Source: Naegleria gruberi (lineage: Eukaryota). Taken from it: a stretch of DNA of 64,000 nt. The notes under the pieces were generated by a model. The model was given only the letters and a program-made list of their open reading frames with translations. It was not told where the DNA came from and searched no databases. Below are positions 1-64,000 of the stretch, one piece after another (within the stretch, counting starts at the first letter, position 1; each line of letters starts with the position of its first letter). The DNA is taken from NCBI GenBank assembly GCA_000004985.1, contig GG738913.1, one strand, 5' to 3'. Made by a program: the position numbers and the translations under genes.

Positions 1-803
1 CAGAAATTTCAGATTTGGAAACAATCATGAGAAAACAAAGAAAATTAGCTGAAACAACAGAGCTTATTCATGTTGCTAGTTTAATCCATGATGATATTGT
101 AGATGATGCCGATACAAGAAGAGGAATTCCTGCCCTCAACAAAAATGTTGGAAATAAGGTTGCTGTTTTAGCTGGTGATTTCCTTCTCGGCAGAGCTTCC
201 ATAAATTTGGCTAGAATCGGAAATATTGAATCTATTGATTTAATTTCAACAGTTATTGAACATTTGGCTTATGGCGAAGTTTTGCAAATGGCCGGAAAAG
301 GAAAATTAGATTTTGATTATTATATGAAAACCATCTTCTTTAAAACTTCATCTCTCATTGCTAACAGTTGTAAGGCTTCAGCTGTTTTAAGTGGATCAAC
401 AAACCGTGAACTAATTGATGCAGCATATACTTTCGGAAAACACGTAGGAATTGCATACCAATTAACTGATGACAGTCTCGATTTCACACAATCACAAAAC
501 GACCTAGGAAAACCATCTCAAGGTGCTGACATGAAATTAGGTTTAACAACATGTCCAATTATTTTCGCTGCTCAAGCTTTCCCAGAACAAATGAAACCAA
601 TAATTGATAGAAAATTCTCAGGTGAAGGTGATATTGAAATGGCTAGAAACTTTGTTATTAAGAGTAACGCCGTTCAATCCACTAAAGATTTGGCTGATAC
701 ACACACGAGGATGGCTTACGATGCTGTTATGAAGTTTAAACCTTCACCAGTTCGATCTGTTTTACTTGAATTACTTTACAAGATTTCCTTGAGAAACAAG
801 TAA
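1..803 (+). CDS. Polyprenyl (solanesyl/decaprenyl) diphosphate synthase, 5'-truncated at the window edge
   Basis: The reading frame is open from nt 3, so the gene starts upstream of the window. The first Asp-rich motif is LIHDDIVDDADTRRG and the second is QLTDDSLDFT. The intervening block GKPSQGADMKLGLTTCPIIFA is typical of trans-prenyltransferases (Coq1/IspB family). The stop is TAA at 801-803. Confidence 0.75.
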   Translation, partial: EISDLETIMRKQRKLAETTELIHVASLIHDDIVDDADTRRGIPALNKNVGNKVAVLAGDFLLGRASINLARIGNIESIDLISTVIEHLAYGEVLQMAGKGKLDFDYYMKTIFFKTSSLIANSCKASAVLSGSTNRELIDAAYTFGKHVGIAYQLTDDSLDFTQSQNDLGKPSQGADMKLGLTTCPIIFAAQAFPEQMKPIIDRKFSGEGDIEMARNFVIKSNAVQSTKDLADTHTRMAYDAVMKFKPSPVRSVLLELLYKISLRNK

Positions 804-1308
804 ATTCTCAATCTACTTTCTACCACACCAATTTAAATCCATATTGAGTGAATTATTTATTGAAATTAAAGAAGCGAATGGGCATTTAAGGCTCGAATCG
901 GGTTAAACCCAATAAATACTTCTCTCAACATCTTTCTCTTTTTGTAATTTGTTAATGTTTTAATATATGCTTTAACACTAATATCAAAAACAAAATTCCA
1001 GGTCTTTCCATTCATAACAATACAACATCATCATAGTGATATAAACTGTTGAAAAGTATTAAAATTCATTTTCCTAGATATTCCCTGGTTGTTACAACAT
1101 TCTGAACTCCTTTTCATAAGAACATGTGTTCCCTCCGTGTTCCTCATCAAAACAGTTAAAATCTTTGGTGTGAACTTTTTTGATCAATTCATAATTAAAA
1201 AAATTAAATCGAACACCTTCCGATTGCATTATCTGACACCATCCTCATCAGTTTATAGATCATCTGATATTCGTAATCAACTATACCCATTAATTATTAT
1301 TTATTAAA

Positions 1309-4300
1309 ATGTTTGGACGTTTCTTTGGTAGTAAAAACAAGGCTGCATCAGCTGATGATGATATTTCTCAAGTTGAAACAACCACAACCACCACTACAAA
1401 TACAACACACCAACCAATGAAGAACAACAACAAGCAGTACACTAAAAAGGAGCCAAAGAATAGTGCTCCAAAGAAAATTGAATTATACGACAATGTAAAG
1501 ATAGTATCGGGAACAAGCATTCCAACAGGATTGGCTGCCAGTAGAGCTACTTGTATCAAGAAGACACCAATCACTGATAATATTCCTACATTCGAATCAA
1601 GTCCTGATTCTTTCATCCATGTACATATTGGAAAGGAATATTCTGACAAGGCTTCATCAGTTTTACCATTGGTGGCTCACAAAGTTCAATGTCACGTCAT
1701 GTATCCTATTGTTCAAGTCGTTTTCCACAATGACTTTTAGAAATACTATTGAAAATAGATCAATTGAAGGTGAATTAGTTCTTCCAATGCCTGAAACTGC
1801 CACGATGACTGGTTATGCAATGGAAGTTGATGGAAAACTCATTGATGCAGTTCCAGTTGAAAAGGAAAAGGCCAAGGAAGTTTTTGAAAGTGAAGTTAGA
1901 GCTGGAAATAAGGTTTCAATGGTTGAAAAGGTTGCACAATCCAATTGTTTCCGTACTCGTATTTATCCATTACCATACAATCAAGATAAGACAATTCAAG
2001 TCAAGTATCAATTAATGTTGAATGAGATTATCGAAACTCAAAATGAAAATGAAACTGGTACAATTAAGGGCACTGCTTGGTTCCCTGTTACTTATACAGA
2101 TTTCTCAGTATTAAGAGAATCCAACATTGAATTTACTTTGAATGAGACATCATTGCAAGGATATGAAACTAATTTTACAATGAAAACTTCAGGAGTTGAA
2201 GAAAAGACTATCTGGTCAAGTAAGAATGCAAGCAAGAGAGCTGCTTATTTCAATGTTACCAAGAGTGATTTATCTGACAAATTGATTGGTTTTGGTATTG
2301 AAATTACCAAACAGGCTGATTCAGTTAATAATATTTTACTTGCATCAGAAAATGGTTACTTTATGACCTCTATCCCAGTTCCATCTTTGACCGAAGAAAT
2401 GAGAAATATGTCTCGTATTGGAGACAAAATTCAAATTGTTTGGGATTCATCACTTTCACAATCTAATTGTCATGCAAAGAATTTACAATTATTCAAGGCA
2501 ATTTTGGAAGCTTTGAATCCAAAAGCAATTTCCTTCTCAACATTCAGTAATGCCATTGTAGATCAAAAGAATTTTTCATCCACTTCAGATGCTTTGAGTT
2601 ATGCTGAAAAGATTGTTTATGATGGTGGTTCTAACATGCTTGTTTTCGATCAAAATTTGATTGATGATAGTTTTGATTATTGCATTGCTTTTACTAATGG
2701 TGTTCACACAATTGGACATGAAATTACCCCATCATGCAGCTTTGAAAGACCAATTTACTTTGTCAACGCCTCATCTACTGTTAATATCAATCTCTTGAAG
2801 CACATCTCTACCAAGTCTGGTGGTGTTTACCTCAATGCCAACGAACTTTCACAAGATCAAATTTTGAATGCTATTGGTAAACCAGTCTTGTCATTTGTTG
2901 TTGCAGATTTCGAAGATTCTGATATGGAAGAAGTTTATCCAAACGAACCAGTTTCTTTGAAGGAAGGAGAAATTTTCAAATTATATGGTAAAATCAAAAA
3001 CTCTGGAAAGGAAACAGCTAAGGTTGCTGTATCTTTCAGATATGGTTCAAAGATTTATCACATTCAAGAACTTGATATTCCAACAAGTGTTAACAATGTT
3101 CCTGAAGAGGCTGCCATTCTTCCAACTTTGTGGGCTCAACAAAAGATTGACTCTCTCTCTGCATTCCCTCAACTTTTCAAGGATGATATTAAGAAGATTG
3201 GCCAAGAATTTAGGATTGTTACTGACAATACTTCCCTGATTGTTCTTGAAACTTTGAGTCAATATCAAAAACATGACATTGTTCCGCCAAAGACTCTCAC
3301 TGAAGTCTATAAACAATTCATGCAAGTAAAGACATCTGCACAAGAAGCTAAGGATAAACAAGAAAAGGAAAAGTTAGAAAGAATTATTAGTATGTGGAAG
3401 GAAAGAGTTAATTGGCATAAGACTGACTTTAAATTACCTGAAGAAAAGCCAGAAAAGGAAAAGAAAAAGTTGGCTGCAATGGATGACTGTATTTCTGAAT
3501 CTCTCTCTGTACAATCCTCTAGTTTGGATAGTTGTTGTAGATGTGAGGAGAGTAGAGAATGTTGCAGAGAATGTTGCAGACGTTCTTGTGCACCATCTCC
3601 AAGTTGTGCTAGAAGTTGTTGTTGTCGTTCTGCTAGTCCTTCTTTGAGTTGTTCAGATATCAGTTCAGGTCCACCACCAGCTTTTGGAAGTGCAGGTAGT
3701 CCACCACCTCCTTCTGCTAAGTCAGTAGCCTCTCAAGAAGAACCTAGTGTTGCTGGTACCATTAAGGTTAAAGCATGGACTCCAGATGCTGCTTATTGTA
3801 CTGCCATTAGTCAAGCTAAAGATCCATATGAAGAATATGTTAAACAAAGAGAAAGTTATAGAGATTCTCCAGCTTTCTATTTGGATGTTGCTGACTATTT
3901 CCTTTCATCAGTTAAGAATAAGGAAATTGGTGTGAGAATTCTTACCAACGTTTCAGAGCTTGAATTGGAAAATGTTCAACTTTATCGTATTGTTGGTTAT
4001 AGACTTGATCAAGCTGAAGAATTGGAATTGGCTGAATGGGTCTTTGAAAGAGTTAAGAGCATTAATGGATTTGAACCTCAATCATACAGAGATCTTGCTC
4101 TAGTTAAGGAAAGAATGGGAAAGCATGAAGAAGCTATGGAATTATTCAATAGAGTTATTGTTGGTAAATGGGATCTTCGTTTTGATGAAATTGAAATGAC
4201 CGTTGCTACAGAGATGAACCATCTTTTGCTTAACAATCCAGATTTACCAATCATTGATAAGAGATTGATTCACAAGTTTGACCTCGATATTCGTATTTCA

Positions 4301-4654
4301 ATGGCCTGGGACACTGATAATGTTGATATTGACTTGCACGTTCAAGAGCCAGGAAGACATGGTGAACATGCTTATTATGCTCACAATAGAACAAGAATGG
4401 GAGGTTATGTTTCCAGAGATTTCAGACAAGGATATGGTCCAGAAGAATACATGTTAAAGAAAGCTCAAAAAGGTGCTTACAAAGCTACAACAAATTATTT
4501 CAGTAACCATTCTCAGAGCTTGACAGGTGGCACAACCATTTTGTGTACCTTCTTTACAAATTATATGAGACCAAATGAACAAAGACAAATGTCAACCATT
4601 AGATTATCTTCACAAAAGCAAGACATTGTCGTTTGTGAAATTGATATTGCTTAA
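1309..4654 (+). CDS. VIT-domain + von Willebrand factor A protein with a Cys-rich insert and a TPR-like C-terminal region. The reading frame is broken by a 1-nt shift at a T4 run (1736-1739)
   Basis: ORF 1309..1740 ends ...LVAHKVQCHVMYPIVQVVFHNDF*. ORF 1619..4654 continues RNTIENRSIEGELVLPMPETATMTGYAMEV. Together they form one continuous VIT domain (the x.F.N...E..y.FPLP pattern). The vWA-like region (LVFDQNLIDDS...NGVHT) follows. The two frames differ by +1 at the run gacTTTTag. Confidence 0.6.
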
Positions 4655-4705
4655 ATCAATAAAATATAAAAGTATTATTTCTGAATATTACTCTCCATCA
4701 CAACA

Positions 4706-5767
4706 TTAAAAGCATTTTCTATGTACTATTGAAGGTCCAATTTCATCATACTCTTTGCATGAAATCCACATTGGTTCAAACGATGATAGAGAAGATAACA
4801 GGCTACCTCCAAGCCAAACTGAATATTTTCTAAATGGTGGAGCCTCAACATTGATTTTCACATTTGATGGAGCCAATGCACTTAACTCTTTTTCCACTCG
4901 TTCTGACAATCCTGTAAACATTGTTGTTCCACCTGCTAAGATTATATTTGAAAACATATCCTTTCTAACATCCATGTCACATTTTCTAATAGAATTGAAA
5001 ACCTGTTCATGAATCCCAGAATGTGAATCAAGATTGGGATTGAATAATTCCTCTGTGCATTTGAATCGTTCACATCCAATGTTAATCAAGCTTCCATCTG
5101 GTAATTCATAAGAAACATCAGTCACTGCCTTTTCATTTTCCTGATCAAAATCCAATGCAACATAGCAAATATTATGCTTCATATCTGTCATGACATCTGT
5201 TGGATGCTCTGCAAAATATGGTATTTTACATCCAGCAAATGCTTGAACCAAATATTCAGTAATTTCCCTTCCAGCAAAATTCCAACTTGAAATGGCATGT
5301 GTCAAGGCATATCCTTCATAGACAGGAACAGCTCTCGACACACTCTCTCCCAAATCCAAAACAATTCCACTTGTCTTGCCAGATGCAAACAACGCCAACA
5401 CTCCTTGCATTGCCACATAAAAACTTGATATATTAAACTCCTCAAACACGATCTGTGTCATCCTCTCTCTATTACACTTTGGTTCCCTCACTGCTTCACT
5501 CATCAAGATTGGATGTAATTCTGGCCTGCATCAAACTAGTTCCATATCAGACATGTTGGTAATGACACAATGTTCAATTGGATATTTCAATGTACAGATA
5601 CCTCTCTTAGCAATGGCTTCATCACCAACTATAGTGGTGCTTGTTGATTTCTTGTGGTGGCCAACTAGGGTTGGAAAGATTGATGTCGGAGTGTTGTCTT
5701 GTTCGTTTGCTATTCCTACTTTCATAGTACAAGATCCGTTATCAATTATTATAGCTGTTTTGGTCAT
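4706..5767 (-). CDS. Actin-family protein (divergent actin or Arp1-like) with an in-frame TGA at 5531-5533
   Basis: The N-terminal ORF ([12 protein letters not shown]...[31 protein letters not shown]) and the C-terminal ORF ([32 protein letters not shown]...[17 protein letters not shown]...[13 protein letters not shown]) are in the same frame. A single TGA separates them. It aligns with the conserved Trp of the actin DMEKIW motif. The ATG is at 5765-5767. Confidence 0.65.
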
Positions 5768-5902
5768 GTTTATTATATTTAATTTAGTTTAATTTAGTTT
5801 TTAAATTTGCTGGATGACAATAAAGTACCAGTTTAGAGTTTTTTGCATTTTTTTTGATTTTTAAATATCTCAGTTTAGTTTCTTCTTGAATAAAAAGTTG
5901 AA

Positions 5903-5994
5903 ACCCAGTGTCAGGACTTGAACCTGAATTATGTGATTTGGACTTGTTGTTCAAGTCCCGTCACATTCACATGTCTTTCATTAGACTACACAGG
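5903..5994 (-). tRNA. tRNA-like element, possibly an intron-containing tRNA or a pseudo-tRNA
   Basis: The minus strand has a perfect T-arm (tcagg-TTCAAGT-cctga, B-box-like GGTTCAAGTCC). A 5-bp anticodon-type stem (tgtga/tcaca) encloses 30 nt containing an internal hairpin (ggacttg-aacaa-caagtcc). A D-arm-like gtct/agac stem is present. The acceptor stem is 7 bp with one T.T mismatch. A T5 run lies 7 nt downstream (Pol III terminator-like). The D-loop lacks the conserved GG. Confidence 0.25.
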
Positions 5995-6940
5995 GTTGAG
6001 TGGAATTGTTTTTTGGCCACACGTGATGTGTTGGCTGTGTTCAAGGATTTTGAATCAGATTTTTGGTTTCAATGAATTAACATTTTCCAAATTTAGTACC
6101 TTTCAAAGTTTGTTAAAAATCGGTGAGTAGCTAACCCATGTTGTCTGCAATTGTTTCTAAATGGATTTTTGTGCCTTAATAAAATCAGAGTTGTTTCTTA
6201 AGAAGAAACATTTTTAGAATTAAATGTAAAGCAGGAATGAAGAAATAATTTTGTTTACCCCGATTATTTTCTGACCACCATACGCCCCTAAATAGATTTC
6301 TACCCCTCCTCACCACCTCAAACTGTAATGGGTCGACCAAATTCAATAAATGAATAATTGGCAAATTCATCTCCTTGCACCCTCTGAACAGTAATTCATT
6401 TGTATTAATTTTCTTCCTCTTCATCAACATATTCTCCATCTTCTTCCTCTTCTTCATCAACATCTTTAACATTTAATTTTTCCAATTTCTTCCTCATCTT
6501 CCACTTCATCATCATTATTTTCCGCATTTCCAGTTTGCACAATATATTCTGTTAATTTAGGCACACCATAATTTTCATATCGCCCCATTTCTTACGATTT
6601 AGCAGTGCTTTGTTTGTTACTGAGTCTCCAAAGTTGTGGGAATACCAGATTCTCTAGCAAGTTGAGTGGTGAATAAACCAATGTCAATGTTATTTGGGTG
6701 AACCGAACCTCCCATAGTTTTTTCATCATTTAATTGTTTTAAAAAATTTGTCACTCCTTACCATTATTAAGCATTTTTCATCATCACACCATCAAAAATG
6801 TTGAACACTCACTAGTAATGTTCTTCTACCTGGTTTTATGTAGAAACCATCTAAAATTCACAACAGAGAACATGATATAGTTGTTCTTGAAGAATATTTT
6901 CTAATAGTTTATTTTTCTGCTCGGATTACAATTAAAAAAA

Positions 6941-9142
6941 ATGTCTTCACTAGTTACGAGGGCACAACTGTTTAATCCTTCTAGTGTTTTTGTTTCATCA
7001 AATAATGAAGTTTATATTGCTGATTTTTGTAATCATAGAATTAGAAAAATATTAGAAAATGGAAATATTGTAACAATTGCAGGAAATGGAAATTATGGAT
7101 TTAGTGGTGATAATGGTCCTGCAACAAATGCACAATTTAATTATCCTTGTAGTGTTTTTGTTTCATCAAAGAATGAAGTTTATATTACTGATTATAGCAA
7201 TCATAGAATTAGAAAAATATTAGAAAATGGAAATATTATAACAATTGCTGGAAATGGAACTGTTGGATTCAGTGGTGATAATGGTCCTGCAACAAATGCA
7301 CAACTTTATAATCCTTCTAGTGTTTTTGTTTCATCAAATAATGAAGTTTATATTGCTGATTTTTGTAATCATAGAATTAGAAAAATATTAGAAAATGGAA
7401 ATATTGTAACAATTGCAGGAAATGGAAATTATGGATTTAGTGGTGATAATGGTCCTGCAACAAATGCACAATTTAATTATCCTTGTAGTGTTTTTGTTTC
7501 ATCAAAGAATGAAGTTTATATTACTGATTATAGCAATCATAGAATTAGAAAAATATTAGAAAATGGAAATATTATAACAATTGCTGGAAATGGAACTGTT
7601 GGATTCAGTGGTGATAATGGTCCTGCAACAAATGCACAACTTTATAATCCTTCTAGTGTTTTTGTTTCATCGAATAATGAAGTTTATTTTACTGATCAAC
7701 ATAATAACAGAATTAGAAAAATATTAGAAAATGGAAATATTATAACAATTGCTGGAAATGGAAATTATGGATTTAGTGGTGATAATGGTCCTGCAACAAA
7801 TGCACAATTGTATAATCCTAATAGTGTTTTTGTTTCATCAAATAATGAAGTTTATATTACTGATTAAAGTAATCAAAGAATTAGAAAAATATTGGAAAAT
7901 GGAAATATTGTAACAATTGCAGGAAATGGAACTGCTGGATTCAGTGGTGATTCACCTTTTAATATTATAATGTATCCTCATATTGGAAATAAGTTATTAA
8001 CTGGAAATAGTAGCTTGTACTCCAAAATAGAATATAATTTGAAAAAACATTCAAGAGATCAATTATTTGGATTTCAAATTTATGGATTCATTCCACTCAT
8101 TGAAAAAATTTCACCAAAATTTAGTAATATTTTGAAGAATGAAAAGATGCTTTGTTTGATGAGTTCATCACAACAAGAAATTATTCAAAAATTAATTGAT
8201 TCTTTGCTGTATGATAAGAACAAGGTAAAGTTTAGCAAAGAAGAAGTGTTGGATGTTTTATTCATTTTGGGTTTATTTAAGAATGGTGAATTTATTGATT
8301 TGAAAAGATCATTGACAAGTGAATTTGTGAACTCATTCACATTAGAAAATCTTACTTTCAAATGGGAAACAATTGAAAATTTACTCAAAACTTGCAATGA
8401 GGAATTTGGTATTCAAAATTACATTCTCGATCAATTGAATAACCATTGCATTGAATATGCTGCTGTTCAAATGCAAACCAAAGAAGGAAACACTTTATTA
8501 TCGACTCTTCCAATAATTATGAGAAATGCTACTGCCATATTTCCAAAAATGATCATTGCTCAACCAACTGCAATTAATATTGAGGAAACAATTGAAAATG
8601 AACCACAAACAATTGAATCATTATATGGTGATATGAAAACAAGTGATGTAAAAATCAAAATGGGACAAAACAAATACTTATATTGTCACAAAACTGTATT
8701 GAGTTCATCAAGTACATTGTTTAATGCATTATTTGACAGTGGATCTTGTTTCAGTGATTTGAGTGATGATGGAATATTCACACCTGACGAATCAGAAGAT
8801 TTGGAATTATTGGAAATTGTGATCAAATATTGTTATAGAATTTCAATTGACAAAATTGATGCTGTTAAAATTATTGGATTACTTGATATGGCAATGAAAC
8901 ATGAAATTCAATATCTAATCAATTATTGCAAGAATAACTTTACTCTATCCATTGATAATTACTTTGCTATGCTTGAAGTTTGTGAAAATTATTTTGATTT
9001 ACAACTATTTGAGCAATTTTTGAGAGAGATTCTCAAGTTTAGCATTGTCAACAGAAAACAACTCTTCATAGATCAAAATAGAATTTCCAAATTACCTGAA
9101 AAATTTTGGCAAGAAATCTTAAAGCTTTCACAGGACTTTTGA
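6941..9142 (+). CDS. NHL-repeat protein with a C-terminal BTB/POZ-containing region. An in-frame TAA sits at 7865-7867
   Basis: ORFs 6941..7867 and 7892..9142 are in the same frame and separated by one TAA. That codon lies inside an NHL repeat, where the paralogous repeats have TAT (Tyr). The downstream ORF has no ATG at its listed start; it is TTG. Six or more NHL-type repeats (NHRIRKILENGNI.TIAGNG..GFSGDNGPATNAQ) are followed by a BTB-like segment (VKIKMGQNKYLYCHKTVLSSSSTLFNALFD). Confidence 0.6.
6974..7981 (+). repeat. Tandem coding repeat. Two perfectly identical 336-bp units (6974-7309, 7310-7645) are followed by a diverged third unit
   Basis: Direct comparison of the nucleotide strings shows them identical. 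Each unit encodes two NHL-like repeats of about 56 aa. Confidence 0.9.
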
Positions 9143-9449
9143 GATTATTTTGAGATTGAGACATGAAAATAATTATAATAATTTATGTGATGCATTATCA
9201 TTGACCTTTTACTATTCGAGACGGGACTGTACTCTCTCTCCACCTCAATAAACAACAATACTTGGTAATGACTCAGCTTCCATTTTCTCTCAATGGTGCG
9301 TTTTGAATACAGAGGAAAAGACTAAAGTAATGACAAAAACTTTACATTCTTAAAGCTGTGAAGTAAAAATTGAATCAGAAGATGATGAAAAATTGACTTA
9401 TCCTCTCAAATAAACGAATGTCTCACTGTTATTTAAAATGGTATTTTAA

Positions 9450-10166
9450 TTACATAATTAAGCATTCTTGTTGGCTTTCTTCATTTTCATTGTTTCTTCT
9501 TCCTTGTTGTTGAACTTGTTGTTGTTGATTGGGAGGGTTATTAGTATTGGCAGCTACATACATGGCTCCTAAAGAAACTGCCCCAACAACAGCAAGTGCT
9601 CCCCAGAATGAGCCATTTCCTTGGTTAGTAGTAGTGCTTGTTACAGGTACTTCTGAATCCAATCTTGTTGTTTGCTCAAAATGTTCTGGTTCAATGAGAT
9701 CCTTTGTGTGATCTCTGAGCTCTCCATTTTGGCCATTGTAAACTCCAAATGGTTTGATTGTACCAATCGAATCTGTATCCCATTCAAGAATTTCAGTCAA
9801 ATAGTGAGAGGCATTGTTGCCACATCTCGTAACTTGTTCTCTGAGTTTTTGAAGTTTTCGTTTTTGATTTCTCCAAACCACATCTGGTGAATAGTTAATA
9901 TGCTTTGCTTCCAATGCCAAAATATCAATCTTTCCATCATTACGAAATTTAGCAAGAATTGCATCTCCTTTGTAATGAGAAGGAAGATGATATTCGTATG
10001 CAATTAAATAGTCGTATTTACTTAAAAGAAATGCTTCACATGCTTCTTTTAAGACCTTTGCTTCCTCTCTAACATCAGCTCTTTCATGATGCTCTACATC
10101 ATAATCAAGTTTTTCAGTGCATGTAAAGTGTTGTTGTCTCAAAGTTTGTCTAATAGAGGAGGACAT
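9450..10166 (-). CDS. Hypothetical tail-anchored protein with a PD-(D/E)xK-like motif
   Basis: The 238-aa ORF has its ATG at 10164-10166. It contains GDAILAKFRNDGKIDILALEAKH, which fits the D...(D/E)xK pattern. A C-terminal hydrophobic segment (FWGALAVVGAVSLGAMYVAA) is followed by a Q/N-rich tail. Confidence 0.4.
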   Translation of the reverse strand: MSSSIRQTLRQQHFTCTEKLDYDVEHHERADVREEAKVLKEACEAFLLSKYDYLIAYEYHLPSHYKGDAILAKFRNDGKIDILALEAKHINYSPDVVWRNQKRKLQKLREQVTRCGNNASHYLTEILEWDTDSIGTIKPFGVYNGQNGELRDHTKDLIEPEHFEQTTRLDSEVPVTSTTTNQGNGSFWGALAVVGAVSLGAMYVAANTNNPPNQQQQVQQQGRRNNENEESQQECLIM

Positions 10167-10546
10167 TTTTTAATAGTTTGGCGAATCTCAACGTTTGTTT
10201 GGTTCCAAGCTAGTTTACAGGTTAGATGGGAATTCCCAGCGTTGTTAAATTACTTGGTGCATAAAGTGTTTGCTATTGATCTGTTAAAAACAAACAAACA
10301 AAAACGACGCATGTGATACACCAACACACATGTTTGAGTCAACAAGACAAGTATACAACATTTGTATCTCCCATGACATGCGTGGTCACATGTAACATTC
10401 ATGGTACTAACTCGCCATACTCTTCTTACTCATTTTCAATATCAGATTGGAGTAGCTTGGTGTATCTAATGTAAAATGGAAGAATATTAGGAAGAATTTG
10501 AAGGAATAGAAATTACCAACCACACATGTCATACATATTACATGTT

Positions 10547-13368
10547 TTATTCATATCTCTTAATTTCCAGAGATTCAGTATTATATTGTTTAGTTTTGCT
10601 TTTGCCACCACTTTTACTTGCTGATGATGAAGATGGTGGTGGTGTGAATTTATCGTACTCAATGAAACACTTCTCATTCCTGTAAATCTCAATAATCTTC
10701 TTCCAATGTTCATCAATACTCAATAACTCTGCATTGCCTACAATAACCATGAGTGATATGGCTCTGGAAATGGCCACGTTCAATCTCTTTGGATTTTGTA
10801 GGAAACCAAGCTTGAATTTGGAATCTTGTTCCAATCCTTCAGTGCTACTCGATCTGACAGTTGTCAAAAGGATGACTCTTCTTTCTTGACCTTGGAATTG
10901 TTCAGTAGTTCCAACAAAGATTTTTTTGTACAATGGATTGGTGGATTTTCTCAACAATTTTTTGATTTCTTCTGCTTGTTTTCTGTATGGAGTAATGATG
11001 CCAATTTCATGTTCAGGATTATATTGGTTGTGTTTGCTGTTGAAAACCAATCCAGACTTTACGATTTCATCCAATTTATCCATTAAAACTTGAATTTCTT
11101 TGGAATTATACCATGAAGGTGAGTCATTATCACGTTTCTCATCACCCTTAACGTGGTAAAACAACATTGGAACTTGTGGATTCTCCAAAATTGGATTGTT
11201 AATGAAGAGATTTGCTGAATTAATATCAGTACATGATGAAATTAAGGAATTATTATAAAATACAGAGCTATAGACTTGCATTATTTTAGGGTGAGCTCTG
11301 TATGATTGTTGTAATTGAGTAATAGAACAGCAATTATCTCCTAACTTGACTAAATGTTCCAAGAGGGATTCGCCCAATCCATATTCAACAGCAAGAGGAG
11401 ATCTTACAATTGGTCCAAGTTGTTTTGGATCACCTGCCAACACAACAACTGTATTGTCACCTTTCAAAGAGAATGGTATTAATGCTTCTGGAATAACAGA
11501 TTCACCAGATTCATCAATAATAATATGAGAAAAGTGTCCTGGCTTAACTCCCTTACTGTACAAATAACCAGATGAAGTGCATGTTGAAATAATTACATCA
11601 TATTTGGCGATTTCATGTAATTCTGGAATTTCAAAACCTTGATCAAGTTTGTTTGAGAATTTAATAATCCACCTCTTTGTGAATGTATTTGGATCTCTTT
11701 GAACACTATTCATTCTCATCATTTTCACTAATGGATTCAAGTTACTATCGACCAGTCTTTCCACAATAATATCAGCTGCTTGATTGGAAGGAGCACATAT
11801 GAGAATCTTGTGATTTGGATCTTGTTTCATAATTTCCAAGATACATTGAGATACTACGAATGTTTTACCTGTTCCAGGAGGTCCAAAAACTATTTTGATA
11901 TTAGTAAGAATCTAGCACCAGAAAATACATTCCTGAAATAAGGAGAGTCACACATTGAGAGAGCTCTATGCATCAACTTGATTGGAGTTCTTGAGAATCT
12001 GAAACTGATATCAACCTTTTCATACTTTTCTACATTTTCATGGAATGAAACAACTACATGATCTAAATTGACATAATGAATGAAACCTTTGAAAAGAACA
12101 GTTCTTGCCTTTGTTTCGTGATGAGGTCTACATAAAATCAAATCTCCTCTCAATACGGATGGTCTCTTTTCAGCAAGACCTGCACAATAGACTTTGTACA
12201 ATCTAGAATTAGGAGCATGTCTGTATCTTTCCTCATAGCTTTCCAATTTAATTCCTGACAAGTCGTATTGCTTAATGTCATAAATCATTTGGGCCTCTTC
12301 AACATGTAATAATGTTCCTAATAAATTATGAGTGTATGTGTACATGTCATTAGTAGAAACATGTTCATTTGGTTCCTGTTGAGTAACCTTTGTTCCTTGT
12401 TTCAATTCACCAGACAATTCATTCTTGAGTTGAGCATTCATTGCATGTTTTTCCAATATTTTCTTATTATCCAAAACATTCTTAATCTTATCAGGAAGTT
12501 CATAAGCTTCCAATGGTTTTTGGAATTTCATTCCATCCCCCAAAGGTCTCTTTCCAGATTTGACATTATTAAATCTCCAAACATGTCTATATTTTCTCTT
12601 CTTCAAATTTGGTAATTTGTAAATTCTGTCTGGATCATAATGAAGAGTGAAAATCTTCTTTACAGAACCACCCTCAAGAGTTTCCTTTTCAAGGGTCTGA
12701 TAGAAAAATAAAGTGGGATGTAAAATTTGATAAACCAACATTTGAGGACTCAATTGTGAATAATTCAACTTGAATCTTTTGTGAACCATTTTGAGAAGTT
12801 TCTTGGTATCCATCTTTCTTGGCACATCCAAAGTAGATGTGACAAAATGAATAATATCTCTCTTTCTATTCTCATCCAAAAGGAGACCATTCATACTTGT
12901 GCCATTATTATTATTATTATTATTATTGGACACAGATGGTGGTGGAGTTGATTCTGATTGTTGTGGAGTTGCTTGTTTCTTTGCTCTTTTCCTACGATTT
13001 GAATTTTTAGATGTTGTTTTACCTGTTGTGGTGGTGCCTGCAGAAGTCTGCTTGTGAGCAACATTTGATGATGCAGATGCATGTTGCACAACAACATTCA
13101 ATGCAGCTTTGAATGTTGTTGATGCATTAGCATTCACCATGCTCTTCTTAATATCGGCCTTCTTTTTACGAGTGCGCTTTGGCTGTGGAGGAGCCGTGTT
13201 GGCTAAATTTAAAGTAGTATCAGCCACCACTACATGTTGGTGATGGTCATCTGAAATAGTTGAAGTGTTATTTGCTGGTTTTCTTGTGCGTCTTGTTCTT
13301 CTTGTGCCTGCTTGTTGTGGGTAGTTGTTGTTTGGTGTTGGGTTGGGAGGTGGAATGGTGGTGGACAT
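10547..13368 (-). CDS. MOV10/Armitage/UPF1-like SF1 RNA helicase. The reading frame is broken by a 1-nt shift near 11850-11890
   Basis: The helicase core ORF has motif Ia (ILICAPSNQAADII), DExx (HIIIDESGE), VLAGDPKQLGPIV, IGIITPYRKQ and VGTTEQFQGQERRVILLTTVRS. Walker A (GPPGTGKT) is encoded just upstream of its listed start, in the same frame. That frame overlaps the end of the N-terminal ORF (...FSGARFLLISK*). One extra A in the run tcAAAAtag would fuse them into ...LLISKIVFGPPGTGKT.... The N-terminal part carries an NLS-like KRTRKKK and a poly-N run. Confidence 0.65.
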
Positions 13369-13613
13369 TTTTTTGGATTTGATTGGCGAAATGTTTCGAG
13401 AGTTATTTGTTTATGATTCTCTTGAATTCCCAACCTTTACCAAAATGGAAATCGCTATAAATAAATAGATTGGGAATAGTTTAAATTCAATAGAATGTAT
13501 AGCTTGAATCTTTGAGATTGCCATTATTTCTGGATCTTGTTTTAATGAAATGATCATGATTTTCATTTCTAGCGAATGAGGAAATTTTTTGAATGAAAAC
13601 GAAACATCTCGAA

Positions 13614-15131
13614 TCAACACGAGGATATGTGTTTCCAATTACTTTTGATTAATGTGTTGGAAAATGGCATAATAGATAGGATTCCATTAACATCAAATTC
13701 AAATCTGGTTTCTAATCTGTTGCTTGTAAGATCAATTCCAATATCAATAGTTGCAATTCCAATAAGCTCTCTAGATTCTGGTCTATCCCCTTCAAATATT
13801 TTAATTTGAAATGTTTTCCTTTCCATTATTGAATCTGAAATTAACAACTGAGACACCTTAATACATGGAATCGAAACCTCTGTAGGAAATATAGTTAACA
13901 TATTTCCTTCCATTTCACATGTAATTGGTCGACTGGTTGTGTCTATGATAAGGCATTCCTGTTCGAAACCTCCCAATATCCCTCCTTCAAATGCAACTCC
14001 AAATGCAACCTCGTATGGTAAAAGAGGTTTAGGATAGAGAGTTTTACCGAAATAGTTAGATATTAGCTCTTTTAGTTTTGGAATTTCACCTCCTCCACCA
14101 ACAAAAATCACATGATCAATCTCTTGCTTTGTAATTAATGATCTTGTGTGAACTCTTGTCACTAAATTCATGCATTTTCTAAAAAACTCAATATTCAATT
14201 CTTCAAAAAGTGATCTACTTATTGTAATCTCAAAATCATTTCCATCCATAAGAGATTCAAGACTGATTTTTGTTTCTAATTCATTCGAAAGTCTCTTCTT
14301 TGCTTCTTCACATGCCAAATTCAGTCTCCTCATTGAAATTGGATTTTCTTGTAAATGTTTTTTGAATGATTTGTAAAATTGTTCACAACAATAATTAACC
14401 AGACTTTCGTCCAATAATGATCCTCCAACATTAGAGAATCCTTCACTCGTTCTAGTCTCAAAAATGTCACTTTCTACAATCATTATCGATGCAGAACATC
14501 CACTCCTTCCCAAGTCAAATAGGAAAACCCTCCTCTCTCCATGTTCCTTCCAAAGATATTGGAAACAAGATGCAGAGGTGTCATGTATGAATCTTGCAAT
14601 TTTTAGGCCAGCATACTCGCCAGCTTTTTTCATTATAATTCTCTGACAATTCGAATAATAATTTGGAATTGACACAATAATCTCTGTAACTAAAGTATTC
14701 AAATATCTTTCAGCATCTTGCTTCAATTCTTTCAAAATCAATCCAATCATTTCAGATATCGATAATTCACCATTAATAACACCCAATCGAATAGTTCCAT
14801 CCTCCTTTCGAATAATTTTGAATGGCCATCTCCTCTCTTGTGAACTAAACTCATCGTCATCATGAAATGTTTTTCCAATTAATTTTTTAAAATCCCAGAA
14901 ACAACAATGAGGATTCACTAAACTATATTCTAAAGCCTCTTGTCCAATTAATATTTTACTTTCCGATACTGATGATGATGATGATTCATCTAGAAAGGCC
15001 AAACAAGTTGGAGTTTCGTATTTACCGAATTTATTGGGAATATATTCAATGTGATCTTTAATGTAAACGGCAGCCCTACAGTGTGATCCTCCAAAATCAA
15101 TTCCAACAATTCCATTTTGCAATTTTTTCAT
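13614..15131 (-). CDS. Atypical Hsp70-family ATPase
   Basis: GIVGIDFGGSHCRAAVY is the phosphate-1 motif. DLGRSGCSASIMIV is phosphate-2. VIFVGGGGEIPKLKELISNYFG is the adenosine motif. The first ATG is at 15129-15131. The stop is TGA. Confidence 0.7.
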   Translation of the reverse strand: MKKLQNGIVGIDFGGSHCRAAVYIKDHIEYIPNKFGKYETPTCLAFLDESSSSSVSESKILIGQEALEYSLVNPHCCFWDFKKLIGKTFHDDDEFSSQERRWPFKIIRKEDGTIRLGVINGELSISEMIGLILKELKQDAERYLNTLVTEIIVSIPNYYSNCQRIIMKKAGEYAGLKIARFIHDTSASCFQYLWKEHGERRVFLFDLGRSGCSASIMIVESDIFETRTSEGFSNVGGSLLDESLVNYCCEQFYKSFKKHLQENPISMRRLNLACEEAKKRLSNELETKISLESLMDGNDFEITISRSLFEELNIEFFRKCMNLVTRVHTRSLITKQEIDHVIFVGGGGEIPKLKELISNYFGKTLYPKPLLPYEVAFGVAFEGGILGGFEQECLIIDTTSRPITCEMEGNMLTIFPTEVSIPCIKVSQLLISDSIMERKTFQIKIFEGDRPESRELIGIATIDIGIDLTSNRLETRFEFDVNGILSIMPFSNTLIKSNWKHISSC

Positions 15132-15519
15132 TTTTTTCTCACTTGTTTCTGTTTGGTTATGATCATTACAATGCCACTTTTGTCCTATTGTGTTTTGCTG
15201 CCACAATGTTGTTACACTGCTTTACCAAGCTTACATTTCCACTTCAACTCAAACTTCCCGCCTTTTTTACAACTTTGAAAAAAACAAAATTGGTCGTTAA
15301 AAGGTCCAGATGAACACGCGGAAAAAGAGGAGGAAATAGAGTCGGCTGTTGATTCATGAATGAATTAAAAATACAGCATCAGAGAGGAAGAAAGGAGGAA
15401 GAAATGAGACAAAGAAAAGCGAGTGTGTATAACAGTTGTGGATTGCATAAATAGCGAACACATTGTCTGAACTGACAATAACAAAAAATTGAAAACAATC
15501 AAAACAATCATCTCTTAAC

Positions 15520-16422
15520 ATGTCATCCACCAAAGTTCTCGTTGTAGGTGCCACTGGTCGTTTAGGATCTTTGATTACCTCTGCCTTATTAAACAAACCA
15601 ACAGTTCAAGTTTCTGCATTGATCAGAAAGGGAAGCGAAACTAAAGCTGAACAATTGAAAGAAAAGGGAGTTCAATTGATTAGTGGAGCATTGAATGATT
15701 CTGTCGAGGATTTACAACAAGCATGTCAAAATGTTGATGTTATTATTAGTGCTGTTATTGGTTCTGAAGACACCATTATGGATGGTCAACTAAGATTGTT
15801 GGAAGCTGCCAAGAAGGCTGGTGTTAAACGTTTCATTCCTTCTGATTATTCTGCTGATTATTTAAGAGCTTCCATTGGTGATCATGACCACTTTGATATG
15901 AGAAAGCAAGTTGCTGAACAAGTGAAACAGTCAGGAATTGGTTACACTATCTTTTTGAATGGAGTTTTCATGGAAACATTCTTTGGACCATTCTTGAACA
16001 TAATTGACACCAAGAATCACAAGATTACTTATTATGGATCTGCTGATACTCTTGTTGATACAACTACTTACGAAGATGCTGCCAAGTATGTTGTCGAGGC
16101 TGCTCTTGATCCAGAACAATTGAACAAGATTGTTTCTGTTTCTGGTGATCGTGTCTCCTATACTCAACTAGCTCAACAAATTGAACAAGTCACTGGACAT
16201 AAGATTACATTGGAAAGAAAAGGAAGTGTTGAGGATCTTAAGAAACTCATTGAAACTACCAAGAATACCACTCATAACGTTTGGGCCTACATTGGAATGC
16301 AATATCAATACGCTCTTCACAGTGGAATTTGTGAGTTGAAGAATATTCAAAATAGCAAGTATCCAAATGTTCACCCAACTTCTATCAAGCAATGGCTTGA
16401 AAAGAATAAGAACATTTTTTAA
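15520..16422 (+). CDS. NmrA-like / isoflavone-reductase-family NAD(P)-binding protein
   Basis: An N-terminal Rossmann motif (VLVVGATGRLGS) and the overall 300-aa atypical SDR layout. Confidence 0.7.
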   Translation: MSSTKVLVVGATGRLGSLITSALLNKPTVQVSALIRKGSETKAEQLKEKGVQLISGALNDSVEDLQQACQNVDVIISAVIGSEDTIMDGQLRLLEAAKKAGVKRFIPSDYSADYLRASIGDHDHFDMRKQVAEQVKQSGIGYTIFLNGVFMETFFGPFLNIIDTKNHKITYYGSADTLVDTTTYEDAAKYVVEAALDPEQLNKIVSVSGDRVSYTQLAQQIEQVTGHKITLERKGSVEDLKKLIETTKNTTHNVWAYIGMQYQYALHSGICELKNIQNSKYPNVHPTSIKQWLEKNKNIF

Positions 16423-17054
16423 AGTGTTGAATAGTTCTTGTTAGAATCAGACTTAACTCTATGGGAAACCTGCCGTAACAATGGTCTCATTCAATTAATA
16501 AACTTGTAAATTTTTTCTCGTGGTTATTATTATTATAATATTGAAGAATCTGATGGTTCATTCTCTCTCTTCAAATCAGCATGTTTACTGATGAGGAAGA
16601 AATCAAATTGAGTCGGAGCAGCTTAATAATTTATTCTTAATGCTCCAACTGTTTGAAGTACCACAGAACAGATGAGCTTATACTTCATTAGTTGAATTTT
16701 CTTAGGTCCTTTATCATTAAGGAACAACATGATTATCCACTGATTGAAAGATTGCCACAATTATACGGCGTTGTATTGATTAAATTTCCTTCTGGTATTG
16801 CGGCGTTGCTGGAAGTTTTTGCTCATCCTTTCTATTCCTTGAATTAAGACTTAATCGAGCGGTTTCTTGGGAGGTCTATTTTTCAGTACATATCTCTCCA
16901 ACTTTGGAGATTGTCTTTCTTGATTTGAAATTTGTTATGACTAAACCCAAAGCAATTTCTATTGTTTTTACAGAAAGTTACATGGTTGCAATGAAAAATT
17001 CACTTATTAAGGCGACCTTTTAGGACCACAACTATTGAAAAAACAAACAACAAA

Positions 17055-18548
17055 ATGAGTCAACCTGAAGGACAGCAGAATGATGACGCTAAAAATCTCT
17101 TCAATTTAGGAACCAAGTATGAGAGGGAGGGAGATTATGTCAAGGCAATGGAATGGTATTTGAAAGCTGCTGAAAAAGGCCATGCTGCTGCACATTATAA
17201 TATTGCAGGATTTTACCATGAGGGGATGGGTGTTAAACAAGATTATTCGAAAGCCATGGAATGGAACTTGAAAGCTGCTGAAAAGGGTGATAAATTTGCA
17301 TTGTTTAATATTGGATACATGTATTCGAATGGAGAAGGGGTTAAAAAAAATTATGCCAAGGCAATGGAATGGTATTTAAAAGCTGATGAACACAATAGTG
17401 CAGATGCACAACACAATATTGCCCAATTTTATTATTATGGACAAGGAGTTCAAAAAGATAATGCCAAAGCAATGGAATGGTATTTGAAATCGGCTGGAAA
17501 TGGAACTTCAGGTGTCAGCTCAGCTGCCAAATATAATATTGGATCCATGTATGCTAATGGAGAAGGAGTTCCCTGTGACATGTCAAAAGCTTTTAGATGG
17601 TTTTCTACGGCTGCTAAAGAAGGACATGCAGGTGCACAATGTGCTCTTGAATATTTATTAGACAACTTTGAAGATCTTGATGATGAGGATGAAGAGGAAT
17701 TCGGTATGGAAAACATTTTGGAATTAGCTCGTCAAGGAGATGCCAATGCTCAATACGAAGTGGCAGATTTATTTCTCAATGGTATGCAGAGTGAATATCA
17801 AGCACTGGAATGGTATCTTAAAGCAGCTAAACAAGATCATGCACCAGCTCAATACGAAGTTGGAAACTGTTATTTCTTTGGACGTGGCACTAGCAAAGAT
17901 CTCTCTTCTGCTCTTGAATGGTTTTTAAAATCTGCAGATCAAGAATATCCTAAAGCACTTTTAATGATGGGTTATTTGTTTGAAAATGGAGTTGAGGTTG
18001 AAAAGAACTTTGAAAAGGCGTTGGAATACTATAAGAAAGCAGCCGAAAAGGGGGATAATCAAGTAAAGTTTACCCTCGCCTTAATGTATTCAGAGGGTAA
18101 GGGAACAACTGCAAGTATGATGGATTCACTTAAATGGCTACTTGATTCGTATAAGGAAAGCATGTTAAGCAAAAGTGTTGTTCAATTTTTACAATATTTC
18201 AACTTGGTAACCGTAAGTGGAATTGAGAATAGAAAGGATAAGAAATTCATTACTCAACTTTACGATGATTTTATTTCAAAATCAATTTGTGATGTGTGTG
18301 AAGAAGATTGTGAGGGTTTTTATTATGCAACTGGTAGTGACAGAAATTCTTTTGATGTTTGTCAAAAGTGTTGGAAAAAGACTAAAATATTGAAAGAGTT
18401 TAAGGATGAAATTGGAGACAGAAAATTTAAGGAAACTCATTACCTTGCACATTTCCTTCCGCTGATTATGTTTTGTAAGGAAAAAGAAGGAGTTTCTAAT
18501 AAGCAGTTGGACACAATTATTGCAGAATTGAAAAAATGTGTAATGTAA
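17055..18548 (+). CDS. Sel1-repeat protein with a C-terminal ZZ-type zinc-finger-like Cys cluster
   Basis: At least eight Sel1-like repeats (AMEWYLKAAEKGHAAAHYNIAGFYHEGMGVKQDYSKA...). The C-terminal cluster is CDVCEEDCEGFYYATGSDRNSFDVCQKCW. Confidence 0.7.
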   Translation: MSQPEGQQNDDAKNLFNLGTKYEREGDYVKAMEWYLKAAEKGHAAAHYNIAGFYHEGMGVKQDYSKAMEWNLKAAEKGDKFALFNIGYMYSNGEGVKKNYAKAMEWYLKADEHNSADAQHNIAQFYYYGQGVQKDNAKAMEWYLKSAGNGTSGVSSAAKYNIGSMYANGEGVPCDMSKAFRWFSTAAKEGHAGAQCALEYLLDNFEDLDDEDEEEFGMENILELARQGDANAQYEVADLFLNGMQSEYQALEWYLKAAKQDHAPAQYEVGNCYFFGRGTSKDLSSALEWFLKSADQEYPKALLMMGYLFENGVEVEKNFEKALEYYKKAAEKGDNQVKFTLALMYSEGKGTTASMMDSLKWLLDSYKESMLSKSVVQFLQYFNLVTVSGIENRKDKKFITQLYDDFISKSICDVCEEDCEGFYYATGSDRNSFDVCQKCWKKTKILKEFKDEIGDRKFKETHYLAHFLPLIMFCKEKEGVSNKQLDTIIAELKKCVM

Positions 18549-18756
18549 CTTCACTGATTTGTAGCAACCTTTCATCTGAATGATTACAATAAAGATTTAA
18601 TATTTAATATTAAATACAATGATTAACAATGTAATGCTGAATAAAAGAATGAATTTTGATTCGCTCAAATTTGATGCTTGTGAAATAATTGTTCCATTGC
18701 TGTCAGCTCTTGGAATGACACCTCCTGAAGAAGTTGCCACAATTGGCTTGGATGAT

Positions 18757-20934
18757 TTACTTGGAGTAGGTTTCGTATAGGAATAGCTTGGTTGTGGTGT
18801 AGTAGAAGCTACTGGAATTGGAATACTTGGCTGAGGAGATGGTGGATGGAATCGAATTATTGGAAGAATTTGAGTTGATTACTTGATCTAATTTCACACC
18901 GATTTGATCAATTGGAATTTGAACTCCCAATAACAAACTCAAATAGCTTTCCAATACTGTGAAATTACCAGCAGCAAAATTTACAAAAATTGAATCAGTC
19001 ATTTCGGCTGTATTATTCGAATAGGTACTATACTTTTTGAAATTATTGAAAATTGAATTACTCGTCTTTCCAACAAACACATTAAATGTCACATTATTGC
19101 CTTTTGGAGTATTTGGTTCATCATTGAGTATATTTGGAAGTGTTGGATATGAGTCAATCCAAATCTTACTCGTGTTAAATGGAACTTTGAGGAGATTTGT
19201 GTTAATTTCAACAGTATTGGCCCAGGTCAACCCACGATCATCTGCATAAATGGCCTGTGTATTATTCACAAACACATTTCCAAACACAACATTGTCTCTT
19301 CCACCACCAATCAATAATCCTCTATAACAGTCAACCAGGATATTTCCATACATGGTTACTGAAGAGAACATGTCATCCAAGTAGATGCATGTAGCACCTA
19401 GATCACCCATTCCTTTAACATTGTAAATGTAATTATATCTGATGAGATTACCTCTCTGTGTCCAATCACGTCCTGAATAAATTGCTGAACTATCTTGAGA
19501 TGATTTACAGACATTGTGAATCTTATTGTAGGATAAATCATGATTGTTACCTCCCCACATGATGGCTACGTGGTCTCCATTGTAAATTTCATTGTTTCTA
19601 CATGTGATTCCTACGCCTTGGACTGAAATTGCTGGTCTATAAGTTTTGCCAATTCTGGAATAGTTAAAAATTGTATTTCCCATAACAAGTGCATTCCATG
19701 AAGTAAGTGTAGTTCTTGATCCAGCACTAATGCTCAAACCTCCTTGTCCTATTTCATAAAATGTGTTGTAATTAATTTTACAATAATCATCACAGTTTGT
19801 CATTGAAATTCCTCTATTACCAATATTGGAAAAAGTACAATGTGAAATCTCAATTGCTGTCAATGTATTAGCAACTAAACCAACCCCTCTACACATTTCA
19901 AACTTGAGATTTGAAAATAATTGTCCATTGGCCAATGAAACAATCAAATGTTCAGAAACTGAAATCATGACATCATCATTGGCAGTGATTTCTGAAGGAG
20001 GCCAAAAGAAAATGACATCATCCAATATAATATATTCACCTGGCATGTCTAATTCACTCAAAAAGTTGGCCACATAAATTCTCTGACCTTTCTGAATTCC
20101 AAGCGAAGGTTTAAATTGTAATTGAACTGTTCCATTCGAATAGAGTTTAGAAAGCGGTGCCAATTCATCTGCCCAATCATAATAAAAGTAGGAGAATACG
20201 AATGGATACTTTTCAAGTGGCCAATTCATTCTATTAGGAGAACCAGTGCTGTTCAATCTCACCATGTATTCTGCATCAGTTGACAAGATTTTCAAATATT
20301 GATCTTCCCCTTGAGGAGTCTTATTTGGATATCTGGCAACAGTTTGAACCTTTCCTCTGAAGAATAACTCATTCCCAGATGTTGTTCCACCAATGGAATA
20401 ACCTGCCCTCTTGAGTGCCACAATCTGAGAGGAGGAGAAACCAGCTTGTGTTAAATTTAACATTTTAACATGACCCCTACTTGATTGTGGAAGCATTGAA
20501 TACGAATCTTCATCATTAGAATCAAATGTTTTCCACAAGTAGGAAGGCAATGGCACTGCTCCTGAAAAGATTACCTCACCATTCTCTCTCCATGGTTTCC
20601 AATAGACTGGCGATGATCGATCATTAAATTTCGAAGGTTTCACAATCGATGTTGAAGCATTGAAAAAATAACGACCATCATCAATGTTCACATAAATTGT
20701 AACATTCTTGATGAGAGTTTGACTGAGTGAATTCTTATAGGTTTGAATCCATTGAGAAGCTTTGGCTATGGTTTGAAAAGGACTAGTTGTTGAATTTCCT
20801 GAATTTGAATCAGATCCTTCGTGTTGGGAAATGTACAAGTTGACTGTTAGTGATTGTTGGGTGTTAACGAATGTTAAACATGCCCAACACATGCAAAACA
20901 GAATGGTTAAAAGGTAGTTATTCCCAAGAATCAT
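18757..20934 (-). CDS. Secreted right-handed parallel beta-helix (pectin-lyase fold) protein
   Basis: An N-terminal signal peptide (MILGNNYLLTILFCMCWACLTFVNTQQ) precedes multiple PbH1-type repeats (NNEIYNGDHVAIMWGGNNHDLSYNKIHN..., GNVFVNNTQAIYADDRGL). Confidence 0.65.
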   Translation of the reverse strand: MILGNNYLLTILFCMCWACLTFVNTQQSLTVNLYISQHEGSDSNSGNSTTSPFQTIAKASQWIQTYKNSLSQTLIKNVTIYVNIDDGRYFFNASTSIVKPSKFNDRSSPVYWKPWRENGEVIFSGAVPLPSYLWKTFDSNDEDSYSMLPQSSRGHVKMLNLTQAGFSSSQIVALKRAGYSIGGTTSGNELFFRGKVQTVARYPNKTPQGEDQYLKILSTDAEYMVRLNSTGSPNRMNWPLEKYPFVFSYFYYDWADELAPLSKLYSNGTVQLQFKPSLGIQKGQRIYVANFLSELDMPGEYIILDDVIFFWPPSEITANDDVMISVSEHLIVSLANGQLFSNLKFEMCRGVGLVANTLTAIEISHCTFSNIGNRGISMTNCDDYCKINYNTFYEIGQGGLSISAGSRTTLTSWNALVMGNTIFNYSRIGKTYRPAISVQGVGITCRNNEIYNGDHVAIMWGGNNHDLSYNKIHNVCKSSQDSSAIYSGRDWTQRGNLIRYNYIYNVKGMGDLGATCIYLDDMFSSVTMYGNILVDCYRGLLIGGGRDNVVFGNVFVNNTQAIYADDRGLTWANTVEINTNLLKVPFNTSKIWIDSYPTLPNILNDEPNTPKGNNVTFNVFVGKTSNSIFNNFKKYSTYSNNTAEMTDSIFVNFAAGNFTVLESYLSLLLGVQIPIDQIGVKLDQVINSNSSNNSIPSTISSAKYSNSSSFYYTTTKLFLYETYSK

Positions 20935-21623
20935 TTTTTTTTGAGTTTGTTAAGAGAACGTCACTTGCCACAATGCTTTTTTGACACTTTTTAAAGTGTG
21001 TTTCCCCTCAAAGTGGAAGTGGTATTAAATAGTTAGTAATTGAGGTTGTGATGCGAAATCATATTGTTGTCTCTGGGTTTAGCACTCAAATGTCAACTTT
21101 CGAATAGCAATAGTCAAGTAACAACTTAACGAATCAGCAAAAATTTTGGTGAATTACACAAAAAGGGAAATATTTGCAATAAAAACTATCCATTGAATTG
21201 TAAGTTATTATACAATACCCATCTACAGCTTTTTTTCAATAACATTAAAGCAATACAGTGTTGATTTTATTTCCTCAACTCAATAAATAATATTCGAAAT
21301 GCTTGAATCTGAAAGACATTTTTTCGACTGGAAACTGGAAAAGTAGATGCAATTGTAATGCCTAGCCAATTAAAATTTATTTTGTAATCTCATGTACTTG
21401 AGTGAACCTATAAAAGTTTTAGTAGTAAAAAAAACAAGAAAAAAAAATAACAACAAACATGAAAAGAAAACTCGACCATGACCAGCACCACAGCAATAAC
21501 GCTAAAATAATCTAGACAATTCATAATCCACTCAATTTACTACGTATTGATGATTTGCAAACAGCCTTTTCAGTATCATCATCCTCATCATTTGATGAAT
21601 TTTATGAACGATTAATCAAGAAT

Positions 21624-22580
21624 ATGAAATTCCGATCAGAACAAACAAAAACAATATTAAAATCAGTGATGACTCATGTAGTATTATTCATTGGAATGGA
21701 TGATGTGTTGAGTGGATCTGTGCTGATGGTTTGTAAAGAGTGGTATCATGAATTGATAAATAATGAATTTGTCTGGAATGTGCTGTATGACAGATTAATT
21801 GCCTCTAGCCTTGAATATGCCAAGTTTTGGCGTGAAGATCCTTCAAATCAAATAACAAATAATTATTATGATGTACGTTTGGGAAACAAGACTGATGTAA
21901 ATCCAAGAGAAAAGATTAAATGGTCAACTCCACAAAAGACTGATTATTCATGGCAATTTAAGAAAGCGTTTTGTCTTGCTAAATTTGCAAGTTATTCGAA
22001 ACATAGAACTCTAGGAACTATCAAAACGTTTTCATCATTGAATTATGATAGTGATGCCTTTTTATGCCTTAGAGATTTTGAGCCAAACTTGAATTCTGTA
22101 TTCCATATTACCTGGCAAAAAAAGAAAGATAGTAATTGCAATGATGACATTTTCTATGCTAGTGCCGGCTCACCAGACCTACACCAGCTGAGATCATTAA
22201 TGGAGTTTACATTGGATTACTTCAATATTGCCCGTCCACACCAGTCGTTTACAATGAAAGTTAAAATTGATCTTTTCAGAAATGAAAATGAAGAAGACAC
22301 CAGATACGTTTCACAAATTAGTGTTGAAACAATGGATGTTCTTAGATCTTTCAACTATTCTTCAGCATCAGCAAGTGATAGATTAGTTCTATTGCAATCT
22401 AATCTATTTGGAAAAGAACAATACACTAATACTGCGCCAATACTTAATCCTGAAAATATTGAAATATTTCGTACCGAGTGGCTAGGAGAGGAAGAAGGTA
22501 AATTCCCTTTTCAATGGTTCATATTTTCACTACGTATCCATCCATTATCAGATGCCGTTAATACACTTATTTACCAATAA
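21624..22580 (+). CDS. Hypothetical protein with an F-box-like N-terminus
   Basis: The ORF-track start is TTG, so I used the first ATG at 21624. The motif is LFIGMDDVLSGSVLMVCKEWYHELINNEFVWNVLYDRL. An upstream exon cannot be excluded. Confidence 0.45.
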   Translation: MKFRSEQTKTILKSVMTHVVLFIGMDDVLSGSVLMVCKEWYHELINNEFVWNVLYDRLIASSLEYAKFWREDPSNQITNNYYDVRLGNKTDVNPREKIKWSTPQKTDYSWQFKKAFCLAKFASYSKHRTLGTIKTFSSLNYDSDAFLCLRDFEPNLNSVFHITWQKKKDSNCNDDIFYASAGSPDLHQLRSLMEFTLDYFNIARPHQSFTMKVKIDLFRNENEEDTRYVSQISVETMDVLRSFNYSSASASDRLVLLQSNLFGKEQYTNTAPILNPENIEIFRTEWLGEEEGKFPFQWFIFSLRIHPLSDAVNTLIYQ

Positions 22581-22615
22581 ATAGTAGTAGATTCCAATAA
22601 AGTTTCAGCCAAGTT

Positions 22616-24892
22616 TTATTGAGATTGGACAGCAAGTTTTCTAAGACCATCCAAAAATACTTGCATAGCAGCATCATCTGTCAAAACGACTGTACTATTT
22701 TGGCCATACATTTGGTCCTTGTGAGTGGTTGAAGGGTTAATCTTGGCCATCAAGAATCTTGCTTGACCTGAACCTTGATCACATTCGATATATCTTGGAT
22801 ATGGGAAACGATCCTTAATAATAAGCTTGGCATCGTTCTTTGGTAATTCTAACAATTTAGCAAAGCTTTCGTATTGAGGTTGGTGATGATAACCAGCTTC
22901 TCTCCATGAAGTAACAGTTTCACCATAGTGAATCAAAACGGTAAAGAAGGTATCCAAGAGGAGAATGACATCAGGTCTAACAGAGTTAGAGTCCAATTCA
23001 ACAGGGTGTGGGGATTCAGTGAAAGAGTAAGAGTACAAGGTTGGTTGGATCATGGTAATAGAATTGGTGGTTGTTTCTCTATTCAAAAGTAATCTAAACC
23101 AAGCTGTTTCATCAGGACTGGAGTTGAAAACTCTCAAGAATTGACTTCTTCTCAAGTGGTAAAGGAATTGAGGGAAAACTGAAAATTGAGGTGAAAGGAT
23201 CAATGAATCAGGATTATTAGGAGTGTAAGTACCGAATTTGGAGACCAACTTGATCAATGACTTGTCCAACCATCTCAAAACATCGAATAAATATTCAGTT
23301 TCAGCCTTGAATACAGATAATCTGGCAACAAGGGCTGTGGCAGCTTCTTGATCGAAACCTTGGGCAAGTTCATCAAATCTATTTGGTTGAGCACAACCAA
23401 GAGATTGAGTTGTTACTCTTAATCTATATTCGCCTGAAGGATGTTGATAAGCAGTAACAAATTGGAAGCATCTGATAGCTGGAGTATTCATGTTGGTTGG
23501 ATTTTGTTGATTAACAACATCAAAGTAGAAGGCAAGAGTAGTACTTGGATGGATAGCATTAATCTTCCAGGCATTTGTACTACCTTCACCGATAATATTT
23601 TCAGATACATTATTGGCCTTTCTGTTCATGGAAGTAACTGGACCAAGAACACCACAAACCTTAATTTCGTTTGAACATTGAATTTCAACTGAGCCGTTCA
23701 AACCCATCTTAAGTTGTTCATCAGATCCTGTTTCAAAGAATCTCATGTATGATTCCTTAAAGATTGGATTATCAAAAGTGTCAGTCAAAACCATAGTACC
23801 TCCGGTATTTTCACAACAAGATTTCATTTCCAAAACACCAATTTGATCAAGATTAGCAGCGAAAATATCCAAAACATGTCCATTTTGAACTAATCTTTGA
23901 GCAATCTTCTTATAAAACTCGGTAGCCTTCTTGAAGTGTGGAGCCTTTCCGCTTCTCAATTCATTGTGCAATCTAATTTGTTCAATAAGTTCCAATCCAA
24001 CAACTTCACCATCACCAAAGGTACATGGACCACCAATAAAGTTCAAAATTCTAGATCCGTATCCCTTAAAGGTTGATTCAAGAAGAGAAGTAGCAACAGA
24101 TAAAGCAACACCGGTACAACGACGTGGACGACGACCACTCTTAACAGGCCATGGATCAGTTTGAAGTTCTTCAATAATATCCATTAATTGAGGACAATCA
24201 GCAAGTGGACACAAGAATTTAGAAATGGCTGGGTTAATAATTGGTTGATTTGGTAAACGTCCAAATTGTCCTTGTTGTGGTTGGGATGGCATTTTCAAAC
24301 CTAATTGTTCTTGAACTTGTTCCACTGGTGTTTCCTTGTCTCCTCTGAAAACATAAGCTTTACTACATTCCTTGAATCCTAATTCAAAAACTTGAACTGT
24401 TGCTCCATAAGTAATCAAACCAACAAGAGAATTTTCAGGAATAATATTAAGACTTTGCAAAATAGAATCCTTCATGAATCTCATTTCATCTTCTGGAAGA
24501 CAAGTATCAACCAAGAGAAGGAAAACTGGTGCTGGTGCATTAGGCTTGTTAAGTTTGTATTCAATAGTAGTGAAACCAGTGTGAAGTTCGGCAGGATGTT
24601 GAGCTTCAGTAATTCCAGAGTATGAAGGAGGGAACATATTAACATCCATACATAATGGACAACTCCATTGTTTAATTCTATAATCAACTCTAGCAAAAGG
24701 GTTGAGAATACCTCTACAAGTTTTACAAACAACAGGTTCGTATGGAAGTGTAAGAAGTCCTGGGATTTCCTTGAGAGGAGTGTATAAACAACCAACAGGA
24801 ATAACACAACGAGATTGATCAATTCTGTTAGCTGGAAGAATATTCCAAGAATTACGAACACCGTTCGATGTTTCGTTTAATGTTGGATCCAT
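22616..24892 (-). CDS. SEC23: COPII coat subunit Sec23
   Basis: The 758-aa single-exon protein has the Zn-finger region CKTCRGILNPFARVDYRIKQWSCPLC and a trunk, beta-sandwich, helical and gelsolin-like layout colinear with Sec23 throughout. Confidence 0.85.
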   Translation of the reverse strand: MDPTLNETSNGVRNSWNILPANRIDQSRCVIPVGCLYTPLKEIPGLLTLPYEPVVCKTCRGILNPFARVDYRIKQWSCPLCMDVNMFPPSYSGITEAQHPAELHTGFTTIEYKLNKPNAPAPVFLLLVDTCLPEDEMRFMKDSILQSLNIIPENSLVGLITYGATVQVFELGFKECSKAYVFRGDKETPVEQVQEQLGLKMPSQPQQGQFGRLPNQPIINPAISKFLCPLADCPQLMDIIEELQTDPWPVKSGRRPRRCTGVALSVATSLLESTFKGYGSRILNFIGGPCTFGDGEVVGLELIEQIRLHNELRSGKAPHFKKATEFYKKIAQRLVQNGHVLDIFAANLDQIGVLEMKSCCENTGGTMVLTDTFDNPIFKESYMRFFETGSDEQLKMGLNGSVEIQCSNEIKVCGVLGPVTSMNRKANNVSENIIGEGSTNAWKINAIHPSTTLAFYFDVVNQQNPTNMNTPAIRCFQFVTAYQHPSGEYRLRVTTQSLGCAQPNRFDELAQGFDQEAATALVARLSVFKAETEYLFDVLRWLDKSLIKLVSKFGTYTPNNPDSLILSPQFSVFPQFLYHLRRSQFLRVFNSSPDETAWFRLLLNRETTTNSITMIQPTLYSYSFTESPHPVELDSNSVRPDVILLLDTFFTVLIHYGETVTSWREAGYHHQPQYESFAKLLELPKNDAKLIIKDRFPYPRYIECDQGSGQARFLMAKINPSTTHKDQMYGQNSTVVLTDDAAMQVFLDGLRKLAVQSQ

Positions 24893-25257
24893 CTTGTATT
24901 ATTAAAAAATTATAATTATTTGATGATTAAATTTTCTTCCTCTTGTTGTTTTTCAAAACCGGCTTGAAGCGGAAAAAATGAAAATGAAAGGTGAACAGAG
25001 AGGTTGAATTTTTTTTAATAAATAATCTTTGAAATTTTTTATTCAAGCAAACAACGGTTCGAACTCCACGTCATTTCCAGCAAGACATAGACGTGTTTTC
25101 TTGAGATAGATAACTAAGGATTATCCACTCGTGTGATGATGACCAAATTACATCATCCATTGAGGTAATTCTCAATATTATTAATATTTTGAAATATATT
25201 ACATTCTAAATGATGAGTATTGTTAATTTTTTGGAAAAATAATAATTTTATCAACAT

Positions 25258-25887
25258 TTAATGTCTACGTCCTCCTGATTTCTTCTTTACTGTTTGGAAA
25301 CCATCTTCATCAATTTCTGGTTCTTCCTTAACATGAACATGGTCATGGTTATGATCAGCCATGTTAGCATCTTCATCATCACTATCTACGTGATTAACTC
25401 TTATTTTCTCTTCCTTTTCTTCATGTAATTTCTTTTCAACAAATTCTGCTTCTGATGGCATTTCAAATGGTGTTCCTTGTTTTTCCGAAAGTAATCTAAT
25501 GACTTCAGTAAAATTATTATTGAGAATTTGTTTGAAAAGTATGAGAATATGTTTAGAAACAATTTTAATTGATCCATCAAGAATATCAATACCTAAATCT
25601 TCTTCCAAAACATCATTCATATATTGTACAACTTCATCAACTTCTAATTGGTCACCATCATTAGAAATCCACTCTTTAATATTATTTTGGAATTCATCCA
25701 ATAAATCATCGGTATCACCTCCCGAAGCAGAATGTTGTCTAGCAAGAGTGAGAGCAGTCCATTTGCTAAAGATTGTATTAACGGCTTTACAGAAGTAAAA
25801 ATATTGATACAGAGAATAATTATCGTTATGTTTTGGTGATTTAATATCAGAAGAAGCGGACGAAGATGTTGGTGTGTTAGTTTGCAT
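25258..25887 (-). CDS. Hypothetical acidic protein
   Basis: A 209-aa ORF with an ATG start and an acidic, His-rich C-terminus. No recognisable family. Confidence 0.4.
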   Translation of the reverse strand: MQTNTPTSSSASSDIKSPKHNDNYSLYQYFYFCKAVNTIFSKWTALTLARQHSASGGDTDDLLDEFQNNIKEWISNDGDQLEVDEVVQYMNDVLEEDLGIDILDGSIKIVSKHILILFKQILNNNFTEVIRLLSEKQGTPFEMPSEAEFVEKKLHEEKEEKIRVNHVDSDDEDANMADHNHDHVHVKEEPEIDEDGFQTVKKKSGGRRH

Positions 25888-25935
25888 TTTTTTTTCAAAG
25901 ATTCGAAATAAATGTGGAATTTGGTTTAATTGTTT

Positions 25936-27471
25936 TTATTGGTTTTGCATTGCTTTGAGTTTGCTCATTTGAAGAATCATTCGATTGGATTCGTAACATT
26001 CTCTAACTAATTGTTGTAATTCAATTGATTCTCTTCTTTCTTGCTGTTTTTCTTCAGAGGTTTTCAGTGCTTCTGTTCTGAAATCTAAAACAACATTGAC
26101 ATAATTTCTTAAATGGACTGGTGCCTTATTTTCTCTATCAACAGAAAAATGTACCACATCTGCTGTTGGAGTCAAAACTGAAAATGAAAAATTATTTTTC
26201 TCTTTTTCAGACATATCAATAATTGTTCTATCCTCAAATTTAGCTCGTATTCTACCATCGGCAAATAATTGAAAATGACCAATTGATTTGTAATGAGATT
26301 CTTTAAGTATTTGAGATGAATAATTCTTCTTTGTTTGAACCTCCAAATTTGGTTTGTAAACGACCATCTTTTGAGAATTCTCGAAAAGGTGTTTCATTAT
26401 TTGGAAAAGCTCCTTGCTAGGTAATGATTTTGTAATCTCTACACCTTTCCTGCTTTCAGAGAAGCTGTATATTTCTGGTGGAAGTATATTGACATCAAAC
26501 ACCTTTGACAATGGCCTCGAATAACTAGGATCATAAGACCACAGTTTGAAAAAACTGAAAATATCTGAGAGAAAATATAATTCCTCTTCGTTCAATATTA
26601 ATTCCACAACTTCTTTCAAGTATTTTAACGTCATAAATTGAGTATACTCTATTAGAATCGTATTATTTTTCTCCAAACAACATGATAAATATCCTATACA
26701 ACTTTGATTTTGTCGATGGGTGGCAATACTCTTGTAGACACTCGATAGAGTGACATTATTAACTCCCTTTTTCACTTCTCCAGTAAGTCTTGATGTCTTT
26801 TTAGTTTGTGGAAGTGTCATTGTGTAAATAATTTCCACATTTACTGGCTTTTCATCCTTATCGTATCTTTGCTTGTAGTAATAGAGTGCAATAGCAACTG
26901 CATATTTCCATCTATCAGGATAACAATGTTTAGAAAATAATTGATCTTGCTTAATGTACAAAAATTTAGATTGGTTATTTCTATAAATTATTTAGCTTTT
27001 CTAAAATGATTGATTCCACATACCTCGAATGAACTACTGCTGGGAATGATATTTTAAAAAGTACTCCGTTTGGGGCCACTGTTATTGAAACAAAATCAGG
27101 GTAGGTGAAACTCTTCAACGTTATACTTCCATCTTTATGATAGGTAACCAATTCTGAATCGAATTTCCACTGAACAATTGACATATTTACAGACGACTCG
27201 AATAAATTAGCAGAAAAATACTCCTTCGCAAGAATTTGCTCGCATAAATAAGGTTCCTCAACGTGACAATTATAAAACAGTAATAATTGATTCAATTTCA
27301 TTTTGATTTGTTCCTTTCCCTTATTTTGAGCAAATGCTGTAATTTGAAATTCAAACTTGGGAGGCTTCCTCTCCAATATAACATCAAGATCCCTATCCGA
27401 TCCTTCCGATAATCCTTCACTGTAGTAATAAAATATTGTTCCTTCCTCTGCTAATAAAATTGCTGTTTGAT
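25936..27471 (-). CDS. Hypothetical multi-exon gene, 5'-incomplete because it runs into the assembly gap
   Basis: Proposed exons are 27471(gap)..27024 and 26980..25936, joined by a 43-nt intron at 26981..27023 (donor GTATGT, acceptor TTTATAG). This gives ...FPAVVHSR/NNQSKFLYIKQDQLF.... The upstream ORF is open right up to the N run. The C-terminal region contains segments faintly resembling a polo box (HFQLFADGRIRAKFEDRTIIDM). Confidence 0.4.
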
Positions 27472-27724
27472 NNNNNNNNNNNNNNNNNNNNNNNNNNNNN
27501 NNNNNNNNNNNNNNNNNNNNNNNNNNNNNNNNNNNNNNNNNNNNNNNNNNNNNNNNNNNNNNNNNNNNNNNNNNNNNNNNNNNNNNNNNNNNNNNNNNNN
27601 NNNNNNNNNNNNNNNNNNNNNNNNNNNNNNNNNNNNNNNNNNNNNNNNNNNNNNNNNNNNNNNNNNNNNNNNNNNNNNNNNNNNNNNNNNNNNNNNNNNN
27701 NNNNNNNNNNNNNNNNNNNNNNNN
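27472..27724. other. Assembly gap (253 N)
   Basis: A run of N characters. ORF-track entries with poly-X translations across it are artifacts. Confidence 1.
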
Positions 27725-28365
27725 TCCAATAATTACATAGGTTCATCATCTTCATTAGAAGCAGTAGCATACAAGACTACTAACACAATAATCGCAACAT
27801 TATCTAGGTGAAGTAAGTGAACACAATCCTTGTAGGGTTTACGATTTTTTTGTTGTTGTGTGAAGGGAAATGCCGAAGAGCCATTCGTCTTTCTCTCTCC
27901 ATCCATAGCTGTTTTGATTGAAATGTTGAGAGTATAGTAATTGATGATGGACAATCTTCGACTGTTCATAATACCAAGTGGCTGACAACTGCTACTGAAT
28001 AACAATAATAACAATGGTTAATGGCTGTTGCAGAAGAGATGAAGGAGACATATCATCTCTTTCGATATAAAAAAAATAGCAAACACACTGTCATTGTGAT
28101 TTAAACGACGGAGAATCATCGCGCGATTGAGAATAGATCATAAGACTCCTCTCTAACGGTTGAAAATCATCATCTCTTAGCAGGAAACAATCATCATCAT
28201 CAGTACTGTAATATAAGAATCATTGATTCCTATCTGTGCTAATATTTCTAGTTTTATTGTATATATATATCTTGAAAGATTGTTTATCAAAAAGCCCTTC
28301 AATTTGGCTTTAATCTAAGAAATCTTTAGAAAACTTGTATAGAATTAATAATAATAATAATAACA

Positions 28366-29696
28366 ATGGGACAAAATAACAAAAGACCAGTTGTCGGTGG
28401 AACCATGATGGCCAATCCCCACCAAATGAATGGGCATATGCACCAAAATAATATTTCTACAAACAGCTTTGGAGTTGAACCACATGGTGGTCCTCTTAAC
28501 CTTGAACCAAATAGTCAGTCTAATATGATTTACAGTAGTGATTCAGGAAAAGTAACTTTGGATGATTTTGAATTACTTAAAGTTATCGGACAAGGTAATT
28601 TCGCAAAAGTAATGCAAGTCAGGTTAGTATTATTATATTAGTATTTGTTGATATTAATAATGTCATCAATTACTTGAACACAATTTTATGAATTCATCAC
28701 AAATAGGAAAAAGGATACCCAAAAAATTTATGCCATGAAGATATTGAACAAAAAGAAACTCGAGGAAAGTGACCAATTAGAACATATTAAAACAGAAAGA
28801 GCTGTTCTGCAATATGTAGAACATCCATTCCTTGTAAGGCTGGTTTACGCCTTCCAAAGCACTGAAAAATTATACATGGTCATGGATTTCATAAATGGTG
28901 GAGAACTGTTTTTCCACTTGAAGAAATTGAAGAGATTCCCAGAAGATCTTGTAAAACTTTATGCTGCAGAACTTTTCTTATCTTTGGATCACTTACACAA
29001 ACATAATGTTGTTTTCCGTGATTTGAAACCAGAAAATGTTTTGATGGACAAGGATGGTCACGTTATGCTGACGGATTTCGGTCTTGCAAAATTCCTTTCT
29101 AATCAAGATCGTACTCATACTTTCTGTGGTACACCTGAATATTTAGCGTAAGTATCCCTTATCAAATATTTTAAATTTACCTTATTATTAGTCCTGAAGT
29201 TCTCTTACAGAAAGGTCACGGTAAACCAGTCGATTGGTGGTCTTATGGTACCCTAATTTATGAAATGTTAGTTGGTATTCCACCATTCTATTGTGAAAAT
29301 GTTCAAGAAATGTATGATAGAATACTTAATGGAGAACTTGTTCTTCCAGATGAATTTATTTCTCTTGAATGTCAAGATTTACTTGCAAGATTATTGGAAA
29401 GAGATCCTCGAAGAAGACTTGGAAGTGGACAAACAGGAAGTGACGAAATTAGAAATCATCCTTGGTTCAGTGATTTGAACTGGGAAGATGTTTACTTTAG
29501 AAGATACAAGCCAAGATACAAACCGAATGTTAAAAGTGAAGAAGATACAAGTTACTTTGATGAGGAATTTACAAAACAAATGGCTGTTGACAGTGTTTCT
29601 GCAACCGGAGTTCTGGATGACAAGCTTCAAAGAGAATTTGAAGGTTTCACTTACACGGAAGGTGGATACATGAATGACAAGGTAATGAACTACTAA
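28366..29696 (+). CDS. AGC-family Ser/Thr protein kinase (PKB/SGK/S6K-like), 3 exons
   Basis: Exons are 28366..28622, 28707..29147 and 29192..29696. Introns are 28623..28706 (GTTAGT...AATAG) and 29148..29191 (GTAAGT...TATTAG). Splicing restores [63 protein letters not shown] and the C-terminal hydrophobic motif FEGFTYT. Confidence 0.8.
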
Positions 29697-29791
29697 TTAA
29701 CCATTACAACAAAAAGATGTACATTATAATGTTGTAATATACCTGCAAATTATTGTAATTTCTCAAAACAAATAAACCAACTACTTTTAAT

Positions 29792-30697
29792 TTAAACCTT
29801 ATTTTCAATTATTGGAAAACCAATAATCTCACACATGAAACTGAATATTTGATCCTTAGTCAATTCTGATTTTAATTCTTTCAATATTGGATCTTCAGGT
29901 AGAACAAGATTTTCATCAATTTGGGTGGTACCTATCGGAGTAGCTTGAGTGGTTAATTGTGAGGATTGAGGAATCTCATTGTTTGGGGCACATGGAGTTT
30001 CGTTTCCTTTTTGCTGTGGTGTGGTTTGTTCGCTTATTGCTTGATTATCCACCCCTATTCTCGATCCATTGAACAATGAGTCAAGAATGGAGGATGATTC
30101 ACAAGTGGAGGGAAGATTCTTCTTGTTTTCATCTTCTTTTGAGTTGAGGAAAGCCTTTAGAATGTTCTTTCCAAGTTGAGAGAATTTACGTGATAATCCT
30201 AATGATGATCTTCCCTCAAATTCTGGTGTTTCAGCCATTCTTTCGAATATATCTTCGTCCACTAAATCAAATGATTTGTCATTGTGTTGATAGATAAAAT
30301 TCATCATATTTCTAATTTCCTCATCAGAATATTTGGACTTTTTCTGCTTCTTTCTCAAACTCTCGGAAGGAGACAATACAAATGATGAAACATCTCCAAT
30401 CCAAACACCTTTCGAATAACTTTCCTCAATGAATTTCTCAGATAAAACCATTCCAATTCCAGAACTTGCCAACTCTTCATCGAATTGATTCGAAATAATA
30501 AAGTCAGCATCTTCAATCTCATCCACAATTTCACCTCCCAATGTCAAAGCCTTTGTCATTATTTCATCCATCCTGCAGCAACTAGTCTCCAATTTATCTT
30601 GTTTGATATCAAAGAAGAATGAAAAAGCCTTGTTTGAGTGTTGTATGAAATTGGATTTTGATCTTTTGCTTCTTCTCTCGCCACCACCTCTTGCCAT
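29792..30697 (-). CDS. Hypothetical protein, possibly with a BRCT-like N-terminal region
   Basis: The ORF-track start is TTG. The first ATG (MARGGGERRSKRSK) is at 30695-30697. No confident family assignment. Confidence 0.4.
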   Translation of the reverse strand: MARGGGERRSKRSKSNFIQHSNKAFSFFFDIKQDKLETSCCRMDEIMTKALTLGGEIVDEIEDADFIISNQFDEELASSGIGMVLSEKFIEESYSKGVWIGDVSSFVLSPSESLRKKQKKSKYSDEEIRNMMNFIYQHNDKSFDLVDEDIFERMAETPEFEGRSSLGLSRKFSQLGKNILKAFLNSKEDENKKNLPSTCESSSILDSLFNGSRIGVDNQAISEQTTPQQKGNETPCAPNNEIPQSSQLTTQATPIGTTQIDENLVLPEDPILKELKSELTKDQIFSFMCEIIGFPIIENKV

Positions 30698-31128
30698 TTT
30701 TTTTAGCCTTAATTTTTTTTCAACTTTGTTCCCCAACACAAATTGCCTTTAATTTGCATGCATAATATTTAAACCTTAGGGCAGTCATTCCTCAAAGAAT
30801 GTAATCTACTTCTATCAAAGGCAATTTTGCCATCAGGACATGTTTTGGAAGTGGAGTTTTGCACTTCTAATATTTAAATTCTCCACTAAATTTGCCAATT
30901 CATGCTTGTTGTCATCTCACCATAACAATCATCACAATTATTAACACTCTTAAAAAATTGTTTCAACAATTGAACATCCTAAGACTCAAATTTCAACATT
31001 TTCTTTCAGACTTTGAAAGGGAAAATTGATCAACAAACAACTCATCAAAATTTGATCTCTCAACAAGCGACACCTCTCTCTAGCTTATCGTTCACCAAGC
31101 CACAACAACAATTTTGCAAAACATAAAA

Positions 31129-32712
31129 ATGAGCGAACAACCAAAGATCGTTCATCTCACACGAGACAATCACCCCTCAGAGAGCAGCAATACTTTTTCA
31201 TCATCAACATCAACAACATCACTGAATGGTGAGGATGGTGTTGTTGGAGAGCAGGTGGGAATTAAATCCTTTACTGGTGAAACATTTGATTCCTTAACTT
31301 CCCCACTCCCAAGATCCCACTCACTCCCATTTGGTTTATCGGAATCAGCAAGTGGATTCTTTACAACAACAGAAGATGAAGAGGGTTTTTCTAATGAAAT
31401 TTCCAGAATTATTGAAAAGGAAGTCATCAAGGAAATTAATGAAAAAGTTAGAATACATAAACATGAAGTACAACATGCAGTACCACTTACCCTGATGGAT
31501 GTGATCAATACAATGAAGGAAGGTGCTGAAAGTGTTCAAAGAGACGATTTTACAGAATGTTTCCGTCCAAAACCACCAGAACCTTGGAATTGGAATCTTT
31601 TCCTGTTTGTTGGTTGGTTGATCGCATTGATCGGACGTTACTGTATACTTTTACCATTGAGAATATTATTATTCTTATCAGGAACTATTGCATTCATATT
31701 AGTAACTTTGATTTTAATGGTATTGAGAAGTATCTTTGAAAAAAAGAAAAATTCACAAGAAGAAACTGAACAAGATCAACAAGAAGAAAAGAAAATTACC
31801 ACCCTTGATTGGTTAGTAAGAAAATCACTCCAATATTACAGTGCTATTTGGATTCACAGTATGTCAGGAGTTATCAAAATTCATGGCATTCCTCCTGTTA
31901 GAAGAAAGAATCAAATTTATGTTTCAAACCACACTTCACTTATTGATTTTATTCTCTTAACTTATTTGTGTGGTGTTGCAACTGTTGGTCAAAAGCATGG
32001 AGGTTTTGTTGGATTTATGCAAGATAGAGTTGTTTCTCCATTGAAGAATATTTGGTTTGAAAGATTTGAATCAAGAGACAGAAAGAAAACATCTCAAAGA
32101 ATTTATGATCATATTAATGATGTCAGTAATCCACCACTTTTAATTTTCCCAGAAGGTGTTTGTGTCAATAATGAATATATTGTCATGTTCAAGAAGGGTG
32201 TATTTGAAATTGAGGATGTTGAAATTTGTCCAATCGCTATCAAATATAACAAGACTTATTCTGATCCATATTGGAGCAGTCGTGACGAATCATTCCTTGT
32301 TCACATTTTGCGTATTATGAAGAGTTGGTGTTTGGTGGCAGATGTTTACTTTTTGGAACCACAAAAGAAGAGACAAGACGAAGATGCCATTCAATTCACT
32401 GATAGAGTCAAGAATATGATTGGAAATAAGGCTAAATTGATTAGTTTGGATTGGGATGGTTATTTGAAATACTATTCTCCTTCTGTGAAATTGACAGAAG
32501 CCAGACAAAAGGTCAATGCTGAAGTAATGAAGAGAAGATTTTTAATTGGTGTTGAAGACATTATCAGAAGTGCCAGTACCAATTCACTTGATGGATTAAA
32601 TACTCTTCACAATAAGAAGACTGTCAGATTCAAGGATTCTCCATCATCTCCATCTGATGAAAATTCTCCACCTTCCGACAAGCCTCAAAATAATAAGGAA
32701 CATAAAGAATAA
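31129..32712 (+). CDS. ER-type glycerol-3-phosphate / lysophospholipid acyltransferase (GPAT3/4-AGPAT family)
   Basis: The H(X)4D block is VSNHTSLIDFILL. The FPEG block is IFPEGVCVNNEYIVMFKKG. Transmembrane segments are present. The ORF-track start is TTG, so I moved it to the ATG at 31129. Confidence 0.7.
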   Translation: MSEQPKIVHLTRDNHPSESSNTFSSSTSTTSLNGEDGVVGEQVGIKSFTGETFDSLTSPLPRSHSLPFGLSESASGFFTTTEDEEGFSNEISRIIEKEVIKEINEKVRIHKHEVQHAVPLTLMDVINTMKEGAESVQRDDFTECFRPKPPEPWNWNLFLFVGWLIALIGRYCILLPLRILLFLSGTIAFILVTLILMVLRSIFEKKKNSQEETEQDQQEEKKITTLDWLVRKSLQYYSAIWIHSMSGVIKIHGIPPVRRKNQIYVSNHTSLIDFILLTYLCGVATVGQKHGGFVGFMQDRVVSPLKNIWFERFESRDRKKTSQRIYDHINDVSNPPLLIFPEGVCVNNEYIVMFKKGVFEIEDVEICPIAIKYNKTYSDPYWSSRDESFLVHILRIMKSWCLVADVYFLEPQKKRQDEDAIQFTDRVKNMIGNKAKLISLDWDGYLKYYSPSVKLTEARQKVNAEVMKRRFLIGVEDIIRSASTNSLDGLNTLHNKKTVRFKDSPSSPSDENSPPSDKPQNNKEHKE

Positions 32713-32713
32713 A

Positions 32714-32944
32714 TTATTTCATACTTTTCAATTTCTTATAGAGTACGTGAATATTTTCCTTTGGTGTTTCCTTGAAGAAATTTAACAGTGTTTGTTTATC
32801 GGAAAAGCATTCTTCAACAAAGGATTGATAAATCATGTGATTATATAGGCTATCGGCATCACGATCTCCTTTGATTACAGAGTTAATCTCTGCCAAAAAA
32901 TCAATTGTTGATGAGGGTCTAACCTCCTTAGGTGGTGTATTCAT
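32714..32944 (-). CDS. Small hypothetical protein (76 aa)
   Basis: It has an ATG start. It is convergent with the acyltransferase gene, and the two stop codons lie 1 nt apart. No recognisable family. Confidence 0.3.
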   Translation of the reverse strand: MNTPPKEVRPSSTIDFLAEINSVIKGDRDADSLYNHMIYQSFVEECFSDKQTLLNFFKETPKENIHVLYKKLKSMK

Positions 32945-33079
32945 TTTTTTTAAATGAAATTTATTTTTAATCTATTGTACACAAACAGACAAAAAATTGC
33001 CTCTTCACATCACCACCAATAGTTTTAGCTCAACGTTCTAATCAACCATCAATCCTCTTCAAAAAAAATACTTGAAATC

Positions 33080-34632
33080 ATGTCAGCTCAACCTCACGAA
33101 GATATTATTATAGATCAGAGTCTTGAAGACCTTCTTCCAATTGTTATTACAGAATATGATGCCATCTCTAGAAAGGGTATACAATCATCTTTCCTAGCTA
33201 GAGATTTGGTTAGAATGTACGATAAAATTACCTTCTACAAGCACAATAATACGGAATTAGACTTGACTCTATACAATAATATAATTTCAACTTCAAGTGC
33301 TACTTCTAATAATACTGATGGAGATGCTAATAATAATAGTAAAGAAGGTACACAAATTAATGATGAAAATAATCATACTGACAACAAGCCTAATAAGAAT
33401 GACGATGAAGCTGTTGTTGAAATTATTGAAGGAAATCAACAACAATCGGTCAATACTACTTCAACTAATGGAACATCTTCTGAAAATCTTGTTGCAGAAA
33501 CTCCTAATATTGTGGCCGAATCTTCAAATAATTCGAAAGTCAAAACACCAACCGATGATGTGTCAACAAGTGTTGCAACCACACCATCCAAAGAAAAATC
33601 AATTCCTATTTCATCTCCTTCTGGTGTATCATCTCCAACAAAGAAAGATGTTGAAATTATTGTGTTACCATCTAATCAACAAGTAGAAAAGATTGACCAC
33701 CAAAGAATTACAGATTTAGTATATAATGAATTTGAAAAGGATGAATTTACACACTTCCCTCACAATAATTCAAGTCTAGATGATCCAGATAGAAGTGATC
33801 AACTCTTTGTAGATATTTTGAACTTACTTTCCAAATCATTTGCTTTCAAACAATCGGTTCCATGTCAGCCAATTTTGAGTTTGAAAGAATTCAAGGAAAT
33901 TGTTGTGAGCAAGGCAGTTCAAAATTATGTGAGCAGTCTTTTAGAAGGAAAATTCGGTGATAATCATCCAGTTGTCAAATATTTAACACTTGTAGATCAG
34001 GCATTCGTAGTTTCCCTTTTGGGACACTTTGCCGAAGCTCTATTCTTTACCAAAACTCCAATTAGATTTAAGGATATTAGAGGAACTTGGAGAATTGATG
34101 TCAGACTGTATCAAGATAAGATTTCAATGGTTCACAGAAGGTATGTTTCTCACTGATTGATGATTAATTTATTAATTATAACCATAGAACTGAACAAATG
34201 TTAAAACCTCTAGGAAATACCATGCTAAAGAACTTGTTCCAATTCAGTTGGCAAGTTGAAATTATCTATGATTCTTATTCATTGGAACAAATTGGCGCTG
34301 TGCATGTATCGTTATTGGAAGTAGATTGGGCCTCATATGATGAAAGTTTAGGAATGAATCAAAAACAAAAAGATGAAATGCAAAAATTATTCATTAGAAT
34401 GTTTTCAAAGAGTAAGGCAGACAGCAAGTTACCTGTTAAAATAAGCATGGTCGATATTTCTCTAAAACATGTTCGATTACTAGTTAAGGAATTGAGGCAA
34501 CAATCTAAAAAACTTGTCAAACCAAATTCGGAAACCTCCTCAGATAACAAAAGCTGGTTCTCTAGCATTTTCACTAGTCCAGAGTCAGAGGATGATCCTT
34601 TCACTTTCGTATCCAGCAGTAAGAAGAAATAA
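33080..34632 (+). CDS. Hypothetical protein, 2 exons, with an N/S/T-rich low-complexity N-terminal half
   Basis: Exons are 33080..34140 and 34188..34632. The 47-nt intron at 34141..34187 (GTATGT...ACCATAG) joins ...ISMVHRR to TEQMLKPLGNTMLK in frame. Confidence 0.5.
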
Positions 34633-34735
34633 ATTCTCTAAGATACCTAATTAATTTAAGCAACAAGTAGAATACTGGGTGAAAAAATACAAAATTTAAT
34701 TATAAAAAAAAATTTAAACGTTTATTAATCGTATG

Positions 34736-34975
34736 AACCCGACGGGTTCGTCTTGATGATATTACGAATATTAAATAATAAATTCTTTCTTGTTGGGATT
34801 GCTTTGTTCATTTCTTGTAACTCTGTGGACACAAATACTTGGCTTGAACACCCTATGCTGGAACCCCGGGTAGTATAGGGTACGGTGACTTAACCCGACG
34901 TAAGTATTGCGGCAACACACTGTGGTCTCAGGGTCAACAGTGTAGTTACTGGGTGGTACGACATTTTTTTTGAGA
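34736..34975 (+). ncRNA. Candidate structured ncRNA, possibly Pol III-transcribed, class unknown
   Basis: A roughly 50%-GC island sits in a background of about 30% GC. It holds the perfect hairpin gaacccGACgggttc and a repeated acccgacg motif. It ends in a T8 run at 34964-34971. An A9 run at 34709-34717 would act as a terminator for the opposite strand. Confidence 0.2.
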
Positions 34976-34992
34976 CGAAATTATAAAAAAAA

Positions 34993-36054
34993 ATGACAGA
35001 CAAGGCATCTATGGAAGAAATTTTCGGCTCTGATTTTGAAGAGGAGTCTGAAGAAGAGCAACAACAACAACAACAAAACGAGGAAATACAATCATCATCT
35101 GATAATGAAGTAGAGGAATTTACACACAGAAGAGTAACTAGATCATCCGAACATCAAAAAATTGCTGAAAAGGAAAGATTAGAAGAAGAACAACGAAAAT
35201 TGGAGGACCAAATGCTTACATCACAAGCTGAACATTACGATTCTTTATTATATAAATATGATAGTGATGGTGACGATGAATCAAAGCAAGTCTTGGAAGT
35301 TAAACATAGTGAGAGACCAACCAAAGATAGTTTAGATCTCTTCTTCCTCCGTACTCCTATACAATTTAATACTGATGAAAAGGAATTTACAGAGGAAAGT
35401 TCACTTCCAAAGAATGATTTGTATACTATTCGTTGGAAAAAGAATGAGGAAACTGGAGAAATTGAAAGTAATACTCGTGTTGTACAATATGAAGATGGAT
35501 CATACCAAGTTTTTGTTGGTAATGAAGTTATCTTGAATTTGGAAGCTAAGAAATATACTAATTATAACAATTTACATTTGTTTGAAAAGGTTAGCCCATT
35601 CTGTTATTATGGACATGGTATTTTCACACACAGACTCAACTCTAAAGCTACATCAACACAAACAAAAGGAAGAGACATTGCTCTCAAACTTACCAAAGGA
35701 ACAACAACAACCAAGATAAAGAAGACAGTTCTGACATCAAAGAGACCTGAAACTGAGGAAACTAAGAAGGTTATGGAAGAAGCACAAAGTTTAAAGAAGA
35801 AGCAACAAAAGAAACAACAAAAGTATCAAAATACATTGACATTGGACAATGCCTCTCTGGAAGATGCTGGATCATCCTCCGATGAAGAAGGAAATGTCAG
35901 AAAGATTAAGAGAAATACTCTAAGAAAGCCAAAGAGATCCTCGTATGAAGATGAAGAAGAAAGTGCTGATAGTGCTAGTACTGGTAGTGACGAAGAAAGT
36001 GCCGATAGTTATTCAAGTGATGACAGTTCAAGAGCATCAAAGAAGAGAAGATAG
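34993..36054 (+). CDS. LEO1: Paf1-complex subunit Leo1 homolog
   Basis: The conserved Leo1 core is YTIRWKKNEETGEIESNTRVVQYEDGSYQVFVGNEVILNLEAKKY...NLHLF. It is flanked by acidic and Ser-rich termini. Confidence 0.6.
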   Translation: MTDKASMEEIFGSDFEEESEEEQQQQQQNEEIQSSSDNEVEEFTHRRVTRSSEHQKIAEKERLEEEQRKLEDQMLTSQAEHYDSLLYKYDSDGDDESKQVLEVKHSERPTKDSLDLFFLRTPIQFNTDEKEFTEESSLPKNDLYTIRWKKNEETGEIESNTRVVQYEDGSYQVFVGNEVILNLEAKKYTNYNNLHLFEKVSPFCYYGHGIFTHRLNSKATSTQTKGRDIALKLTKGTTTTKIKKTVLTSKRPETEETKKVMEEAQSLKKKQQKKQQKYQNTLTLDNASLEDAGSSSDEEGNVRKIKRNTLRKPKRSSYEDEEESADSASTGSDEESADSYSSDDSSRASKKRR

Positions 36055-36313
36055 ACATTCATGATCGTCGCTAAATAGGAATGATGATGATGAATAAATA
36101 ATTTATTAAATAGTAATCAATTCATCAGCAATTTTAATATTTAAAAAAAATTCAAGAAAGCTGATTGGACAATATAACCACCTTTCCGATTACTATAGTA
36201 TTTATTTGATCACAAAGTGATTGTCGTTATTATTGGAAGTGGATAAAGAAGTTTTTTAAGAATTTAATTTGTATATATAAATAATTGTAAATTTACATAT
36301 AGAAAACAATAGA

Positions 36314-37063
36314 ATGAGAAGAGGAGTAGGAATAGGAGCCCTTCAGGCTGATAAACTCAGACAACAAAAATTCAAAGAGAAGGGAGAAGATGTAAATAAT
36401 ATGCAAGTATCTCAAATGAAGGAAAGATTGGACATTTTCAGACAAAGTTTGGAAGAATTTGCAATTAAACATAAAAAGGACATTAACAAGAATGCTGAAT
36501 TTAGACATCAATTCCAACAAATGTGTTCAAAAATTGGAGTAGATCCATTAGCCTCTAACAAGGGTTTTTGGGCTGAATTATTGGGGGTTGGTGATTTTTA
36601 CTATGAATTAGGTATTCAAATTATTGAAATTTGTCTCAAAACAAGAAACCAAAATGGAGGACTCATTGAATTGAATGAATTAACTGAAAGAGTTCAAAAA
36701 ACAAGAAACAAGTATTCACAAAAAGATTATGAAATTACAACAGATGACATCAAACGTTCCATAAAGCACTTGAAAGTGTTGGGAAATGGATTTCAATTGG
36801 TTATGGTTGGAGGTGGAAGATACTTTGTGCAATCAGTTCCGTGTGAAATGAATGCTGATCAGACATCCATCCTTTCAAGTGTATTGGCCAAGAAGGCTCT
36901 TGAGGGTATGACAGTCTCAGACTTTGAAAGAGAATTAATGTGGTCCAAGGAGCGTGTTGTTTCAGCTCTTCGACCTCTTATCATGGAAGGGTTTGCATGG
37001 ATTGACACCCAATCACCCAAAGGAGAAGATGAATATTGGTTCCCTGGCTTGATATCTCAATAG
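36314..37063 (+). CDS. VPS22: ESCRT-II subunit Vps22 (SNF8/EAP30)
   Basis: MRRGVGIGALQ...FRHQFQQMCSKIGVDPLASNKGFWAELLGVGDFYYELGIQIIEICL matches the Vps22 N-terminus. The following GGLIELNEL continues into the winged-helix region. Confidence 0.8.
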   Translation: MRRGVGIGALQADKLRQQKFKEKGEDVNNMQVSQMKERLDIFRQSLEEFAIKHKKDINKNAEFRHQFQQMCSKIGVDPLASNKGFWAELLGVGDFYYELGIQIIEICLKTRNQNGGLIELNELTERVQKTRNKYSQKDYEITTDDIKRSIKHLKVLGNGFQLVMVGGGRYFVQSVPCEMNADQTSILSSVLAKKALEGMTVSDFERELMWSKERVVSALRPLIMEGFAWIDTQSPKGEDEYWFPGLISQ

Positions 37064-37462
37064 TGTACTACAATTAAATATCTAATTTTAGTAAATTATT
37101 TCACTCTAAAAGAATTTGACAGCTCTTTTCTAGAATTATGTTACAAGAAATGTACAACTCTTTAAAGAATAATTCATTAATTGATCCACAAACTCTTGAG
37201 ATCGATTCTGGAAAGTTATTGGACTTACTAAATGTTTTGAAAATGTTCAGGAAGATTTTGGTGATTTGATAATGAGGAATATTAATGGATTTATTGGCAT
37301 GGCTATGCTAACATAAAAATGATGAAACCAAACTAATACAATATTTTGAAAGATGATAAGTTCGGTTGGGAAGAATTCGCTTACTCCCGTTCATGTGCTT
37401 AATATTTTCTTAACACATAAAAGATTAAGACAAAGTTTTTAAATAGAAGATTTTAAAGTAAT

Positions 37463-38794
37463 TTACTTCTTGGATGGTTCCTTCTTTTCGACGGTCTTGA
37501 TAACACCAACAGCGACAGTTTGCTTCATGTCTCTGACAGCGAATCTACCCAAAGGTGGATATTCAACGAAACCTTCAACACACATTGGCTTGGTTGGAAC
37601 AATCTTGACGATAGCAGAGTCACCCTTCTTGATCTTTTCTGGGTTAGCTTCTTGAGTCTTACCAGATCTTCTGTCGATCTTTTCAATGATAGTTTCGAAC
37701 TTACAAGCAATGTGGGAGGTGTGACAATCCAAAACTGGAGTGTAACCGTTTCTGATTTCACCAGGGTGGTTCATGATAATGACTTGAGCATTGAATGAAA
37801 CAGCTTCTCTGGATGGATCGTTCTTAGCATCAGAAGCAACATAACCTCTCTTAATATCAGTGGTGGACAAACCCTTAACGTTGAAACCAACATTGTCACC
37901 TGGACCAGCTTCTGGAACAGAAGTGTGATGCATTTCGACGGACTTGACTTCAGTATCAGCAGCTTGACCTGGAGCAAAGTGAACCATCATACCTGGCTTC
38001 AATTTACCAGTTTCAACTCTACCGACTGGGACAGTACCAATACCACCAATCTTGTAAACATCTTGGAGTGGCAATCTCAATGGCTTATCAGTTGGTCTAA
38101 TTGGTTCAACCAAGTTATCCAAAGCATCCAAAAGACATGGTCCCTTGTACCATGGCATCTTGTCAGACTTTTCAATCATGTTGTCACCAGTCCAACCAGA
38201 AATTGGGACGAATTGGACACAGTTTGGCTTACCTTCTTCAGTTTGGAAACCCAAAGACTTCAAGTATCTACCAACTTCAGACTTGATTTCTTCGTATCTC
38301 TTATCAGAGTACTTGACAGTGGTATCATCGAACTTGTTCATACAGACAATCATTTGCTTAATACCCAAAGTGTAGGCGAGCAAAGCGTGTTCTCTAGTTT
38401 GACCATCCTTGGAGAAACCAGCTTCGAAACCACCGTTAGTTGAGTCAACAACCAAGATAGCAACGTCAGCTTGGGAAGTACCAGTAATCATGTTCTTAAT
38501 GAAATCTCTGTGACCTGGAGCATCAATGATGGTGAAGACGTACTTCTTAGATTCAAACTTCCAGAGAGCAATATCAATAGTGATACCTCTTTCTCTTTCA
38601 GCCTTCAACTTGTCCAAAACCCAAGCATACTTGAATGAGGACTTACCCATTTCAGCAGCTTCCTTTTCGAACTTTTCGATGACTCTCTTATCGATACCAC
38701 CGCACTTGTAGATCAAGTGACCAGTAGTAGTGGACTTACCGGCATCGACGTGACCAATGACGACAACGTTAATGTGTGACTTTTCCTTACCCAT
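37463..38794 (-). CDS. EF1A: Translation elongation factor 1-alpha
   Basis: [37 protein letters not shown]... 443 aa. The ORF track extends further upstream, but MGKEK is the canonical start (ATG at 38792-38794). Confidence 0.95.
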
Positions 38795-39434
38795 CTTGCT
38801 ATTAAGGTGATTAATGGATGAAATATTTTTAAGGACACTTACTGTGTTGATTGTGAATGTTTTTTTTCGAACGAGTTTTTCTAGCCTCTCTTGATGCCGT
38901 TCTTTTATACGCCACTGTAAAATCTTACAACATACAGTCAACGGTCTAACAACCAATCGATGATGCGCTATTTTACAATCTAAACGAACGCGGCTCAATC
39001 CCACAGCAGAGACTTCCGAAAAGAGTGTTGAAGATGTGGATCCAAACTTTACCTCTCACCTTAGAAAACATTTTCAGGCTTGTTGTGTGGTTGTGGTAAA
39101 ATTGTTGGTGATGGGTTCATTGTCTAGAACCATCAAGCAAAAACAAATTCAACAATTGTCTTCATCATGATTGTGTTATCTTGAAGCTTCCTTAATTCTT
39201 CTTGAATGTTGAGTTGTTTCCATGAATACAAGAAGAAAATAGCATTTAGCAGCATACAATGTAGTGTCTTGTTGATATGTAAGAAACATGAGAAATAGTA
39301 TTAACATCATATATCTCGTTAAAACAAATTAGTACCCCAATAGTTGTGGATTGATCACCAAGGCAATAAATAAATATTAATTGCAATAATACAGTATCAT
39401 CAAAAGCAATCTGTAAATAACAACTAATATTTAT

Positions 39435-39845
39435 TTAGAGTTCATCCTTGAAATCAACAAATTTAACATTGTTTTGTTCCAAAAGCTTTTGGAGTTCTCC
39501 AGTTTTGTGAAGCTTATGAGCCAAATCGCAACCTCCTACATATTGTTGACCAATCCACAAGGAAGGAACTGTTCTGGATCCACTTCTTGATGAAACTTCT
39601 TGTTGAATTTCAAAGCCATCGGCCAATTGATCAAGTTGTACAACATTAACATTTTCAATTGATAATTTCTTCAACAAGCCAACCAATCTTTGGCAATATG
39701 GGCAATAGCTTTTAGAGAAGACGGTTACTTGGTGATTATTAATATTTTCATCAACAAAAGTAGCAATTTCTGGGGAAGCAATAGTTCCGACAATAAATAA
39801 GTTGGCAATCAATACTAAGAAAAGAAGAGAAGTGATGACTTTCAT
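39435..39845 (-). CDS. Secretory-pathway glutaredoxin (CPYC type)
   Basis: A signal peptide (MKVITSLLFLVLIANLFIVGTIA) precedes the active site SKSYCPYCQ. The glutathione-binding motifs TVPSLWIGQQYVGGCD are present. Confidence 0.75.
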   Translation of the reverse strand: MKVITSLLFLVLIANLFIVGTIASPEIATFVDENINNHQVTVFSKSYCPYCQRLVGLLKKLSIENVNVVQLDQLADGFEIQQEVSSRSGSRTVPSLWIGQQYVGGCDLAHKLHKTGELQKLLEQNNVKFVDFKDEL

Positions 39846-39965
39846 TTTTTTGATTTTAGAATCCTTTCTAATCATATCAGAATCGTTTCCTATTATTTTG
39901 AAACAAAAAAGAAACCTTAGAAATTGTTGCATTATGATAGGATTTTAATTTACATTTATTTTGTA

Positions 39966-41759
39966 TTAGACTTGTGTGGCTTCCTCTACTGAAACATTAT
40001 TGATATTTTCTGGAATTTTGGATTCGAGTTGAGTCTTTCGCCTCGAATTTAAAACTTGAGCACATGTCTTTAAGCCAACATCTCTCTTGAATAATTCCTT
40101 CATGAATTGTTTAATGTCTTCACCCTTATCACCAACCTTATCTTCCATTCTTGCATCACCTAGAACTTTAAGAACTTGAGTTCTTTGAGCATCTCCTAAT
40201 TTACTAAACCTGGTATATATTTCAGTTACTAACTCCACTACTTCAGTATTGTTGCTCAAGCCAAACTTTAAAGCATAGAGAGACTTGAGATTGGCATCAT
40301 CACTAGTGAGCAAGTTGACCAATACTTGATTTGCACTTCCTAGTTGGTGTTTGAGAACTGTCAATCCTACAATAGCTTCATGCAAAATGGCCATTTTAGG
40401 ATGAGAATTGTGGATTGTTACAGTTTCCATCATGACACTGAAAAATTCCTTTGTGTTCAATTCATTACTGGAGAGAATGTTCTGTCTATGTTCGTTAGTG
40501 ACAACAAGAGGTGTCATTGGAGAGGTTGCCTCACCGACAGGTTCTGAGATTCTAGTGTTTGAGCTATCACCCAAGAGTATTTCCAAAAATTCATACAAAC
40601 TAGATGAATTATTGACTCCCTTGATGGCTCTCAATTGTAGAAGGAATCTGTAGGACTTAACGAGCGGATGTTCAGCCAAATCATTTACACCAATTCTAAC
40701 TTTAGGATCAGGGTGAATCATCTTCATGATTAACTCCTTCATACTTGGTAATTTTACACTATTAAACAATTCCATAACTCTATGAGGTTCCTCAACAACA
40801 ATTTCACTGAATTCATCGTGAGAGTACGAACAGGCCAACTCTAAAATTGTCACACCCAAAGAGTAGACATCTACTGCACTAGTGTAACCAGTTCTATTGT
40901 AAATTTCAGGAGCAGCATAGAGTGGAGAACCACACATGGTACTAGCCATTTGTTTAGCCATGAGAGCCTTTGAAAGTCCAAAATCAGCCAATTTAATAAC
41001 CATTCTACCATCAACAGCCTCAATCAACATGTTTGAAGGTTTGATATCTCTATGAATCACACCACGAGCAGAGCAGAATTTGATAGATTCAATCATATCA
41101 ACAAACCAGCCAGTAATTGACCAAACAGGGAAGTTAACCTTTTCATTCATGACAACAGCTTCTAAATAGTCAGCAATTGATCCCAACTCACAATATTCTG
41201 AAACAATTACAATACAATCAGTATTCTTTTCATCTTTCATTTCAAAAGTATCAAGTAAACGTAAAATATTGGGATGGATCAGTGATTTCATAATTTCAAT
41301 TTCGTTTTGAATCTTTTCCAAATCTCTCAACTTTTCAGGTTTAATCAAAATCTTCAATGCCAAATCTTTACCAGTATTTGTTTGTTTGACGTGATAAACT
41401 TCACCAAATGTTCCTCTACCAACCAATTTAATTACTTCATAACCAATTTTTTCTGTGACATCTCCACTAATGGAACCATGACGTTTCGAATTACCACTGC
41501 TACTACTACTACCTCCACTTGGAGTTGGTGATGTTGGAGAGTTTGCAGAATTGGCAGAGAGGAATTTTGCAGATGGTTGTGAGTTATTAGGAGAAGTTGT
41601 TTGACTTGTTGTAGCATTCGGATTATAGTAAATTTCTCCATCATAGAGTCTATTATTATTTGGAGCTTTTCTTACAGATTTACGTCTGAATTGTTGAATT
41701 TCAGGAAGTTCTTGAAAAGCCATTCTAGACTTGCTAGTGCTCACTCCAATATTACCCAT
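39966..41759 (-). CDS. Ser/Thr protein kinase with a C-terminal helical-repeat extension (ULK/Fused-like)
   Basis: Motifs are GRGTFGEVY, LALKIL, HRDIKPSNMLI, LADFGLS and GSPLYAAPE. An N-terminal MG suggests a possible myristoylation site. The C-terminal roughly 280 aa is helical. Confidence 0.75.
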   Translation of the reverse strand: MGNIGVSTSKSRMAFQELPEIQQFRRKSVRKAPNNNRLYDGEIYYNPNATTSQTTSPNNSQPSAKFLSANSANSPTSPTPSGGSSSSSGNSKRHGSISGDVTEKIGYEVIKLVGRGTFGEVYHVKQTNTGKDLALKILIKPEKLRDLEKIQNEIEIMKSLIHPNILRLLDTFEMKDEKNTDCIVIVSEYCELGSIADYLEAVVMNEKVNFPVWSITGWFVDMIESIKFCSARGVIHRDIKPSNMLIEAVDGRMVIKLADFGLSKALMAKQMASTMCGSPLYAAPEIYNRTGYTSAVDVYSLGVTILELACSYSHDEFSEIVVEEPHRVMELFNSVKLPSMKELIMKMIHPDPKVRIGVNDLAEHPLVKSYRFLLQLRAIKGVNNSSSLYEFLEILLGDSSNTRISEPVGEATSPMTPLVVTNEHRQNILSSNELNTKEFFSVMMETVTIHNSHPKMAILHEAIVGLTVLKHQLGSANQVLVNLLTSDDANLKSLYALKFGLSNNTEVVELVTEIYTRFSKLGDAQRTQVLKVLGDARMEDKVGDKGEDIKQFMKELFKRDVGLKTCAQVLNSRRKTQLESKIPENINNVSVEEATQV

Positions 41760-42646
41760 GTTTTCTTTTTGTCAACAATTTGAGTTTTAAAATCTGATAA
41801 TTATTATTGTTGTTGTATTATTCGATAATAATTGTCATCATTCATCGTAAAATGTTGTATAATTAATTATCATGTTGTTGTATAAATTCCATCATGATGA
41901 AAAGTATTTCATACGGAATTGTAAATATATTCATTGTCATCATCATCATTATGAAAACTTTTAAACTTACAAATTGATGATTGACCAAACAATTCAACCG
42001 ACACAGTAAATTTCAAAGGAAGAGAAATAATTGGGCGCCAAAATTTGGATTGAAATGAATCAATGTTTCGCTCAGTGCTTTTTTTTGATATTTTTAAGTT
42101 TCTTATTGGCAGAAAGGTGAATAGTTGATAATAATGGGAGATGAAAGTAAGTGACAATTGTTGAATGGTGAGTTGTTTATATTGCTGAGATACATTTTGC
42201 AAGAATCTTGGTGGATTGTATTCGAAAGTAGACGATTGTATTGTTGATATGATGGGCATTATGGATTGTGATTTTATTTACGAAAGCTCTATTGTGATAT
42301 CTCTAGTTAAAAATAGCTCCTCCATTTCCCTCAATAAAATTTCCAACTTTACATCATTAAGAATATATATAGAAGTGTATTAAAAAAACAATACCAAGCG
42401 TATCTTACTGCACATCGGAGATGAAAATAGTATTATAATATGTTTTTCCCTTTCAACAGAATGAGAGTGCAAAAATTACATTAAGATGAATTTTTATTGT
42501 GGTTCAAACATTAGTTTTGAGCATCGTCAATTGTTGAACTTCAGTCAGTTCCAAAATTACTGCTTTGGAGAAGAATTCACAATTTACAAATGCTTCATAC
42601 TCTCTTGGATAATTAACATTTAATCAATATTATAATGTCCTGTACT

Positions 42647-45101
42647 TTAAAATGAAACTTTGAAATTCTTTTCAATACTTGTATGATAGTTTGTAAAATT
42701 CAATACATCACTATCTCTATAACTTTCCAAAAATCTAGATAATCTCAATATTGCTTGATCTTTAGGATTTGTCTTTAAAACAGATTGCAAATAGTCTGAT
42801 ACAGTATCATACTGATTCTCTGTCAAAGTTCCAGAAAATAATAGTGTGAATTTTGTTGTATACTCATCAAATTTCAAGTTTGATGGTTTCTCTTCCAACT
42901 CAGAATACCATTCATCATCTTTGGCATGATTCTTCTTCACCACTTGATAAATCTCTTCAATTGTCTTATAATCCTGATTGTAGATTCTTTCAATTGGGCG
43001 TACCACAAATCTTCCCTTTGTTGCTATAAAGCACGGTGTATCAGCAACTATAGGAATGTTCATGAAGGTTGAGAATTCATTTAAGGTTTTTGCTCTTTCC
43101 AATACAGAACCAATCAGGGCAAAGTAACGAGTTTGTTTCGAACCAACGTTACCATTCACCATTTTACCAGAAGCCACACCCATGCAGATATCCAATACAG
43201 GCCTTCCTTCCTTAGTGAGATGATCATTGAAAGGAACAAACATGGATCTAATCTTTAAACAAGTTTCCAAAGCAGTATGTGCTGGATTCTTCTCAGAGTT
43301 TGAGAAGAAGATTACAAATTCATTATGACTCTTAATTTGTAAATCTCCTCTGCAAGTTCTACAAATATTCGAAATGGAAGTGAGTGCCTTTGAAATGATA
43401 GTTGCCATAAATCCTGGGTCATAGTCAAATGTTTCTTCTGTCAGATTTGAAAGTGTCAAATAAATGACAGCACATTCAGAACGACTCAGACCAACTTTGA
43501 AAATAGAATTCTTTCCACCTTCATTCATGAAGCTGTCCTTACTAGTTAATGAACCTGTGTGAATTGATTCTGAATAAGTTCCCTTACTAATACTTGAATC
43601 AACGGGTTGTTCTGAATATTTAACTGAACGCCTCCGAGCTCGCTTGCTATCTCTCAAATTTGAATTTTCCAATTGTAACAGGACAGAATCTGGAATAAAC
43701 GATTTGATTTCATTTAACCATCTTACAGTTTCAGTCAAACTAGTATAAATTGTTCTAGATTCACTAAATATGGATTTCCTTGGTCGAATATTTTCAAAAT
43801 CCAAAACTTCAATCATTTTCAAATCTTGCTGCAATGTAAAGAACGGATTTGTAATAACCCATCCAATTACAATACCCACCACAATACCACATAGTGTTAC
43901 AAACACAGTCACACCAATAATAATGTAACTGCTTTGAACTATACCAGCTGTAATCTCTGTATCTGAAATGAAAATGGTCATTCTCCATTTAATATTGTAA
44001 AATGAAAAGGTGCTGGTATCTACCATGTATTTGGTTCCATACGGGTCAATGATATATTTCAATGTATCGTTACATTCCACAAGTTGTTTTAACATTTTCC
44101 CAGCAAATCTTTCCTCTATTGTAAAAATATTTACTCTGTCGAAACGAATACCATCCACACAGAGTGAACTACCAATGAGATAGTTGGTATCATATTCTGA
44201 TAGTACAACAAAACCATGAGTCATGACTTTGACTTGGCTTAAATAATTGGAAATTGCTTCCAGGGATAAATTGATTTTAGAAAGTCCAATTCTATTTTTC
44301 ACACCTGGATATTCTGTCCTGTTGTAAATGGGTGTACTCCAATATGTTGCAACAGCTGCTCCCAGTGCTATTTCGATTGTTCAATTAAGAAATTAAATTC
44401 AAAGTATTTGAAAACTCACGTTTGTAAGGTTGTCCAAATCCACCCTCAGGATTACTCTTCAACATTTGAAGAGATTCCTTATAATAACCAGTATTTGAAA
44501 CTACATAACTCGTATTCTGTGTAATCCAATCAAATTGAGTCTTTCCAGTTTCTGGATTAGTCCAATATAAAATCATTCGCTTCTCCGCCTGTTTCTTCCT
44601 AAAGAATGACAAATTATCATATGTTGTTGTGTATCCATATGAAATGTCATTCCCTCTCTCTCCAAAACAAAAATTAAGGAGTGTGACATTGAACAGTTTC
44701 AGTCTACTAAACAGATATTCCTTAATATTATCATTCATGTCAATGTAACCATTGTAATAATCTTTGGCCATGGCATCAGCCACATATTTAGGACGCATTA
44801 ATTGCCTGTACAAGAACTCGCTTATAGTGTTTTTCATATTACTAACAATTTGGTCGGCCTGATCCAATGCAACAGTTTCATTCATGGAGTAAGATGTTGC
44901 CCAAATGGAAACTGCTGTGAAAACCACTAGCAATATAATGGTAATGATCAAAATTAGACGGATACTAAGCAGATATTTGAGAAGTATATTTCGTTTCTTT
45001 GCTGGCACGTTAGTTACGTCTGAACCATCTTCTTCATCTAACATATCGAGAGTCATTTGAGGAAGTGATGAATCCACATTCTGAGGTATTATCTTGACCA
45101 T
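42647..45101 (-). CDS. Receptor-type class III nucleotidyl (adenylate/guanylate) cyclase, 2 exons
   Basis: Exons are 45101..44420 and 44367..42647. The 52-nt intron at 44368..44419 has a GTGAGT donor and a GAAATAG acceptor. The layout is a signal/anchor, an extracellular region, a TM (IIIGVTVFVTLCGIVVGIVIGWVI) and a cyclase domain (GDLQIKSHNEFVIFF...LDICMGVASGKMVNGNVGSKQTRYFALIGSVLERAKTL). Confidence 0.6.
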
Positions 45102-46053
45102 TTTCTATCTAACTATGATGTATATTAATTATATAAGTATTATTATTGTGATGATGATGATTAATTTTCCTTAATGATGATGTTAATTGTTTTTAATTAT
45201 TTTCTATTAAGGTATGAAGGAGGACGGATATGAATTTGTTCTTGTTGGGTAGCTGCAATAATCTCTATTTGTAAAACAAACACGGAAATTACTGTTAATG
45301 TTGGTAGTGCAGCTAGTTGATGTGTTGTTCGTTGAGTTGTTTGTTATATGTGAATCCTTGAAAGAAACAAAAACGTTTTGAGCACTAAACAACCTACCGT
45401 ACATTAAACAATAAACGTTAACATAAACCAAGTTGGAAGTAGCAATCATGTTTGGCCGTGGCAGATCGTTGAAGTGCGTTTATGAGAACAATTAAGGCAA
45501 AATACAGTATTAATGACACAAACTGGATATTAGAATCCTCAATATTGAGAACATTGTTGGCTTACAGTTCTCCTTACGAAGAGTGTGTTGCTTTTTGGCG
45601 GGAAAGTCCAGAAGGAAGGGATCAGCGTATTTGAAAGGATGTTCTCTATAAGCCACACAATGGTGTTTGAGTATAATTGAATGTCCAAATCAAACACAGA
45701 CAAATTTGGTTATAGGAATAGACAGAAAGTTTTCATGTGATAGTCCATTTAAGTTGGTCTTTGTCTTGTCTACATTATATGAGACCAATCAGAGAAGCTG
45801 CATCAATTCCTTAAGAACGTTCTCAACAAGTGGAGATGAAGTATTTGAAAATAATTCCTTAAAGGAGGGTCATGGAAAACTCTTGATTTAAGGGCGGTGA
45901 ATATAGTGAAGATAGTATTTTGAATGTTACATTCAACAATTTCAAAGAACTCTCTGATCGTTAATAATAATAGATTCATAATTATAAAATCTGATTTAAA
46001 AGGTGAAAATCACACAAGTGAAGTTTGTGAATTTTAAAATTCAAACAAAAAAA

Positions 46054-46737
46054 ATGATTGAAATCTTTGCATGGATTGTTATTGTAATTGTGCTCTCTCT
46101 TGTTGCTTCCTATCATTACTACATGAATATCCGATCTGAACAACCCTATCTCAGGAAGGGCTCCGAATCACTAGAATCAAAGCCGATTAAAATTATTCTT
46201 CATGGACCTTGTGCTTCTGGAAAATCAACTCATTCTAAAGAATTATCAAAGTCGTTGAATATTCCAGTAATTGATTCCGATTTTCACAGATTTTATCCAG
46301 CTCATGAATTTGAGTGGAAGAATAAGAGTAGAGCAGAGTTTGTTGCAGCTGTTGAGAAGGATATGGATCAATATAGAGAGAAAGGTTGGGTGTTTGATGG
46401 CCGAGTGTTGCAATTACCATCTGTGGTGAGAGAGGCAAATGTTTTGATCATGATGGATTATGCACTCATTGTTACCTATTGGAGATTGTTAGTAAGGTGT
46501 GTCAGTAGATGTATTTCAAAGACCAAGTGTTGTAATGGGAATGTTGAGAGATGGACCAATCAATTGGGGAAGGACTCACTCTTTGTGTTTGAATTCAGTT
46601 GTATGGTAGATGCTAAGAAACGTGATATTGGAATGAACAAACATTTCGAGGAGAATCCTCATCTTCATATTTTCAGAGTGCTTTCGCCACGAGATATGGA
46701 AGATTTGTTAAAGAAACTTAATTTTAAAAATTTGTAA
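46054..46737 (+). CDS. P-loop NTPase (adenylate-kinase-fold / topology-modulation FlaR-like) with an N-terminal TM helix
   Basis: The ORF-track start is GTG, so I used the first ATG at 46054. Walker A is GPCASGKST. NIPVIDSDFHRFYP resembles the FlaR/AAA-kinase family. Confidence 0.5.
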   Translation: MIEIFAWIVIVIVLSLVASYHYYMNIRSEQPYLRKGSESLESKPIKIILHGPCASGKSTHSKELSKSLNIPVIDSDFHRFYPAHEFEWKNKSRAEFVAAVEKDMDQYREKGWVFDGRVLQLPSVVREANVLIMMDYALIVTYWRLLVRCVSRCISKTKCCNGNVERWTNQLGKDSLFVFEFSCMVDAKKRDIGMNKHFEENPHLHIFRVLSPRDMEDLLKKLNFKNL

Positions 46738-46774
46738 ATATGAATTGTAAATGGTGATACATTTATCCAAATAA

Positions 46775-48160
46775 TTATTGTTCCTTTTTGTTCAAACTAA
46801 AAGGTTGTTGGAATTGGTGCATCATTGGTTGTGGAAATAATTGATAAGGTTGTGCTGGTTGAATTATTTGATGTTGATCTTGTAAAGGTTGTAGTGGATA
46901 TTGTAATAGTGGTTGAAACTGTTGCACACTAGGTTGTGGATATACTTGATAAGGTTGCTGTACTCCAGATTGCACAAATTGTGTTGACATAAATGGAGCT
47001 AGCTGGTTCATTTCAAATGGGTGAATAAGTGTTGGCATATTGAATAGTGTTGGTTGAATAATTGGAGTTTCTTGTTGTGTTGGTTTTGGCTCAAAATCTG
47101 AAGAACCAGCCATTGAAATTGTGCAATCATATTCGTATAGCTCGCTGCAATAGTTATAACCAACATCCAGGCTAACTAACATGATAAAAGATCTTATTGC
47201 ACTCCTATCAAGTCCAATCAAAGACATTATTTGTGCTATCTGCTCGTCACTTCTTTTAACTTTAGGATCTGAGTACTCACGATAAGTTTCAAGTAAGAGG
47301 TCTGAATTTTGCCAATCGAATGAGTTCAGTACCATTTCGTAAGTGACAGACATTTCCACAGAGCTGTCACCATGATTTGGAGACATTTTAGAATAGTCAA
47401 GATGAAATTTCACAAAACCATACTCTCCAAGATTGAGCATTGAAGTCACTTTCACATTTGTTATACTATCCTTTGCAATATAATTGGAATCGTTCTCAAT
47501 ATCTAAAACAAACAGTCTTGGCTCGACAATCTTTTTGATTTTTTCATAATTTGGTTCTGCATATAACTCATAATCTCTAATCCGATATTCAGACCTTACT
47601 AATGGTTCAAAGTTAGCATGTTTCTTCTTTGCACGTTCCAAAACAAACATATTAAACAGAAAAGACTTTTGACATGCCTGAAATTGACCAACAGCGGAAA
47701 ATTCAAAGTTGCATATCTTTTGATAACGTGTTTTCCATTGACCATTAAAATCAACCATAATCCAATCATACCATGCTTTACAAACACATCTCAATATTGT
47801 AAGAATACTCTCCACATCAAACCAAGAAATAATTTCAAAAAACACATCCTTCTGATTCAACAATAATTCAATCTCTATGGGAACAAAATTTCTCTTATCG
47901 TAAACCTTTAGTTTCTTCCACTCAGAAGGAATAGTTTCTTCAGAGGAATCAATTTTCCTTTTTTTAACTCCTTGATGATTGCCACTACCACTCTTATCAT
48001 CATTATCATCTGTTGAAGTAATGACTGACAATGATTTTGGAGCATCAATTTCATAAACTTCGGGACGGACCAAATTTCCTTCTTGCACTACACAATTAAT
48101 TTGCAATCGCTTTCCTGCATGGAAGATGAAGAAAGTTGGGGGGTGATTGTTTGTTGCCAT
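46775..48160 (-). CDS. F-box-like protein with a Q/P-rich C-terminus
   Basis: The F-box-like segment is IELLLNQKDVFFEIISWFDVESILTILRCVCKAWYDWI. The ORF-track start is TTG; the first ATG (MATNNHPP) is at 48158-48160. Confidence 0.5.
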   Translation of the reverse strand: MATNNHPPTFFIFHAGKRLQINCVVQEGNLVRPEVYEIDAPKSLSVITSTDDNDDKSGSGNHQGVKKRKIDSSEETIPSEWKKLKVYDKRNFVPIEIELLLNQKDVFFEIISWFDVESILTILRCVCKAWYDWIMVDFNGQWKTRYQKICNFEFSAVGQFQACQKSFLFNMFVLERAKKKHANFEPLVRSEYRIRDYELYAEPNYEKIKKIVEPRLFVLDIENDSNYIAKDSITNVKVTSMLNLGEYGFVKFHLDYSKMSPNHGDSSVEMSVTYEMVLNSFDWQNSDLLLETYREYSDPKVKRSDEQIAQIMSLIGLDRSAIRSFIMLVSLDVGYNYCSELYEYDCTISMAGSSDFEPKPTQQETPIIQPTLFNMPTLIHPFEMNQLAPFMSTQFVQSGVQQPYQVYPQPSVQQFQPLLQYPLQPLQDQHQIIQPAQPYQLFPQPMMHQFQQPFSLNKKEQ

Positions 48161-48421
48161 TTTTTTTCTGATTTTCAATGGAAATTATTTTGCATATTTT
48201 ACAAAACTTAATTTAGGATGTAAATTGTTTAAGTGTTATATTGATTCACCATAGAATAAACACCAGATCCAAACCTGCACGAATTTTGCATATAATTGTG
48301 TGTTAAAACATTGGAGGGTAAGGAAAATTATTTCCCAAATCTGTAATGCAGATCATGCCATACATTGGAGGAGCATGATTATATTTCCTTAAGCCAACAC
48401 ATCTTCCCTGTTGGGCATGTT

Positions 48422-49708
48422 CTAAAAACTCCTGTTTGGTGGAGGCAATGTAAACATTCTTGGAACAAACACTGCAATATTTAACATTAACTTGAGTGGA
48501 TGGAAGTGCTGAATCATCAAAATTGATAGGACACTTGGATTTTGTAAATATTTTGAATTGTAAAATTGTAAACAAACCTTATAGATCCACTCACAATTCT
48601 CAATGAAAGGAACAGTAACAATGTTATGAGAAACAGGATATAAAGTGTCTTGATTATCTGAATTTTGATTGAGAAAGAGGGGAAGCTTATGAGGTTCGTA
48701 TAGTCTAATGTGGGCTATTCTTCTCCTCAGCGTGTGCATCCAATTTGAAATATTGAGCGCCTTATTGAATCTTGGAAAGAAGAAACAAACAAGTGGCTTC
48801 CAAATGAATTCTTGAACTTGAGAAAATGATTCATTTTCATCTTTTTGATATTCTTGTATCTGTTCCTCTAAAAGTAGCTTATTTGCTAAATCTTTTTTCG
48901 TATAATCAAAGTGAAACGAATATTTCAACATCAACAGAGATCCTGATTTGTATGAAGTTTGATTGAGGAATAATTTCAAAAGTTTGGCATTACATTGTCC
49001 AATATTCAACAAATCCTTAGCAAATAGAAAAGTTCCAATATGAATCAATATATCATAGGGGAGCTCACAGAATAGAGATTCACTACTTTTGTCACATCTT
49101 GGATCATACTCTAAAGAATCTATTTTATCAGTGCTGTCAAGTAGATCATGCCAAATGTTATGACCATTGTTGGTATTATTGGTGGTGATTGGTATTTGTG
49201 CATTTTGATCAAAGGAGAGATTTATCAATGGCATTGAATTATCTGACTTGTCTTCCACTTTTGATTTTTGATTCGATTCTTCTGTTGGTCTATCTTTCAA
49301 TTTATCCACAAGTCTTTGATGATTATCCCGTTTCAACTGTGAAGCAACGTTCAATTGAGAAGATATCAAACAAATCAAATCATCAAGAGCTCTATCTCCA
49401 CTTTCCAATTGATTAACTGAAGCCTTCGGATGATCCAAAACTTTCCTCACCTTTTCAACTTGATCTGGTAATTTATTCTCCAATGATTCGATACTCTGTG
49501 GAAATAATTTCCTAGAATTGTGTGATGATGAAGAATTAATTTTTTGCTTCTTCGGAATTGATTTTTCCTCTGCATTATGATCTACACGATTATTATTACC
49601 ATTAGAATTTGAGCCATTATTATTAATATTGGTCAAATCATGGATTAATGTTTTGAAGGATGAAAATAAAGTGTTGGATTTTTCATGGTTTTGATTGTGT
49701 TTGGACAT
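48422..49708 (-). CDS. Hypothetical F-box-like protein
   Basis: ATG start. LFCELPYDILIHIGTFLFAKDLLNIGQCNAKLLKLF is F-box-like. The N-terminus is Asn/Ser-rich and low-complexity. Confidence 0.45.
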   Translation of the reverse strand: MSKHNQNHEKSNTLFSSFKTLIHDLTNINNNGSNSNGNNNRVDHNAEEKSIPKKQKINSSSSHNSRKLFPQSIESLENKLPDQVEKVRKVLDHPKASVNQLESGDRALDDLICLISSQLNVASQLKRDNHQRLVDKLKDRPTEESNQKSKVEDKSDNSMPLINLSFDQNAQIPITTNNTNNGHNIWHDLLDSTDKIDSLEYDPRCDKSSESLFCELPYDILIHIGTFLFAKDLLNIGQCNAKLLKLFLNQTSYKSGSLLMLKYSFHFDYTKKDLANKLLLEEQIQEYQKDENESFSQVQEFIWKPLVCFFFPRFNKALNISNWMHTLRRRIAHIRLYEPHKLPLFLNQNSDNQDTLYPVSHNIVTVPFIENCEWIYKVCLQFYNSKYLQNPSVLSILMIQHFHPLKLMLNIAVFVPRMFTLPPPNRSF

Positions 49709-50175
49709 TTTTTATGATTTGGATTGTAATGGAAATGACATCAACACACATGCTTTGTGACCTATGTGAGATTTTTCTATTGGTCGAGTAGACATAATCA
49801 TGACATCACAATTGTTTACCATTTATTTAGTCAGTTTCGCGCTAAAAAATACAATGAAATTACTTTCAAAGATAACATTGTAAATTTGGTGTTAGTAAAT
49901 ACTGTTTCCTACCTGTTTCACCTCATATTTTGATTTGGGAAATGCTTTCAAAATAAAGATATATAATTTCTATTATTTGGATCATCTATGAAGATGTATT
50001 GTTTGTGGTAATGTTGGATACATATTTGTACTCTCCATTCTCTATTTCCTTAATAAATTCCAACCTCATTGTGATGATTCATTCGTTGATCGTCCCAATG
50101 TTGATTTGATGATGTTTTGTTGCATTCGGAGCTTCATTTCTCTTTTCTTATTAATTAATTTAATAAATATCCAAT

Positions 50176-50952
50176 TTACCTTTTTTTTCGTAAAATCTTT
50201 TTTCGTGGGATATCTTCATCTTCCTCCTCAATTGCATTGAGGCTCATAATTTCCGAATTTATTGGTGTATTGTTGGATAAAGTTGTTGTTTTTTCACGTG
50301 TTTTTCTCTTCTTTCCGAAACCTTGCTCTCGTTCAAAATCAAGTAAATTATCGATGACTGTTTTATCAATTACCAGTGCATTGACATTAGCATCTGCTTC
50401 CGACTTGGTTTTTTGTTCATTGATTTGAATCATTTGAGAAAGCCTGGACAATAACTGTTCTGCATTCTGAGATATTGCATTGTCTTTCTTAAGCAACCCA
50501 TCATATGTTCTCTTTGCATTAGATATTCTACAGTCAGGCATTAGTTGAAAGTAACTGTTTCTGAGAGGGCAATAGTATTTGCCTTGTTCTGGAAAGAATG
50601 TAACTTTGAATTGAAAGGGAATTGACTTGTTAAAAGTTTCGTTCCAGTGTTTCTCGTGTTTCGTATAACTATTAGCCAGTGTTATATTGGGATCAGTTGC
50701 TGAGCTGTTTGTGATAGATTTGGTTCTTTCTGCTTGTTTTGGCCTTTCAAGAAACATTTCTATTGCAAATTGTTTTCCCGTAGTGTCACAAATGGTTTTA
50801 ATAATGTTTGTTGAGCCAACACATTTTCTCAACAATGCAATGTTTACAATATCCATCCTAATAAAATCTTGCATGAGCTTATCACAGGTTTCGAGTTCGA
50901 ATCCTTGTTCAATCATGAATTGATGCACATCACCTAAACCTTTATAATCCAT
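50176..50952 (-). CDS. Hypothetical protein
   Basis: A 258-aa ORF with an ATG start and a basic C-terminus (KKRKTREK...RKKILRKKR, NLS-like). Confidence 0.4.
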   Translation of the reverse strand: MDYKGLGDVHQFMIEQGFELETCDKLMQDFIRMDIVNIALLRKCVGSTNIIKTICDTTGKQFAIEMFLERPKQAERTKSITNSSATDPNITLANSYTKHEKHWNETFNKSIPFQFKVTFFPEQGKYYCPLRNSYFQLMPDCRISNAKRTYDGLLKKDNAISQNAEQLLSRLSQMIQINEQKTKSEADANVNALVIDKTVIDNLLDFEREQGFGKKRKTREKTTTLSNNTPINSEIMSLNAIEEEDEDIPRKKILRKKR

Positions 50953-51046
50953 TTGTTTTGTTTTTTTTGTTTATTTTCTTCGTAATCCGTAATCCGATTT
51001 TAAATTTTGGGAATTAAAACATTGTTAAACATTTAGTTCAACTTTA

Positions 51047-52861
51047 TTAATTAAATTGGTTATTTTGGAAGAGTGCATTCAACACTTGTGAATTGGAAGG
51101 TGATGTCTTTTGGTACATCATGTTATGAAGTGGTCTGAAGGCAAAATCATATTCTCCATTTTTGAAAGTGAAATAGTCCAAAAACATGAGTCTGCCATTA
51201 ATTTTAAGGAAGAGCTTGGCTCTTATTTGTGGTAATTGACACAGCGAGAGAGGTATAACAGGTACTCTAAATACTAGGAGTTTGGAGGTTACCTCTATAA
51301 CCAAACCATTTTCAATTTGAACATCTTGAGGTTCACAAGCAATGAATAAAACAGAAATCTTATCATTTCTGGAGAAACCCTCAGGATGATTATTGATAAT
51401 TGTACAAATGCCAGCCTCGTTAAACTCACATGATAATGTTGAGCATTCAAATGGAGGAGTATTATACTGTTGCATATTGTACTGTTGGTCGAATTGGTTA
51501 GGGAAGTTAGGTGTGGATGGTGAATAGAGTGAATTTGATTGTGGTGTCGATGAGAAGGATGTTCTCAATCGTGGAGAAGGATTTGGAGAGGTATTGTTGG
51601 AATTGATTACAAACTCAGATGAATACTGATCTGATAAGTAATGTTGGCGAGGGGAACTACTGTTTCCCAATATTCTATCGTTTGAATCGAACAATAAACT
51701 TGTGGTTGATGGATGACTCAACACACTACTAGCAAAATTGCCACTTGTGCAATAACTAGTACTCGAAGAAACACTTGAATTTTTCTGTCCAAAGTTACTT
51801 GACTGATAACTTGATGGAGAGGAAAATTCAGATGGATAATTCTGTAAATAACGTGGGGTATTGACAGTACTTGAACTGTTGTTAAGTTGATTAAACCTTG
51901 GACTAATACTACCAATGGAGGTGGTAGTTGTGGATGGGCTAAGTGGCATGAGAGGAGAACCAATCATGTGCGTCGAGGAGCTATATGCATTGGTGTTCAA
52001 GAATTGGGTTGGGAATGGACTCGATCCATTTGAACCACAACTTTGAGGAGTTTGTGGATTTTGTTGGTTATCAATAATAGTTGAGGTTGAGGTAGATAAT
52101 TCTGTTAATGATTTGGATGCTGCATGAAGAGAGATGAGAGGTTTTGGAGTGGCTGCAGATCGCTTCCTTTGTTGTGGTTGAGAAGCAGATCTGTTTCTGG
52201 TTGGTCCATCGATATGTGTGGAATTCCTTGCCTCATTGGTGTTAACTGTATCAATACCATTTGGACAATCTCTAGAGACAAATTTCGAAACAAAGACACT
52301 AGTAGCAAAGACTACACTAGTCCTCATGCACTTTCTGTGTCCAAAACTAAGTACGATATAACCTAAATTTTCAATCTCGAATAAGAAGGTAATATATTTT
52401 GCAATATTTCTGGAAGTTTTCTTTGAAATCTTACTGACTACCAACTTTAAATTTTGTGAATAGACGAAAGGTTGTGGTGACTTGGCTTCAACTTCAAATA
52501 AGCCTCTTTCTAACAGTATGCAACCTGGATTAGAATCTGAACTGTTTCCAAAGTATTTAGTTGGACATTCACCAAGTTGTGTAAGAATAAATGTCGAGCC
52601 GACTAATCTCATCTTGAGACAATTGCCATACTCATCTCTCACAGTCAAATGCGTATTACTTCTCAAATTGGCACTTCCTCTCATATTCAACACTACATTC
52701 TTCATCTTATCAAACTCATCATAATAACCAACATTAAAATCCAACGAAATATGATCATTGGAAAATTGTGCCGATTGACTCGTCAAGTAGTGATAACTAT
52801 CATGATCCTGCATATAGGATTGATTATTCATCATCATTTCTTCATCATCGTCATCTTCCAT
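51047..52861 (-). CDS. Hypothetical protein with a Ser/Thr/Pro-rich central region between two globular domains
   Basis: A 604-aa ORF with an ATG start. The N-terminal domain of about 200 aa might be a DNA-binding beta-sandwich. The C-terminal domain of about 150 aa might be IPT/TIG-like. Neither can be confirmed by eye. Confidence 0.45.
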   Translation of the reverse strand: MEDDDDEEMMMNNQSYMQDHDSYHYLTSQSAQFSNDHISLDFNVGYYDEFDKMKNVVLNMRGSANLRSNTHLTVRDEYGNCLKMRLVGSTFILTQLGECPTKYFGNSSDSNPGCILLERGLFEVEAKSPQPFVYSQNLKLVVSKISKKTSRNIAKYITFLFEIENLGYIVLSFGHRKCMRTSVVFATSVFVSKFVSRDCPNGIDTVNTNEARNSTHIDGPTRNRSASQPQQRKRSAATPKPLISLHAASKSLTELSTSTSTIIDNQQNPQTPQSCGSNGSSPFPTQFLNTNAYSSSTHMIGSPLMPLSPSTTTTSIGSISPRFNQLNNSSSTVNTPRYLQNYPSEFSSPSSYQSSNFGQKNSSVSSSTSYCTSGNFASSVLSHPSTTSLLFDSNDRILGNSSSPRQHYLSDQYSSEFVINSNNTSPNPSPRLRTSFSSTPQSNSLYSPSTPNFPNQFDQQYNMQQYNTPPFECSTLSCEFNEAGICTIINNHPEGFSRNDKISVLFIACEPQDVQIENGLVIEVTSKLLVFRVPVIPLSLCQLPQIRAKLFLKINGRLMFLDYFTFKNGEYDFAFRPLHNMMYQKTSPSNSQVLNALFQNNQFN

Positions 52862-55431
52862 TCCATTGTGTTGCTTGCTGTTGTTGCGTGGTTCCTGCTA
52901 CATGATAACGTGGTGAGCCTTCAAGTTGCGTCGTCGTTGATGTCGTTGTGCTATTGTTTTGTCCCATGTTTGTTTTTTGGCGCGTGAATTGTAATAACTA
53001 GTTGTTGTTGTGCTGTTGTTGTTGATGGGTGGTGATTGCAGTTATTGTTGTTGTTAGCAAGAGTTATTGTTAGCAGATGATAATTTTGCTTTTTGGAGAT
53101 GGTATGGATTTCTATCTTTTACTACTCTTGATATTACTATATTTTGTTTGTGGTGGTGTTAAATTCACCCAGTTTCGAATAGTTTGAGTAGAAATATTTA
53201 GAATAATTATTGGAAATGATGAAAATTATTGTACTTCGGAGGAGGATGAAGAAGTCAAGATGAGCGTGTTGAGTGTTATTCTTTTTTCTATTGTTGCCAA
53301 TTAATAATTGGTCGATTCAAGAACCAATTAAAGAGTCAACTCTGCGCTCTTTGTTTAACAATATGCTTGCTTGGAAAATAAACCAACACAAGCAAGCTGA
53401 AGGCCAATGGAGAAAGCTAAAGAAAGGTTGTTTATTGGGTGTCACCTGTCCGAGTTAAGGTGCACGTCATGTAAAAAAATCAAAACCGACCCATTTCTGA
53501 ATTTTTAATGGTAAATGGTTGTTGTCAGTAACCAATTATTCGTCTGGAGTAGGTAAACCTTACTCAATAGGAAATCAAAAAGGGAAGAAACTGTTTTTGA
53601 TATCAAAAAATACGAAACAACCAAGGAAAGAAAATCTATTTTCAAACGAAAGCATTGGAAAAGGTGTGAGATTATGAATTTCATGACGTTCCAGTTTTGC
53701 TAGATAATTATTGTGTTGATTTTTAAATCGTAGAAAATTTCACATTTTACAATGAAACTCTAAAATTATTCAACACTTTACAAGATGCTTAGGAAAATTG
53801 GAATAAATTCATGCATGCGATGCAATTCAAATGTGGTTTGTAGTTGTTGGTGGTGGATACATCCAGTGAGGATTGTGTTCAACAACAATTCGATAATAAT
53901 AATCATTGATAATTGTGCTGCTCACTAAACTAATACATTTAGAATGAAGTTCAGAAAATCCATTTTGGCAATATCTTTCGATAAGTGTTGAACCCTTTGA
54001 GTTGGGTGCATTGTTTTGGAAAGTTATATTGTAAAATGTTTTTTGTGTATACGAATCATTTAACATTCGAATATGTAATCATCTACAGTTTTTTGAAAGA
54101 AAGAATTCGAATTATTGGAGAATGCATATACTTGGTTGACGGGAGTGGTTGCCAATTGTAAGTATTTACCATAATGACAATGTTTAGGATATTTTTGAAA
54201 ATAGCAATTGCCGATATTAGAAAGTTAGCTGCCAATTAATGATTGTCTTGTTTCGTCTATATTCAATAATTTTTATGATTTGAGGATTCTGCCAATTTTC
54301 CAGATTCTCTTGTTGTATTAAATTTAAAACTAGTTTACAAAATTATTCTAACTACAATGTGTTACAGAATGCATTCGAAACTGGACTAATTACTGACATT
54401 ATTTTTGAGCTCTTCCAATTTAGCTCTTTTTCCTATCAGTGATGTTTATTCGAAAGAGTCCAATTAGTTGTTTCTTCTAAATATTTACACTTTTCTTCAA
54501 TTCTTCAACAACAATTAAAGTCGAATTCTATATGGTCACGAAGGAAACATTCCATTACAATAACAACCAAGCACTTTACAGTAATTTCAGGCGGATGAGA
54601 GGAGTAATGACCGTCATGGTTTCGGCTTTTGGTTTTCTGGTAGCTGTTGAAATATCCGAAAGTGTCTCTTTATCAAACCAAAGGATACAAAGTGGAAACG
54701 TGTTGCCAGACCTTGTTAATTTTTCTAAAAATCGAAAATGGTCGAATGCTTTCCAATTCTTGCAAAGAAATTGAATTATATTTTGTAAGTGGACTGTTTT
54801 TATCAATATTCAAAATTTTGGTGCAAGAAAGGCCAGAGAATAAAATTTAGTTTGGTTGACTAGGAGTTTCCTTTCTGAAATGATTCTTAAGCTTCACTCA
54901 TCAAATATTAATTTTTCTTTAGCCAACGAGCCATTGATGATTTTCATTTCTTGATTTGTAGATGCACTTGGCATAGGGCTAAATTCTCCCAATTTTAATG
55001 TGCTTGAATAAGTTTCTAATAGAATATTAACTTGAAAGTGGAAGATTTCAATGTGAGTAATGGAGCCTATCAAAAACAGCTTACCAATACTCACAAATAT
55101 CAAATGAGCAGTCTGTCCAATAATTGAGAGGTGGTTGCAGATATTTATTATTGTAAAAGAAATACTACTCTCAATTTTTTGTAAACTATTGAGCAACCAA
55201 TCAAAATATAGGGTACACGTCCATTGAATATTGAATAATCAAGCTTCTTAATGTTCCTGCCACGTAAAACACCGAGTATTACAAAGTGTTTCGTATATTA
55301 ATTGCCCCAGTAAATTACTTTAAATACTGCACCCCAAAGTTATCCTCTCACTTTGAATCACTATTAAAAAAGAATAATCACACAACTATTCTCATAATCA
55401 ACACATTCTTCAAAAGATCTCTCATTTAAAA

Positions 55432-57801
55432 ATGTCCATCAACAAGATTTTCACACACAATTTGGGTTTCCCAAGAATTGGAGCTCGTCGTGAATTGAAA
55501 CAAGCTTTGGAATCCTACTGGTCATGTAAAATTGATTTGAATGCATTGGAATTAGTCGGTACTCAATTGAGAAAGCAACATTGGGAACAACAATTACAAG
55601 CTGGTCAATTGGATTTAATTCCAGTTGGTGATTTTGCTTGGTATGATCAAGTTTTGGAATGGACAACAACTATTGGATGTATTCCAAAACGTCATCAATC
55701 TGATTCTGCTCAAGATCAACCTTTCCACTTGGATACTTTGTTTAGAATGGCACGTGGTAGAGCTCCAACTGGTCAACCAGCAGCTGCTTGTGAAATGACC
55801 AAGTGGTTTGATACTAATTATCACTTCATCACTCCAGAAATCAAATTGAATCAAGAATTTGCTCTTTCTCGTACTTTCCTCTTTGAGCAAGTTAAGGAAG
55901 CTGAACAAGTTTTGGGAATTGATCGTGTCAAGCCAGTTATTATTGGACCATTGACTTGGTTGTACTTGGCAAAGGGTGAGGAATTTGTTGGTTCTCTTGA
56001 TTCTAAGAAATTGACTCTTTTGGAAAAGTTGTTACCAGTTTACAATCAAGTTTTACAACAATTTAGTCAACTTGGTGTTAAATGGACTCAAATTGATGAA
56101 CCTGTTCTCTGTTTGGATTTGAATGATGAATGGAGACAAGCTTTCCAAACTTTCTATCAACAATTGAATCAATCCAAGAAGCTTAACATTTTGATTGCTA
56201 CCTATTTTGGAAATTTGTTGGACAACTTGAAAACTTTGGTCAATTTGCCAGTCGAAGCCATTCACATTGATGCTGTTCGTGCTCCACAACAACTTGCACC
56301 TGTATTGGAATCTCTCAAAAATTCCTCAAAGATTTTGTCAGTTGGCTTAATTGACGGAAGAAACATTTGGAGAAGTGATTTGGATGCTTGCATTGAAACT
56401 ATTCAAAAAGTTATCATTGGAGAATTCAAATTTGATGCTTCTCGTTTGTGGCTTTCTCCTTCCTGTTCCCTTTTACATGTTCCTTTCGATTTGAAATACG
56501 AAACTAAAATCGATGCAGAATTGAAGAGCTGGTTGAGTTTTGCTGTTCAAAAGCTGGAAGAGTTATCTTTGTTGGGTTATGCAGCCCTTCTTAAAGATGG
56601 ATGCGAAGGTTCAATTCCTTCCAATATCTCTTCTCTTCTCGCCACTCAAAGATCTGCAATCGAATCTAGAAGAAACTCTGTTAGAATCCACAATCCACAA
56701 GTCAAGTCCAGAATGAATGAATCCATCTCAACAGACAGATCACATCCATTCGATGATAGAAAGAAGGCTCAACAATCCAAATTCCATCTCCCAAAGCTTT
56801 TCCCAACCACCACCATTGGATCTTTCCCACAAACTCAAGAAATTCGTTCCATTCGTTTGAAATACAAGAATGGAACTGTTTCACGTGAATTATACGAAAA
56901 GTTCATGAAGGAAGAAATTGAGAAAGTTGTTCGTCTTCAAGAGGAAATTGGTTTGGATGTTTTGGTTCACGGAGAACCTGAAAGAAATGACATGGTTGAG
57001 TATTTTGGTGAATTGATGAATGGTTATGCATTCACTGAGAATGGTTGGACTCAATCATTTGGTAGCAGATGTGTTAAGCCACCTGTTATCTTTGGAGATA
57101 TTTCACTTGATAAGCCAATGACAGTTGAATGGTCTTCATATGCTCAATCTTTGACTGATAAGCCAATGAAGGGTATGTTAACTGGTCCAGTTACTATTTT
57201 GAACTGGAGTTTCGTCAGAGATGATCAACCAAGAAGTGAAACTTGTAAGCAATTGGCTTTGGTTTTAAGAGATGAAGTGCTCAACTTGGAAAAGGCAGGA
57301 ATTAAGATTATTCAAATTGATGAACCAGCTGTAAGAGAAGGTTTGCCATTGAGAAAATCTGACTGGAATACCTATTTGAAATGGGCAGTTGACTGCTTCA
57401 AGTTGACAACATCAGGTGTTGAAATTGATACTCAAATTCACACTCACATGTGCTATTCTGAATTCAATGACATTATTGACTCAATTGGTGCAATGGATGC
57501 TGACGTGATTAGTATTGAAACTTCTAGATCTAATATGGAATTATTACAAGCTTTTGAAGATTTCAAATATCCAAATGATATTGGTCCAGGTGTTTATGAT
57601 ATTCACTCTCCAAATGTTCCAAATGTTGAATGGATGGTCAAGTTGATCAAGAATGCTATTGAAAGAATTCCAAAGGAAAATATTTGGATAAATCCTGATT
57701 GTGGTTTGAAGACTCGTGGATATCAAGAAGTTAAGCAAGCTTTAATTGCTATGGTCCAAGCAGCTCAACAATTGAGAACTGAATTTGAAACTTGTCAATA
57801 A
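55432..57801 (+). CDS. metE: Cobalamin-independent methionine synthase (5-methyltetrahydropteroyltriglutamate-homocysteine methyltransferase, MetE)
   Basis: The 789-aa, two-barrel MetE layout. The N-terminus is FPRIGARRELK. The C-terminal Zn and homocysteine-binding region includes IQIDEPA, HMCYSEF and CGLKTR. Confidence 0.9.
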   Translation: MSINKIFTHNLGFPRIGARRELKQALESYWSCKIDLNALELVGTQLRKQHWEQQLQAGQLDLIPVGDFAWYDQVLEWTTTIGCIPKRHQSDSAQDQPFHLDTLFRMARGRAPTGQPAAACEMTKWFDTNYHFITPEIKLNQEFALSRTFLFEQVKEAEQVLGIDRVKPVIIGPLTWLYLAKGEEFVGSLDSKKLTLLEKLLPVYNQVLQQFSQLGVKWTQIDEPVLCLDLNDEWRQAFQTFYQQLNQSKKLNILIATYFGNLLDNLKTLVNLPVEAIHIDAVRAPQQLAPVLESLKNSSKILSVGLIDGRNIWRSDLDACIETIQKVIIGEFKFDASRLWLSPSCSLLHVPFDLKYETKIDAELKSWLSFAVQKLEELSLLGYAALLKDGCEGSIPSNISSLLATQRSAIESRRNSVRIHNPQVKSRMNESISTDRSHPFDDRKKAQQSKFHLPKLFPTTTIGSFPQTQEIRSIRLKYKNGTVSRELYEKFMKEEIEKVVRLQEEIGLDVLVHGEPERNDMVEYFGELMNGYAFTENGWTQSFGSRCVKPPVIFGDISLDKPMTVEWSSYAQSLTDKPMKGMLTGPVTILNWSFVRDDQPRSETCKQLALVLRDEVLNLEKAGIKIIQIDEPAVREGLPLRKSDWNTYLKWAVDCFKLTTSGVEIDTQIHTHMCYSEFNDIIDSIGAMDADVISIETSRSNMELLQAFEDFKYPNDIGPGVYDIHSPNVPNVEWMVKLIKNAIERIPKENIWINPDCGLKTRGYQEVKQALIAMVQAAQQLRTEFETCQ

Positions 57802-58090
57802 ATATTTTCACAGCACTTCTCTTCTTAGTGTATTGCCAGAGTTTTAGATGTTGGAACCTTTCTCCAATGGATCAAATGTTGTTGATGTTATACATCATTA
57901 TCTTTTTTTTGCAACTCACATTTACTCCTTGCTTTCAATTCATTAGAAATTGAGACACAGATCACCAACCATTAACACAACATGTTTTACCTTACCACAG
58001 AGTTGCCAAATTTTATTTCATCATGGCAAAGAAAAGGAATGAAAGGGCTCTTGCTTATTTGAAGAATAAACTATCTGAGTATGTCCCTTT

Positions 58091-59718
58091 TTATTTACCT
58101 CTTCTTCCAGAAGAAGGTGGACGTTTGCTGGATGATGATCTAGAGGATGAAGATCTACCAGATGATGATTTAGAAGATCTGCTTCCAGATCTACCTGAGC
58201 TTGGGCTAGATCTGTTTCCAGATGATCTACTTCCAGATCTGTTTCCAGAAGATTTACTTCCAGATGATCTACCTGAGCTTGATCTACTTCCAGATGATCT
58301 GGATTTTGAGGATGAAGAACCACTCGATCTTCTTTGAGAAGAAGATCTTCCAGAGTTGTTTCTAGTATTTCTTCCTGATTGGTTGTTAGATCTCTTTTGA
58401 GTTGGCTTAGAATAGGTCTTTCTGGAGAGTCCAGTCTTGAATCCAGAGTAAGCTTTTCTAAATTCGTTAGCATTCTTCAACTTTGCAACAGTACCCATCT
58501 TCTTCCAATTCTTACCAGCAGTAGAAACTGTCTTTCTAATAGCACTCATTACTTGCTTTCTATTCTTAACAAATTTAGTGGCCTTTGTGAGTGAGGTCTT
58601 GAGTGCCTTGTAAGAGGTTGGCAATTTAATGTTTCTAACCATTCCCAATGCCTTCAAACCTCCCTTCAAACTGAGAGCTCCAGAAACAACATTTAAAGTT
58701 CTTCTTACAGCTTGGAATGTCTTGGATTTAACAACAGGGGCAATCTTTGCAGCAACCTTGGTTTCGATTGGCTTTAACTTGGTTTGAGAAAATGTGTCTA
58801 CGGAAGAACCCCATTTTTTGGCAGTTTCTGAAACACCTTTCAAACCCCATTTATCTAATTTGCTAGCAACTGGACCTGACAAGAATTTACCGACCTTTGA
58901 AATTTTGTCAGAGTAAGTTCCAATACCATCAACTATGTTCATTCCTAGTGAGGCAATAGAGATAGCTTGACCAAGCCAAAGAGATTTAGCTCCAGATGAT
59001 GACTCGAATGAAACAGGGCCAGTAACACCTTCTGGTGTTGGTTGTTGTTGTTGAGCTGGCTCTTCCTTGAGTGGTTGATTTTCATTGGCTTTTGAAATAT
59101 CAGTAAGTGATGATTGCAAGATATCAACTGATGGATGTTCTGACTTTACTGTGAAATCCTTTACAATAGCCAAGAGTTGTTGTTTCAACTCGTTGGATTC
59201 TGTTGTTTGGACTTGATCAAGTTTATCAGCAATCTATATCAAAATAACATGAAACATGCATGATGATTAGTATGTGAACAGACTATTCCACAAAAACTAT
59301 TACTTACTCCTTTGATCTTGTTAGCAAACTCAAGATATGTTTCAGCAACTTCTCTTTCTTCCTTTGATGAGAGAGCTTCTTTGAAACTAGCAACTACATT
59401 CTTTGTGGTATCATCAACTGGGAATGCTTCAGCAGACCTCTTCTTTCTATGTGGGTTGATATTTACATTGACCACAATACTAATTCCTTCATTTCCTCCT
59501 CTACTTTGCAAAGCATAGGCTCTTCTATCCTGAGCTTGAACAGTCACAATACAAGATAAGATTGTCAATGCCAAAAGCACTCCAAACAATGTGATAGAAG
59601 CACTAATTTTCATTATTTTTTTCTGAAGATGATTGTTGACCCCTGTCAGTTGATAACACACTACCCATTTCATCATCAACTGAATCGTTTGATTACAAAA
59701 ATATGTTCGACCGCACAA
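58091..59718 (-). CDS. Secreted hypothetical protein with a Ser/Arg/Gly-rich C-terminal tail, 2 exons
   Basis: Exons are 59718..59308 and 59233..58091. The 74-nt intron at 59234..59307 (GTAAGT...GATATAG) joins ...EFANKIKG to IADKLDQVQTTESNELKQQLLAIVKDF in frame. A signal peptide is MKISASITLFGVLLALTILSCIVTVQA. The C-terminus is a roughly 100-aa run of (S/G/R/N/K) repeats. Confidence 0.5.
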
Positions 59719-60228
59719 TAAACATCTTCTTGATTTGTTAAAAGTGTAATAGAAATGATAGTCGCAATTCGCCCCTTGATGAAAAAGTTAGTGCATGTTC
59801 AAGGTTTACTTTCCTTGCTGGTGTGATGGAAAGATAATACAATATTGGTTTTTCATGTTATTGAATGATGCACTGTTATTTCATGATGAGTGTTCAACAT
59901 TCCGATCAATATTTAAATATTTTAATACACAATCAATAATATTTCATGATGCACTTCTGATAAAACTACAATGAACCCATTCCTTAAACTTGTTTTGGAT
60001 TTTTTTTTACAATTTAAAAAAATCAATTTACTAGTATTGCTAATTGTATTAAGGAACATCATGTTAACATCTACGATGTTGGACAAGTAATCATGATGAT
60101 GAAGGAACAATAATACGAGAACTGCTAAACAGATACGAGATAATATTAGAGGATGTGTGGTCTTATTCGGAGGTGGAGCTTACGTTTGATGAAGGTTGAG
60201 GGATGAACACTTAACTGGTCCAATGGCT

Positions 60229-60714
60229 TTATTGATGTTGTATGTGCTTAATTCTTTTGCTGGTGTCATTGAGTTTATCATCAAAGCTGTGTTTACGAGG
60301 TCTTCCTCTTGGTCGTTTAGGTTGTGCCTTTTTCCTTTCTTCTTCCTCCTTCATGGATTCTACGGTGTGGCAAACAAAGGGAAAACTCTCATTGTGTTTT
60401 CTCTTTTTGCTATCTTGAAGTGTGTTTGTTGTTGTTTTTTCAGCTGAAATAAAACATGTTTGTGGAGCAAATGAACTGGTATTAGGTGGAGATTCAGGAA
60501 TTGGTTGGAATGCATTATTTACAAGAATGTTATTCATGAAAGGGTGTTGGTTGAATGTGAATGTTTCATTGGTTGATGGATTGGAATAATCTGAGGTTAT
60601 TGGTTGGAAAATATTGTTGGGTTGAATCGTAACTGTTTGGTCCAACCAAATGTACAATTTCAGTAACATTATTTCTAATGAGTTGGTGTCCTGTTCAGCC
60701 AATGATAGATTCAT
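60229..60714 (-). CDS. Small AT-hook protein, paralog A
   Basis: ATG start. The N-terminal helical segment is LEIMLLKLYIWLD. The C-terminal AT-hook is KRPRGRPRK, preceded by VCHTVESMKEEEERKKAQP. Confidence 0.5.
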   Translation of the reverse strand: MNLSLAEQDTNSLEIMLLKLYIWLDQTVTIQPNNIFQPITSDYSNPSTNETFTFNQHPFMNNILVNNAFQPIPESPPNTSSFAPQTCFISAEKTTTNTLQDSKKRKHNESFPFVCHTVESMKEEEERKKAQPKRPRGRPRKHSFDDKLNDTSKRIKHIQHQ

Positions 60715-61087
60715 TTCTAATATATTGATTTTTTTGTACTCTCAATCTCCATTTCCAATACATCAATTTGTTGCATTGGAGAAACATGAGGAAACTGAGC
60801 ATTTTGTTGGATTCGGTAGCAATTAGATGTGTTTTGAAAGAGATGGTTATAATATGAAGAAGAAAAATCAAAATTTAGAAAGTGTACCATACCATTATGA
60901 GATGTTTGATAGAAATACTCTTTCCCATTCTCGTATTTATTGAATTAAATTACAGAAAATTGGTGGTAGGTGTTCCTTGTCGGAATAGGTGTTATCACTC
61001 ACTTTATCAATAATTTCAAACTCAAAAACATGTCAAAAACCAAAGTCTGCTACGATTAAGACAACACAACATGTTGATATCTGACAT

Positions 61088-61645
61088 TTAATTATCGTCT
61101 TTATTGACAGTCATATATTCCATTTTCAATCGTTTAGTTTCACTTTTGATTTCGAAACTGTTCTTTCTTGGTCTTCCTCTTGGTCGTTTGGGTTGAGTCT
61201 TTTTAAGCTCTTGCTCTTCTCTAATTGATTCAACTGTAGAACAAATGAAAGGAATTGGTTTCCTTATGCTTAACTGATTTGTGAAACTCGATGATTTTCT
61301 GCTTGTCTCAAAAAATGGTTCTTGTTTGATTGATAAATTTCCAAACGAAATTTGAGTTGAAGAGGTGGCAGTAGTTGATGTATTTACAGTAAGGAATGAG
61401 TTGTCAGCATTACACGGATTAGAACCAAACAACATGATGTCATTACATGTATCTACATGCTGATTTGAAGTAACTTTCAACATTTCCTTGGGGCAAGCTG
61501 AACAATTTGGTGGTTGTTGTTGAAGATTTGATGCTTGTTCTTCCTCCAACATTATATATAACCTCAATAACATTTCCAATTGATTTGTGTTCAATAAGGT
61601 CAAACCGAATATTTCAGCTTGTTCTTCATGATCATTGCTGCTCAT
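61088..61645 (-). CDS. Small AT-hook protein, paralog B
   Basis: ATG start. It has the same layout as paralog A: LEMLLRLYIMLEEE followed by ICSTVESIREEQELKKTQPKRPRGRPRK. Confidence 0.5.
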   Translation of the reverse strand: MSSNDHEEQAEIFGLTLLNTNQLEMLLRLYIMLEEEQASNLQQQPPNCSACPKEMLKVTSNQHVDTCNDIMLFGSNPCNADNSFLTVNTSTTATSSTQISFGNLSIKQEPFFETSRKSSSFTNQLSIRKPIPFICSTVESIREEQELKKTQPKRPRGRPRKNSFEIKSETKRLKMEYMTVNKDDN

Positions 61646-62379
61646 TCTTAATATACTTGAGAAAGAGGAGTTTTTTTTTGAAAGGAAATTGTTATAAACT
61701 AGTAGTTTGTAAAGTACTTAACAAACTACGTGATTCTGTCTCTTCTCAAAAAGTAATAATAAAAGATGCACGCTCACAAAATTGTTTATTTATTGGCCCT
61801 TTTTTAGTATTTGTATTGAACTTATGACGCATTATGCGTTTCTTGATTTGGGAAGTTGTGCACAACCAAATCTCAACTTCTCTGAGATTGTTATTTGAAC
61901 GTTTTTAATCTTCATACCACAGTGTTGAGATGACAAATGGTTGCATATTGGTCTAACTAGAACTTGACGAACAAACTGTAATATTTCTATTAAGGTATTA
62001 CTCAAAACCGAACTCATTTTTGAAATCTTATTTGTTGGCATCTGTTATCACCTAAGAACTCACGGAATTTTTGCCATGTATTGTTAATAGTAATTTTTTC
62101 GAATATTTTCAATGTAAATTTCTATAAAGGAAGGATGTATTAGTACGCTCAATAAATCGCTCTTTTTGTAATAATAGAGACAGTTCTCTGAATGGAAGTT
62201 TTCATTCACTATTTTATCGAATATCTCTTTCATTGCCAATCACTCACCTTCTTCAAATATAATGCCATTCCGATTTACAACAGTTGAATGTCTATTGATG
62301 TGTATAATCTTCTGTCCGTTGATATGGCAACTGTGGTTCCTTAATCACGAGATATCTTGTGTCTTTCAATACAAAAAAA

Positions 62380-64000
62380 ATGGTACAAATCCAACCAGTA
62401 AACAATCAGAAAGAATCCGCCTACCTCAATGATGACTATTCTTCTGAACAATCGTCCAGTTTAATCTCCTCCTCTGAAAAGTCCTTCAGTGTTTCCTTCA
62501 AATTTTGTATCATTGCCACTACTTCCTCACTAGTTGCATTTAGCATAATCATCTTGACAGGTATCTGGTTAGCAAGTATCACTTCCACCTCATTGGAAAT
62601 GTCAACAACTTTGAGAGAGAATGAATTCTTCAAGATTCGTCAATTTTGTCTTCAATTAATTCAAGATGTTTATACAGTTTCAAATACGGTTACTGGTCAA
62701 TTAGGTGTTCAGTTCAATTCTTCCTCAGATAATGAAAAGGCGCTGTCAATGTACCGTCTTTACAAGTCAGAAATTAGCTCATCTCACAAGTCAATTGTGG
62801 CAACTTTGTTTATTGCTGATCCACAAGCAACCCTTGTTGGTTTATACATTTTTGGAGGAAAACCAGTCAAGTTTAAGGCAACTCAGCATGTTTCCCTTGA
62901 TTTATACTATTGTAATGATGTAGAGAATTACGATTATTGTAATTCAAATTCGAAACCTGATTTATCACTTCCTGCTTTTGATAATTCGAGACCTGTTGTT
63001 GCGTGTAATGAAAATCCGAATGGAACTTTCTTTTTACCTTCATTCGCTGATGTTACTTTGCCTGATTATATGTTTCTTACATTGATTTATTGTTTTCAGG
63101 GAGATAGTGTCAGTAGAGTTTCGTCTGGTTTCAAATACTTGTTTGCTTATCAATTGTCTTCGAATACATTGTCTGAATTCTTGATTAGTAGTACCAAGTC
63201 AGTTGTTTCAAGTGTTGCTTTGGTTATGGAAATAGATACAGGTTATGTTGTGGCAAGTAAGTTGACAAATTTTCTATAGATTTTACTTTCGAATAATTAG
63301 CCAATATGGAAAACTCAAAACTGTCAGTTTTGGATAACAGTGGAAACATCAAAAGAAAGGGATTGCTCGACTTGACAGATCCTGATCAATTCGATGTTTC
63401 CTCATATGTTTACAATCAATTCAAAACAAATTACAAAAACTCAATTGAGTGCAATTCAAACATGTACTTTTCCACAAGTACAAGATACATTTCCGTATAT
63501 AGAATGTGCAAGGGAATCGACTGGTTACTCATTTACTCAGTTCCAATTTGGAATTATACAGGTAGCTTAGTAATTGCAGTTGTTTGTGCCATTTCTGGAG
63601 GTTTACTTATTTTGGTGTTTAGTGCCATTTTAGGAGTGGTCTTATCTGTGAGAATTGTAGCTCCATTTAAGAATTTAATAATGATGTTTAATAATGTTTC
63701 GAACATGGATTTGGATTCTTTAAATTTGGATTCCAGTCGTTTCAATGAAGTTCAGCAATTGCAATACCATTTCATGTCAATGGTCAGACAAATCAAACTC
63801 TACAGATCCTTCTTGCCCTCTCATTTATTAGCTCAAGTAAGTTGATTCTCTCTTCTATGTGTTGAAGAAATATAATTCAATTTCACAATATTCAGATTGA
63901 TAATAATGAAAATGATGGAAACGAAACTAATCAACCAAAAGATCAACAAGTTGAAAAACACGAAACTGCCTCCAAATCTTCCAAATCCTTCTCTAGTCAC
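62380..64000 (+). CDS. Receptor-type cyclase-like paralog, 3'-truncated at the window edge, at least 3 exons
   Basis: The ORF-track start is GTG, so I used the first ATG at 62380. Exon 1 runs to 63256. Intron 1 is 63257..63300 (GTAAGT...AATTAG). Exon 2 is 63301..63838. A second GTAAGT donor at 63839 is followed by an acceptor near 63897 (...ATTCAG), and the frame stays open to the window end. The N-terminal extracellular region and TM (LVIAVVCAISGGLLILVFSAILGVVL) are paralogous to the cyclase gene at 42647..45101. Confidence 0.5.

Follow-up and report, generated by a model that had tools for sequence, protein, structure and literature searches.

The closest well-known counterpart of the gene described here is conventional actin (PF00022), for which the Dictyostelium protein (PDB 1C0F chain A) can serve as reference. 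The gene lies in a 64,000-nt stretch of Naegleria gruberi DNA, which was analysed as a whole and is hereafter called the window. Its product shares with conventional actin about 55% identity, the N-terminal DNGS phosphate-loop region and the C-terminal sequence IVHRKCF. Unlike conventional actin, this paralog, also in its intact form, has a DNase-I-binding-loop region that is 7 residues shorter and carries Met where actin has W79. Its loops near residues 230 and 270 are shorter as well; 4 residues are missing near residue 230, and the hydrophobic-plug region lacks 2. The copy in the window differs further by a premature stop and by the absence of nine residues from a conserved segment.

TGA is read as Trp in Mycoplasma, in many mitochondria (table 4) and in some ciliates, e.g. 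Blepharisma and Condylostoma. Our locus resembles these codes only superficially, in having TGA where Trp is conserved: unlike in such codes, this is a single case, TGA terminates genes elsewhere in the window, and the orthologous gene has TGG. Unprocessed pseudogenes and null alleles are a further point of reference. With these the window copy has in common a disabling lesion, the original genomic context (a tRNA gene and flanks shared with the ortholog), and the loss of conserved residues. It is unlike a typical small-deletion pseudogene in that the loss is a multiple of three without frameshift, the stop having come about only via out-of-phase breakpoints, and unlike a decayed pseudogene in that further decay mutations are not yet present. 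As the case illustrates, neither a TGG-to-TGA change nor recoding is needed to place a stop on a conserved Trp; an out-of-phase deletion of a multiple of three nucleotides suffices. The kind of event is ordinary and adds nothing new on genetic codes or on actin biology; it is of use chiefly for annotation.

An actin-like gene with one in-frame TGA

The divergent actin-like gene extends over positions 4706..5767 on the minus strand of the window, from an ATG at 5767-5765 to a TAA at 4708-4706, with one in-frame TGA within, and corresponds to the N. gruberi locus NAEGRDRAFT_44817 (XP_002670654.1 / D2VZ15). The original prediction described two actin-like ORFs in one frame, split only by this TGA. 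Translation of the minus strand from 5770 to 4703 confirmed this arrangement and revealed one internal stop only. The N-terminal reading frame (5534..5767, minus strand) comprises 78 codons from the ATG and ends with SDMELV, followed by the premature TGA (5531..5533, minus strand; tca on the plus strand) and by the C-terminal reading frame (4709..5530, minus strand), which has 274 codons in the same frame, contains no other stop or frameshift and ends with IVHRKCF. The original coordinates were correct and lacked a strand; the gene is on the minus strand.

Joined into one 353-aa sequence, with W substituted for the stop codon, the two frames matched solved actins over its full length (phmmer, E = 1e-122, residues 5-353) at an identity of about 55%. 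This bears out the proposed actin-family membership, and PF00022 is precomputed both for the reference model of this gene (P0002) and for the product of the intact ortholog introduced below (P0001). Judged by the full-length match, the gene is a member of actin family PF00022. Following P0002 and P0001, the next matches were conventional actins at ~50-55% identity, and no close ortholog from N. fowleri, N. lovaniensis or other Naegleria was among the top matches listed. On this pattern of matches, the gene looks like a divergent paralog confined to the lineage of N. gruberi.

In an alignment with 45 actins, the column of the stop was Trp in every one of them (W79 in P0001 numbering, presumably W86 in muscle-actin numbering), and the claim that the stop falls on an invariant actin Trp therefore holds. 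Directly C-terminal to the stop, the window sequence shows a 9-residue gap relative to every other aligned actin. This gap had remained hidden in the original prediction, where the alignment was elided ('...') at this point. The observation of an in-frame TGA at the actin Trp is sound and no chance pattern, and the gene does not constitute an uninterrupted ORF covering the whole domain, as it carries the TGA after codon 78 and has lost nine codons.

The 27-nt deletion relative to an intact ortholog

A metagenome contig from ENA (L001, 2,111 nt) aligned to window positions 4514-6123 at 95% identity, spanning the actin-like gene and its upstream region. Its coding sequence (L001 827-1915) is intact and 97.8% identical to the window gene. 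The encoded protein, P0001, has 362 aa and reads DMELVWRKTIYEELRCRPELHP at the site in question. At the DNA level L001 has GTT TGG AGA AAA ACC ATT TAT GAA GAA TTG AGA TGC AGG at this position vs GTT TGA TGC AGG in the window, and the alignment of the two sequences contains one 27-nt gap located exactly at the TGA, with adjoining flanks that are base-for-base identical. The bases missing in the window run from the third base of TGG through the second base of the last AGA, and the TGA is composed of the TG of TGG and the final A of the AGA nine codons downstream. The break maps between 5532 and 5531; because of 1 nt of G microhomology it may equally be placed a base further left. Its length being divisible by three, the deletion leaves the downstream frame intact; being out of codon phase, with a two-base offset, it forms a stop at the junction. 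The single G-to-A change (TGG to TGA) put forward in the original prediction is thus unsupported, as the window is 27 nt short compared to the intact ortholog.

The nine codons lost in the window (W-RKTIYEELR) include five that are invariant across the 45 aligned actins. The sequence WRKTIYEELR of L001 corresponds to WHHTFYNELR(V) in conventional actin, and the invariant residues in this region are W79, T82, Y84, E86, L87 and R88 (P0001 numbering). We take the lost residues to be about H87-R95 of muscle actin, part of the subdomain 1 helix at ~79-92. An AlphaFold model of the intact ortholog, intended for mapping the lost segment, was discarded because of a mean pLDDT of 38 obtained with a too uniform alignment. 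As conventional actins carry the nine residues too, the long form is ancestral and the window copy is the one that underwent deletion. The window gene consequently bears a disabling mutation with respect to an intact ortholog, the ancestral state being backed by outgroup actins. The ortholog in this comparison is a single sequence, metagenome contig L001; JGI metagenomes searched with the exact junction-spanning pattern and with a degenerate version of it yielded no further orthologs; as a positive control, the degenerate pattern did match the window and also L001.

Outside the junction, window and L001 differ by 22 substitutions, 12 nonsynonymous and 10 synonymous. The resulting dN/dS of ~0.31 is not neutral, and with 22 changes split over two lineages it says little on the window lineage alone. 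When polarised by eye, rather than by a formal test, against the conventional-actin consensus, three replacements appear to have arisen on the window side and two on that of L001, and a second disabling lesion is absent across the 353 codons. From these counts, no obvious excess of damage has accumulated in the window lineage, and the otherwise clean ORF suggests a recent lesion. The substitutions agree equally with a recent lesion, with a null allele in heterozygous state and with an artefact.

The locus is best explained, and in our view probably so, by a genuine 27-bp deletion in a dispensable actin paralog specific to this lineage, which was thereby turned into a null allele or a young unprocessed pseudogene. 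In the NEG-M genome copy one deletion event, with 1 nt microhomology at the break, would have taken the last base of the Trp codon, the eight codons that follow it, and the first two bases of the next one. The junction codon TG+A would then read TGA, the reading frame beyond would be unchanged, and translation would end after residue 78. One out-of-phase deletion explains both the stop and the nine missing residues, so that a second, independent G-to-A event is unneeded. We infer that the lesion is present in the organism and not merely in the assembly, that it goes back to one event and not two, and that a functional protein is not made. The 27-bp lesion may be very young or heterozygous. With respect to the causes listed in the original prediction, a nonsense allele or pseudogene agrees with this explanation, and stop-codon readthrough finds no support, L001 having TGG and TGA serving as terminator of other genes.

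Alternative explanations for the interruption

The 27 nt could also have been lost from the scaffold through an assembly, cloning or sequencing artefact, the organism itself having TGG and the complete segment. We regard this as unlikely, although the ORF is otherwise perfectly intact and still looks constrained, as expected from such an artefact, and the same truncated products occur in no independent assembly or called gene: exact look-ups of the 78-, 265- and 266-aa ORFs matched no other assembly, and an exact look-up of P0002 in the contig collection gave no match. A clean 27-nt loss in non-repetitive DNA with 1 nt microhomology is atypical of base-calling or consensus errors. Moreover, a neighbouring NHL-BTB gene 2 kb away bears a lesion of a different type, a point nonsense codon, which suggests real decay in multi-copy families and supports a genuine deletion in the actin-like gene. 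The public annotation likewise speaks against an artefact, since it derives from the same sequence and needed a workaround for the stop. A literature search for the locus tag or for Naegleria actin pseudogenes retrieved nothing relevant.

This workaround consists in a 54-nt GT..AG segment (GTCTGA...GATGAG; 5499..5552, minus strand), which is cut out as an intron in the public model. P0002 (XP_002670654.1 / D2VZ15), annotated as 'Actin' with 335 aa, is 100% identical to the window translation minus 18 residues, and the 18 codons absent from it are exactly this segment. P0002, P0127 and P0132 are each 100% identical to window ORFs and are all located on one 236,320-nt scaffold; the window is thus nuclear DNA of the N. 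gruberi NEG-M reference. If the segment were a genuine, newly intronized intron, the stop would be spliced out and a 335-aa actin-like protein would be produced. The GT..AG ends, the length in a multiple of three, and the adoption of this intron in XP_002670654.1 are compatible with splicing. However, in L001 the segment is in-frame, actin-homologous coding sequence with flanks that are 100% identical, and in the window it encodes SDMELV[W]..., homologous to DDMEKIW...PEEHPVLLTE of actin. Its splice sites GTCTGA / GAG also differ from GTAAGT, GTATGT or GTATTT ... TAG, as found in three likely real introns, a small sample comprising the helicase intron described below (GTATTT...AATAG), which restores the Walker A motif GPPGTGKT, and two others (GTAAGT...ATATAG and GTATGT...CCATAG). 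Furthermore, the spliced product would be 27 residues short of the intact ortholog, the deletion included, with loss of a conserved strand region, and a frame-preserving gene predictor would yield just such a model. This makes a real intron very unlikely; the 54-nt intron is most likely an annotation workaround, and XP_002670654.1 / D2VZ15 very probably represents an artefact of modelling a gene around its premature stop. Shorter introns around the TGA, of 11 nt (GTTTGATGCAG) and 16 nt (GTTTGATGCAGGCCAG), were rejected as their lengths break the frame.

A combined scenario, in which the deletion was followed by intronization so that cryptic GT..AG sites 54 nt apart now splice out the junction stop, or in a variant of it a leaky UGA is read by a near-cognate tRNA-Trp, appears highly improbable to us. 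Were intronization true, part of a recently damaged exon would now serve as a short intron of recent origin, and the gene would still yield an actin-like protein, though a shortened one. Just as little weight can be given to a history of two events, i.e. an in-phase loss of codons 80-88 leaving GTT TGG TGC and a subsequent G-to-A nonsense mutation. Both histories end in the identical sequence, but the second requires two mutations at one spot where one suffices, and no GTT TGG TGC intermediate allele is known.

The least probable explanation, to which we attach hardly any credence, is that the TGA is decoded, be it through reassignment to Trp, as selenocysteine, or by programmed or leaky readthrough with a near-cognate tRNA-Trp. 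The stop does fall precisely on a Trp position, and a tRNA-Trp(CCA) gene was called by ARAGORN ~135 nt upstream of the actin-like gene. However, the deletion junction already accounts for the position of the TGA, and the stop is not conserved, L001 having TGG beside the same upstream tRNA gene. A simple point error or readthrough is insufficient in any case, as the decoded actin would still miss the nine residues of the conserved segment.

Within the window TGA acts as a terminator: the BTB gene ends with SQDF-TGA, the same C-terminus as in its paralog P0122 (SQDF), and an Hsp70-family ORF is likewise terminated by TGA. For this reason, and because the protein matches assign the window to N. 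gruberi, both reassignment of TGA and an origin from a giant virus or a ciliate, which the AT-rich and ORF-dense sequence had suggested, were rejected. Only one further premature stop was found in the window, a TAA and not a TGA, and the recommended check for further TGA-interrupted conserved genes found none besides the actin-like gene in the 64,000 nt. Trp is encoded by TGG at 143 of the 14,399 codons in stop-to-stop ORFs of the window, a normal 1.0%. The 3' context is UGA-UGC-AGG; a U follows the stop, and the CUAG motif, which stimulates readthrough from this position, is absent. Concerning selenocysteine, no SECIS element was detected at E <= 1 in 4000-6400, and homologs carry Trp at the stop position, lending no Cys/Sec support. 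A suppressor tRNA was also rejected: no tRNA with a UCA anticodon was found in the window, and the lone tRNA gene there, the intron-containing one upstream (Rfam, ARAGORN -i), has CCA or GUG depending on intron placement.

Neighbouring genes

The window has ~34% GC and includes genes of an ordinary eukaryotic kind, e.g. for Sec23/24, an Hsp70-family protein, a translation GTPase, kinases and a MOV10-like helicase. The NHL-repeat/BTB gene extends over 6941-9142 on the plus strand, with an in-frame TAA at 7865-7867. This TAA falls in the sixth NHL repeat (EVYITD*SNQRIRK), at a codon that is TAT, TTT or CAA in the other repeats. P0121, an N. gruberi protein 98% identical to the product of the NHL-BTB gene, has Gln at this position, and an exact look-up of it in the contig collection gave no match. 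The stop likely derives from a CAA-to-TAA (C-to-T) change, the CAA being deduced from the P0121 protein. Paralogs of this gene are single proteins of 679-733 aa. The reference splits the locus into D2VZ16 (308 aa) and D2VZ17 (390 aa), which are the two halves of one nonsense-interrupted NHL-BTB gene. Both models match their window ORFs with 100% identity and share a scaffold with the actin-like gene.

Two same-frame ORF pairs were considered as interrupted genes and rejected. The pair at 25261-26991 comprises distinct genes, C5orf34-like and TSR2, and the pair at 39438-41771 a kinase gene with an independent ORF downstream of it.

On the other side of the actin-like gene, a 1011-aa ORF (1619-4654, plus strand) combines a VIT domain at the N-terminus with DUF2135, a domain that has been described in bacteria, at the C-terminus, and includes a low-complexity stretch rich in Cys, Arg and Ser (CCRCEESRECCRECCRRSCAPSPSC). 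The exact 1011-aa protein had no match in the contig collection.

The tRNA gene preceding the actin-like gene maps to 5902-5996 on the minus strand (Rfam tRNA, 43.9 bits) and is missed by ARAGORN in its default mode. With option -i, ARAGORN calls Trp(CCA) with a 23-nt intron at the non-canonical position 30/31; placing the intron at the canonical 37/38 site would make it His(GUG). The tRNA gene of L001 differs at three bases, all inside the intron called by ARAGORN, and one of these would convert GUG to CUG in the canonical reading. The predicted tRNA lacks GG in its D-loop, shows a mismatched U-U in its acceptor stem, and has U73. If true, a tRNA intron at a non-canonical site would be mildly interesting in a heterolobosean.

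The MOV10-like helicase gene lies on the minus strand in two frames, with ORFs at 11893-13410 and 10550-11911. Its halves are apparently joined by a ~39-nt intron at about 11865-11903 (minus strand; GTATTTTCTGGTGCTAGATTCTTACTAATATCAAAATAG), the removal of which restores the Walker A motif. This short intron holds a TACTAAT branch-like motif.

Follow-up and report, generated by a model that had tools for sequence, protein, structure and literature searches.

A perfect 336-bp coding repeat and an in-frame stop in a Naegleria gruberi NHL-BTB gene: a likely footprint of out-of-register blade recombination

A 64,000-nucleotide stretch of the Naegleria gruberi genome (the window) includes a gene whose 5' end is built of six tandem repeat units, each encoding one blade of a predicted β-propeller, and within this array a 336-bp segment, two blades long, is repeated in tandem without a single mismatch. 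This perfect repeat is likely the footprint of a very recent event of homologous recombination within the same gene, in which the partners were misaligned by two blades. Either unequal crossing-over or gene conversion out of register would account for it. The copy that carries it is interrupted by an in-frame TAA and is probably a very young pseudogene or null allele.

Apart from that one stop, the gene is open in one frame over 733 codons, and it begins with a start common to its paralogues (MSSLA/VT.AQL). The current annotation splits it into two proteins, D2VZ16/NAEGRDRAFT_53386 (6941-7867, 308 aa) and D2VZ17/NAEGRDRAFT_74322 (7970-9142, 390 aa), both of which are exact protein matches on an N. 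gruberi scaffold of 236,320 bp. Its parts, in window coordinates, are as follows.

6941-9142, + strand: NHL-helical-BTB gene, one reading frame of 733 codons with one TAA
6962-7969, + strand: six-unit array at the N-terminus of the protein, 168 bp and one 56-aa NHL blade per unit
6962-7129, + strand: unit U1, blade type A
7130-7297, + strand: unit U2, blade type B
7298-7465, + strand: unit U3, body of type A with a C-type start (A')
7466-7633, + strand: unit U4, blade type B
7634-7801, + strand: unit U5, blade type C
7802-7969, + strand: unit U6, blade type D, the closing blade, ending GDSPFNII
6973-7671, + strand: perfectly periodic tract, 699 bases or 2.08 units, holding both 336-bp units
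7298-7335, + strand: left recombination junction, from direct reading of the unit sequences
7865-7867, + strand: in-frame TAA at blade position 22 of U6
7970-9142, + strand: C-terminal module of short linker, helical domain and BTB/POZ domain (BTB at about 8636-8938)

By both profile and modelled fold, the gene encodes an NHL-repeat six-bladed β-propeller (PF01436 / PF25021). The sequence-only reading had placed the repeat inside an NHL-repeat gene, and this holds: the repeat units form in-frame coding sequence, and Pfam profiles match at 120.9 bits for NHL (cut-off 20; 5 stretches) and 120.7 bits for TEN_NHL (cut-off 27.1). The fold was modelled on P0002 (D2W4F6, NAEGRDRAFT_76287), an intact and nearly identical copy, the window protein itself being truncated in blade 6. 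The AlphaFold model of P0002 has 24 strands between residues 8 and 335, arranged as six four-stranded blades with pLDDT above 90, and Foldseek searches with it return NHL propellers, with TM scores of 0.83-0.84 to the NHL domains of NHLRC2 and SOQ1. The BTB profile matches residues 566-666 of the read-through protein at 38.6 bits (cut-off 20.5). The TAA precedes this domain, which in the window copy is therefore detached from the propeller. The C-terminal module is free of frameshifts and stops and is 99.1% identical to that of P0002 (334/337 aa). A bacterial or viral origin of the window was rejected: Actin, Hsp70, MOV10 and Sec23 are encoded in it as well, and 9/10 ORFs match proteins of N. 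gruberi NEG-M exactly. A bacterial promoter and terminator scan, a tool unsuited to a eukaryote, found no more in the window than in shuffled sequence.

The identity of the two 336-bp units (6974-7309 and 7310-7645), claimed in the earlier reading, was confirmed with 0 mismatches in 336, and the match extends beyond the limits given there: the exact run at an offset of 336 covers 363 bases (6973-7335 = 7309-7671). Tandem Repeats Finder reports one array at 6962-7951, with a period of 168 (5.9 copies, 89% matches) or of 336 (2.9 copies, 95%), and a separate repeat search found six copies at a spacing of exactly 168. The remaining unit pairs are 81-93% identical in DNA, a level that predicts about 25-60 differences over 336 positions, so that zero differences is far beyond both chance and the background of the array. 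Synonymous divergence between units is low (dS 0.10-0.18). Neither further copies of the repeat unit, which might have served as conversion donor, nor other members of the NHL-BTB family were found within the 64-kb window, and assembly gaps come no closer than 20 kb to the array, the nearest being a stretch of Ns at 27472-27724.

The blades are arranged in the order A-B-A'-B-C-D, and the left edge of the second A-type blade retains a trace of how it came to be there. U3 opens with 11 bases, GCACAACTTTA (encoding AQLY), that are those of U5 and depart from U1 twice, in one case synonymously (CTG TTT in U1, CTT TAT in U3 and U5). From 7309 onward U3 equals U1, and the identity then runs for 363 bases. 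Between 7309 and 7335 no base distinguishes U1, U3 and U5, so the exchange point falls somewhere within that interval.

Comparison with other copies of the gene, made at the protein level throughout, P0002 included, indicates which arrangement is the derived one. P0002 lies on a 23,652-bp scaffold that also bears a 98%-identical copy of the VIT gene found upstream of the array, and the two regions are thus syntenic. Its blades can be written A-B-C-X-E-F, and against this order the window reads A-B-(C/A)-B-C-(X/F), the product expected if recombination slipped by two blades. Window blades 1-2 have their best counterparts in P0002 blades 1-2, from which they differ by two residues, and window blade 5 has its best counterpart in P0002 blade 3. 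All three close copies begin with blades of types A and B at positions 1-2; only the window has these types at positions 3-4 as well. P0002 and a more distant paralogue, P0003, both have 55-aa blades in positions 5 and 6, and the absence of such blades from the window marks the window order as derived. P0002 is not the direct ancestor, having homogenised blades 5 and 6 of its own, and a third nearly identical copy (P0137/D2W344) makes the situation more complex than that of two alleles; these copies may be alleles or recent segmental duplicates. The junction and the different blade order of a syntenic, nearly identical copy both support the earlier suggestion of a very recent duplication. In a search for paralogue or allele DNA, no contigs encoding the window ORFs, P0002, P0003 or P0005 were found, and metagenome contigs gave no matches either to an exact 33-base pattern or to a profile of the C-terminal domain.

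The TAA at 7865-7867, absent from the sequence-only reading, sits at what would be the other end of the rearranged region. It falls at blade position 22, which is hypervariable in the family and is Gln in intact P0002. Ahead of the stop, 20/21 residues of window blade 6 match P0002 blade 4; after it, all 28 of 28 residues are identical to P0002 blade 6. In protein sequence the last blade of the window array is thus a chimera of P0002 blades 4 and 6, not a perfectly clean one, in that position 7, inside the blade-4-like half, is Asn as in P0002 blade 6. At position 22 the window's own units use TAT for Tyr and CAA for Gln, so a hybrid TA-A codon is possible. A simple C-to-T change of CAA or an error in base calling would explain the stop equally well, and both it and the copy number rest on one Sanger consensus. 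Reassignment of TAA to an amino acid was ruled out by long standard-code ORFs that exactly match annotated proteins. With its reading frame interrupted, the gene is a disrupted copy rather than a working gene caught in the act of expanding.

These observations could be accommodated by one conversion tract. The blades are about 80-90% identical in DNA and so offer long homology in the wrong register. A single tract of about 530-560 bp may have copied blades 1-4 over positions 3-6, which would leave the blade count at six; a two-blade deletion together with a two-blade duplication would give the same outcome. The right junction would then lie inside codon 22 of blade 6, where TA(T) + (C)AA would give TAA, and the stop made by this junction would truncate the protein ahead of its last blade and the BTB domain.

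The same blade order might also have come about by independent events, a reading we regard as unlikely, if less so than the others weighed here. A crossover would have turned A-B-C-D into A-B-A'-B-C-D after the loss of two blades, and the TAA would have arisen later by a C-to-T nonsense mutation, or would be an error of sequencing. For the left junction, one unequal crossover joining a C-type to an A-type blade is an equally good explanation; a single transition converts CAA, encoding the Gln found at that codon in P0002, to TAA; and the undamaged sequence 3' of the stop is expected for any very recent stop. Such a history requires three events instead of one or two, however, leaves to chance the coincidence of the stop with the switch of parentage in blade 6, and passes through a four-bladed intermediate, of which no convincing intact gene was seen among the members inspected. 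Of those inspected, the only members with few blades are the anomalous model P0001, which has a four-blade block, and P0092, which has three blades.

Alternatively, the assembler could have collapsed, expanded or mis-joined the array, or mixed the three nearly identical copies, in which case A-B-A-B, and perhaps the TAA, would be unreal. Sanger reads are roughly as long as the 699-base perfect tract. The reference genome was Sanger sequenced (PMC9928731), and with a tract near one read in length this alternative keeps some weight. At least three copies with C-terminal parts 99% or more identical are present, some gene models of the family look odd (P0001 and P0137), an out-of-register mis-join would be indistinguishable from a real unequal exchange, and Pereira and Lupas caution about the same problem in highly repetitive propellers (PMC9218822). 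That said, no gap or N run lies within 20 kb, and the array holds exactly six blades without a shift of frame, like the intact members of the family; given this six-blade norm, the count in the window favours two copies over a miscount. An out-of-register overlap would also be mismatched at about 10% of positions outside short conserved stretches, and overlap assemblers normally reject overlaps with about 10% mismatches. Nor was the duplicated copy borrowed from the P0002 locus, the two sets of blades 1-2 being two residues apart. On balance an artefact seems improbable. It is very improbable that the gene is functional, its identity maintained by continuous conversion or selection and its TAA bypassed by read-through or a short intron, or its halves working separately. 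Each half is annotated as a protein, the C-terminal half is intact, and homogenisation is common in the family. The exact match of standard-code ORFs to annotated proteins argues against reassignment of the stop, however; an intron there would remove two strands of blade 6 at a site that is coding in every other blade; the 308-aa product would be a propeller short of most of its closing blade and cut off from its BTB domain; and every other member of the family is a single polypeptide.

Recombination between blades, the process that we prefer as the source of the perfect repeat, appears to have left its mark throughout the NHL-BTB family. A search of 1.84 billion proteins for the C-terminal module yields about 25 representatives at E up to 1e-10, and nearly all the members inspected have six blades. 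Residues specific to one protein are shared throughout all of its blades, and for 27/43 blades the nearest neighbour is a blade of the same protein. Same-position identity between paralogues is no higher than identity over all pairs, so that blades can be paired by position only within the three closest copies. Duplicated blades, perfect or nearly so, recur in P0002 (5 and 6), P0005 (2-3 and 4-5) and, from N. lovaniensis, P0052 (blade 4 identical to blade 5). This homogenisation and these recurring duplicates lend weight to the active gene conversion raised by the earlier reading, and the pattern in these sequences is that of concerted evolution of a highly repetitive β-propeller, a known phenomenon.

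Variation among the blades is concentrated at a few positions. Window blades are on average 84% identical in protein (minimum 78%, maximum 100%, over the first 50 positions), and the variable positions, 4, 5, 7, 22, 23, 44 and 45, map to the D-A and B-C loops according to the strands of the P0002 model. At these positions, which were picked from the same data, 13 nonsynonymous and 2 synonymous differences were counted. Overall Nei-Gojobori dN/dS between window units is 0.55-0.93, which does not demonstrate positive selection. Diversification of the family's binding surface probably produced the window copy as a by-product.

A duplication of this kind is in itself no surprise to a specialist in repeat proteins, the type of event being already known. 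Highly repetitive propellers have been defined as having at least two consecutive blades with a median pairwise identity above 60% (PMC9218822), and the window array, with its average of 84%, belongs among them. In the set of Pereira and Lupas, as in the window, identity reaches the nucleotide level and some genes are broken by in-frame stop codons; assemblies may miscount identical blades, 84% of the eukaryotic cases are fungal, and the main text mentions neither NHL nor Naegleria (PMC9218822). A two-bladed repetition unit occurs only once in that study, whereas it recurs here (window, P0005), and the Naegleria count stays at six with shuffled content rather than showing growth of an array from a single blade.

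High-internal-conservation (HIC) WD40 repeats, found in the Podospora anserina NLR genes HNWD, het-d and het-e, offer another parallel. They are 80-100% identical within a gene, kept alike by unequal crossover or concerted evolution, and have a few hypervariable positions per repeat and shuffling between alleles and paralogues; stop codons occur in some repeats, and long reads are needed for reconstruction (bioRxiv 10.1101/2025.01.13.632504 and work cited there). The window units, at 81-100% in DNA, fall within that range, and the Naegleria gene likewise has variable positions in each blade, shuffled blades and a stop codon. The blades are, in contrast, 56-aa NHL rather than 42-aa WD40 units, the host is a heterolobosean amoeba, the partner domain is BTB, and repeat number is constant in the family where in the fungal genes it is polymorphic. 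Neither NACHT nor NB-ARC was found in the window gene by Pfam search, so it is not a member of the HNWD-type NLRs and the likeness is one of analogy only.

Substrate adaptors for Cullin-3 ubiquitin ligases, such as the BTB-BACK-Kelch (KLHL) proteins and the rapidly evolving MATH-BTB families, join a BTB domain to a propeller or other recognition domain. The Naegleria family resembles them in having BTB and propeller in one polypeptide and in its lineage-specific duplication. Unlike in KLHL proteins, the propeller is N-terminal, the BTB domain is C-terminal, and the propeller is NHL rather than Kelch. No BACK or Kelch family was detected in the window gene at E up to 0.01 (Pfam). With no BACK or Kelch and its NHL propeller N-terminal, the gene is not filed as KLHL, and what is proposed is only a functional analogy. 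The blade subtype of 56 aa and the six-bladed fold are those of teneurin-type NHL propellers (PF25021; PDB 9ifo, NHLRC2 6g7w, SOQ1 7djj), and 9ifo_A, a teneurin-like protein, matches with 431 bits by sequence and by Foldseek with 48% identity (E 1.8e-30). The teneurin, NHLRC2 and SOQ1 proteins, unlike the Naegleria family, are extracellular, lumenal or Trx-linked and lack BTB, and we know of no near-perfect internal nucleotide repeats in teneurin-type NHL propellers. In the literature collection searched, no paper combined Naegleria with "NHL repeat" and nothing relevant came up for Naegleria, NHL and BTB together.

Speculatively, and with considerable doubt, the Naegleria NHL-BTB genes might be an undescribed, recombination-driven repertoire of ubiquitin-ligase substrate adaptors, an amoebal counterpart, by analogy, of the fungal HIC-repeat NLRs. 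If so, shuffling of one and two blades would diversify the top-face loops (positions 4-7, 22-23 and 44-45), selection would hold the blade number at six, and the repertoire would be used for recognition of non-self in the form of prey, intracellular bacteria or giant viruses. The duplication in the window, with its junction-made stop, would be a casualty of that shuffling caught in the act.

The array marks a spot in the 2010 Sanger reference that needs checking with long reads. The locus is likely a clear case of blades recombining out of register without a change in their number, with a junction that can be read. It also directs attention to a small NHL-BTB family restricted to one lineage, with two hallmarks, concerted evolution and variable surface loops, that have so far been associated mainly with WD40 proteins of fungi and bacteria. 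For annotation, the models NAEGRDRAFT_53386 and NAEGRDRAFT_74322 are halves of one disrupted NHL-BTB gene, with NAEGRDRAFT_76287 as its intact counterpart.

The NHL-repeat gene at 6941-9142 (plus strand) opens with an array of 168-bp units, each coding for one 56-aa NHL blade, within which the sequence-only reading had picked out two adjacent 336-base units, 6974-7309 and 7310-7645, as identical. Direct comparison bears this out, and the exact match at an offset of 336 extends further than was claimed: 6973-7335 equals 7309-7671 over 363 bases, making a perfectly periodic tract of 699 bases (6973-7671). Tandem Repeats Finder returned 6962-7951 as a single call of period 168 (5.9 copies, 89% matches) and also called it at period 336 (2.9 copies, 95%), and a repeat search gave six copies spaced by exactly 168 bases:

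U1: 6962-7129, plus strand, 168-bp unit
U2: 7130-7297, plus strand, 168-bp unit
U3: 7298-7465, plus strand, 168-bp unit
U4: 7466-7633, plus strand, 168-bp unit
U5: 7634-7801, plus strand, 168-bp unit
U6: 7802-7969, plus strand, 168-bp unit

At the DNA level U2 and U4 are 100% identical and U1 and U3 98.8%. The remaining pairs share 81-93%, so a complete lack of differences over 336 bases lies far outside the array's own background. There are no further copies of the unit elsewhere in the 64-kb window, whose sole assembly gap (253 N at 27472-27724) is 20 kb from the array.

The gene product scores 120.9 bits against the Pfam NHL profile and 120.7 bits against TEN_NHL. Its coding sequence lies in two ORFs of the same frame, 6941-7867 and 7892-9142, separated by a lone TAA at 7865-7867, within blade 6, a stop that the sequence-only reading had missed. 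Reading through it yields a 733-aa protein in which six NHL blades are followed by a linker and a helical region, with a BTB domain at the C-terminus (BTB 38.6 bits). In the reference annotation the first half is D2VZ16/NAEGRDRAFT_53386 (308 aa, exactly 6941-7864) and the second is D2VZ17/NAEGRDRAFT_74322 (390 aa, exactly 7970-9139). The part of the gene 3' of the TAA carries no further damage, and the stop codon, if real, is itself very recent. The window is eukaryotic, its neighboring genes including actin, Hsp70, a MOV10-like helicase, and Sel1-repeat proteins, and nine of ten long ORFs in the window match, letter for letter, N. gruberi predicted proteins (D2VZ21 to D2VZ38) on a 236,320-bp scaffold.

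The reference genome, that of strain NEG-M, was Sanger sequenced (40.9 Mb, 35% GC) and is regarded as that of a heterozygous diploid (PMC9928731). An intact copy of the gene, P0002 (D2W4F6/NAEGRDRAFT_76287), lies on a 23,652-bp scaffold and shares 99.1% identity with the window gene across the 337 aa at the C-terminus; at the codon of the window's TAA it has Gln. The VIT-domain gene upstream of the window NHL gene likewise has a 98%-identical copy on this 23.6-kb scaffold, so the two regions are syntenic and represent either the two haplotypes or the outcome of a very recent segmental duplication. There is also a third copy, P0137 (D2W344, 618 aa, 189,881-bp scaffold), which matches P0002 exactly in its C-terminal sequence. 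The gene model of P0137 contains odd splices within blades (for example GNGT joined to HNQRIRK, and AQLN to HNQRIRK) that look like introns predicted so as to bypass defects, and the array of this copy may itself be disrupted, perhaps close to the same blade position. Near-identical gene copies are not confined to the NHL locus, since the NmrA-like gene D2VZ21 (15520-16422) has a relative of at least 90% identity, D2VV61, on a separate scaffold of 309,005 bp.

Matching the window blades at the protein level to those of P0002, labeled A-B-C-X-E-F in order, gave the following:

Best matches of window blades among the blades of P0002
Blade 1: blade 1 (A), identical
Blades 2 and 4: blade 2 (B), two residues different
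Blade 3: blade 1 (A), one residue different (Tyr at position 4, as in P0002 blades 3 and 4)
Blade 5: blade 3 (C), 20/21 in the first half and 27/28 in the second
Blade 6: first half blade 4 (X), 20/21; second half blade 6 (F), 28/28, identical

In the window, then, the blades run A, B, (C-start/A), B, C, (X/F). Blades of 55 aa occupy positions 5 and 6 in P0002 and also in P0003, a less closely related family member; the window has no blade of that length, which marks its order as the derived one.

We think it likely that the perfect repeat is real and arose very recently, when blade-coding units of this disrupted gene, which belongs to an NHL-BTB family evolving in concert, recombined out of register. 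With the register off by two blades, blades 1-4 would have overwritten positions 3-6, leaving the order seen in the window. The left junction can be seen in the DNA: U3 begins CTT TAT, as does U5, whereas U1 has CTG TTT (one of the two differences is synonymous), and after this C-type start the sequence from U3 onward equals that from U1 onward for 363 bases. The left exchange point lies within 7309-7335, where U1, U3, and U5 do not differ. The right junction, as judged from the protein comparison, falls at codon 22 of blade 6, the stop codon. P0002 blade 4 has Tyr at this codon and its blade 6 has Gln, and in the window units Tyr at position 22 is encoded by TAT and Gln by CAA, so an exchange inside the codon would join TA to A and produce TAA. 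That the same event created the stop is plausible but unproven, and we hold it only tentatively. A single conversion tract of roughly 530-560 bp could account for the arrangement; losing two blades and then duplicating two would give the same end product. The non-identical units have diverged by just 0.10-0.18 at synonymous sites (dN/dS 0.55-0.93). The duplicated pair shows zero differences, compared with about 1% of C-terminal residues between the window copy and P0002, which suggests that the duplication is younger than the split of those copies.

The repeat could also be an artefact of assembly: an out-of-register mis-join would look no different from a real unequal exchange, and the genome contains three near-identical gene copies. 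One Sanger read is about as long as the 699-base perfect tract, and Pereira and Lupas attach an assembly caveat to highly repetitive propellers (PMC9218822). Nevertheless, the array keeps its frame and shows the six blades that are canonical for the family, no assembly gap is nearby, and overlaps out of register would hold about 10% mismatches. Moreover, the duplicated blades are the window's own version rather than that of P0002. We therefore regard an artefact as unlikely and favor recombination.

Paralogues of the same architecture form a set in N. gruberi, with at least one member in N. lovaniensis. The C-terminal module is rare (25 matches at E <=1e-10 among 1.84 billion representative proteins), and NHL and BTB were combined in 6 of 10 checked among the more distant proteins carrying it. 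When blades were excised by profile, almost every intact member had exactly six, the last ending GDSPF rather than GDNGPATN. Throughout the family, residues specific to one protein recur in all of its blades, as with GNGQQGY..GDNGLAVN in P0031 and RKIMKNGMITTIAGNG..GYNGDNQLATN in every one of the seven blades of P0052, an N. lovaniensis member. Perfect or near-perfect blade duplicates recur as well: blade 4 equals blade 5 in P0052, blades 2-3 resemble 4-5 in the family member P0005 (blade 3 equals blade 5), and blade 5 is similar to blade 6 in P0002. For 27 of 43 blades the nearest by similarity comes from the same protein, and between proteins same-position identity is no higher than any-position identity. 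Such homogenization within proteins, together with recurrent duplicates, is a signature of concerted evolution by intragenic recombination. Variation across family blades is concentrated at positions 4, 5, 7, 22, 23, 44, and 45, where the window's own units differ too; the TAA is position 22. The N. gruberi model P0001 (928 aa, 665,159-bp scaffold) has four blades and part of the C-terminal domain, then another partial blade array and the full domain, which indicates a larger internal duplication, or mis-assembly or mis-modelling, at its locus.

Structure prediction on the intact copy P0002, with an alignment of family members, placed 24 strands in residues 8-335 as six four-stranded blades (pLDDT mostly >90), followed by a disordered linker, a helical domain, and the BTB domain. 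By the strand positions of this model, the variable positions fall in the D-to-A and B-to-C connections, which form the top face in standard propeller topology. Foldseek matched the model to NHL propellers, among them the teneurin-like protein 9ifo_A (E 1.8e-30, 48% identity), NHLRC2 (TM 0.84 on target), SOQ1 (0.83), and designed Pizza6 proteins; in a sequence search 9ifo_A scored 431 bits and shares the 56-aa blade subtype with the Naegleria gene. Bacterial NHL proteins (P0004-P0120, "TIGR03437 family", some Bryobacteraceae) are about 39-57% identical to the whole array, 6962-7969. These likenesses to bacterial proteins and 9ifo could reflect gene transfer or convergence of consensus-like repeats.

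The array falls among the highly repetitive beta-propellers, defined by a median blade identity >60% (PMC9218822; mean here 84%), and shares their proneness to in-frame stops. The main text of that paper mentions neither NHL nor Naegleria, and it gives only one case of a two-blade repeat unit. In the present family that register appears twice, in the window and in P0005. In mechanism, the nearest parallel is with the high-internal-conservation WD40 repeats of Podospora HNWD/het-d/het-e genes, which evolve in concert by unequal crossover, have hypervariable positions, are also shuffled, and sometimes carry stops (bioRxiv 10.1101/2025.01.13.632504). Since a NOD domain is missing from the Naegleria genes, the parallel is one of analogy, not membership. 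The BTB domain, if BTB-Kelch proteins are a guide, points to a possible Cullin-3 adaptor role, but no BACK domain was found and the domain order is reversed. The perfect duplication is a new example of a known phenomenon, in itself unsurprising. Within the literature collection searched, no paper linked Naegleria to NHL repeats. The locus can help to correct the annotation and draws attention to a variable gene family that is as yet undescribed.

Several other features of the window deserve mention. The VIT + DUF2135 protein (1619-4654) has relatives outside Heterolobosea that are mostly bacterial (Flavobacteriia, ~30% identity); its exact ORF translation is absent from the protein collection, so its gene model differs. 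The minus-strand actin-family ORF at 4706-5506 (265 aa) matches only profile positions 99-410, its N-terminal part missing; an intron in the 5' part of the gene could explain this, or the actin could be divergent or partial. Between this ORF and the NHL gene sits a minus-strand tRNA (5903-5995; Rfam 43.9 bits, full model) that is absent from the ARAGORN output and, at 93 bases, probably contains an intron. A MOV10/UPF1-like helicase occupies two adjacent minus-strand ORFs, 10547-11839 and 11890-13368, divided into a beta-barrel and helical part and an AAA_11/AAA_12 part by either a short intron or a disruption. Finally, imperfect 15- and 27-base tandem repeats at 58131-58300, in overlapping minus-strand ORFs (58021-59188), probably code for low-complexity sequence.

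Follow-up and report, generated by a model that had tools for sequence, protein, structure and literature searches.

Does the in-frame TAA codon that interrupts an NHL-BTB reading frame of Naegleria gruberi mark a dead gene, an error in the sequence, a stop that is bypassed, or the boundary between two working genes? The reference sequence, of which a stretch of 64,000 nucleotides (the window) was analyzed here, derives from strain NEG-M (9 of 10 window ORFs matched N. gruberi NEG-M proteins exactly), and its public annotation splits the locus into two "predicted proteins." Conceptual translation of positions 6941-9142 (+ strand) yielded 734 codons with only one internal stop, a TAA at 7865-7867 (codon 309), across which the frame reads ...VYITD*SNQRIRKILENGNIVTIAGNG.... 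The upstream ORF (6941..7867; 308 aa, from an ATG to the TAA) and the downstream ORF (7868/7892..9142, ending in TGA) share this frame, as a first-pass annotation of the sequence had stated from the ORF list. It had also remarked that the downstream ORF lacks an ATG at its listed start; position 7892 is indeed a TTG, which results from a bacterial ORF rule, and the earliest in-frame ATG 3′ of the stop lies at 7970. After the stop, the frame continues for 424 sense codons, and neither a second stop nor a frameshift is present in the 2.2 kb. As 424 open codons are far too many for a sequence of 30% GC, and as the paralog P0002 aligns over the stop in a single tblastn HSP (to 6941..8980; 95% identity over 680 columns), the homology of the split frame cannot be attributed to chance. 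Pfam places NHL in the 5′ ORF (PF01436, 120.9 bits with a cut-off of 20, E 7.4e-36, four stretches within the 308 aa; PF25021, TEN_NHL, 116.3 bits) and BTB in the 3′ ORF. Thus, the two ORFs are the NHL and BTB halves of one gene, as had been proposed; the features of the locus are compiled in Table 1. In the window, a split ORF pair in the same frame was otherwise found only for the neighboring actin-like gene, in which a second in-frame stop is located; most of the other flagged pairs proved not to share a frame or to represent distinct genes.

Table 1. Features of the interrupted NHL-BTB locus (positions refer to the window).
Feature	Position	Strand	Basis
5′ ORF, 308 codons; NHL blades 1-5 and strands 1-2 of blade 6	6941..7864	+	ORF, Pfam
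Annotation of the 5′ ORF: NAEGRDRAFT_53386 / XP_002670610.1 / D2VZ16	6941..7864	+	exact match
Six NHL blade units of 168 nt (56 aa) each, arrayed in tandem and in frame with the coding sequence	6962..7951	+	period 168, 5.9 copies
Pair of nearly identical double units of 336 nt (6962-7297 and 7298-7633)	6962..7633	+	repeat comparison
In-frame TAA, followed by A; predicted to lie between strands 2 and 3 of blade 6	7865..7867	+	translation, paralog model
34 sense codons, SNQRIRKILENGNIVTIAGNGTAGFSGDSPFNII; strands 3-4 of blade 6 and start of the linker	7868..7969	+	paralog alignment
Annotated 390-aa ORF, NAEGRDRAFT_74322 / XP_002670611.1 / D2VZ17, including TGA 9140-9142	7970..9142	+	100% identity
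All-helical middle domain	8045..8554	+	predicted helices 26-195 of P0136, pLDDT mostly 80-95
BTB/POZ domain	8636..8938	+	PF00651, 40.1 bits versus cut-off 20.5
C-terminal helical extension, possibly 3-box/partial BACK-like	8960..9130	+	predicted helices 331-387

The locus belongs to a Naegleria-specific multigene family with fast turnover, the architecture of which comprises a six-bladed NHL β-propeller, a disordered linker, a helical domain, BTB, and C-terminal helices. A search of the literature on NHL-BTB proteins or this locus in Naegleria returned nothing. Intact paralogs of 699-788 aa align straight over the stop, and the locus is colinear with the family from the N-terminal MSSL..AQL to the C-terminal ..SQDF in an alignment of 13 members. 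Like the locus, the intact N. gruberi paralogs and C9374_010626 of N. lovaniensis (P0052) begin with MSSL.TRAQL, end with ...SQDF, and contain six 56-aa blades, the linker, the helical domain, and BTB; RKIL and TIAG motifs each occur six times in the intact members. The colinearity also bears out the earlier observation that the repeat motif runs on past the stop. Full-length relatives of about the size that had been suggested, ∼733 aa, are encoded in the same genome (P0003, XP_002676083.1, exactly 733 aa; P0005, XP_002668650.1, 728 aa; P0031, 727 aa; P0006, 699 aa). Overall identity of the paralogs to the locus is 80-95% (P0003, 81% over 100% of the query), and the BTB half is 99% identical to P0002, with 3 of 337 residues differing from the sister copies. 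What sets the locus apart from these paralogs is that its reading frame is not uninterrupted: it has TAA at codon 309 where they carry Q, Y, L, T, S, or F. From P0002 it differs, in addition, in the arrangement of its blade units. Approximately half of the N. gruberi family models (P0002, P0150, P0092, P0138, P0151, and P0001) are truncated, fused, or gapped.

The residue equivalent to the stop is residue 307 of P0003, which in the structural model (pLDDT 81) is located between strands 301-306 and 311-315. According to this model, the stop splits the sixth and last blade between its second and third strands. The conceptual read-through protein, like the intact paralogs, has six blades, and the modeled fold matches six-bladed NHL propellers (NHLRC2, 6g7w; TMt 0.84, Foldseek E 1e-23). 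Fold and blade number are thus shared with NHLRC2, the teneurin NHL domain, and TRIM71/Brat/Thin; in contrast to these known systems, in which NHL is combined with RING-B-box-coiled-coil or thioredoxin-like domains, it is fused to BTB in the Naegleria family, and the 56-aa blades are unusually uniform. At this locus, no closed six-blade ring is encoded within one polypeptide, as the ORF ends after strand 2 of blade 6. The 34 codons following the stop align with the last blade in all paralogs and are covered by no annotated gene model, P0136 beginning at residue 35 of the post-stop piece.

How the stop arose can be addressed by comparing the codons at its position within the array. In register, the homologous codons of units 1-6 are TTT, TAT, TTT, TAT, CAA, and TAA. 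Of the comparison codons named in the first-pass annotation, TAT therefore does occur in this column, whereas AGC and CAT are the next codon along. The change from TAT to TAA that it had assumed is not established: the closest copy, P0002 (XP_002668792.1), has Gln at the stop position, in a D-x-S-N-Q-R context that is otherwise unique, which makes a C-to-T transition from CAA to TAA at least as likely. Judging from these alignments, the ancestral codon would most likely have been CAA (Gln), possibly TAT (Tyr). It is also possible that TAA is a hybrid of TAT and CAA, produced either by recombination or by consensus calling. In the former case, unequal crossover or gene conversion between a blade unit bearing TAT and the last unit bearing CAA, with a tract ending inside the codon (TA|T x CA|A), would have created TAA by concerted evolution and without a point mutation; such shuffling of blades would hold their number at six but reorder the units. 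The unit order is [1][2][1][2][3][6] here (the last also read as 4/6), versus [1][2][3][4][6][6] in P0002. This origin of the stop is given only a slim chance.

The repeats also bear on whether the TAA is real. The array copies match at 95% when read at a period of 336; unit 2 is 100% identical to unit 4, and unit 1 is 98.8% identical to unit 3, and this near-identity of the double units stems from a recent duplication or conversion within the array, or else from assembly. Near-identity is limited to units 1-4, however. Unit 6, in which the stop is located, shares no more than 81-84% identity with the others, so the stop site is fairly unique within the array, and the mapping ambiguity that had been feared holds for the first four units and carries less weight at the stop itself. 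If the TAA were a base-call or assembly artefact, the real gene would be intact and encode 733 aa; reads from units or paralogs with TAT and with CAA would have piled up, and the column consensus would read T-A-A, a codon that no molecule actually carries. Several observations are compatible with this scenario. TAT and CAA both occupy the stop column in other array units, and in P0002, Q is found in the final two units and Y in unit 4. Unit 6 is mosaic in its 5′ part (LYNP and VSS as in the generic units, N as in the last unit of P0002). The region around the locus is present in at least three copies in the assembly, which have been called diverged but also near-identical, and in the sister model P0150, the NHL array is skipped internally at three odd places, as difficulties in assembling such repeats might cause. 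The ORF is otherwise perfect over 2.2 kb, and the window contains an assembly gap and thus represents draft sequence. On the other hand, local collapse is not expected when unit 6 is so different from the remainder of the array, and the codons AGT and CAA flanking the stop are found, within the array, in unit 6 only. Disrupted or partial copies are common in this family, and a real nonsense change therefore requires no special pleading. Furthermore, the NEG-M assembly has multi-fold Sanger coverage, at which single-base consensus errors are rare. An artefact is considered rather unlikely, albeit the strongest of the alternatives to a real nonsense change.

A second way to obtain a near-full-length protein would be to bypass the stop by readthrough, by a reassigned TAA, or by a short intron. 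That the sense frame stays perfect after the stop would be in line with bypass. A ciliate-type code, in which TAA specifies Gln, was considered in the present analysis because of the AT-rich sequence and the in-frame stop of the actin-like gene, but was rejected: TAA is the main terminator, ending 30 of the 43 long ORFs in the window, and long conserved ORFs run without interruption, those for Sec23 and MetE as exact matches. The standard code applies in this genome. Programmed readthrough was likewise rejected. TAA-A, the context of the stop, is shared by 18 of 35 genuine terminators in the window, more than any other context; folding of the region downstream of the stop was unremarkable (z = -0.71), no Rfam element was matched, and no tRNA gene was detected in the window. 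Nor is the stop conserved, as the nearest copy has a sense codon at this position. Finally, 17 in-frame GT..AG pairs span the stop (e.g., 7810-7869, 60 nt), and similar short "introns" were used by annotators in P0150. However, the 5′ splice site is unconvincing in all 17 candidates, and splicing at any of them would remove the conserved strands 1-2 of blade 6, in sequence that is plainly coding in units 1-5 and in all paralogs. Bypass of the stop by any of these routes is hardly credible.

Alternatively, the gene could have undergone functional fission, in which case an NHL fragment of 308 aa and a helical-BTB protein of 390 aa, initiated at ATG 7970, would each be made and used, as the split in the public annotation would imply. 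The downstream ORF shows no defect and terminates at the usual stop of the family, and its product is modeled as a self-contained unit of helical domain, BTB, and C-terminal helices (pLDDT 76, from a 12-sequence alignment). The helical-BTB module is, moreover, modular in that it is also joined to other N-terminal domains, such as ankyrin repeats, and two relatives are annotated as BTB-only proteins, P0138 (392 aa, on the same scaffold) and P0137. As P0138 lacks ∼35 BTB residues and P0137 is a fragment at a contig end, these two look degenerate or partial rather than representative of a BTB-only class. The break, furthermore, lies within a blade and not between domains, leaving two orphan strands on each side, and the 34 conserved codons between the stop and ATG 7970 would go untranslated. 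This ATG encodes an ordinary internal linker residue, at whose position the paralogs have Met, Thr, or Lys, and there is no intergenic room for a promoter. In ENA and Logan assemblies, exact or 90% matches were obtained for several other genes of the window but for neither half. Functional fission thus appears very unlikely.

Error or allele on the one hand, and pseudogene on the other, is the right pair of alternatives for this locus, as the first-pass annotation had framed it. The locus is probably a very young nonsense pseudogene, or a null allele, within the fast-turnover NHL-helical-BTB family. One sense codon of blade 6 would have been converted to TAA, and translation from ATG 6941 would end after 308 residues, yielding a product of five and a half blades without BTB; with this number of blades, the propeller could not close. 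The 390-aa ORF would have neither a start nor a promoter of its own and would depend on reinitiation after an ORF of 308 codons, and the mRNA would bear a false 3′UTR of ∼1.3 kb. Taken together, the truncated product, the lack of an independent downstream start, and the false 3′UTR make a young pseudogene or null allele the most likely interpretation. That it is young is suggested by the absence of a second disabling change in 2.2 kb and by the few substitutions in the BTB half. A premature stop where close relatives have a sense codon, a coding sequence otherwise conserved, intact paralogs alongside, and other fragmentary members are what the locus has in common with nonsense pseudogenes of expanded families. 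It is unlike the typical case in lacking a second lesion, and the 3 changes among the 337 residues of the BTB half are too few to gauge constraint. The single DNA comparison made (549 nt) revealed 8 differences, 7 of them within a patch of 37 nt, which is too few and too clustered for dN/dS. A sequencing or consensus error in a functional gene would likewise leave an ORF that is flawless apart from the stop, and a heterozygous null allele or an erroneous sequence would fit the locus no less well than a pseudogene. The only independent contigs resembling N. gruberi that were found, in the ENA metagenome assembly ERZ929261, extend at most to 8594; the one that reaches the gene ends there, 730 nt short of the stop, and supplied the 549 coding nucleotides compared above.

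As for the function of the intact family members, the BTB half gave its best PDB matches with KLHL11-Cul3, SPOP, KEAP1, and KBTBD2, over 160-190 columns, but these are weak (E ≥ 3.9e-3, TMt 0.3-0.6), as are the sequence matches of the BTB domain to KEAP1 and KBTBD2. The columns aligned with the BTB-plus-3-box/BACK regions of SPOP and KLHL11 comprise BTB and the C-terminal extension. In the modeled topology, the family resembles the MATH-BTB (SPOP-type) substrate adaptors of CUL3, making its members candidate adaptors only: an N-terminal substrate-binding domain would be followed by a C-terminal BTB and then by ∼70 helical residues. Another trait shared with MATH-BTB proteins is a tendency of the family to expand within single lineages (Stogios et al, 2005; PMC1257465). 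In contrast to SPOP, the partner domain is an NHL propeller instead of MATH, and an extra helical domain of ∼170 aa, for which no Pfam family and no PDB fold match was found, is inserted between propeller and BTB. NHL has 0 occurrences among the BTB architectures covered by the survey of Stogios et al (2005).

For the annotation of the genome, this means that XP_002670610.1 (D2VZ16) and XP_002670611.1 (D2VZ17) are the halves of one interrupted NHL-BTB gene, not two genes, and that the two public gene models are most likely artefacts of splitting one locus. The two models call for merging and for a pseudogene or low-quality flag or, should the base prove wrong, for correction. The sister models XP_002669261.1, XP_002668792.1, XP_002670676.1, and XP_002670527.1 look similarly compromised, and as a consequence of both, counts of BTB and of NHL proteins in Naegleria are inflated or distorted. 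With regard to the biology of the organism, Naegleria harbors an expanded and fast-evolving family in which an NHL propeller is placed N-terminal to BTB, an architecture absent from the survey cited above; as a lineage-specific expansion of adaptors, the family would be unsurprising. If the TAA did originate as a hybrid codon, shuffling of the blades would directly give rise to dead genes within this fast-turnover, Naegleria-specific NHL-BTB family of candidate CUL3 adaptors.

Conceptual translation of the NHL-BTB gene yields one frame with a single internal stop (see the table), as the first-pass annotation had proposed when it placed both ORFs in a shared frame. The repeat motif, which it had seen to run on across the stop, is that of an in-frame tandem array, and the TAA falls inside the sixth unit. 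When the units are aligned in register, the codon column of the stop reads TTT, TAT, TTT, TAT, and CAA in units 1–5; AGC and CAT, earlier assigned to this column, are in fact the codons that follow. Units 1 and 2 together form a near-perfect 336-nt duplicate of units 3 and 4 (100% identity between units 2 and 4, 98.8% between 1 and 3), and unit 6 is only 81–84% identical to the remaining units. The 3′ ORF indeed lacks an ATG at its listed start; the TTG there is an artefactual call made under bacterial ORF rules.

Features of the NHL-BTB locus and the surrounding window (window positions unless given as residues)
Feature	Position	Strand	Detail
Single frame	6941-9142	+	734 codons; terminal TGA 9140-9142
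Tandem units	6962-7951	+	six of 168 nt (56 aa); ~first 330 codons
NHL repeats	5′ ORF	+	Pfam, 120.9 bits
308-aa ORF			XP_002670610.1 / EFC37866.1 / D2VZ16; NAEGRDRAFT_53386
Internal TAA	7865-7867	+	unit 6, codon 22
Codons in neither gene model	7868-7969		34 codons
Listed start of 3′ ORF	7892		TTG
BTB half	from ATG 7970 (earliest in frame)		390 aa; XP_002670611.1 / EFC37867.1 / D2VZ17; NAEGRDRAFT_74322; 100% identical
Helical domain	8045-8554		~170 aa
BTB domain	8636-8938 (3′ ORF)	+	Pfam, 40.1 bits
P0003 model, six four-stranded blades	up to residue 325
P0003 model, disordered linker	residues 337-381
P0003 model, helical domain	residues 380-537
P0003 model, BTB domain	residues 569-665
P0003 model, C-terminal helices	residues 673-732
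238-aa gene	9450-10166	-
Blocks colinear with P0124	14633-14211, 13212-12478, 10163-9453		94-97% amino-acid identity
Actin-like gene	4706-5767	-	Pfam Actin, E 3.4e-86; in-frame TGA 5531-5533
MOV10/UPF1-like helicase ORFs	11890-13368; 10547-11839		different frames
Candidate intron	11890-11918	-	29 nt, GT..AG
ORF pair	25936-26991; 25258-25935	-	same frame; TAA 25936-25938 between
Assembly gap	27472-27724		253 N

That the NHL and BTB halves belong to one gene, as suspected, is borne out by paralogs that align colinearly across the stop. NHL+BTB proteins of ~700–790 aa form a family in N. gruberi, with P0003 (XP_002676083.1, 733 aa), P0005 (XP_002668650.1, 728), P0006 (699), P0031 (727), P0074 (788), P0081 (762), and P0152 (710) as members; P0052 (C9374_010626) represents N. 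lovaniensis. The expected full-length form of ~733 aa fits these sizes. The conceptual translation is colinear with the family from the N-terminal MSSL.TRAQL to the C-terminal ..SQDF, both common to members. The nearest copy, P0002 (XP_002668792.1), matches window 6941..8980 in one HSP across the stop (95% identity) and is 99% identical to the BTB half. With the 390-aa half as phmmer query, the whole library returned 91 representatives, 25 of them at E <= 1e-10; the N-terminal part is NHL in most of them and ankyrin repeats in a few. It is essentially certain that a single gene has been broken by a single canonical stop. Relatives carry Q (P0002), Y, L, T, S, or F at the stop position, which is thus a variable one on the surface.

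Nine of ten window ORFs, Sec23 and MetE among them, exactly match N. gruberi NEG-M proteins on a single 236,320-bp scaffold. As two models match the two halves and leave the codons between them in neither, the split is already visible in the public annotation, though as two unrelated "predicted proteins".

TAA terminates 30 of the 43 long ORFs in the window and all three stop codons are in use; thus, the genetic code is standard. The context of the stop, TAA-A, is also the most frequent one among terminators there (18/35). The 120 nt downstream of the stop fold no better than shuffled sequences (z = −0.71), Rfam has zero matches in 6000–10500, and the window holds no tRNA genes. The stop is spanned by 17 in-frame GT..AG pairs; all of them lack a good 5′ splice site, and all would cut out strands that are clearly coding in units 1–5 as well as in every paralog. 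Bypass of the stop, be it by readthrough or by splicing, is accordingly rated highly improbable.

The structure model of P0003 (pLDDT 81) contains a propeller resembling solved six-bladed NHL domains (NHLRC2 6g7w, E 1e-23, TMt 0.84; teneurin; TRIM71). On this model the stop maps to residue 307, between strand 2 (301–306) and strand 3 (311–315) of blade 6. The 308-aa product would thus have only five and a half blades, leaving the propeller open, and would lack the BTB domain. The model of the 390-aa ORF (pLDDT 76) shows the helical domain, then the BTB domain, then C-terminal helices. Its best PDB matches are the CUL3 adaptors KLHL11-Cul3, SPOP, KEAP1, and KBTBD2, but they are weak (E >= 3.9e-3), and the BTB sequence matches to KEAP1 and KBTBD2 are marginal. 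For the helical domain between propeller and BTB, neither Pfam nor the PDB offers a match. The helical-BTB unit follows ankyrin repeats instead of NHL in other proteins (relatives P0165 and P0176), and it therefore behaves as a portable module. Functional fission of the gene into two proteins, one of them with such a module, seems quite unlikely. Like MATH-BTB proteins, the family combines an N-terminal substrate-binding domain with a C-terminal BTB plus ~70 helical residues, and it shows lineage-specific expansion as they do (PMC1257465); NHL is absent from that BTB survey.

As to the origin of the TAA, both TAT -> TAA (T-to-A) and CAA -> TAA (C-to-T) take one step. TAT, the origin proposed earlier, occupies the same column in units 2 and 4, but P0002 reads D-Q-S-N-Q-R where the window reads D-*-S-N-Q-R, and this Q favors CAA as the probable ancestral codon, the P0002 codon being assumed from the usual AT-rich codon choice. 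Unit 6 is a mosaic: its 5′ part (LYNP..VSSNNEVYITD) is like the generic units and unit 4 of P0002 (..VYITD-Y-SNHR), and its 3′ part (SNQR...TAGFSGDSPFNII) is of the last-unit type, whose ancestral form in P0002 and P0003, LNRP.SVFV-SNNEVYI.D, has one Ser fewer. The mosaic raises a third possibility, namely that a junction within the codon between a TAT and a CAA unit gave TAA without point mutation; conversion or unequal crossover could have produced it in the genome, or a chimeric consensus in the computer.

Close copies of the NHL-BTB gene and of the neighboring 238-aa gene lie on two further scaffolds, one of 23,652 bp (carrying P0002 and P0124), the other of 189,881 bp (P0150 and P0125). 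Given the colinear mapping of P0124, at least window 6.9–14.6 kb is present in about three diverged copies. Gene models of both scaffolds run colinear (94–99% amino-acid identity) with the stretch ~6900–14650, which holds the NHL-BTB gene, the 238-aa gene, the N-terminus of the MOV10-like gene, and an Hsp70-like fragment; this arrangement indicates a segmental duplication in roughly three copies, or else divergent haplotigs, the copies differing in a mosaic pattern. Only three residues of the BTB half (N143K, A197T, and Q198E) separate the window copy from its sister copies, the same three in both cases. The P0002 model stops abruptly at ..AMLEVI. That of P0150 omits three blade pieces, and two reach ..HNQRIRKIL, that is, across the homologous site of the stop; its end is frame-shifted, CENFLNAIFERDSQV being the +2 frame of the window sequence. 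P0092, P0138, P0151, and P0001 are also truncated or fused family models. Either many copies are decaying or the repeats are hard to assemble and model, and probably both are true.

The ENA metagenome assembly ERZ929261 (run ERR1078381, PRJEB11402) provided N. gruberi-like genomic contigs, but none of those found reaches position 7865. Contig L001 is 99.0–99.7% identical to window 32980–36212 and has 175 nt in place of ~320 nt (34660–34978). Contig L003 (96.8% identity to 8594–10331) encodes the last 182 aa of the BTB half intact, with the stop codon at the same place; seven of its eight coding differences lie inside a 37-nt patch (8598–8634) matching the P0005/P0006 variant, which reflects either conversion or a chimera at the contig end. 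Several other window genes have ENA/Logan cluster mates and the two halves of this gene have none, which is at most weak evidence for its low representation. A recent genuine nonsense change, leaving a young pseudogene or null allele, is the reading we consider fairly probable; the main rival, clearly less probable, is that the gene is functional and the TAA a wrong base or a faulty consensus.

Elsewhere in the window, the N run confirms that the sequence is a draft. In the actin-like gene the conserved WHHTFYNELRVA segment is short by ~10 codons, the reading being DMELV*CRPELHP; neither ORF piece has an exact match among catalogued proteins, and this gene, right beside the NHL-BTB locus, is probably a second disrupted one. 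Removal of the very short candidate intron, which contains TTACTAAT, would join the helicase ORFs in frame (..NVFS|VFGPPGTGKT..). Unlike the NHL-BTB halves, the ORFs flanking TAA 25936–25938 look like two separate genes, as the downstream protein has its own ATG 16 codons past the stop.

The practical result for the NHL-BTB gene is a correction of its annotation, and any of the readings would be unremarkable in a draft protist genome for a family that is expanded and rich in repeats.
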